Below are positions 1-26,722 of a stretch of 26,722 bases of DNA, piece after piece. How positions within the stretch are numbered: position 1 is the first letter of the stretch; each line of letters opens with the position of its first letter. The notes beneath the pieces were generated by a model. That model was not told the origin of the DNA, did not search any database, and saw nothing but the letters and a program-made list of their open reading frames with translations. The stretch is from a virus (taxonomy: Duplodnaviria; Caudoviricetes). The stretch is from positions 1-26,722 of the IMG/VR virus record IMGVR_UViG_3300011405_000023; one strand, given 5' to 3'. The position numbers and the translations under genes are program-made.

Positions 1-402
1 GTGAAATTCAACTATTCTAAAGCAAATGGTATCACTATATCTGGAGGAGCTGAATCCAAAAGCATTTCTAAAGAAAAGTGGGGAATCAACACTAACAAGT
101 TCCAAAAGGTGTCTATGATTATGAATAGTCCTAATTATTGGACTGATAATGTTGGTAACAAACATGTATTCTTCATGATTGAAGGAGCTAAGAATGATGA
201 GACACCAAGAGGATTCTTCAATGAATTCCTTAAGGAAGACCTCACTAAGAACAGAAGAGTGTTTGAAGTGCTTGGTGCTAAGCTTAAAGTTGAGCCAAGT
301 GACAAACAGCTTACTGGTGTGGGCTTCTCAACTACACAGAGAAATCATATTATCTGTAGAGTGGAGGGTAAGTTTAAGCGTACGCTTAAAGTTACTTTCT
401 AG
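1..402 (+). CDS. C-terminal part of a large conserved phage protein (5' end outside the window)
   Basis: Frame open from base 1. Motifs SPNYW..GNKHVFF..PRGFFNEFL..QLTGVGFS recalled from the C-terminus of a large phage hypothetical protein; function unknown. Confidence 0.7.
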   Translation: MKFNYSKANGITISGGAESKSISKEKWGINTNKFQKVSMIMNSPNYWTDNVGNKHVFFMIEGAKNDETPRGFFNEFLKEDLTKNRRVFEVLGAKLKVEPSDKQLTGVGFSTTQRNHIICRVEGKFKRTLKVTF

Positions 403-626
403 TGGTTGACATAGCTCAGTTGAAGGTTGGTGATAAAGTTTATTACCAACCTGATCACTGGTCTGATGATGACAAGTGGGAGAATGGTATGGTTAAAGAA
501 ATACCAGAGTATAACCTCAACTCTGTAAGAGTTGTGTATCATTGTAATGGTGACTGGGATAATTATAAAGATTATACTGCTGCCATGACTAATAAAAGAG
601 ATTTATTTCTAGGTTGGAAACATTAA
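402..626 (+). CDS. Small hypothetical protein, possibly SH3/KOW-like barrel
   Basis: GTG start overlaps the upstream TAG; LKVGDKVYY..ENGMVKEI pattern. Confidence 0.6.
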   Translation: MVDIAQLKVGDKVYYQPDHWSDDDKWENGMVKEIPEYNLNSVRVVYHCNGDWDNYKDYTAAMTNKRDLFLGWKH

Positions 627-640
627 CAAACAATTATATT

Positions 641-1021
641 ATGAATTTATTTCAAGAAGCTTCAAGAAAGAAGTATCGTTTTGGTGGAACCAAAGGAACA
701 GTTAACACAGAGGATTTGTGGGAGCTAAAGTTAGAGGATTTGAACACAATTGCCAAAGACCTCAACAGACAAATTAAGGCAGGAGATGAAGAAAACTTCA
801 TTTCTAAACGTTCAACAGCTAATACAGAGCTTAGTAACAAGTTTGAGCTTGTTAAAGAAGTTATTGCTATTAGATTGGAAGAACTTGAGAAAAAAGCTCT
901 TGCTAAAGAGAGAGCAGCTAAACGTCAACAGCTTATTGAATTGATTGGCAAGAAAGAGATTACTGCTCTTGAAAGCAAATCAATTGATGAATTGAAAGCT
1001 GAGTTAGCTGATATGGATTAA
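641..1021 (+). CDS. Conserved phage coiled-coil protein
   Basis: Start placed at ATG 641 (MNLFQEASRKKYRF) after an AT-rich leader; V.TEDLWEL motif and a helical C-terminus; followed by a hairpin. Confidence 0.75.
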   Translation: MNLFQEASRKKYRFGGTKGTVNTEDLWELKLEDLNTIAKDLNRQIKAGDEENFISKRSTANTELSNKFELVKEVIAIRLEELEKKALAKERAAKRQQLIELIGKKEITALESKSIDELKAELADMD

Positions 1022-1023
1022 TC

Positions 1024-1047
1024 AGGGCCCCCAGAAATGGGGGTTTT
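1024..1047 (+). terminator. Intrinsic terminator-like hairpin
   Basis: AGGGCCCCCA-GAAA-TGGGGGTTTT directly after the stop codon at 1021. Confidence 0.7.
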
Positions 1048-1059
1048 AATACTTTTATT

Positions 1060-1527
1060 ATGGAAAATAAAGAATTTAATCCTACAAAGAAAGATTTACT
1101 AATGATTGATGGTCTTATTTTAGAGATAAAAAATAAGAAGAATACTTTAATTCAAAGAAAAGTAAATCTTCAAATTGCTTTATCAAAAGCTAGAAATGAA
1201 TACAAGGATGTTGATTTCAATAGTAAAGATTTTAAAAGAATCAAGAATAATCGTCAAAATCTTAAAGAGTGTTTTAATATTATTGAATTAGAGATTAAAT
1301 CATTGAATGAAGAGCTAGCCTATAAGAATAAATTGCGTGGAGAAATAGAATTTCATCTTGCACATAATAAAAGTCTTGAAGGTAAAGAGGATCTTGATAA
1401 AATCACCAAGAGAATACATGCACTTAAAGTAAAGTATTCCAATTTCACTAAAGACAGAACCAGGATTGCCAGTCTAAGAGTTATGGCCTCTGAAGTCTTG
1501 GAAGAATTGGAGAATTTACTTAAATAA
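1060..1527 (+). CDS. Hypothetical coiled-coil protein
   Basis: 155-aa K/E/L-rich ORF with heptad character; AT-rich start context. Confidence 0.7.
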   Translation: MENKEFNPTKKDLLMIDGLILEIKNKKNTLIQRKVNLQIALSKARNEYKDVDFNSKDFKRIKNNRQNLKECFNIIELEIKSLNEELAYKNKLRGEIEFHLAHNKSLEGKEDLDKITKRIHALKVKYSNFTKDRTRIASLRVMASEVLEELENLLK

Positions 1528-1552
1528 ATTTTTATTAACCAATACTAAAATT

Positions 1553-1798
1553 ATGAACAAAGCAGTTATCAGAAATGGAAGATGGGTTAGAGAAGATGGA
1601 GAACCTTTAGACCCAGTTGAAAAAAATCAAATGCAAAGTCAAGTTAGCAGAATTCACGAATTCGCAAAGGATGTCACAGACCTCACCCATGATAAAATAG
1701 AGATACTGTCCCATATTTTGTATGCAACACCACATCAGGAACGTGCTATCTTAAAGATTTTGAGTATGAAAGAAGACGATATTAACTCCTTATTATAG
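1553..1798 (+). CDS. Hypothetical protein
   Basis: 81-aa ORF with an attATG start context, in a gene-dense run. Confidence 0.65.
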   Translation: MNKAVIRNGRWVREDGEPLDPVEKNQMQSQVSRIHEFAKDVTDLTHDKIEILSHILYATPHQERAILKILSMKEDDINSLL

Positions 1799-1803
1799 AC
1801 ATC

Positions 1804-1923
1804 ATGATAGAACAATTACTTAAAGAACATGGTTGGATTATAGCTCCAATTGTTATAATTTTACTTATCTTTGCCTCCTATACGTTACATAAACGTATGG
1901 AAGGTGATGATGAGGATGAATAG
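1804..1923 (+). CDS. Small single-pass membrane protein (39 aa, absent from the ORF track)
   Basis: Translated by hand: MIEQLLKEHGWIIAPIVIILLIFASYTLHKRMEGDDEDE; fills the gap between two genes. Confidence 0.6.
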   Translation: MIEQLLKEHGWIIAPIVIILLIFASYTLHKRMEGDDEDE

Positions 1924-1941
1924 AAACCCTTATAATTACAT

Positions 1942-2478
1942 ATGAAAACGAACGAACAAATTTTAGAGAGATACTTATCTCCAGATTCAGTAGACATTTT
2001 TAATGCTCAAAGAATCAGTTTATTGTGTATGCTTCCTTACCTTATGGCTAAGCCATATTTAGAAGCAAGTTACGTAACAGCTTACGAAGATGGTTCACTT
2101 CCTGAGGAGGAAAGATGGATAGAAGGTGTTGATATCAACAAACAGATATTAGACTTTCTTCCTGATGCTTATAAAGCCTTGGAAGTGACAAACGAAATGG
2201 AATGCCTTGAGGGCCTTCTATACCTTAAGTCCTGGATCTGGGCAGTTGATGAAGAATTTCATGGTGTAATAGAACCTTTGTTTGAGGAAGATCTCCTTGA
2301 CAAAGGGAAAAGTATCTTAGATGCTATTTCCACACACTTTGGTTATTCACCAACTATCCAAGACATTGACTTTGAGGAGATTCCTAAGGAGGAAGAATGT
2401 AAAGAGCCTTCAGAAGAAGTGCCTGTTGGAGATCCTGATTCAGAATCTTCATCTCCTCTACAAGCAGGAACTAATTAA
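1942..2478 (+). CDS. Acidic hypothetical phage protein
   Basis: 178 aa; helical core (AKPYL..KSWIW..GKSILDAISTHFG) and an acidic low-complexity tail. Confidence 0.7.
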   Translation: MKTNEQILERYLSPDSVDIFNAQRISLLCMLPYLMAKPYLEASYVTAYEDGSLPEEERWIEGVDINKQILDFLPDAYKALEVTNEMECLEGLLYLKSWIWAVDEEFHGVIEPLFEEDLLDKGKSILDAISTHFGYSPTIQDIDFEEIPKEEECKEPSEEVPVGDPDSESSSPLQAGTN

Positions 2479-2501
2479 AAAACTAACCTTTAGCTAAATA
2501 T

Positions 2502-2633
2502 CCAGGTATGCTCTGACTGGTCGAATAACAGATGTATAAGTCTTATGGCCTCGCAAGCCACAAAATGGTGGTATCCAGCCCACGTGACCTTGAGAGGGGT
2601 TATTGACTAATAATACAGATTGTTGAAAAGACT
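2502..2633 (+). ncRNA. Candidate structured RNA in the leader of the T9SS-cargo gene
   Basis: CCAG/CTGG stem (2502-2520); AGTCTT (2539-2544) pairs with AAGACT (2628-2633), enclosing TGGC-CTCGCAA-GCCA and GTGACCTT-GAGA-GGGGTTAT hairpins; locally GC-richer than its flanks. Confidence 0.4.
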
Positions 2634-2708
2634 AAATATTGCGTAATAGAATAATAGATTACTTGAAAAACCAAAAAATTTTTTTAATAATAGTAAATTT
2701 TATTTCAC

Positions 2709-5321
2709 ATGAAAAAAATTATACCATGTAGTCTCAAAAGATTGGGGTTACTATTCTTAGTTTTAGTAGCCTTTGCTACCAACAGTTCTTATGCACAGTG
2801 TAATGCAAGTGCTGAACCTAGATTTGTCTGTGCTGGACCTGGCAATCTCATTGTCTACACTACAGCAAGTGTTCTTTTAGATAATGGTACAACCTTAACT
2901 TGGACTATTACAGGAGATAGTACTGGTGGTGCTAGATTTGTTAACAACAATTCCCTAACTTCTACTACTACTGTTTCTTCTGGTTTGTTTAATAGCGTAG
3001 CTGTACTTTTAGGACCTTTATCTGGTTCTACTGAAGTTAGAATGTCTCTACCAGGTGATCCAGCAGGTACAGGGTGTGCTGCTTCAGTATTTACTAAAGT
3101 TTTAGTTATACAAGGTAGTGCTACTCCTGTAGATTGTCCTAATGATCTCACTACTGTATCAATTACTCCTGGATTAACTGGTACTAAACTAGGAACATCA
3201 GATCAAATTGTTCAATTCCCTAGTCTCCCTGGTGGTTGTGGACAATACACTTATAATTTAGTTACCTCTCCTGGTGGAGTAATAGTAGCAACAAATAACA
3301 CAGGTATCTTTCCTAACGTAACTCCACAGGATTATGTAATCAGAATTACAGACTGTGATGGATGTACTGCTACTTCTCCTATAATTGATTCTTCTGTTGT
3401 AGACCCTCGTCCACTTATTTTGACGTGCCCTGTTGAAGTGGACAGACCAGCATGTGCTTCTCAAGTAGAGCTTGAAGGTATCTTTCAAGCATGGTTAGCT
3501 ACATTTCAAGTTGCAGGTGGTTTTCCTCCAGTAATTACTGTTAGAAATCCTGATGGTATAATTGTACCTTTAAATGCACCTAATCATTGTGGTGGCAGTG
3601 TTACAGTTACTTGGAATGTAAGAGATAATTGTGGATATACTGATACATGTACACGTACATTCTTAGTAAGAGATTCTCTTCCTCCAGTACTTACATGTGC
3701 TCCAGGTGGTAATTTACCATGTAATCCTGAAATTCCTGGTCCAACAGCACCAACAATTACCTCAGCTTGTCCTACACTTCCATATACATATAATGATGTA
3801 GTTACTGGTCCTATGTGTGCTACAGTTCTAACAAGAACTTATACAGTAACAAATGAGTGTGGTCAAACTGCTACTTGTGACCAAGTGTTTAGATACAGAA
3901 TAGACCATGTTGCTCCTGTATTGCACAACGTGCCTGTAGGAAGAGATTTAGGATGTAATCCAGTAAATCTTCCAGCATGTGACCCTCTTGTAACAGCTAC
4001 AGACAACTGTGATGAATTCCCTGTAGCAGAATGCTCTCGTGGAACAATTACAAATACAGGTTGTAATTACAGACAAGTAATCACTTATTCTTCAATGGAT
4101 AGCTGTGGTAACAGAGTGTCTGAAGATGTAGTTTATACTTGGAAAGTAGATACTACTGCTCCAGTTGTAACATGTCCAGGAAGTAGAGATTTAGGATGTA
4201 ATCCTGCAACTCCAGGTCCTGGTGCAGCATCAGCTCTTGATGCTTGTGATGGTGTATTACCTGTTACTGTTTCAGTAGGTGATGTTGTAGCTGTTGATTG
4301 TTTAAGAAGATTAGTAATCACTTATAGTGCTACTGATGAGTGTGGAAACACAGGATATTGTGAAGAAGTAATTACTTGGACAGTAGATCTTATTGCTCCT
4401 GTTATTGAATTAGATCTTGCTCCTACTTTAGGTAATGATCCTACACTTGCAGAAATTTTAGCTGCATTAGGTACTGCTCATATAGTTGATGCTTGTGGTG
4501 CTACTTTAACTTTTACAGATGGACCTGTTACAGAAGTAAGTCCATGTCATTTCACCCAAACAAGAACATGGAGTGGTATTGACAACTGTTTAAATCGTGC
4601 AGCTGATAGAGATCGTACAGTAACATGGACAACTTCTGGTTGTGCAGAACCTAATGGATGTACTTTAGGATACTGGAAAAACCATACTCTAGCTTGGGAT
4701 TGTTATACAACTTGTACATTGTACAAAACTGTATTTACAGGTTCAACACTTGACCCTAATTTAACATTGCTTCAAGCATTGAATTTAGGTGGTGGTGCTT
4801 GTAACAACTTAGCAAGACAATCTGTAGCAGCATTGTTAAACATCTGTGATGGTACTTTAGACTATTCAGTTGCTGATGTAACTGCTTTACAAACTTTAGT
4901 TAATGCAGCTTTTGCAAATGGTACATGTGGTGCAGCTGGTTCTTTATTAGACAGATATAACAACTTAGGTGGTGCAAATCACTGTGATGTTGTGAAATCT
5001 CCTAACACAAATCAATCAACTTGTACAACTAATATCTCTACACCAAAAAAGGGGGTTAATGCTACTGGGAAAGTAGCACCTACTACGACCTTTAAAGCAT
5101 ATCCAAATCCTTTCACTAATGATTTCACAATTCAATCTAATACCATTAATCCTGTAAATATCAGTATTTTTGATAACTTAGGAAGAAGCATTGAAACCAG
5201 AACAGTGAATCCATCTGAATTTGATTTTTCAAGTTTTGGAGGTGGCTACCCAACAGGTATCTACAACATAATCCTTAATCAAGCAACAGAGACTAAAACT
5301 CTGAGAGTGATTAAACAATAA
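2709..5321 (+). CDS. Type IX secretion system (type A CTD) cargo; Cys-rich surface/adhesin-like protein with SprB-like and HYR-like repeats
   Basis: Sec signal peptide ending SYA|Q; SprB-like unit (ATPVDC..YTYNL..TGIFPNVTPQDYVIRITDCDGC); about five ~80-aa D..PPV..C / A.D.C repeats; GCTLGYWKNH domain; C-terminal FKAYPNPF..IFDNLGR..GIYNIIL..RVIKQ. Confidence 0.9.
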   Translation: MKKIIPCSLKRLGLLFLVLVAFATNSSYAQCNASAEPRFVCAGPGNLIVYTTASVLLDNGTTLTWTITGDSTGGARFVNNNSLTSTTTVSSGLFNSVAVLLGPLSGSTEVRMSLPGDPAGTGCAASVFTKVLVIQGSATPVDCPNDLTTVSITPGLTGTKLGTSDQIVQFPSLPGGCGQYTYNLVTSPGGVIVATNNTGIFPNVTPQDYVIRITDCDGCTATSPIIDSSVVDPRPLILTCPVEVDRPACASQVELEGIFQAWLATFQVAGGFPPVITVRNPDGIIVPLNAPNHCGGSVTVTWNVRDNCGYTDTCTRTFLVRDSLPPVLTCAPGGNLPCNPEIPGPTAPTITSACPTLPYTYNDVVTGPMCATVLTRTYTVTNECGQTATCDQVFRYRIDHVAPVLHNVPVGRDLGCNPVNLPACDPLVTATDNCDEFPVAECSRGTITNTGCNYRQVITYSSMDSCGNRVSEDVVYTWKVDTTAPVVTCPGSRDLGCNPATPGPGAASALDACDGVLPVTVSVGDVVAVDCLRRLVITYSATDECGNTGYCEEVITWTVDLIAPVIELDLAPTLGNDPTLAEILAALGTAHIVDACGATLTFTDGPVTEVSPCHFTQTRTWSGIDNCLNRAADRDRTVTWTTSGCAEPNGCTLGYWKNHTLAWDCYTTCTLYKTVFTGSTLDPNLTLLQALNLGGGACNNLARQSVAALLNICDGTLDYSVADVTALQTLVNAAFANGTCGAAGSLLDRYNNLGGANHCDVVKSPNTNQSTCTTNISTPKKGVNATGKVAPTTTFKAYPNPFTNDFTIQSNTINPVNISIFDNLGRSIETRTVNPSEFDFSSFGGGYPTGIYNIILNQATETKTLRVIKQ
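3942..4204 (+). repeat. Exact 20-bp direct repeat between neighbouring HYR-like units
   Basis: AGAGATTTAGGATGTAATCC at 3942-3961 and 4185-4204 (RDLGCNP), 243 nt (81 codons) apart. Confidence 0.85.
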
Positions 5322-5328
5322 AAAACTA

Positions 5329-5347
5329 TGGGGGTGAAAAGCCCCCA
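5329..5347 (+). other. GC-rich hairpin without a U-tract, just before tRNA-like element 1
   Basis: TGGGGGT-GAAAA-GCCCCCA. Confidence 0.6.
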
Positions 5348-5351
5348 ATAT

Positions 5352-5436
5352 GGGCTGATAGTGTAATCTGGCGAGCACAGCGTATACCAACATAAAATAA
5401 CACGCAAGTGGGGAGGTTCGAGCCCTCCCTGGTCCA
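5352..5436 (+). ncRNA. tRNA-like RNA 1: tRNA-Ala-like body with an expanded, non-canonical anticodon loop (or a pseudo-tRNA)
   Basis: Acceptor GGGCTGA/CTGGTCC (G1-C72, G2-C71, G3.U70; pair 7 mismatched), A73 then CTA; D-arm GTGT-AATCTGGCGA-GCAC; stem GCGT/ACGC closing an 18-nt A-rich loop; T-arm GGAGG-TTCGAGC-CCTCC. Confidence 0.75.
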
Positions 5437-5457
5437 CTAACTTTAAATCCTTTTATT

Positions 5458-6066
5458 ATGAAGAGAATTATTTTGAGCGCTATGGCGCTAATTGCATTCA
5501 GCTTTGCTAATGCACAGATCGTGACTGATGCTGGTACGTTTACCAAGCCAGTAGAGAGAACAACAATTTTTGAAGCTACTTTAACTCCTGATTTAACAGG
5601 TGGTGGTATCTTCGCATTATCAGGTGTCAGTGATGGCTTAGACCTAGTTGGTATCAGAATCAGACATTTTGAGACTGCTAACAAAGCTATCAGATATGGA
5701 GCACACTTATCTATGTGTGATTCAGGCATATCTGGACAAGACACTGATTTTGCAATTGCATTATCTGTTGGTTTAGAACGTCACAGAGCAGGCGCTGAAA
5801 GATTATCCACATATTGGGGATATGAGGGCAACGTAGGCTATGTTACTGAAAACGATGGTTATGGTGGTTCTACCTCTAAATGGGGTGTTGGTGCAAGTTT
5901 ATTTACTGGTGCTGATTACTACATCATACCTAAGGTGTATTTGGGTGCAGAGATATCTTATGGTGTAGCTGTTACAAACACAAAACCAGAACATGGTAAT
6001 GATGTTACAAGGATTGAATCAAGTCCTAACATTACTCCAAGTTTTAGAGTAGGTTGGCAATTTTAA
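5458..6066 (+). CDS. Outer-membrane beta-barrel protein, Bacteroidota type (probably 8-stranded)
   Basis: Signal peptide ending ANA|Q; alternating amphipathic strands; FTGADYYIIPKVYLGAEISYG; terminal beta-signal FRVGWQF. Confidence 0.85.
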   Translation: MKRIILSAMALIAFSFANAQIVTDAGTFTKPVERTTIFEATLTPDLTGGGIFALSGVSDGLDLVGIRIRHFETANKAIRYGAHLSMCDSGISGQDTDFAIALSVGLERHRAGAERLSTYWGYEGNVGYVTENDGYGGSTSKWGVGASLFTGADYYIIPKVYLGAEISYGVAVTNTKPEHGNDVTRIESSPNITPSFRVGWQF

Positions 6067-6078
6067 AAACCAGAAACC

Positions 6079-6177
6079 ATGTCACTCGTACTAGAAGCTT
6101 TTATAGCTGGTTTTATGGTGGGAGTCGTATTAACAGTCGTTGTTGTATTATTTATTAATACAATGCGCAAACCTTAA
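6079..6177 (+). CDS. Small single-pass membrane protein (32 aa, absent from the ORF track)
   Basis: MSLVLEAFIAGFMVGVVLTVVVVLFINTMRKP; accATG context; lies before the terminator. Confidence 0.55.
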   Translation: MSLVLEAFIAGFMVGVVLTVVVVLFINTMRKP

Positions 6178-6197
6178 AGTTTTTCATCTTGATAGGT

Positions 6198-6246
6198 GTC
6201 CTCACACGAGGACTGAAAAGGGTAAGCAATTACCCTTTTCTTTTTT
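6198..6246 (+). terminator. Intrinsic terminator preceded by an extra hairpin
   Basis: GTCCTC-ACAC-GAGGAC (6198-6213), then GAAAAGGGTAA-GCAA-TTACCCTTTTC (6215-6240) and T6. Confidence 0.85.
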
Positions 6247-6366
6247 GGGGAGATAGCCTAGGTGGCATATAGTATAAAACAAAGGGCAGGGCAAAAAAAG
6301 TACTGAACGTTGGTAGAGGTTGAGGAACTACCATTACTATAGCAGGTTCGATTCCTGGTCTCCTTG
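6247..6366 (+). ncRNA. tRNA-like RNA 2 (120 nt): acceptor stem and T-arm with an atypical, expanded interior
   Basis: GGGGAGA/TCTCCTT acceptor, G73 then CGA; T-arm CAGG-TTCGATT-CCTG; TATAGTA/TACTATA and TGGTAG/CTACCA stems; no canonical anticodon loop. Confidence 0.65.
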
Positions 6367-6404
6367 CGAGTTTCAAACAATTATTAATTTTAAACAATCA
6401 GTTT

Positions 6405-7280
6405 ATGTCAAGTACAAAAACAAATCGTGAGTTGCTTACGTCTATTAGATCGTACAACAAAGTGGCTAGAGAGAAAAAAGCTATCAAAGAAGGCTTTAGC
6501 TCTGCTGACCAAATGATTGCTCATTTAGAAGGGCAAATCAAGCTTGGGAAAGGAAACAAGCCTTGGTCAAATCCCAATTCTGTTAAGCCATATGTGGCTA
6601 CTACAGGTAAATCTCCTTGTCCAACAACCAAAGCTCCTGTAAGTAAAACTACTTCCAAAAGTAGACCAACAATCCATGTTGTGGATGTGTTGGACAGCAG
6701 TGGTTCAATGAGTGGAGGAAAACACAGCGCTGCAAAGAAAGGTATCAACATGGGAGTTGGTGGTCTGAAGGCTGATACAGCTAATGTGAATTACACCTAC
6801 ACTCTATGTGATTTCTCTGATGACCTTATCTTCAGACATGTTAAATCACAATTGAGTGAGGTTAAGGAGTTCAAAGGTAATACCAGAGGCAGTACAGCAC
6901 TGTTTGATGCTATTGGTACAACCATTGAGAAAATCAAAACAGATGGTGGTACTATCAAGTCTACAGACAAAGTTTTAGTGAACATCTATACTGATGGTCA
7001 GGAGAACGCCTCAAGACACTTCACAGCAACTGCTATTGACAGTTTGATTAAATCTCTTTCTGAGGTTGGATGGACCTTTACCTTTATTGGTACTGCTTCT
7101 GATGTAGCATATGCTCAAAGAGTGTTAAGTATCAAAGATTCCAACACTTTAGTGCATGATAACACTGCGAGAGGCTTGGAGAAATCCTTTGTTGCAAACA
7201 CAGCAGCTCGAACTTCATACTCCTCTAAGGTATCTGCAGGAGAAGATGTGAGCGAGGGCTTCTACAAAGACATTAACTAA
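6405..7280 (+). CDS. von Willebrand factor A (vWA) domain protein
   Basis: MIDAS motif VLDSSGSMSG, GSTALFDAIG and IYTDGQENAS; basic N-terminal extension with a P/K/T/S linker. Confidence 0.9.
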   Translation: MSSTKTNRELLTSIRSYNKVAREKKAIKEGFSSADQMIAHLEGQIKLGKGNKPWSNPNSVKPYVATTGKSPCPTTKAPVSKTTSKSRPTIHVVDVLDSSGSMSGGKHSAAKKGINMGVGGLKADTANVNYTYTLCDFSDDLIFRHVKSQLSEVKEFKGNTRGSTALFDAIGTTIEKIKTDGGTIKSTDKVLVNIYTDGQENASRHFTATAIDSLIKSLSEVGWTFTFIGTASDVAYAQRVLSIKDSNTLVHDNTARGLEKSFVANTAARTSYSSKVSAGEDVSEGFYKDIN

Positions 7281-7307
7281 TTTCGTAACCTTTTAATTTT
7301 TTATACC

Positions 7308-7910
7308 ATGAGTGTAAGCACTAAAAAAGCTCCAGCTACTGTAGCAGTAATTGGACCAGGAAGTATTTTGTCTGAAACATCGTTCTACGTTGTTAAGTCC
7401 CTTGAAAAAGGAGGAAAAGTTGTTGTTGTAGATGACTATGGTCACAGTATCAATCTAAGTGAGAGATATGTGAAAGAGATCACTATTTCTGCAGACCAGT
7501 ATGATTCTGAAGAAAAGAAAACAAAAACTGAGATGCAAGAAATCTTGCTTGCTAATCCTCGTATTGCTATGACTGTAGCATACATTACTCAGAGTACTGA
7601 GAAGCTTAAAAGAGATTATGAGGCTGAGAAAACTGCTAAAATCAATGAAATCCAAAGAGCTAGCTTATCAACTGCTGCTAAGCTATTGGAAGATTTGATT
7701 GATAATCCTATTACCAGAGAAATTCCTGGTAAATTGAGAGTTATGAAAGGTCGCCATTATGGTCACCAGGATACTAATGGAAGAGTGAGCTTCATTGATA
7801 TGGAGATAACTCGTGATGCGAGTAAAGACTTTGATACTCGTACCAGATTAATGGATCCACGCACCATCCAATGGATGATTGTAAACAAAGTGAAATATGT
7901 CCTCAAGTAA
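7308..7910 (+). CDS. Hypothetical phage protein
   Basis: 200 aa, phage-like codon use, follows the vWA gene closely. Confidence 0.75.
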   Translation: MSVSTKKAPATVAVIGPGSILSETSFYVVKSLEKGGKVVVVDDYGHSINLSERYVKEITISADQYDSEEKKTKTEMQEILLANPRIAMTVAYITQSTEKLKRDYEAEKTAKINEIQRASLSTAAKLLEDLIDNPITREIPGKLRVMKGRHYGHQDTNGRVSFIDMEITRDASKDFDTRTRLMDPRTIQWMIVNKVKYVLK

Positions 7911-8163
7911 GATAGCAAATCTTTGGGTTCATATAGAAACCCAATCATCCCCTGATGGGACAGCAGAATTCACCACAGAGGCTATGGAAGTTGAACAAGC
8001 TGGCTGTTTAGTCAGAGTTTCAACTACAATATATGACCTTCATACTGGTTTTATTGTTAATCTATCAGAAGCTTTAACCTTTGTTCCTTGGTCAAAGATT
8101 GTAGACAGAAAGGAAGAAGATATTCTTGTTGGCAAGAAGCTGATGGGAGGTAACAAGTTCTAA
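7897..8163 (+). CDS. Small beta-rich phage protein
   Basis: TEAMEV..AGCLVRVST..SEALTFVP pattern; ends just before a hairpin. Confidence 0.65.
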   Translation: MSSSKIANLWVHIETQSSPDGTAEFTTEAMEVEQAGCLVRVSTTIYDLHTGFIVNLSEALTFVPWSKIVDRKEEDILVGKKLMGGNKF

Positions 8164-8167
8164 TCAT

Positions 8168-8190
8168 AGGCCCCTTAATTGGGGCCTTTA
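8168..8190 (+). terminator. Terminator-like hairpin
   Basis: AGGCCCC-TTAATT-GGGGCCT followed by a short T run. Confidence 0.6.
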
Positions 8191-8203
8191 ATTCCTAGAA
8201 GTT

Positions 8204-9199
8204 ATGGAAGATTTAGCATTTAAAGGAAGATATCTTAAAGTAGTAGATGATAAATGTATACAACACTATGGAGTGAGAAATGGTGATTATCTAAAGTATT
8301 CTCATACTGATGATATTAACCATGAACACTGGGGAGATGTTTCTGCTAAGAAATACTACTATGGTTATAAAGCTCACACTAACAAATACTTTGAACTCAT
8401 GCCTGTAGGTTTTGTTCCTCCTGGAAAACTATCTGTATTTCCATCTGAAGGAGTATGTTGGAAACCAACTATAGAACTCAGAGACTTTTTAATAGCAAGA
8501 GAAAACTCAAGTACAACAGCTTGTGGATATCATGTAAAAGGAATAGCCTGGAATTATAATAGTTGCTGGGAAGTAGCAAGTTATAGTGCTAAACCAGAAT
8601 ATAAAATTAAGGATTTAGAGCCTTTCCTTCAGGCACATATGGTTAGACAAACTCCAGCCAAGATTCCTGACCATTTAAAGGAAAGACCATTAACTCCAGA
8701 TGAAAGTTTTTCTTTTACTGCTTATGTTCCTTTCAGTGTTAGAAATGGATACAGACTTCCTGATAAATGGTGTATTCATAACAATCCCCTTAATCATGAA
8801 ATGATTGATGCTTTTATGTATAAACATAGAAGTGAGTGGGCTAGTCATACAAATGCTTGGACAACTGAGGGTAGTCATGGATATTTTCATTATCCTCCAG
8901 TAAATCAGGTTTGTCATTCAGAAGATAAGCCAGAAGAAGGTTATACATTAATTACTACACAACAATTTAAAAATTACGTTCTTACAGTAAATAACAATTT
9001 AATAAATAACGAAGATGATAGATCAAGATCACAGCAGAGAGGACCAAGTGAGCCCAACAGTGGAGTTACCATTGAAATACAAAGACCTGATATCACAGTC
9101 AGAGGGAGAGAACCAGCAAGAGGAGTTGGAATTGAATGTTCAAATATCCAAATCGAAGTTGGAAGTGGACATCTCCCAGACAAATTTGGACTTAGCTAA
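8204..9199 (+). CDS. Mosaic hypothetical protein of Bacteroidota phages
   Basis: 331 aa with aromatic-rich modules (LPDKWCI..GYTLITTQQFKNYVL); C-terminal tail overlaps the next gene by 185 nt. Confidence 0.7.
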   Translation: MEDLAFKGRYLKVVDDKCIQHYGVRNGDYLKYSHTDDINHEHWGDVSAKKYYYGYKAHTNKYFELMPVGFVPPGKLSVFPSEGVCWKPTIELRDFLIARENSSTTACGYHVKGIAWNYNSCWEVASYSAKPEYKIKDLEPFLQAHMVRQTPAKIPDHLKERPLTPDESFSFTAYVPFSVRNGYRLPDKWCIHNNPLNHEMIDAFMYKHRSEWASHTNAWTTEGSHGYFHYPPVNQVCHSEDKPEEGYTLITTQQFKNYVLTVNNNLINNEDDRSRSQQRGPSEPNSGVTIEIQRPDITVRGREPARGVGIECSNIQIEVGSGHLPDKFGLS

Positions 9200-9335
9200 T
9201 GCTAAGCAAGCATTGGCTAAAACTAAAAGAGCTATTCCTTATGACGTAAGCAAAGAAATCAAAGCTTATGAAAAAGTAAAATCTCTTGAAGGAGGTTTGG
9301 AATATGCTAAGAAGGTATTAGAAGAAAGATTCTAA
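9015..9335 (+). CDS. Coiled-coil hypothetical protein
   Basis: Helical E/Q/K/L-rich sequence (KYKDLISQS..LEYAKKVLEERF); exact start uncertain. Confidence 0.7.
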   Translation: MIDQDHSREDQVSPTVELPLKYKDLISQSEGENQQEELELNVQISKSKLEVDISQTNLDLANAKQALAKTKRAIPYDVSKEIKAYEKVKSLEGGLEYAKKVLEERF

Positions 9336-9338
9336 GCC

Positions 9339-9611
9339 ATGATTGTGGATTACAGCCAGGAGGGGCTTCCCATCGAATTTGATGAGACCTCTGCTGAAGT
9401 AATCTATAAGGACAACAGAGTATCGTTGTTCATGATTAAATCAGCACTCGAAAGTGGGCTAGACACCTATCAATTAACAGACAATTTAGAGTATTCAGTC
9501 AGTGGTGGTTTCATCAACTTTGGCTGTCTCACATTATCACAAGAAAAAACACAAATTTTATTTAGAAAACTATGGAAACAATTAAAAACGTTCAAAGCAA
9601 CTGGGAATTAG
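9339..9611 (+). CDS. Hypothetical protein
   Basis: 90 aa; starts 3 nt after the previous stop and overlaps the ATPase start. Confidence 0.6.
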   Translation: MIVDYSQEGLPIEFDETSAEVIYKDNRVSLFMIKSALESGLDTYQLTDNLEYSVSGGFINFGCLTLSQEKTQILFRKLWKQLKTFKATGN

Positions 9612-10966
9612 AGAAAAAAGCAGAATTGGTAAGATTGGGCAGTGGTCCAAAACCTTATCCAGAAATCTTAAGCTATTTGGAGAATGAAATTGAAAATTCA
9701 GGTCGTATGACCAATTTTGATTATCATCTTCACTGCTTCAGAAGTGATGGAATTTATCAATTGAACAGAGCCATTGAGGAAATCATTGGTGTAACTACTG
9801 TTACAGGTAAAAATGGTCCTTCAGGAGAGCGTCCAATGAACACAATTGATGTTATATTGGCAGGAGGAGTTCGTAAAAAAGTTCCTTATGGTGATATTGC
9901 TTTACCAGAGATGGGAGAGGATGCCATGATTCAGATTTATTATGACATGGGTAAAAAGGTCCTTTACATCAGAGGGAAATGTCAATTCAAATTTCAATCT
10001 TTGATTGATAGCATTATTGACAGAACCAAAGTGCTGTTGAACACTGACAGTATCTACAAAAATCAAACCTTTGAAATTAATGCTGCAGTTGATAATGGTC
10101 AACCACAGCTTATTAATATGTCAGGGATTGATAAAGAAGTGATGATTCTTTCTGAAGAGACTGAATATGCTTTGTCTCCATTGAAAGCAAGAATCCTTCA
10201 CGCTGAGAAGTGTGAGCTTGCTGGAATTCCAATGAAATTTGGTGCTATTTTAGAAGGCCCTTATGGAACTGGTAAAACCTTGTTAGCATTCAAGCTTGCT
10301 AAAGAAGCTAATGAGAACAACTGGGCTGCCATCTATTTGAAATCTCCTGAGTTATTGGCTGATACATTACGTATGGCTAAAACATTGGACAAAAATGGTC
10401 ATGGTATTATTGTGTTTACTGAGGATATTGACCAAGTAACCAAAGGTGAGCGTGGAGCTGCTCTTCAGGATATCTTGAATACTTTGGATGGTGGAGACAC
10501 TAAACACATGAATGTTATTGCTTTGTTTACTACCAATCACTTGGAGCTTATTGATCCAACCTTCTTAAGAGGTAAAAGAATTGGTACTATCATAAGCATG
10601 TCTTATTTGGATGCTGGTACAGCTGAAAAGTATGTACATTCATTCTGTGAAGGTATCGAGCTTACAGGAGACTTTGCTCCTGTATATGAGTTGATAGGGT
10701 CAAGTAGCATTGCTCCTGCGTTTATGGCAGAAATTATTGAAAATGTTAAGTCTAACATGGTAATTCGTGGAGACAATACAGTTCAGGCTACCCATTTCCT
10801 TGTTTGTGTTAAATCTTACCTTCGTCAGGTAGAATTGGCTAAAACCAAAGATATGAGTGTTACTCCAGAGAAAGCTTTAGCTACTGCTTTGATTCAAGTT
10901 ATTCACAATGATGAGTTCTTTGAAAAAGTTGAAGAGGCTGCTCAAAAAGTTTGGGATAACAACTAA
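9572..10966 (+). CDS. Classical AAA+ ATPase with an uncharacterised N-terminal domain
   Basis: Walker A GPYGTGKT, Walker B IVFTEDID, sensor-1 TTNH, SRH-like IDPTFLRGKR. Confidence 0.9.
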   Translation: METIKNVQSNWELEKKAELVRLGSGPKPYPEILSYLENEIENSGRMTNFDYHLHCFRSDGIYQLNRAIEEIIGVTTVTGKNGPSGERPMNTIDVILAGGVRKKVPYGDIALPEMGEDAMIQIYYDMGKKVLYIRGKCQFKFQSLIDSIIDRTKVLLNTDSIYKNQTFEINAAVDNGQPQLINMSGIDKEVMILSEETEYALSPLKARILHAEKCELAGIPMKFGAILEGPYGTGKTLLAFKLAKEANENNWAAIYLKSPELLADTLRMAKTLDKNGHGIIVFTEDIDQVTKGERGAALQDILNTLDGGDTKHMNVIALFTTNHLELIDPTFLRGKRIGTIISMSYLDAGTAEKYVHSFCEGIELTGDFAPVYELIGSSSIAPAFMAEIIENVKSNMVIRGDNTVQATHFLVCVKSYLRQVELAKTKDMSVTPEKALATALIQVIHNDEFFEKVEEAAQKVWDNN

Positions 10967-10974
10967 TATTAACC

Positions 10975-11000
10975 AGGGCTCTGTAACAGGAGCCCTTTAT
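10975..11000 (+). terminator. Terminator-like hairpin
   Basis: AGGGCTC (10975-10981) pairs with GAGCCCT (10990-10996), followed by TTAT. Confidence 0.6.
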
Positions 11001-11010
11001 ACTTTAAACA

Positions 11011-11361
11011 ATGACAAAAGTAAAATTTGGAGCAGCCATAGAAGCTGCTAAAGAGGGCAAGTTGATTGCCAGAGAAGGTTGGAATGGTAAAGGAATGTTT
11101 GTATTCCAAAGACCAGAGGATACATTAAGTGTAGACTTTATTATAAACACAGTGAAGTCTTTGCCAGCTTCTCTTAAACAATACTATATAGGGCAACATG
11201 CTCATACTATAGCAGAAAAAGAGAATGGAAAAAGTCCTGAGGACACTCATGTGAAGTTCTCAGCTTATTTATGTATGAAAGCAGCTGATGGATCCATTGT
11301 AAATGGATGGTTAGCAAGCCAAACAGACATTCTTGCAGAAGACTGGGTAATCTTAAATTAA
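11011..11361 (+). CDS. tad2: DUF2829 / Thoeris anti-defence 2 family signal-sponge protein
   Basis: FGAAIEAAKEGKLIAREGWNGKGMFV at the N-terminus and GWLASQTDILAEDW at the C-terminus, the DUF2829 signature. Confidence 0.85.
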   Translation: MTKVKFGAAIEAAKEGKLIAREGWNGKGMFVFQRPEDTLSVDFIINTVKSLPASLKQYYIGQHAHTIAEKENGKSPEDTHVKFSAYLCMKAADGSIVNGWLASQTDILAEDWVILN

Positions 11362-11366
11362 ACACC

Positions 11367-11594
11367 ATGCTTTTAAGAATACTAGAAATAGGAGCTATTG
11401 CTGCCATTGTTGTTTATGGTATTATTAAGCTGATTGAAATGTTTGCAGGCTTCAATATTAAGAGAAAAAAAGGAGCAGCAATGGAAGAGCTTGCTAAGCA
11501 GGCTGAAAAAGTTGCTCAAGAGAAAAAAGACATTCTTGATCAGACGCAAAAAACAAAAGAACAAATTGATAACATTAATAACACTTTAAATTAG
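11367..11594 (+). CDS. Membrane-anchored coiled-coil protein
   Basis: Start placed at ATG 11367; N-terminal hydrophobic helix then a K/E/Q coiled coil; immediately upstream of the SPFH gene. Confidence 0.7.
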   Translation: MLLRILEIGAIAAIVVYGIIKLIEMFAGFNIKRKKGAAMEELAKQAEKVAQEKKDILDQTQKTKEQIDNINNTLN

Positions 11595-11599
11595 AAATC

Positions 11600-12787
11600 A
11601 TGGAAGTAAATGAATTTATTGCAGGAATTAAAAAGTTTGGACTTATCATTGGAGGAGTCTTATTTTCAATTATTTTGGCAGCAAACTGTTTTGAGAACAT
11701 TCAAGCAGGGGAGATTGCTGTAATCCAGAGCCCTATTACAGGGGAATTGTCAGTAGTTACAACTCCAGGATGGGCCTGGCAAGGTGGTGGTACAGTAACC
11801 AAGTACCAAAGATCTAATCAATTGTGGTTCTCTAACAAAGAGGATGAGGGTGGCTCAGGAGCTATCAAGATTGGATTCAATGATTTTGGTGAAGGAACTG
11901 TTTCTGGTAGTGTAAGATGGTATATGCCTTCTAACAAAGAAAGCGTGTTGAAACTACACAGAGATTATGGTACTCAGGAATCTATTGATTTCAAATTGAT
12001 TAAACAAGCTGTAACTAAAGCTATTTACATGTCAGGTCCATTAATGTCATCAAAAGAGGCTGTGTCTGAGAAAAAGACTGCTCTATTGACATATACTGAA
12101 GATCAGGCAAATAATGGTATTTACAAAACAAAAGCTATTGTGAGCAAAGATACTTTAGCAGATGCCAATACTAAACTATTAGAGATAGTTTACAAAAATG
12201 GCACTCCTGAAATCATCAAACCTTCAGATGTAGCTACTTATGGTATTGTTTTATCTAACTTTACTATTAATGAAATCACTTTCTCTGAAGCTGTTACAAA
12301 ACAGATAGCTAGTCAACAAAAATTAGTGATGGCTGTGCAAACAGCTAAAGCTAATGCTCAGAAAGCTATTCAAGATGCAATCACTACTATGAAACAGGGT
12401 GAAGCTGATGCTGCAAAAGCTAAATGGGAGCAAGAAGTTATCAAAGCTAAGCTTGTAACTGAAGCTGAATCTCGTAATAGAGTTGCTGCATTGGATGTAC
12501 AAACAGCTGATTTGAGAAAGAGAAAAGATATTCTTGAAGGTGAAGGTATTGCTACCAAAAAACGCTTGATTATGCAAGCTGATGGTGCTTTGGACCAAAA
12601 ATTACAAACCTACAAAGAAGTATCTAAGTATTGGGCTGATGCTTTCAGCAACTATGGTGGTAGCTTAGTTCCTCAGTTTATGACTGGAGGTAATGGTGCC
12701 ACAGGTAATGCAGGTATAAACTTCATGGAGATGATGTCTGCAAAAGCAATGAAAGATCTTAGCTTGGATCTTAAAAATAAAGGCTAG
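11600..12787 (+). CDS. SPFH / Band-7 (prohibitin/flotillin-like) membrane protein
   Basis: N-terminal TM helix; GEIAVIQSPITG..; YGIVLSNFTINEITF; A/E/K/Q-rich coiled coil; VPQFMTGG tail. Confidence 0.85.
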   Translation: MEVNEFIAGIKKFGLIIGGVLFSIILAANCFENIQAGEIAVIQSPITGELSVVTTPGWAWQGGGTVTKYQRSNQLWFSNKEDEGGSGAIKIGFNDFGEGTVSGSVRWYMPSNKESVLKLHRDYGTQESIDFKLIKQAVTKAIYMSGPLMSSKEAVSEKKTALLTYTEDQANNGIYKTKAIVSKDTLADANTKLLEIVYKNGTPEIIKPSDVATYGIVLSNFTINEITFSEAVTKQIASQQKLVMAVQTAKANAQKAIQDAITTMKQGEADAAKAKWEQEVIKAKLVTEAESRNRVAALDVQTADLRKRKDILEGEGIATKKRLIMQADGALDQKLQTYKEVSKYWADAFSNYGGSLVPQFMTGGNGATGNAGINFMEMMSAKAMKDLSLDLKNKG

Positions 12788-12829
12788 AAAGTATGGTAGA
12801 ATTGAGGGGTTCGACTCCCCTCTCTTTCA
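12787..12829 (+). ncRNA. tRNA-like RNA 3: 43-nt minihelix (acceptor plus T-arm, no anticodon arm)
   Basis: GAAAG/CTTTC stem, 12-nt linker TATGGTAGAATT containing a D-loop-like GG, GAGGGG-TTCGACT-CCCCTC, A73 then CAA. Confidence 0.6.
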
Positions 12830-12850
12830 CAAACACTAAAACACACAATT

Positions 12851-13042
12851 ATGGAAAAAAATGAAATACCAGCGATTGTCTTTGTTAAACCAGAAGACAA
12901 ACAGTACACGAAGGACCAGATGTTCTTCTTTGCAGGATTCTTGCATGGTGCTTTGGAAAAAGACCCAACAAGAGATGTAGGAGACATATTTGAAGAATGG
13001 AATCTAATAAATAAATTATTTTTTAAAGACGTAACATCATGA
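12851..13042 (+). CDS. Hypothetical protein
   Basis: 63 aa, attATG start context. Confidence 0.55.
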   Translation: MEKNEIPAIVFVKPEDKQYTKDQMFFFAGFLHGALEKDPTRDVGDIFEEWNLINKLFFKDVTS

Positions 13043-13131
13043 TAAAGTACATATTTTTAGGAGGCATGCTCCTTGCAGCAATAGGTTATTGGGTAATCCT
13101 TCTCAGATCATTCAGAGATAAAAACAAATAG
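13039..13131 (+). CDS. Small single-pass membrane protein (30 aa, absent from the ORF track)
   Basis: ATGA overlap with the previous stop; MIKYIFLGGMLLAAIGYWVILLRSFRDKNK. Confidence 0.55.
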   Translation: MIKYIFLGGMLLAAIGYWVILLRSFRDKNK

Positions 13132-13133
13132 TC

Positions 13134-13424
13134 ATGAGCTACGCATCAGACTTTGGGCATGATATTCCACCAGACGATTGGGATGGTGGTGGATATAGAC
13201 GTAAGAGGTATTACTCTAACAGATTTACAGGAGATAATCCTCTTTTTAAAGTACACAATAAGAAATTTATTGAACTTGTATTTGAAACAGAGAAAGCATA
13301 TCTTCTTAAATTTGCACAAGGTAAGGCTTGGATTCCTAAGAGTCATTCTAGTATTGATACAGAGGGCTTGGTTGTTTACATACCTTTCTGGTTATTAAGT
13401 AATCTTAAATTTATTCAAGAATAA
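13134..13424 (+). CDS. Hypothetical phage protein
   Basis: ETEKAYLL..WIPKS..IPFW pattern of a small beta-barrel phage family. Confidence 0.7.
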   Translation: MSYASDFGHDIPPDDWDGGGYRRKRYYSNRFTGDNPLFKVHNKKFIELVFETEKAYLLKFAQGKAWIPKSHSSIDTEGLVVYIPFWLLSNLKFIQE

Positions 13425-13429
13425 ATATT

Positions 13430-13726
13430 ATGAAAAAATTATTTTTATATCTTAGAAGACTCCTCAGAAATGAAGAAGATGATCAGAATTATCTAACTAA
13501 TTTGGAAACAAAGCGCCTTTCTGAGCAGATTCTTAAGCAGCTTGATATAATGGAGCGTGATAAATTGGATAGAATCATGGAAAAGCTTCATATTAAGGAA
13601 GAAACTCTTAAAGAGGCTGAAGAATCCTATGATGAGGCAAAAAGGCTTTATCCAAGGTCTAATGAGTCTGCAGAGAGAACAGCTTTTGTGAGAGGAGTAA
13701 AATGGCAATATAAAAGAAGGTCATGA
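13430..13726 (+). CDS. Hypothetical protein
   Basis: ETLKEAEE..AFVRGVKWQ pattern recalled from Bacteroidota phage small proteins. Confidence 0.65.
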   Translation: MKKLFLYLRRLLRNEEDDQNYLTNLETKRLSEQILKQLDIMERDKLDRIMEKLHIKEETLKEAEESYDEAKRLYPRSNESAERTAFVRGVKWQYKRRS

Positions 13727-13974
13727 GTGATGAAATCAAAAAAATAGGTAATGTGGCTATTGGTCCCATCCTAATCAACCCATTCTCTAAAAAATGTATA
13801 GTTGGGCTATATGTTAGTGTTGACCTTATAACAAGGAGAGGCAAAGATGAATGGGTTGCTCGTGGTTATGTTGATTTCAGGGAGGGAAACACCACAGGAA
13901 GACAGAAATTTGAAGGAACCTCATTTGATGAGGTAGTATTATTAATTAAAAGCTTTATAGATAATGAACTATAG
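13723..13974 (+). CDS. Hypothetical protein
   Basis: ATGA-coupled to the previous gene; 83 aa. Confidence 0.65.
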   Translation: MSDEIKKIGNVAIGPILINPFSKKCIVGLYVSVDLITRRGKDEWVARGYVDFREGNTTGRQKFEGTSFDEVVLLIKSFIDNEL

Positions 13975-14200
13975 TGGATTTTTTAAGTGGTTTCAAGGCC
14001 TGGGTGGTCGTGTACCAGATAGATTTGATGAGGTATTAAACACAAGATATGTTTATGATTCTCCTCCTGTTAGCTCATTTAAGAATAGAGCTGAAGAGAT
14101 TAAAAAAAAATACAATCACAAATTTAAGCAATTAAAAGTAAAAGATGATTTTTTATCTAAAGAACCTAACATTTTTAACATATTATTCGTAAAAAAATGA
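13964..14200 (+). CDS. Hypothetical basic protein
   Basis: 78 aa; fills the gap and is ATGA-coupled to the next gene. Confidence 0.5.
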   Translation: MNYSGFFKWFQGLGGRVPDRFDEVLNTRYVYDSPPVSSFKNRAEEIKKKYNHKFKQLKVKDDFLSKEPNIFNILFVKK

Positions 14201-14634
14201 ACAGCGAACAAGAAACCTATTTGGTAGAAGGAGAATTTGCCTTCACGAGTTACATGCCCACTGAATTAAAGGTGGGCATGCAATTTATAACAAGAATTAC
14301 TGCAGGGGTTTTAGACCCTGAATATTTATTTTTCACACTTCAGGAAGTTCCTGAAGATGCAGAAATGTACATGAGCCTCTATGGTGCCCCAGTGGTTCTG
14401 CATATAGTCTCTACAGATGAGTCTGGAGAAGCTTTGGCAGATCCCAAGGAGATTGGATGGTTCAATGATGGAGAAAACATATTACCTATTACAGATAAGG
14501 AGATAAATGTTATCATTAATGAAGATGAAGGTTTCATGGATGTGGAGTGTGATGACACAGGAGATGTCATTTTGCTTGATGGAAAAGTGATTATTTCGTA
14601 CCTTAGTAGTGAAGAAGAGGAGGATCTACCATGA
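14197..14634 (+). CDS. Very acidic hypothetical protein
   Basis: 145 aa, strongly D/E-rich; ATGA overlaps at both ends. Confidence 0.7.
   Translation: MNSEQETYLVEGEFAFTSYMPTELKVGMQFITRITAGVLDPEYLFFTLQEVPEDAEMYMSLYGAPVVLHIVSTDESGEALADPKEIGWFNDGENILPITDKEINVIINEDEGFMDVECDDTGDVILLDGKVIISYLSSEEEEDLP
14576..14606 (+). promoter_or_regulatory. Possible Bacteroidota sigma-A-type promoter variant
   Basis: TTG (14576-14578), 20 nt, TACCTTAG (14599-14606); resembles -33 TTG / -7 TAnnTTTG with one mismatch. Confidence 0.3.
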
Positions 14635-14870
14635 GCTACTATCTATTGGACAGTAGAGCAGGAATGCTTGCTGTAGAGAACAATGGTCTTCTTAAAACAG
14701 AGGATAATGGTAAGTATATTCTTCTGGCTGGAACACTTAGAGAGTGTTGTGATGCAGCCAATAGTGGAGAATATGGAGAACACAATGTAGTGAGTAATGA
14801 TAGCTTCATTATTCAGTGGAAATTATGCAACAAGAAAGGAATTTGGTCAACTAAAAACATAACTTATTAA
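14631..14870 (+). CDS. Hypothetical protein
   Basis: 79 aa, ATGA-coupled. Confidence 0.55.
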   Translation: MSYYLLDSRAGMLAVENNGLLKTEDNGKYILLAGTLRECCDAANSGEYGEHNVVSNDSFIIQWKLCNKKGIWSTKNITY

Positions 14871-14872
14871 AC

Positions 14873-15586
14873 ATGAAAACAGAAACAAAAACCAACACGA
14901 AACATGTTACTCGAATTGAATCACTAGGAAGAATTATAGTAGCTAATCCCCAATATGGAGACATGAAACTATCTGTATTTCCTTTTGAGCACACTGGCAG
15001 AAGACAATATCTGCCTGAAGGATTTAAAATATGGGAGGACAACTTCAATGCTATGCTCAAGCATGTTCCTTTGCATGAGGGAGCAAACAAACATTATCTT
15101 ACCATTGACAGCAAGTTCTTTACTCAGGATGATTTCTTGAGAAGAGAAGGAGTGCATATTGATGGTAACTTCTGTGCTGACCCTAACTTTGAGGGTACAA
15201 CATGGGGAGGAACAGGAACAACCTGGTCAGGTATTGGAGTTACTCCTACCTTAGAGGTTGTAAAGAACTGGGTATCACCATACCCTGGAGAGATACCATT
15301 TGGTACATATGTATCTGGAGACAGAGGAGGTATCCTTGCTGTTAGTAATGAGATTGGATGTCAGGCTTGGGGTGGTGTCTTTGAGGGTAAAATCCTTGAT
15401 GAAGGTGCCTGTGACCACCTGGCAGACCAGCTTACAGATGTCAGAAAGATTGTTCTTGATCAACATGAGCTTTACTTCATGTCAAGCAACACACCTCATG
15501 AAACACTGATGATTAATAAAGGAACACGAAGAACCTTTATGCGCATCACTCTTAACCATGAATATCCTAACGCTTTAATAGGATAA
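14873..15586 (+). CDS. 2-oxoglutarate/Fe(II) dioxygenase-like protein
   Basis: RREGVHIDG (HxD), distal TPHET (H) and RTFMR (2OG-binding Arg) in the order expected for the DSBH fold. Confidence 0.65.
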   Translation: MKTETKTNTKHVTRIESLGRIIVANPQYGDMKLSVFPFEHTGRRQYLPEGFKIWEDNFNAMLKHVPLHEGANKHYLTIDSKFFTQDDFLRREGVHIDGNFCADPNFEGTTWGGTGTTWSGIGVTPTLEVVKNWVSPYPGEIPFGTYVSGDRGGILAVSNEIGCQAWGGVFEGKILDEGACDHLADQLTDVRKIVLDQHELYFMSSNTPHETLMINKGTRRTFMRITLNHEYPNALIG

Positions 15587-15590
15587 TACA

Positions 15591-17615
15591 ATGAACTATA
15601 TAATTACGAAGCACCCAGAGTTCTTCACAAAAATTCTGTCTGTCTCAATTAAATTGGGACAGGTAGACTTTTGTGGCTTAGAGGACATGATATTACCAGA
15701 TAAGATAGCAATAGATACAGAGACCACAGGATTAGAGGCACGCAAACAGGAGATATTTTGTACACAAATTGGAACAGGGGAGAATAATTATATAATTCAT
15801 ATGTATGATGACAATTATACATTTCAGGACTTAGTTCCTTATATTACAGGGAAAGTCTTGGTGGGACATAACATATTATTTGACCTGGGATTCTTCTACA
15901 AGTATGACTTCTGGCCCAAAGAGGTAAGAGATACTATGCTCGCAAGTAAGATTCTCTATAATGGAGATCCTACAGAGAGACATGACTTTGGAAGAGTTAT
16001 GGACAGAGAACTCAACGTTAAGTATGATAAGACAGAGCAGAAAAACATCCACATTGTTAAATTATCACAAGCCAGCACTATTGAATATTCATTTAATGAT
16101 GTGGATAGGCTGCTCGAATTGGAGGACACACTCTATAATCTTATCAAAAAGAATGGACAAACTTCCACTTATATGCTGCACTGCAGATATATAAGAGCTC
16201 TTGCCTATATGGAACAGTGTGGTATGCCAATAAGCAGCTATGCTTGGAAGACTAAGATGGAACAGGATATAATCAACTCAGTTAATTCTAAGAAAATTAT
16301 AGAGGAATATATCCATGACAACCTGCCTCAGTTTGCTAACAGACAACTGGATATGTTTGACACCAAGAAGAGAATAACCATTTCAGTTAGTTCTTCTCAA
16401 CAGATGCTTAAAGTCTTTAAGGCCTTTGGTATCCCTGTATTAGATAAGGATGGCAAGGAGAGCATTAATGATAATGTTATCAGCAAGTCTAAGCATGAGT
16501 TTGTAAAAATGTGGCTTGAGTATCAAAAAGCTACCCATAGAGTGACAACCTTTGGTGAGGGTATCTATAAAAGAATAGAACATGAGCGTATCTATACCAA
16601 CTTCAATCCAATGGTGGACACAGCTAGGCTTTCTACTCGTAGAGGAGAAATCAACTTCTTAAATTTTCCTGCAGATCATGAGACAAGAGATTGTTTCATA
16701 GCCAATGAAGGTAATAAGATGATAGTATGTGATTATGCTGGCCAGGAAACTGTTATTGCAGCAGACCTGAGTGGTGATGAGGCTATGACTAAATCTGTGG
16801 TTGATGGAGCTGACTTGCATTGCTTGTTAGCCAGAGTATTATTCCCTGAGATTGAGGACCTTGATGATGATACAATCAAGAAGGAACACAAGAGTAAGAG
16901 AGATGCTTCTAAGTCTCCAAGGTTTGCAATGTCATATGGAGGAAATGCTTATACCATTCACATGAATGAAGGTATACCATTAAAACGTGCTCAAGAAATT
17001 GAGGATGGATTCAAGAATCTTCACTCAGGATTATATGCCTGGGGAGATAGAGTATTTATTGCAGCCATAAAAGTAGGTTATATAGAATCTGTTGATGGTT
17101 GGAAACTAAGGCTTCCCTTCTTTGATGAGTTCACTAAGCTTAAGGCTCAGGTGGATGATATTACAAGAGAGAAGTGGACACAATATAAAATTGGAAAACT
17201 TGACTACAAAAAACAACAAGATGTTAGTGCCAAGGGACAGAGATATGATTTACAGTTTCCTGAGAGCGTTGCAATTTACAGAGAGAAGAAAAAGTTCGTC
17301 TCTAAGTACTTCAAACTACGTTCAGAATACTTACGATTGTGCCTTAATAACCCAGTCCAGACCAGAGGGGCTCATCAGATCAAGCTTGCAGGATGTCTAC
17401 TATTTGAATGGATAGTAGAGAATAAACTGCAGTGGATTGTAAAGATGTGTAATTCTGTTCATGATGAGCTAGTTATTGAGAGTATGGAAGGTTTTGAAGA
17501 ACGTGCTAAGAATGCTGTAGAAGTATCAATGCTTCAAGCAGGGAATCATTATTTAACTAATTTAACAATCAAAGCTGATGCCAACATTGGAAACAGTTGG
17601 GGCGAAGCTAAATAA
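15591..17615 (+). CDS. polA: Family A DNA polymerase with 3'-5' exonuclease domain
   Basis: ExoI DTETTGL, ExoII GHNILFD, ExoIII YSFND; motif A CDYAGQE, motif B RDASKSPRFAMSYG, motif C VHDE; no 5'-3' exonuclease domain. Confidence 0.95.
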   Translation: MNYIITKHPEFFTKILSVSIKLGQVDFCGLEDMILPDKIAIDTETTGLEARKQEIFCTQIGTGENNYIIHMYDDNYTFQDLVPYITGKVLVGHNILFDLGFFYKYDFWPKEVRDTMLASKILYNGDPTERHDFGRVMDRELNVKYDKTEQKNIHIVKLSQASTIEYSFNDVDRLLELEDTLYNLIKKNGQTSTYMLHCRYIRALAYMEQCGMPISSYAWKTKMEQDIINSVNSKKIIEEYIHDNLPQFANRQLDMFDTKKRITISVSSSQQMLKVFKAFGIPVLDKDGKESINDNVISKSKHEFVKMWLEYQKATHRVTTFGEGIYKRIEHERIYTNFNPMVDTARLSTRRGEINFLNFPADHETRDCFIANEGNKMIVCDYAGQETVIAADLSGDEAMTKSVVDGADLHCLLARVLFPEIEDLDDDTIKKEHKSKRDASKSPRFAMSYGGNAYTIHMNEGIPLKRAQEIEDGFKNLHSGLYAWGDRVFIAAIKVGYIESVDGWKLRLPFFDEFTKLKAQVDDITREKWTQYKIGKLDYKKQQDVSAKGQRYDLQFPESVAIYREKKKFVSKYFKLRSEYLRLCLNNPVQTRGAHQIKLAGCLLFEWIVENKLQWIVKMCNSVHDELVIESMEGFEERAKNAVEVSMLQAGNHYLTNLTIKADANIGNSWGEAK

Positions 17616-17623
17616 CTACTATC

Positions 17624-17929
17624 ATGTTTAGATTATATGTTTTAAAATGTGAAACTATCCCTGTTGAGGCAGAGGATATTATGGAGTGGAGAGATTTCTT
17701 TGACAGTGATGATGCCAGAATTGTCAAGAGAGAGTATGTTGGGGATGTTTTCATCTCTACTGTATTCTTAGGAATAGACCACTCAGGGACATTAGATGGC
17801 CCACCAATATTATTTGAAACAAAGATATTTGGTGGAGATTATCATGGGCTCATGGAAAGGTATACTACCTGGGAAGAAGCTAAGACAGGTCACAAGAGAA
17901 TCAAAAAAAGTTTAAAAGTTGACAAATGA
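17624..17929 (+). CDS. Widespread conserved phage hypothetical protein
   Basis: ISTVFLGIDH..PILFETKIFGG..RYTTWEEAKTGH signature. Confidence 0.75.
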   Translation: MFRLYVLKCETIPVEAEDIMEWRDFFDSDDARIVKREYVGDVFISTVFLGIDHSGTLDGPPILFETKIFGGDYHGLMERYTTWEEAKTGHKRIKKSLKVDK

Positions 17930-18267
17930 GAACTCTAACCACACTCTACAGAATAGCATATGGAAGAATTATGCTGGCTGAGGACAATGACTATACTTGT
18001 ATATGTCATATGATTAATACAATGGTCTTTGACAAACTCATCACAGATGATGAGGCTTATAGGTTGAGGAAGGATATCATAGCCAATAGGCCTACAGAGT
18101 GGAAGCATGTTGAAATTGCTGCACACAAGTCCTATGACTGGGATAGTATGTATTGGTTCCCTCTGGGAGAGTTGAAGTATAGGAAACAATTTTTACACAA
18201 AATGATAAACTACAGTAAACCTTGGTACATTAAATTATATTATTTATGGAAGGGACAGTTAAAGTAA
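17926..18267 (+). CDS. Hypothetical protein
   Basis: ATGA-coupled; CIC..YWFP..RKQFL pattern. Confidence 0.6.
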   Translation: MRTLTTLYRIAYGRIMLAEDNDYTCICHMINTMVFDKLITDDEAYRLRKDIIANRPTEWKHVEIAAHKSYDWDSMYWFPLGELKYRKQFLHKMINYSKPWYIKLYYLWKGQLK

Positions 18268-18509
18268 ACAGAGAAAACATCACCAGGCATCTCTTAGAGA
18301 AGCAGTTAGGTATGGTAGGTAAGTCTATGGTTGATACCCTAGATGACGACAAGTGGTACTTCAATATCACTATGACTCGTGTACAACACGAGGAGTTTAA
18401 AAAATATTCTGTAAAGCTCATTAAAAAAGTGTTCAGGTGTAATACAGGCAGAGCTTCAGACACATTTCATTGGTTTGATTTGGCCTTTGGCCTAAGAATA
18501 AAAGATTAA
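18246..18509 (+). CDS. Hypothetical protein
   Basis: 87 aa ending WFDLAFGLRIKD. Confidence 0.65.
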   Translation: MEGTVKVNRENITRHLLEKQLGMVGKSMVDTLDDDKWYFNITMTRVQHEEFKKYSVKLIKKVFRCNTGRASDTFHWFDLAFGLRIKD

Positions 18510-18511
18510 TC

Positions 18512-18808
18512 ATGAAAACAATAGTAGGAAAAGCAAAAATTGTACAAAGAGGTTTTAATATGAGTGTCCATTGTTACCTCAGCAGTGAGTTCAGGAGACT
18601 GTTAAACTGTGAATTCATTATTTTTGATATCAATAACCTGGTCATAAGGCGAGCAGGTATTGATAACAAGAAATTATACTCAGTCAAGTCCTCTCTCTTT
18701 GGTTTCACACCAAAGGCTGATGCCATTGAAGGAGTTATTGGTGACTATAACATTAAACAGCAAGACGAAGATACATTCATTTTAAAAAAAGTAAAGTACC
18801 ATGCCTGA
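18512..18808 (+). CDS. Hypothetical protein
   Basis: 98 aa, atcATG start 2 nt after the previous stop. Confidence 0.6.
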   Translation: MKTIVGKAKIVQRGFNMSVHCYLSSEFRRLLNCEFIIFDINNLVIRRAGIDNKKLYSVKSSLFGFTPKADAIEGVIGDYNIKQQDEDTFILKKVKYHA

Positions 18809-19010
18809 CAAGATTGATTACCCAGACATGTTCGATTGGGAACATGAGAGCGAGGCTCACTATCAAAGAATGATGGACCAAGCTCAGTATGAGGAGCTGG
18901 AAAGACTACCAGCCAGAATTGTTGTAAAAATTAAAACTAAAAAGAAAGATGACAATCAGACTAACAAAAGAGCACCTAGTAGAGCTGGTAAAAAAAGGCT
19001 TCACCCTTGA
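18801..19010 (+). CDS. Hypothetical protein
   Basis: 69 aa; acidic N-terminus, basic tail overlapping the next gene. Confidence 0.5.
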   Translation: MPDKIDYPDMFDWEHESEAHYQRMMDQAQYEELERLPARIVVKIKTKKKDDNQTNKRAPSRAGKKRLHP

Positions 19011-19572
19011 CCACATAGCTTTATTGATGCTTATTAAGGAGGGACATGACATGGACCTCCTTAAACAGGACAACATGAAGCTTGATGCTTTACATCAAAG
19101 CTTGATTAGAAAAGGTTTAATTACTGAAGAGAACAAGCTAACAATACCAGGTAATGAGTTGTTAGACTTTATGGCTGCTAAGGTAGCTGCCACTATGGTA
19201 AGGAAGAAACCTTCTACTAAAGACTTTGATGAATGGTGGGAATCCTTTCCCAGTACTGATCATTTTGAATATCAGGGAAGAGTCTTTACAGGTAGTCGTG
19301 GCATGCGTGTTCAAAAGGAAAAGTGCAAGCTCAGATTTAACTCCATAGTTAATGAAGGAGTGTACACTGCGAAACAGATAATTGATGCAACAAAGTTTGT
19401 TGTAGCTCTTAAGAAGGAGAATTCTTTTAAGAAGAAATCCAATGAATTAACTTATTTACAAAACAGCTTTACATTCTTAGACAAGGACCACTATGTTCCT
19501 TTTGTAGAATTAGCACAACGTGGTATACCAATTATTAACACAACAGCCTCTGGAGGGGGCACAGATATATGA
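18949..19572 (+). CDS. Putative replication initiator / replisome organiser (wHTH plus FDEWW..FP domain)
   Basis: LHQSLIRKGLIT..KLT..GNELL winged-helix end; FDEWWESFP and YLQNSFTFL motifs; lies in the replication module. Confidence 0.6.
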   Translation: MTIRLTKEHLVELVKKGFTLDHIALLMLIKEGHDMDLLKQDNMKLDALHQSLIRKGLITEENKLTIPGNELLDFMAAKVAATMVRKKPSTKDFDEWWESFPSTDHFEYQGRVFTGSRGMRVQKEKCKLRFNSIVNEGVYTAKQIIDATKFVVALKKENSFKKKSNELTYLQNSFTFLDKDHYVPFVELAQRGIPIINTTASGGGTDI

Positions 19573-20180
19573 AAATCAGACAAGAATTTGATAAAGACAA
19601 ATTGTTCTTTACATCAGACACACACTTTTATCACACTAACATAATTAAATATTGTGATAGACCATATCCTAATGCACAAGAAATGAATGAGGATATGATT
19701 AAGAGATGGAACGCAGTTGTTCCAAAAGATGGTATAGTATTTCACCTAGGAGATGTAAGCTTAACTGCTAAGAATCAGCCTTTAGGAGATTTACTTAAAA
19801 AATTAAATGGTACAATTTATCTTATCATAGGTAATCATGAAAATGATGCACTAGCAAATGATTGGATAAAAGGAAGATGGGAGAAAATATGTGATGTTGC
19901 TGAAATCCATGTTAAGGATGAGGAAATCACAGATGGAGAACAGCACATTGTAATGTGCCACTATCCAATGATTGTGTGGAATGGCTCACATAAAGGCTCT
20001 TGGCAGCTCTTTGGACATGTACATGGAGGATTAAGTAACAAAGGAAAGATATTACATCCTGTGACATCTATGGATGTGGGAGTGGATAGTCATGACTTCG
20101 CTCCAATATCCTATCAGCAAGTGAAAGAACAGATAACCAGACAAGCTATGGGTCATGAAAAGAATTTGGCACATAAGTGA
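19569..20180 (+). CDS. Calcineurin-like metallophosphoesterase 1
   Basis: SDTHF.H, HLGD, GNHE, CHYP and GHVH motifs. Confidence 0.9.
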   Translation: MKIRQEFDKDKLFFTSDTHFYHTNIIKYCDRPYPNAQEMNEDMIKRWNAVVPKDGIVFHLGDVSLTAKNQPLGDLLKKLNGTIYLIIGNHENDALANDWIKGRWEKICDVAEIHVKDEEITDGEQHIVMCHYPMIVWNGSHKGSWQLFGHVHGGLSNKGKILHPVTSMDVGVDSHDFAPISYQQVKEQITRQAMGHEKNLAHK

Positions 20181-20835
20181 TACACACACTTATCATGAAC
20201 AACTCACTATTCCTGAGGATATAGACATAGTGGTGTTTAGTGGTGACTGTAGTAATCCAAAAGATGCTTTTGAAAATGAGCCACAAGTAAGAAAGTTTAT
20301 TAGCTGGTATAAGAACCTGCCTATAAAGTATAAGATATTTGTGGCTGGTAATCATGATACATCTATTGAGAAAAGGTTAGTAACAGGGTCAGACTTTGAT
20401 GGTATTATATACTTAGAGAATGAGCATGTTACCATTGAAGGTATAAAGTTTTTTGGAAGTCCTAATCAGCCTACGTTTGGTACTGGCTGGTCTTTCAATA
20501 AGGCTAGAGAGAAGTTGGATAGACACTGGTCTATGGTAGATGATGATGTGGATGTGTTTATTGTACATGGTCCACCTAAGACTATCCTGGATGCAGCTTA
20601 TAATCCTCATAATGGGGTGCTTGAAAACTGTGGGTGCAATGCCCTCAAGAGACACCTCTTGGAAAGAATCAAACCAAAGCTTTGCCTGTTTGGCCACATG
20701 CACAACAACAAGGACATTATCAATGCTGGTACATTGAAACTATCAGCTCACATAACTGTCTTCAGTAATGGAAGTGTGGTGACAGACAAGTTGTTTGGGC
20801 AATTAACAAGTAATGGTAATATTTTAGAAATATGA
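20155..20835 (+). CDS. Calcineurin-like metallophosphoesterase 2 (MPPED2/239FB-like)
   Basis: ISDTH, SGD, VAGNHD, YLEN, VHGPP and FGHMH motifs. Confidence 0.9.
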   Translation: MKRIWHISDTHTYHEQLTIPEDIDIVVFSGDCSNPKDAFENEPQVRKFISWYKNLPIKYKIFVAGNHDTSIEKRLVTGSDFDGIIYLENEHVTIEGIKFFGSPNQPTFGTGWSFNKAREKLDRHWSMVDDDVDVFIVHGPPKTILDAAYNPHNGVLENCGCNALKRHLLERIKPKLCLFGHMHNNKDIINAGTLKLSAHITVFSNGSVVTDKLFGQLTSNGNILEI

Positions 20836-21416
20836 TAGATAACATAGAAAAAATACTGCCTTTCCTAAAGTTTGATTCTGAAGATGACTTCTATTATCTT
20901 CAGATATTACAACGTAAGAAAGAGAACCCTCAGATAGGATCCAACAGTAGGGTCATCAAGAACTATTACATTAAGTCTCAACAGTATTTATTGGACAGAT
21001 ATCCTGAGATGAAGATTCTATGTGAAGTGTTTAATGCAAGAGCTTCTATAAGGCTGAACAGAAGGTCTTTTGAGAAGACAGGCTTTAAGGCCTTAGAGAA
21101 CCTTGCACATACAATGCAGAACAGAGAATATGCATTTCTAATGAAGTCCTATGACAGAGCGTGTGGCCTCCTTAACAATGAGCCTGAGAAAAAATGGATA
21201 TTAGATTTAGATTTTGTCCCTTATGGACAGGAACATCTTGATATAAAGGAATTCATTGAACCTCTTGCTCCTGAAGGCAATAAACTGTTAGCTGTTATAG
21301 AGAGTAAAAATGGTGTTCATCTGATTACCAAACCTTTTAACACACTAACTTTTAGGGAGAAGTATCCTCATATAGAGATCCATAAGGATAATCCAACTAA
21401 TTTATTTATACCATAA
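20832..21416 (+). CDS. Putative archaeo-eukaryotic primase (AEP)-fold protein
   Basis: WILDLD (hhhDhD), ESKNGVHLI (SxxGhH) and a distal IHKD acidic residue. Confidence 0.5.
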   Translation: MIDNIEKILPFLKFDSEDDFYYLQILQRKKENPQIGSNSRVIKNYYIKSQQYLLDRYPEMKILCEVFNARASIRLNRRSFEKTGFKALENLAHTMQNREYAFLMKSYDRACGLLNNEPEKKWILDLDFVPYGQEHLDIKEFIEPLAPEGNKLLAVIESKNGVHLITKPFNTLTFREKYPHIEIHKDNPTNLFIP

Positions 21417-21418
21417 TT

Positions 21419-21580
21419 ATGAGTAGAACATTTAAAAGACCTTATTTTACGAGAGCAAAACAGGTCAGTAAGCAATGTAGATGTCATGGTGGTTGCCCTT
21501 GGTGCTTAGGCAACAGAATGCACAAGCATATTAAACAGTATGCTAAGGTGAGAGATCAACTTAAAGAAAAAGGATTATGA
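21419..21580 (+). CDS. Small basic Cys/His protein (53 aa, absent from the ORF track), probably Zn-binding
   Basis: MSRTFKRPY..CRCHGGCPWCLGNR..; ATGA-coupled to the next gene. Confidence 0.7.
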   Translation: MSRTFKRPYFTRAKQVSKQCRCHGGCPWCLGNRMHKHIKQYAKVRDQLKEKGL

Positions 21581-21795
21581 GCCTAAAAACAATAACTAAG
21601 AAAGTAGTTTCTTATAGTGAAATACCTAAAGAACTTACTACAAATCATTGGATAAACCAAGTTGAGGATATTGAGCGTATAGAAGTTCACATAGATGATG
21701 AGGAACCTGACCCTCTTACCAGCTGGTTAATTGATAACTATCCTGAATTAAAGGATGAAGAAAGTTTCTTCATTCATATGGATCATTTGTCATGA
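21577..21795 (+). CDS. Small acidic hypothetical protein
   Basis: 72 aa; ATGA overlaps at both ends. Confidence 0.6.
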   Translation: MSLKTITKKVVSYSEIPKELTTNHWINQVEDIERIEVHIDDEEPDPLTSWLIDNYPELKDEESFFIHMDHLS

Positions 21796-22853
21796 GCTTT
21801 GATGATTTAAGAGATGAGGTCAATAAAGGGCGTGAAGGTAGAAATGGTGGTATACCAATGGGCTTCAACAGACTCAATCATTATATAGGAATAAGAAGAA
21901 GCATGTATTATCTAATTGGAGGTCTTACTGGAAGTGGTAAGACTTCCTTTGTAGATGATGCATTCATCCTGAATCCTGTTGATTGGTATATAAGTCAGAA
22001 GGGTAAATCAAACATAAAACTTAAAATCATCTATCGTTCAATGGAGAGAAGCAGAACCTATAAGATGGCTAAGTGGGTGAGCAGGAAGATATTCCTGGAT
22101 CATGGCATTAGCATACCTGTAGCTAAGCTCCTTGGTTGGAATGATAAGATGAATGATGAGGAGTATGCTTTGTTTAATTCTTATGAGTCGTATATCAAGG
22201 AGATTGAATCTATTGTTACCATCATTGATGGTCCAGAGAATCCTGTAGGTATAGCCAAGGATATCAAAGAGTACGCCCTTGCTAATGGTCACATAGAACA
22301 GATTGATAAGTATAATAAGAAGTACATCCCAGATGATGAGAACTCTATCACGCTTATTGTTCTTGACCATATTGGTTTGTTGAAATCAATCAAAGATTTT
22401 CCCACTAAAAAAGCACTAATTGATAAGATGAGCGATGAGCTCAGATATGCTAGGGATTTCTATGGGTTTAGCCCAGTGGTTGTGAGTCAATTTAATAGAG
22501 ACATCTCCAATCCTATTAGGATTAAGAATGGAGATGTTGAGCCTCAGCTGGATGATTTCAAGGATTCATCTACAACTCAGGAAGATGCTGATGTTGTAAT
22601 GGCCTTGTTTGATCCAATGAGATATAAGGTGCCTGACCCTTCAGGATATGATTTGAATAAGCTGGTTGATACTACAGGCTCTAAGTTCTTTAGAAGCTTG
22701 CGTATCATCAAGAATAGCTATGGTTCAGATGATATAAGAATAGGGCTTGGGTTCTATGGTGAGATTGGAATGTTTAAAGAACTTCCACGTAAAAAAGATA
22801 TCACTGATGAAGATTATGCAGCAGTGATAGATAAATCTTTCTTTATAAGATGA
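21792..22853 (+). CDS. dnaB: DnaB-like (SF4) replicative helicase, ATPase domain only
   Basis: GIPMGF, GGLTGSGKTS, SME, VLDHIGL, SQFNR and FKDSSTTQEDADVV. Confidence 0.9.
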   Translation: MSFDDLRDEVNKGREGRNGGIPMGFNRLNHYIGIRRSMYYLIGGLTGSGKTSFVDDAFILNPVDWYISQKGKSNIKLKIIYRSMERSRTYKMAKWVSRKIFLDHGISIPVAKLLGWNDKMNDEEYALFNSYESYIKEIESIVTIIDGPENPVGIAKDIKEYALANGHIEQIDKYNKKYIPDDENSITLIVLDHIGLLKSIKDFPTKKALIDKMSDELRYARDFYGFSPVVVSQFNRDISNPIRIKNGDVEPQLDDFKDSSTTQEDADVVMALFDPMRYKVPDPSGYDLNKLVDTTGSKFFRSLRIIKNSYGSDDIRIGLGFYGEIGMFKELPRKKDITDEDYAAVIDKSFFIR

Positions 22854-23953
22854 CAAAAGATCAAATACAGAGAAGAATCATTGCTGACATTGTGAAAGCT
22901 GACTTCAGAGGCATAGTGCTATCAAGTGTAAGATCTGGTAAGACTAGAATCCTGATTACTGCTATAAAGGAGCATTGCAAGAAGGAGAATCCCAAAGTGT
23001 TGGTACTTTATCCAAATGTGGATATCAAAAACTCTTGGGAAGATGAGTGTGCCATTATTGGCTGTCCTATGAGCATCACCTACTGTACTTTCATCAGTAT
23101 GGGAAAAATGTTAGATGAAGAATGGGACTACATTGTAATGGATGAAGCACATCTTATTCCTGAAGAACACAAACTCCCCATAGCAGGAGAGTACGCTAGG
23201 AAGTACAACCATGTAATCTTAGCTTCTGGTACGTATAACAGGAACACACTTGCAGATCTTAGGATTCATACAGTGTTGCCACTTATAGTGGAGTATACTA
23301 CAGAGGAGGCTATTGATGATGGGATTATCAGTGACTATACAGTGTACATACATCAGTATGAGCTGAATCCTCACATGTTGAGACAATTTGGTACTACCAG
23401 AAAGTGGTGGAACACTGACACTAAGGAGCTGGCTAGACTAACTGAAAAGTTTGATAAGTCTCATGGAGACCTAAAGATGTTTGCTGCTTTAGCAAGGATG
23501 AGGTTCATCAATGCTAATGACTCATTACTATTTGCTGTAAACAAGTGGAGAACAGAGAACCCTGGGAAGAGATTTCTGATGTTCACAGAGAATGAAGGCT
23601 TTGCTAAAAAGTTCAGACTTCCAATGTTCAACAGCAAGAGTAAAGATGACAGTGTGTTGAAATCTTTTATCAAGAAAGAAATTAATCAACTTTGTTTAAT
23701 TAAGAAGGGGTCTGCTGGTATAACATACCCAGACTTGGACAACATTCTAATCACTTCAATTAATTCTAATGGTGAAACCCTAGAACAAATGCTAGGAAGA
23801 TCACTATTAATTGACACAGAACATTCAGACATCCATGTCTTTGTAACAGACAAGATTTTCCAGCTAAACTGGCTAGAATCAGCACTTTACAACATCCCAA
23901 AGGAGAAAATTATATGGGTAAAACAGCCTGGAAAAGTTGCTGGAGTCAGTTGA
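22850..23953 (+). CDS. Superfamily 2 (DEAH) helicase
   Basis: SGKT, MDEAH, ASGT, GITYPDL and QMLGR. Confidence 0.85.
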   Translation: MTKDQIQRRIIADIVKADFRGIVLSSVRSGKTRILITAIKEHCKKENPKVLVLYPNVDIKNSWEDECAIIGCPMSITYCTFISMGKMLDEEWDYIVMDEAHLIPEEHKLPIAGEYARKYNHVILASGTYNRNTLADLRIHTVLPLIVEYTTEEAIDDGIISDYTVYIHQYELNPHMLRQFGTTRKWWNTDTKELARLTEKFDKSHGDLKMFAALARMRFINANDSLLFAVNKWRTENPGKRFLMFTENEGFAKKFRLPMFNSKSKDDSVLKSFIKKEINQLCLIKKGSAGITYPDLDNILITSINSNGETLEQMLGRSLLIDTEHSDIHVFVTDKIFQLNWLESALYNIPKEKIIWVKQPGKVAGVS

Positions 23954-23967
23954 AAGTTGTATCTTTA
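23937..23967 (+). promoter_or_regulatory. Probable Bacteroidota sigma-A-type promoter variant
   Basis: TTG (23937-23939), 20 nt, TATCTTTA (23960-23967), about 30 nt upstream of ATG 23997. Confidence 0.45.
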
Positions 23968-23996
23968 TAGTCCAAAAATAACTAAATTAATTAGAG

Positions 23997-24824
23997 ATGA
24001 GTAAAACACAGACAATGGAATTACCAGAAGACATTACACAGGTAACGAACACGAACCCACGAGATTTAGTCGTAATCTCAATTCCAAAAATGGGTAAAGG
24101 GACAATTTTAGGAGCATTGACTACAAAGAAAAATGCTATTGTATTGGATTTAGAAAAGGGAGGTTATGAATACATCCCTGCAAGAAAACTTTCAACTTAC
24201 ACAAATGATCAGACCACTAGATGGGAATCTTTCCAGAATTACATTAAGTTTCGCAATGCTCTCTTGGAGCAGAAGGGTAAATATGAGTATCTACTTATTG
24301 ATGGATTGTCAGATCTTGACGATTTATCAGACCTTGGAGGAACATTGGCTTATATGAATACTACCATTGGTAAGAAATTCAATAGAGAAAAAGGTGCTGA
24401 AACAGGTAGAAAGTATGAGCCCTGGGAACCAGAGTTCAAATCTGTTCTCACCCTTCCTGAAGGTGCAGGCTATCTACACACAAGAAACTGGTTTATGCAA
24501 CAAATTGACTTCTTCAGACAAATCAGTCCTTATAGAATCTATGCTGCGCACATCACTGACAAGTACATTAAGGATAATGGAAAAGAGGATGTGATTGGTA
24601 GTGAGATTGCTTTAACAGGGCAACTGAAAAGAATCTTTGCTTCAAAAGTAACAGCATTAGCCAAGCTTGTCGCAGATGGTAATGAAAGATACCTCAACTT
24701 TGATGTCTTGAATGACAGCATTGTGGCAGGTAGTAGAGCTCCACAGTTAAAAGGTCGTATCTTAATATCAAAACAGGACTCAGAGGGCAATACGACTGTC
24801 TACTGGGATAACATTTATAAATAA
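23997..24824 (+). CDS. AAA_24 / Sak4-like P-loop ATPase (single-strand annealing family)
   Basis: SIPKMGKGT, LDLEKG, LLIDG, GAGY, AH..DK and LTGQLK. Confidence 0.75.
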   Translation: MSKTQTMELPEDITQVTNTNPRDLVVISIPKMGKGTILGALTTKKNAIVLDLEKGGYEYIPARKLSTYTNDQTTRWESFQNYIKFRNALLEQKGKYEYLLIDGLSDLDDLSDLGGTLAYMNTTIGKKFNREKGAETGRKYEPWEPEFKSVLTLPEGAGYLHTRNWFMQQIDFFRQISPYRIYAAHITDKYIKDNGKEDVIGSEIALTGQLKRIFASKVTALAKLVADGNERYLNFDVLNDSIVAGSRAPQLKGRILISKQDSEGNTTVYWDNIYK

Positions 24825-24841
24825 TTTAAAATTGTATTATT

Positions 24842-25729
24842 ATGAGCGCAATTGGAGGTAAAAAAAGAGAGTCACAAGGCGAATTTGTAAAGAGAGTAGG
24901 CTTGTTTGCAGCAACAGTGATTGCTGTTAATCCCACAGAACAAGAGTATAAAGATGTTCTTGGTATGGAGCTGAAAGAAGACAGTAAAGCTACAGAGTAT
25001 TTGGGAGAGAGAGAAGGCAACACTATGTTGCGTATTGATTTCTGGCTTGAGAACACTAAGACAGGTCCTGATGGAGCTAAAGACAAACCTTATAAGGTGA
25101 GTTTCTTCTTAGAGGATAAAGAAAGACAGAACAAGGATGAAACCAAAACACAATGGATCAATAGCATTGGTAATTGTGCATGGGCAGCTGATGAAAATGA
25201 TTTGCCTGAATGGTTTACAAAACGTGATTACAGACCAGCTTTCTCAGGAGAGGAAGATTTGTTTGAGTTCATGAGAGCCTGGTTAAACAAACTTGACTAT
25301 CGTGATGCAGAAACTGCTCTATCTTTAGAGTGGAAAAAGCTTATGAAAGGCAATGTGAAAGACATCAGAGATCAAATCAATGGTGAATGGGCAGGTGAAA
25401 TTGGTTGTTTGGCTACTGTTATCGTAAAAGAGGTAGAAGGAGAACCAAAAGAATATCAAGGCGTATATAACAGAGCATTCTTGCCTGTTTATAGTATGAA
25501 ACACTTCAGACTTGTTGATTATGACAATGAGGAAGTGATCAAAGCCTTGGGTACAAAAGATACCAAATCTTTAAAACCTTATGAAAGATTTGTGTTGAAA
25601 GTTACAGGAGAATATGGCTGTAAAGATTTCTATAAGTTGAAAGACATTAGAGATTATGATTCAGCTGAGAATCCAGTGGCAACTAATGCACCAATTGCAC
25701 CACTAACTGATGGTGGAGCAGAATACTAA
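24842..25729 (+). CDS. Conserved replication protein, putative single-stranded DNA-binding protein
   Basis: VIAVNPT..RIDFWL..GEEDL motifs recalled from crAss-like phages; sits between the Sak4-like ATPase and the primase. Confidence 0.55.
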   Translation: MSAIGGKKRESQGEFVKRVGLFAATVIAVNPTEQEYKDVLGMELKEDSKATEYLGEREGNTMLRIDFWLENTKTGPDGAKDKPYKVSFFLEDKERQNKDETKTQWINSIGNCAWAADENDLPEWFTKRDYRPAFSGEEDLFEFMRAWLNKLDYRDAETALSLEWKKLMKGNVKDIRDQINGEWAGEIGCLATVIVKEVEGEPKEYQGVYNRAFLPVYSMKHFRLVDYDNEEVIKALGTKDTKSLKPYERFVLKVTGEYGCKDFYKLKDIRDYDSAENPVATNAPIAPLTDGGAEY

Positions 25730-25736
25730 TTAATGG

Positions 25737-25766
25737 GAAGCCCCCATTAATAGTGGGGGCTTTTTT
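25737..25766 (+). terminator. Intrinsic terminator
   Basis: GAAGCCCCCATT-AAT-AGTGGGGGCTTT followed by a T-tract. Confidence 0.8.
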
Positions 25767-25777
25767 ATTTTTCTACA

Positions 25778-26722
25778 ATGATAGGAGGAACTAAAAAAAT
25801 AGAACTCACTCCTGACACAATCTTCCAAAGAGTCACCCAGTATGATATATTTAGGTTTTATATGCCTAATAAAGATTGGAAAATCAACCACGTTACACAC
25901 TCACCATTCAGAAAGGACGAACATCCTTCATTTATGATTGGAAACAGAGGAGGAAATCTAACATTTATTGACTTCGCAAACACGAATTATAAAGGAGATT
26001 GTTTCACCTTTATAAAAATGCTCTATGGTATAGGGTCTATGAATGAGGTGTTATCCCTTATTGACAGGGATTTTGGATTGGGTTTATCAGGAATGTCAAC
26101 AAACACAGCTGTTTACAAAGCAATTAAAGCTGAGTACAAACAGCCAGAAGAACTTGGAAAGAGATATGCAAATGTCCAAGTAGTACCAAGAAAATTTACA
26201 CATGAAGAGCTAGCATATTGGAACGAGTATCATCAGGACATCAGCGACTTGAGAGAGAATAATATCTTTTCTATTCAACAGGTATATCTTAACAAGCAAC
26301 TGTTTACACTGAAAGACACTGAGCTCAGGTTTGGTTATTACTATGATGGATTTTGGAAAATCTATAGACCACATGCTGATAAAAAAGTTAAATGGGTTCC
26401 TAATAATGTCCCTATTACCACTATGGAAGGGTTGGCAAATATAAAGGATTCTGAGTACTCTTTTATCAACAAAAGCAAGAAAGACTACATGGTAGTCAAG
26501 AAATTAATACAATCTACATGTGCTGTTCAGAACGAAGGAATAGCTTGTTTTTCAGAAGAGAACGTTAATCACCTCAAAAATCATTCCAAACGACAAATTT
26601 TGTCATTTGATAGTGATGTGACAGGAGTGGCTAATTCTCAGCAGATTACCAAGATATTTGGTTTTGACTATATCAATGTCCCTAGAGAATATCTGAAGGA
26701 TGAGATAAAAGACTGGGCAGAA
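25778..26722 (+). CDS. dnaG: DnaG-like primase, crAss type (3' end outside the window; absent from the ORF track)
   Basis: Translated by hand: HSPFRKDEHPSF..FIDF..GDCFTF N-terminal domain, WKIYRP, and TOPRIM INKSKKD..QNE..SFDSDVTG..KDWAE. Confidence 0.85.
   Translation, partial: MIGGTKKIELTPDTIFQRVTQYDIFRFYMPNKDWKINHVTHSPFRKDEHPSFMIGNRGGNLTFIDFANTNYKGDCFTFIKMLYGIGSMNEVLSLIDRDFGLGLSGMSTNTAVYKAIKAEYKQPEELGKRYANVQVVPRKFTHEELAYWNEYHQDISDLRENNIFSIQQVYLNKQLFTLKDTELRFGYYYDGFWKIYRPHADKKVKWVPNNVPITTMEGLANIKDSEYSFINKSKKDYMVVKKLIQSTCAVQNEGIACFSEENVNHLKNHSKRQILSFDSDVTGVANSQQITKIFGFDYINVPREYLKDEIKDWAE

Follow-up and report, generated by a model that had tools for sequence, protein, structure and literature searches.

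Genes for proteins addressed to a type IX secretion system (T9SS) have been reported in Bacteroidota phages. The 76 kb Cryophage (Bellas et al. 2020) carries three variable genes for type A cargo, described in the consulted part of the paper in silico only, and its authors proposed that the phage hijacks the T9SS of its host, and that this serves to exclude superinfecting phages or to compete (PMC7468147). In contigs of crAss-BACON phages, de Jonge et al. (2019) reported genes with T9SS domains, one of them fused to BACON (PMC6949934, in part). Sec carries type A cargo over the inner membrane, after which the cargo passes to PorV and is cleaved by PorU; in P. gingivalis it is joined to A-LPS (PMC11205867, in part).

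The window analysed here is the whole of a virus record of 26,722 nucleotides (26.7 kb, 21% complete) that contains a gene for a candidate type A protein, referred to below as the cargo. Like Cryophage, the window phage (presumably also a Bacteroidota phage) has type A C-terminal sorting domain (CTD) proteins that vary among phage variants (PMC7468147, in part). The Cryophage cargos are an endoglucanase, a GH39 protein and a PA14 protein, whereas the window cargo is a predicted Cys-rich rod with no recognised catalytic or lectin domain; by the published description it is also set apart by its occurrence in crAss-like phages, its phage-associated branch and its intragenic shuffling. The crAss-BACON contigs likewise hold T9SS sorting-domain genes of Bacteroidota phages, but these are gut phages, with BACON domains and the genes near the head module, whereas the window cargo has no BACON match (PMC6949934, in part). 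No experimental study of a phage T9SS cargo was found in the literature searched (mostly papers outside subscription, with PMC7468147 and PMC6949934 represented without their supplements), for which the statement in the initial annotation that no such substrate has been characterised holds. The novelty implied there was too high, since the same superinfection-exclusion idea is in PMC7468147 and phage genes with T9SS domains are in PMC6949934, as far as the consulted parts of both go. What is new is a non-enzymatic, phage-specific, domain-shuffled cargo family; the concept itself was already published in silico.

The cargo gene and its export signals

The gene starts at the ATG at 2709 and ends with the stop at 5321 on the + strand, and its reading frame is intact. 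Its parts are as follows.

2709..5321, + strand: T9SS type A cargo-like protein, coding sequence of 870 aa (ORF and profile searches)
2709..2795, + strand: predicted Sec signal peptide, residues 1-29, with Gln at +1 (hydropathy and pattern)
2799..3110, + strand: D1, N-terminal beta domain, residues 31-134, predicted distal tip (model, family matches)
3111..3404, + strand: D2, beta domain akin to SprB-type repeats, residues 135-232 (sequence comparison)
3405..4640, + strand: five Cys-rich HYR-like beta repeats, residues 233-644, predicted stalk (profile, model)
4641..5003, + strand: GYWKNH helical domain, residues 645-765, with 8 Cys (model, alignment)
5004..5078, + strand: linker of low model confidence ahead of the CTD (models)
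5079..5318, + strand: type A T9SS C-terminal sorting domain (TIGR04183, PF18962, PDB profile matches, fold)

The N-terminus is basic, and no 11-mer of the protein is more hydrophobic than that at residues 12-22. No later membrane segment is predicted by hydropathy (no downstream 19-mer exceeds 1.47). The putative cleavage site before Gln30 was placed by pattern (a small residue, then Gln), and a signal followed by Gln is present in all 11 N-termini examined, this being the pattern sought. Hydropathy and pattern therefore agree on the Sec signal with Gln after cleavage that had been annotated.

The CTD is located at the very end of the protein. Residues 798-870 match TIGR04183 with 38.2 bits (cut-off 23), covering positions 2-72 of the 72 in the profile, and PF18962 is matched with 30.7 bits (cut-off 27). 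The complete type A CTD read from the sequence is thus above both curated cut-offs; failure of the CTD to score had been named as grounds for refutation, and it scored. The same TIGR04183 search gave nothing over cut-off in 14 control genomes, and the type B models (TIGR04131 and PF13585) do not match the cargo. Among the 11 phage-context homologs scanned, ten have a CTD of TIGR04183/PF18962 type over cut-off, the exception being a tandem paralog. A profile of the cargo tail also matches CTD chains in the PDB. In a model of the last 230 residues (80-row alignment, pLDDT 87, above 80 in the CTD) the CTD superimposes on the experimental CTD structures of two F. johnsoniae proteins, NucA and FspA (Z 9.6, rmsd 2.2 over 74-75 residues), and also aligns to those of mirolase, RgpB and RemA (Z 8.7 for RemA). 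The fold is non-discriminating, because DUF3244 and FnIII domains tie with the CTDs in the same search (Z 8.5-10).

The protein contains 43 Cys, 42 of them in the mature part and none in the CTD. Their abundance is as first described; their pairing in disulfides is presumed. With a signal at each end of the protein, there are good grounds to expect that the cargo is exported through the host T9SS.

Phage context and origin of the gene

The window encodes PolA, DnaB, a Sak4-like and a Tad2-like protein and many PHROG genes. The best GenBank matches of its PolA are Lbo-JY46 and crAss-like phages (26-32%). ORFs for the Crassvirus major capsid, portal and giant virion RNAP are absent from this 21% of a genome. 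Relatives of the cargo are carried by four IMG/VR records (G001-G004), three of which have a Crassvirus capsid gene (PF23898; 561 bits in G001, 97 in G003 and 94.5 in G004), and G002 has a portal gene and an ORF of 4720 aa. G002 and G004 resemble the window closely (DnaB 87%, PolA 73-77% identity). More copies are found on metagenome contigs together with flanking genes of the window phage (L089, L091-L094, L096/L097 and L098), and further ones on L099-L101, whose phage nature was judged by gene content alone. These relatives bear out the embedding among phage genes. The window phage, of freshwater sediment, is by its relatives probably a crAss-like phage. Ten groundwater and sediment DNA runs contain at least half of the words of 1900-6300, two of them flagged as possible sources of the window. 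Searched with tblastn against 50,697 GenBank phage records, neither the whole cargo protein nor the CTD alone gave a match, and PHROGs contains no family for the cargo.

A host-phage assembly chimera had been named as a further way in which the annotation could fail. Contig L088 is identical to the window at 99.99% over 15,318 nt and L087 at 99.8% over 13,190 nt, and both junctions are covered. The relatives in many phages are the stronger argument, because L087 and L088 may share the source of the window.

The phylogeny separates the phage copies from those of bacteria. In a tree of the GYWKNH domain and CTD, made from 46 chosen rows and rooted at the midpoint, 11 rows of phage context and six of unknown context form one branch (support 100/100, length 0.65), and all 25 rows from bacterial genomes fall outside it. 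A quick tree of 98 rows, which left out six loci and one protein without a motif match, agrees (SH-aLRT 100 for the phage branch). No whole-gene ortholog was found among 77 bacterial loci (from a scan of the best 80 of 115 matches) or in 401 genomes. Flavobacterium buctense and F. capsici are among the bacterial rows closest to the phage branch; they point to a donor only tentatively, because the root is only a midpoint.

All the cargo domains except D1 have host counterparts, which would also be so if a host gene had recently been picked up neutrally, and the copy in L003 is frameshifted. Many distinct phages, however, have copies that are intact yet diverged and that share one long branch, and the missing bacterial ortholog likewise argues against pickup. 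This explanation and the chimera are largely refuted and together hardly credible; the cargo is almost certainly a phage gene.

Domain architecture and host counterparts

The full-length AlphaFold2 model (14-row alignment; mean pLDDT 70, pTM 0.30) is a row of small beta domains, followed by the helical GYWKNH domain, the linker and the CTD. Foldseek searches with it in PDB and BFVD returned generic Ig-like rods only (TM <=0.25), the top PDB match being the T9SS-type grappling hook GhpA (TM <0.2). Ig-like rods are frequent on virions, so the protein could be a virion decoration or tail accessory in which the export tags are relics. The gene adjoins a structural or late region in L003 and L101, but the neighbours of most copies are early or replication-side genes. 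Moreover, the signal peptide and CTD are retained in nearly all members, pN is lower than pS in the CTD, and the mature part, with its 42 Cys, is suited to an oxidising compartment, all of which makes a virion role very improbable.

D1 has counterparts only in family members among the sequences compared, and no stretch spanning it was found in the 401 genomes. These are of the genus of G049, and in 87 of them D2 (residues ~139-226) resembles repeats of giant proteins or ORFs with up to 42% identity. The region around the best of these matches scores 36.8 bits with PF13573 (SprB), a profile that matches neither the whole cargo nor its parts. The cargo therefore contains one SprB-related domain, not SprB repeats: of the SprB-like repeats originally described, a single, indirectly related domain remains, with no tandem PF13573 repeats. 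SprB carries a CTD of type B and greatly exceeds the cargo in length. SprB and RemA of F. johnsoniae are, like the cargo, T9SS-addressed repeat proteins, but the cargo lacks matches to PF13573, TIGR04131 or lectin domains.

The HYR-like nature of the stalk, proposed from the sequence, was recovered by profile: HYR_4C (PF23237) scores 43.5 bits (47.8 in a second search) against a cut-off of 27, a sum over weak stretches that is weak repeat by repeat. The stalk repeats differ in number and type between relatives. The GYWKNH domain, present as annotated, is the best-conserved part of the cargo, where the invariant residues cluster, and pN is lower than pS there in all nine comparisons with relatives that have it. 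Its Atlas model resembles plant PDF1_C (PF27764; TM 0.79) and unnamed domains of bacterial proteins; the PDB fold search with the C-terminal model was dominated by the CTD and barely probed this domain.

The host counterparts of the stalk, GYWKNH domain and CTD are giants, with a median of 2959 aa (139 other profile hits), whereas whole members of the cargo family have 616-1214 aa. Such HYR_4C/GYWKNH/CTD proteins of Flavobacteriaceae, Hymenobacteraceae and Saprospiraceae share the stalk repeats, GYWKNH domain and type A CTD with the cargo, but typically have 1000-7800 aa, are ~33-46% identical to it in the C-terminal part, have no match to D1 and are split from the phage copies by the long tree branch. 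As a miniature of these giants, the cargo might be a displayed phage adhesin by which the infected cell sticks to uninfected hosts, to biofilm or to particles, with its progeny then set free next to new hosts. The likeness of D2 to SprB-type repeats, the match to GhpA (at low TM) and the sediment and groundwater origin of the runs holding the gene are in keeping with this. Yet the hosts have far longer adhesins of their own, and no recognised catalytic, lectin or other known ligand-binding domain scored in the cargo. Adhesion as the role is possible, if doubtful, and is the chief competitor of the reading preferred below.

Exchange of domains and movement of the gene

The window gene is a mosaic, with a break at the following position.

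3384..3395, no strand assigned: recombination breakpoint where the tip (D1-D2) meets the stalk (informative sites)

In 150-nt bins, D1-D2 of the window gene is 96-100% identical in DNA to L002 and L094 and 46-53% to L089, while the stalk and GYWKNH domain are 82-95% identical to L089. Informative sites divide 280:21 for L002 to the left of 3384 and 114:310, in favour of L089, to the right, and none of 5000 permutations gave so extreme a result. Another break is placed near 5012, ahead of the CTD. The window allele is thus a recombinant, with its tip closest to one phage and its stalk to another. In three relatives the GYWKNH domain is replaced, with D1 and the CTD retained. The tandem paralog that lacks a CTD is in L101, and the N-terminal domains are therefore kept also without T9SS export. 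Swapped tips would suit the choice of ligand by an adhesin; fast tip exchange fits conflict no worse.

The gene as a whole also varies in position. The site that it occupies in L004, L089/L091/L092 and L094 (inverted in L094) is vacant in the window phage, and the site used in the window and L093 is vacant in L002, L004 and L094. The G001 genome (51% complete) is remote, with a capsid 20% identical to that of G004 and matches to only two of 26 other window proteins (<30%), but its cargo copy is 62% identical to that of the window and nests with it in the tree (100/96). This suggests transfer of the cargo between distant crAss-like lineages.

In the wider clade, TIGR04183 was over cut-off in none of 44 long records picked from 160 loci. 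Among these 44, the 16 near-complete (>=90%) records have no CTD over cut-off (there were two matches below it), and the closer but partial records G005 and G006 are also without the cargo. The cargo is therefore an accessory gene of a subclade, dispensable at the level of the clade.

Expression and the downstream region

The GC3 of the cargo gene is 0.14, the lowest of the 21 ORFs in the window (0.19-0.40 in the others), and it is the second lowest among 39, 38 and 21 ORFs in G002, G004 and G001. The bias to A/T-ending codons is thus present, but stronger than in the neighbouring genes, to which it had been likened. Strong use of A/T-ending codons in Flavobacterium is read as a sign of high expression, with which the extreme bias of the cargo gene is consistent.

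The motif TAnnTTTG occurs 30-35 nt upstream of the ATG in six of 11 cargo genes, some of the six being close relatives, and at -25 to -45, a wider interval, in nine of 275 other ORFs. It is the -7 box of the flavobacterial sigma-A promoter (PMC9723704, in part). Most relatives would accordingly seem to express the cargo from a host sigma-A promoter. The window copy has no such box upstream of its ATG, and a sigma-70 promoter scan of the window stayed at chance level (12 vs 15.3). Pieces of the cargo were found in all four RNA runs examined of six; these are contigs that cover other window genes too and may be DNA.

The region after the stop contains three features.

5329..5347, no strand assigned: hairpin rich in G+C that follows the stop; it resembles a terminator on the - strand and has no U-run on the + strand (sequence)
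5352..5437, + strand: tRNA-like element in which acceptor, D and T arms are present and the anticodon arm is degenerate, preceding the barrel gene (sequence)
5458..6066, + strand: outer-membrane beta-barrel gene, 202 aa (profile and sequence comparison)

The tRNA-like element escaped ARAGORN with default settings and Rfam, which gave nothing at the gathering threshold (chance-level matches, E 0.7-4). The barrel has no PHROGs family, reaches 59% identity to proteins of Flavobacterium, accompanies the cargo in close relatives and was found in none of the 16 near-complete clade records. A type B, PorP-like pairing of barrel and cargo was rejected as the default; the CTD is type A, and in L002, L004 and L094 the two genes are separated by 4.5-6 kb. 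By gene similarity only, namely that of the barrel and the tree of the cargo tail, the host of the window phage would be a Flavobacterium-like cell.

Proposed mechanism

In the mechanism that we propose, the cargo would be made in the infected Flavobacterium-like cell, in most relatives from a host sigma-A promoter, and enter the periplasm by Sec, where disulfides would form and stiffen the rod. PorV would shuttle it out through the T9SS and PorU would remove the CTD. The new C-terminus, behind the GYWKNH domain, would anchor the rod to the cell with D1-D2 as its distal tip, and the variable stalk would set its reach. The infected cell thus likely displays the phage-made cargo as a disulfide-stiffened surface rod.

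Type A cargo may also be released instead of anchored. The cargo might then be a decoy, in the medium or on vesicles, that soaks up rival virions; alternatively its flux through SprA and PorV might starve host cargo, gliding and receptors. A type A CTD with extreme codon bias suggests high flux, and loss of the T9SS leads to broad phage resistance (PMC9804748, in part). A CTD alone would suffice to clog the system, yet the GYWKNH domain is where the invariant residues cluster, and exchange takes the tip as one unit. Decoy or load is accordingly improbable, and clogging of the translocon is the weakest of the three purposes in the initial annotation, because the conserved and the shuffled parts are extracellular domains.

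Flavobacterium mutants in the T9SS and in gliding are resistant to many phages, and a receptor role is presumed for SprB and RemA (PMC9804748, in part). Since T9SS-delivered adhesins are thought to serve in this way, a displayed phage rod could mask or displace them, and its exchangeable tip would decide which rival phages or host structures it engages. Phage crAss001 shows delayed lysis that resembles a carrier state (PMC8375218, in part), and a similar delay would leave time for display. The reading that we prefer, that the cargo is displayed on the infected cell and shields it from rival phages, is given a probability of about 0.4. The purpose is its least certain step; were export granted, the odds on exclusion would be roughly even. 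A broader proposal, that crAss-like Flavobacterium phages domesticated a host adhesin and that rod and barrel convert the cell surface via the T9SS and exclude rivals, is rather unlikely and offered tentatively; one relative also carries PagL and glycosyltransferase genes.

Significance

If secretion were confirmed, this would be the first tested use by a phage of the type IX system for a protein of its own, going by the papers searched. It would also make the 2020 Cryophage hypothesis testable. The cargo family can be cloned at its small size, natural alleles of tip and stalk are ready-made swaps, and the probable host genus includes the genetic model F. johnsoniae, with T9SS mutants. Should the conversion of the cell surface prove true, it would mean a long-lived infected state and an arms race of tip domains among non-integrating crAss-like phages. 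Confirmed secretion would likewise have a bearing on the persistence of lytic crAss-like phages alongside their hosts.

A tRNA-like element and the outer-membrane barrel gene

The cargo gene is followed in the window by a gene for a phage-borne outer-membrane barrel, which is immediately preceded by a tRNA-like element in five phages, with two copies in one of them (L094, a related locus like the others listed here).

Window 5352-5437 (+): tRNA-like element, with acceptor, D and T arms
Window 5458-6066 (+): outer-membrane barrel gene
L093 968-1049: tRNA-like element
L094 690-777 and 818-899 (-): tRNA-like elements, two copies
L002 17614-17689: tRNA-like element
L004 18642-18721: tRNA-like element

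The acceptor, D and T arms are conserved, with two-sided change at 7 of the 16 pairs, and the anticodon region is variable and unpaired. Neither ARAGORN with default settings nor Rfam gave a call on the element in the window. It is possibly a tRNA mimic or a processing signal. In a distant lineage a tmRNA gene lies directly 3′ of the cargo gene (L001 12472-12800, relaxed ARAGORN).

A 55% relative carries the label 'BT1926 family' in its source record. In B. thetaiotaomicron, BT1927 is described as a phase-variable S-layer linked to phage resistance.

Downstream of the barrel gene the window contains the following features.

6295-6375 (+): lone T-arm-like motif
6405-7280: vWA gene
11011-11361 (+): Tad2-like gene against Thoeris defence (79.1 bits)
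11600-12787: SPFH/Band 7 gene

The T-arm-like motif has no clear cloverleaf around it and is not conserved among the related loci compared.

Variant family members and further surface genes

A paralog lacking both the GYWKNH helical domain and the C-terminal sorting domain (CTD) is present in L101 (125.8 kb), where it stands in tandem to a CTD-bearing copy, and also as protein P0282. Both retain the signal peptide and the N-terminal domains of the family, and a His/Lys/Cys-rich end replaces the missing domains. In P0226, P0245 and P0026 a different domain of ~250 aa takes the place of GYWKNH, with the N-terminal beta domain D1 and the CTD retained. The copy in L003 (10001-12615) comprises two overlapping ORFs, split by an apparent frameshift.

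Near the cargo pair of L101, whose paralog is listed first below, lie two further surface-modifying genes.

L101 1931-4489 (+): paralog without GYWKNH and CTD
L101 12063-12620 (+): PagL lipid A deacylase (46.9 bits against a cut-off of 23)
L101 13213-13860 (-): GT2 glycosyltransferase

A separate, all-viral cluster with SprB repeats is found in the ESM Atlas (52 members, ~707 aa), 17% of which has a T9SS tail; this cluster may be another family of phage T9SS cargo.

Follow-up and report, generated by a model that had tools for sequence, protein, structure and literature searches.

What is a tRNA-like sequence without an anticodon loop doing between a terminator-like hairpin and a vWA-domain gene of a phage? 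The question is raised by a virus record of 26,722 nt, which was analysed over its whole length (hereafter the window). Genes for PolA, DnaB, a helicase, and Sak4-like, Tad2-like, SPFH, AAA and vWA proteins were recognised in this 26.7-kb record. For its PolA, the best cultured matches, mostly from crAss-like phages, are at about 29-31% identity, and proteins of an uncultured-phage clade, whose most complete record is 107 kb, are at 60-77%. One window protein carries a Bacteroidota-type secretion tail, from which the host would be a member of the Bacteroidota; a search of GTDB genomes for a relative of the AAA protein found none, and no host genome was linked.

Upstream of the tRNA-like sequence, the window encodes a protein of 870 aa that has HYR-like repeats and a type IX secretion tail (2709-5321) and a 202-aa protein that has an outer-membrane-barrel look by eye and gave no Pfam or PHROG match (5458-6066); both are host-surface cargo, on either side of a second tRNA-like element (slot B, below). 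A hydrophobic 32-codon ORF (6079-6177) follows, which also precedes the terminator in three related loci (L003, L008 and L012), and a Tad2-like gene of the Thoeris anti-defence type (11011-11361; PF11195, E 3.5e-22) lies in the same region as the elements.

Anatomy and folding of the element upstream of the vWA gene

The element occupies 6247..6366 (120 nt to the discriminator base, as delimited by sequence, folding and the family survey) at a site that we call slot A; all features given here are on the + strand. Its first base abuts the T-tract of a terminator-like hairpin (6215..6246, with the hairpin itself at 6215-6240), just as the first-pass annotation of this DNA had described its start, and it ends 38 nt 5' of the start codon of the vWA-domain gene (6405..7280; 291 aa; phrog_7371; PF00092 with E 1.4e-4, just short of the curated cut-off). 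The A/T-rich leader of that gene (6370..6404) is also present in relatives without the element. The acceptor pairs 6247-6253 with 6359-6365 (5' strand 6247..6254; 7 pairs, or 8 with U6254-G6358; pair probabilities 0.65-1.0), and two of the seven pairs, 1:72 and 2:71 at the open end, are G-U, with G-C at 3:70. The 3' strand runs with G73 (6366) and C74 (6367) through 6359..6369 and its end reads CGA, CCA not being encoded. A D-arm remnant (6256..6266), predicted by folding to form a 3-bp hairpin, keeps a GG at 6264-6265 that corresponds to G18G19 and has lost the original 3' strand of the D-stem. In place of the anticodon and variable arms is a 74-nt domain (6268..6341) in which folding gave no anticodon loop; it comprises a 7-bp closing helix (6268-6274/6335-6341) around exactly 60 nt, a weak stem with an A7 loop (6293-6299) and an inner hairpin (6311-6333, paired at 6311-6316/6328-6333). 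Only 1 nt separates the long helix from the stem of the T-arm (6342..6358), which has 4 bp (6343-6346/6354-6357), a canonical T-loop (6347-6353) and a G-G at 49:65. Parsed as 7/5, the top half has 9 Watson-Crick pairs, 2 G-U pairs and 1 mismatch, and parsed as 8/4 it has 9 and 3 G-U; with 9 Watson-Crick pairs this copy is joint weakest among the 24 elements scored. The helices and the A7 run named in the annotation were located where it had drawn them, and its acceptor, G73 and T-arm are likewise all present, the acceptor being less regular than described in its two G-U pairs and the T-stem in having four pairs plus the G-G.

Neither ARAGORN nor Rfam (gathering and E-value thresholds) made a call on the element, and ARAGORN at relaxed thresholds returned noise, with 171 tRNA and 49 tmRNA matches in the window. 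The fold described above (Fold A) is the minimum-energy fold at -31.8 kcal/mol, with pair probabilities of 0.67-0.77 in the long helix. A class II tRNA-like alternative (Fold B), with its D-stem enforced, reached at best -24.2 kcal/mol, 7.6 kcal/mol worse in a model without tertiary contacts, and the pair probability of that D-stem was about 0.0006. The annotation had described two alternative folds; no second fold lies near the energy of Fold A, which is the one favoured by the energy model. The stability of the whole RNA is no better than that of shuffled sequences (z = -0.88; 41 of 200 shuffles as good), and the case for the element therefore rests on its tRNA motifs and on comparison. A 7-bp helix closing at both junctions was found with P = 0.0002 in 20,000 insert shuffles, for a window set post hoc, and with 0.01 when the window was looser. 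Among the seven family members of at least 95 nt, five have a helix of 6-8 bp closing beside the T-arm (P 0.002-0.07 each) and two are without one. By inspection, no excision of an intron restores a D-stem together with a U33 anticodon loop.

Occupancy of the site and a family of 29 elements

Comparison with related loci found different occupants in slot A. Behind a similar terminator-like hairpin, the window has the element under study, L008 has an unrelated, degenerate 79-nt element, and L024 and L040 have a canonical tRNA-Ile(GAU); in L003 and L012, two of the five locus types sharing this context, the slot is empty and the terminator is followed by the A/T-rich vWA leader. A leader role in the vWA gene, which the annotation had suggested, is thus not required, as L003 and L012 have that leader without the element. 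The vWA gene is absent from L024 and L040, and an element of the L008 type occupies a further site, slot C (after the SPFH gene), in L024 and L022. As the occupants are interchangeable, the identity of the element seems not to matter, and the slot A element is a facultative tRNA-derived cassette.

The earlier description of an unusual tRNA-derived non-coding RNA was borne out, the outer 41 nt having as best match the tRNA-Ile(GAU) that a related phage carries at this site (L024 6887-6960, equal to L040 and L255), at the same position and behind the same kind of terminator. The match is 31 of 41 bases, the best among 414 tRNAs (mean 21.1, sd 3.2) and tied with one unrelated tRNA-Gln. Because the outer 41 nt match this slot-mate best, descent from such a tRNA-Ile gene is likely on sequence grounds. 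The full D-stem, the anticodon arm and the variable loop of the tRNA-Ile are all missing from the slot A element; a compensatory change is seen at 6:67, changes at 71, 72 and 73 weaken the stem, and both slot-mates carry A73. The slot A element is a real tRNA-derived element that database tools miss. Only identical copies of it were found (L005-L007): strain L007 differs from the window at 7 positions over 4,650 nt, of which five are in 6215-6246 with pairing preserved and zero in the element, numbers too few to show selection. An exact 22-nt pattern from the element had 0 viral matches, and a gapped D-arm/T-arm pattern had 3, two being chance spans over ordinary tRNAs and one the unrelated L288. 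An 18-nt pattern matched genomes twice, with T-arm and acceptor partner not seen, and both matches were taken as chance; blastn against cultured phages gave nothing above 20% coverage among the 20 matches listed and no record at 80%.

A T-loop scan of the window found two further elements. The slot B element (5352..5436, 85 nt) lies behind a hairpin and has G3:U70, A73 and an 18-nt loop replacing the anticodon loop, and the slot C element (12787..12829, 43 nt), starting at the SPFH stop codon, consists of acceptor, GG linker and T-arm only. The vWA, SPFH, barrel, AAA and PolA proteins were used to gather loci. The first set, of 486,609 bases, gave 43 rows (duplicates and true tRNAs counted), all on the gene strand, compared with 2 in a Markov control. 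A search that started from the T-arm gave 41 unique T-arms in 62 overlapping clade loci, 37 of them on the gene strand. An acceptor partner accompanied 31 of these 37, versus 16.3 +/- 2.7 (maximum 23) in 200 acceptor-strand shuffles. The final tally was 29 non-canonical elements of 39-130 nt in 20 loci, all on the gene strand between genes of Bacteroidota-type phages, with shared ancestry that makes the counts overstate independence. It includes three hand-parsed elements (window 12787, L043 and L263 8049) and a further two entered manually (L022 7007 and L046 16927), and leaves out three canonical tRNAs, L267 (split 4/8 and attributed to chance), four 3' ends of tmRNA type and four minus-strand T-arms. 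ARAGORN called one of the 29 and missed the others. Many clade loci show no element, and the same contigs outside the region (about 316 kb) gave 7 relaxed-scan rows, one a tRNA-Met and the rest chance-like, with no convincing element.

In the 21 curated 7/5 elements, acceptor pairing was found in 21/21 at all seven positions with 3-5 pair types each, counts that carry the bias of a parser that selects for pairing and fixes 12 bp; pairing beyond the top half dropped to 1/21 at position 8 and 3/21 at position -2. The top half has 11-12 Watson-Crick pairs in 20 of the 24 scored elements, with anticodon regions destroyed. L041 and L263 have nearly the same inner sequence and different acceptors and T-stems that are yet fully paired, and further homologous pairs show similar acceptor and T-stem swaps, so that conservation of the top half is supported independently of parser selection. 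The annotation had reckoned with homologs that keep only the T-arm; at family level, acceptor pairing was found to be conserved as well.

Other tRNA features were kept to differing extents. A YGG within nt 9-27 is present in 22 of the 29 elements (background 0.24), C74 in 25/29, A73 in 22/29, G73 in 2/29 and an encoded CCA in 0/29; tRNA loci of Algoriphagus, one Bacteroidota genome, have C74 in 32/32 and CCA in 3/32. G3:U70 occurs in 7/29 elements versus 20/414 canonical tRNAs. The region between D-loop and T-arm varies from nothing to about 80 nt without a conserved anticodon loop, and window 12787 and L013 have a bare linker of 11-12 nt between acceptor and T-arm. The elements are solitary, one (in L046) lying just 5' of a tRNA-Trp. 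A hairpin ends 8 nt or less upstream of 19 of the 29, versus 0.23 of other intergenic points, and 17 of the 29 end 16-28 nt 5' of an ATG; the three canonical clade tRNAs, with 23-37 nt to the next ATG, are like the elements in this.

Several members are of interest in themselves. Two 60-nt tRNAs (L009 4759-4818 and L046 16927-16986), both directly after an SPFH gene, have a perfect D-arm and T-arm, a paired acceptor and zero anticodon arm. Those at L041 8341-8408 and L263 3628-3696 have a shortened anticodon arm with a conserved, A/T-only and partly palindromic loop, and acceptors that differ completely. All four slot B elements (window 5352-5436; L046 8938-9024; L012 4228-4301; L024 6021-6095) have the alanine identity of G1:C72, G2:C71, G3:U70 and A73, on D-arms of apparently three types.

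In some members the clade region also holds the three canonical tRNAs. Genes for tmRNA occur there too, two of them called and one recognised by eye, the full genes being at L263 2439-2815, L264 5653-6108 and L268 5281-5697. In L263 a second tmRNA 3' end lies about 600 nt downstream (about 3390-3420), with an open frame inserted between. Among contigs from RNA libraries (depth 2-5 near the element, with possible DNA carry-over), one spans 6124-6284, running over the terminator and into the first part of the element. In three studies, contigs of low depth and possibly DNA start at 5462-5467, 26-31 nt past the slot B discriminator; neither observation is counted as evidence.

Cut signal, decoy or relic

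We infer, tentatively and at a little under an even chance, that the slot A element is an ex-tRNA gene that may well act, in the manner of a t-element, as a signal telling host RNase P and enzymes of tRNA 3' processing where to cut the phage message. Transcription would read through the hairpin at 6215-6246, and RNase P would cut before G6247, leaving the upstream RNA (the barrel-like gene and the 32-codon ORF) with a protective 3' hairpin. A 3' cut or trimming near 6366-6367 would give a vWA-headed message with a new 5' end about 38 nt before the start codon, and the freed 120-nt RNA would be able to receive CA on C74 and unable to decode. As tolerated cargo, the 74-nt inner domain would need only to fold clear of the top half. 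RNase P is described as cleaving models made of acceptor, T-stem and T-loop, in which it measures 12 bp from the T-loop, and its substrates also include phage M3 and C4 RNAs and mRNAs (PMC11143913). The features kept are those that RNase P reads, which supports the cut-signal reading, and the upstream hairpin and short gap to the ATG would be in keeping with cutting that left the upstream RNA with a protected 3' end and the downstream message with a short leader. Counting against this reading, the hairpin at 6215-6246 is strong and may by itself terminate the upstream RNA, L003 and L012 have an empty slot A, this copy has a top half tied for weakest, and canonical tRNAs have similar distances to an ATG. 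Conservation of the top half fits any processed tRNA mimic and so is no guide in choosing between a cut signal and a decoy, and the excess of G3:U70 points, from the sequences, to charging, a step with which a pure cut signal could dispense.

A trans-acting decoy would need the same processing: the excised, CCA-completed RNA would be a non-decoding tRNA mimic that occupies host factors binding tRNA ends or elbows, such as tRNA-targeting defence enzymes, SmpB or synthetases. We regard this as possible and on the whole improbable. C74 and A73 frequencies across the family speak for it, as do G3:U70 in seven members, including all four of slot B despite their differing D-arm types, six members with what we take to be Leu-type D-arms, and a closing helix in slot A that is improbable by chance; Fold A also shares its topology with the tmRNA tRNA-like domain, for which the TLD-only RNA of mycobacteriophage DS6A is a precedent (PMC4131195). 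Against it, the slot A copy has neither G3:U70 nor A73 and its acceptor starts with two G-U pairs, inner domains are alike in neither sequence nor size, the elements are scattered singly and not grouped behind one strong promoter, and an abundant RNA was not observed; the slot B elements are better decoy candidates. Somewhat less probable still is that the slot A copy is a functionless tRNA gene in decay, in a clade that gains tRNAs at fixed sites and loses them stepwise. The slot-mate tRNA-Ile as best match, the stem-weakening changes, the lost D-stem, the G-G at 49:65, the site empty in two relatives and the restriction of comparison to identical copies are all consistent with a relic, but decay across the family spares exactly the top half, with compensatory swaps, and a new 7-bp helix seals the insert of this copy. 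The cut signal and the decoy may also be combined, a doubtful proposal in which captured tRNAs would be swappable, anticodon-less cassettes that punctuate the message via RNase P and also release CCA-completed, partly alanine- or leucine-chargeable decoys with no anticodon to hit, directed against tRNA-targeting defences or trans-translation.

The remaining two readings are both very improbable. One is a class II or 8/4 serine-type tRNA charged by SerRS, which takes up the class II tRNA-like fold and the SerRS link raised in the annotation. G73 is typical of neither the family nor the site (two of 29 members, and both slot-mates A73), and the reading is not supported, as it needs the disfavoured Fold B, whose A7 loop lacks U33, and Fold A has no variable arm; in its favour are the G73 of this copy, a top half that can be drawn as 8/4, alone among the 21 curated elements, and the existence of 8/4 tRNA-Ser in phages (PMC5389517). 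A two-state cis-regulatory leader controlling the vWA gene would suit the 38-nt distance to the start codon, but no second fold has a similar energy, the terminator lies upstream and not downstream, and relatives that have this leader lack the element before vWA or have another in its place.

Relation to known tRNA-like RNAs

The cut-signal reading takes its model from plant mitochondrial t-elements. These tRNA-like folds lie scattered beside genes, their T-arm is conserved and their cloverleaf non-canonical, and their ends are mRNA ends set via RNase P and RNase Z, with non-encoded C or CA added (Forner et al. 2007, PMC1920247). The slot A element likewise lies beside a gene and combines a tRNA-like but non-canonical fold with a conserved T-arm, and it would act like a t-element if the cut-signal reading holds; t-elements are organellar with mapped ends, whereas it is phage-borne and known from sequence alone, and the phage set spans the range from intact tRNA to a 39-nt top half at fixed sites. 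With a canonical tRNA it has in common the 12-bp acceptor and T-arm stack with a canonical T-loop, and it differs in having neither a D-stem nor a 5-bp anticodon stem with a 7-nt loop (U33).

The likeness to the tmRNA tRNA-like domain that the annotation had drawn stands as to topology, in the acceptor and T-arm and a long helix replacing the anticodon arm, as in the DS6A RNA, and fails as to identity, with G3:C70 and G73 in place of the alanine determinants G3:U70 and A73. There is no tag frame and there are no pseudoknots, and the 5' strand differs from those of the real clade tmRNAs (L263, L264 and L268). No tmRNA model matched the element at default settings, and the match at relaxed thresholds is one of the 49 in the window. 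The element thus lacks defining features of a tmRNA (PMC11915505); mycobacteriophage DS6A is described as carrying a TLD-only RNA, and a similar molecule as inhibiting tmRNA (PMC4131195). The 8/4 allo-tRNAs and phage 8/4 tRNA-Ser (Mukai et al. 2017, PMC5389517) resemble it in G73 and in a 12-bp branch that can be drawn as 8/4, and differ in their long D-stem with tetraloop, anticodon loop and variable arm, which are missing from its favoured fold. The slot A element is taken to be neither a serine tRNA nor a tmRNA piece nor a required vWA leader.

The T4 small RNAs RNAC and RNAD, of about 140 and 120 nt, have tRNA-like ends. They lie in a tRNA cluster, whereas the elements described here are solitary, and no sequence match to them was found by blastn among cultured phages. 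Both come from the tRNA region of the phage, and PMC3014915 assigns them no role. YrlA bacterial Y RNAs, found in some phages too, have a tRNA-like module that RNase P can cut and that gains CCA (Chen et al. 2014, PMC4201824); the slot A element is without their GNCGAA motif near the 5' end, and no Ro60/TROVE gene was found in the 30 window proteins scanned or in four related records, one of them 92% complete. Viral tRNA-like candidates were also presented by Fremin et al. (2023), in a main text that, as available, is silent on anticodons and Bacteroidota (PMC10690425).

Punctuation of messages by tRNAs is established in organelles. No report of such punctuation, or of anticodon-less intergenic elements, in phages was found in the literature searched, which lies mostly outside the subscription journals. 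The family bears on the reason for tRNA genes in phages, and 28 of its 29 elements escape standard finders. Sites that hold an intact tRNA, a degenerate tRNA, a bare top half or nothing form a natural series of states, by which one can test directly whether RNA cutting or a decoy role, and not decoding, is what keeps some 'tRNA genes' in phages; this family and its series of states outweigh the single slot A copy and its two folds.

Three further observations were made on the way. A motif made up of GTG and then an ACAY-loop hairpin recurs in the clade at seven places in six loci (window 6191..6213, + strand; L012 4893; L016 3151; L018 2635; L023 2655; L041 8322 and 10315), just 5' of terminators or directly 5' of tRNA-like elements, with stems that covary; it is a candidate phage promoter, antitermination or processing motif. 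The unrelated virus L288 has, on the minus strand at about 1492-1600, a solitary intergenic 8/4 tRNA-like element missed by ARAGORN, with the same D-loop as the slot A element, an intact D-stem and a long inner domain. A more distant phage (L049 1293-1365) carries a tRNA with a CUA anticodon, of the amber suppressor type, which may indicate TAG recoding.
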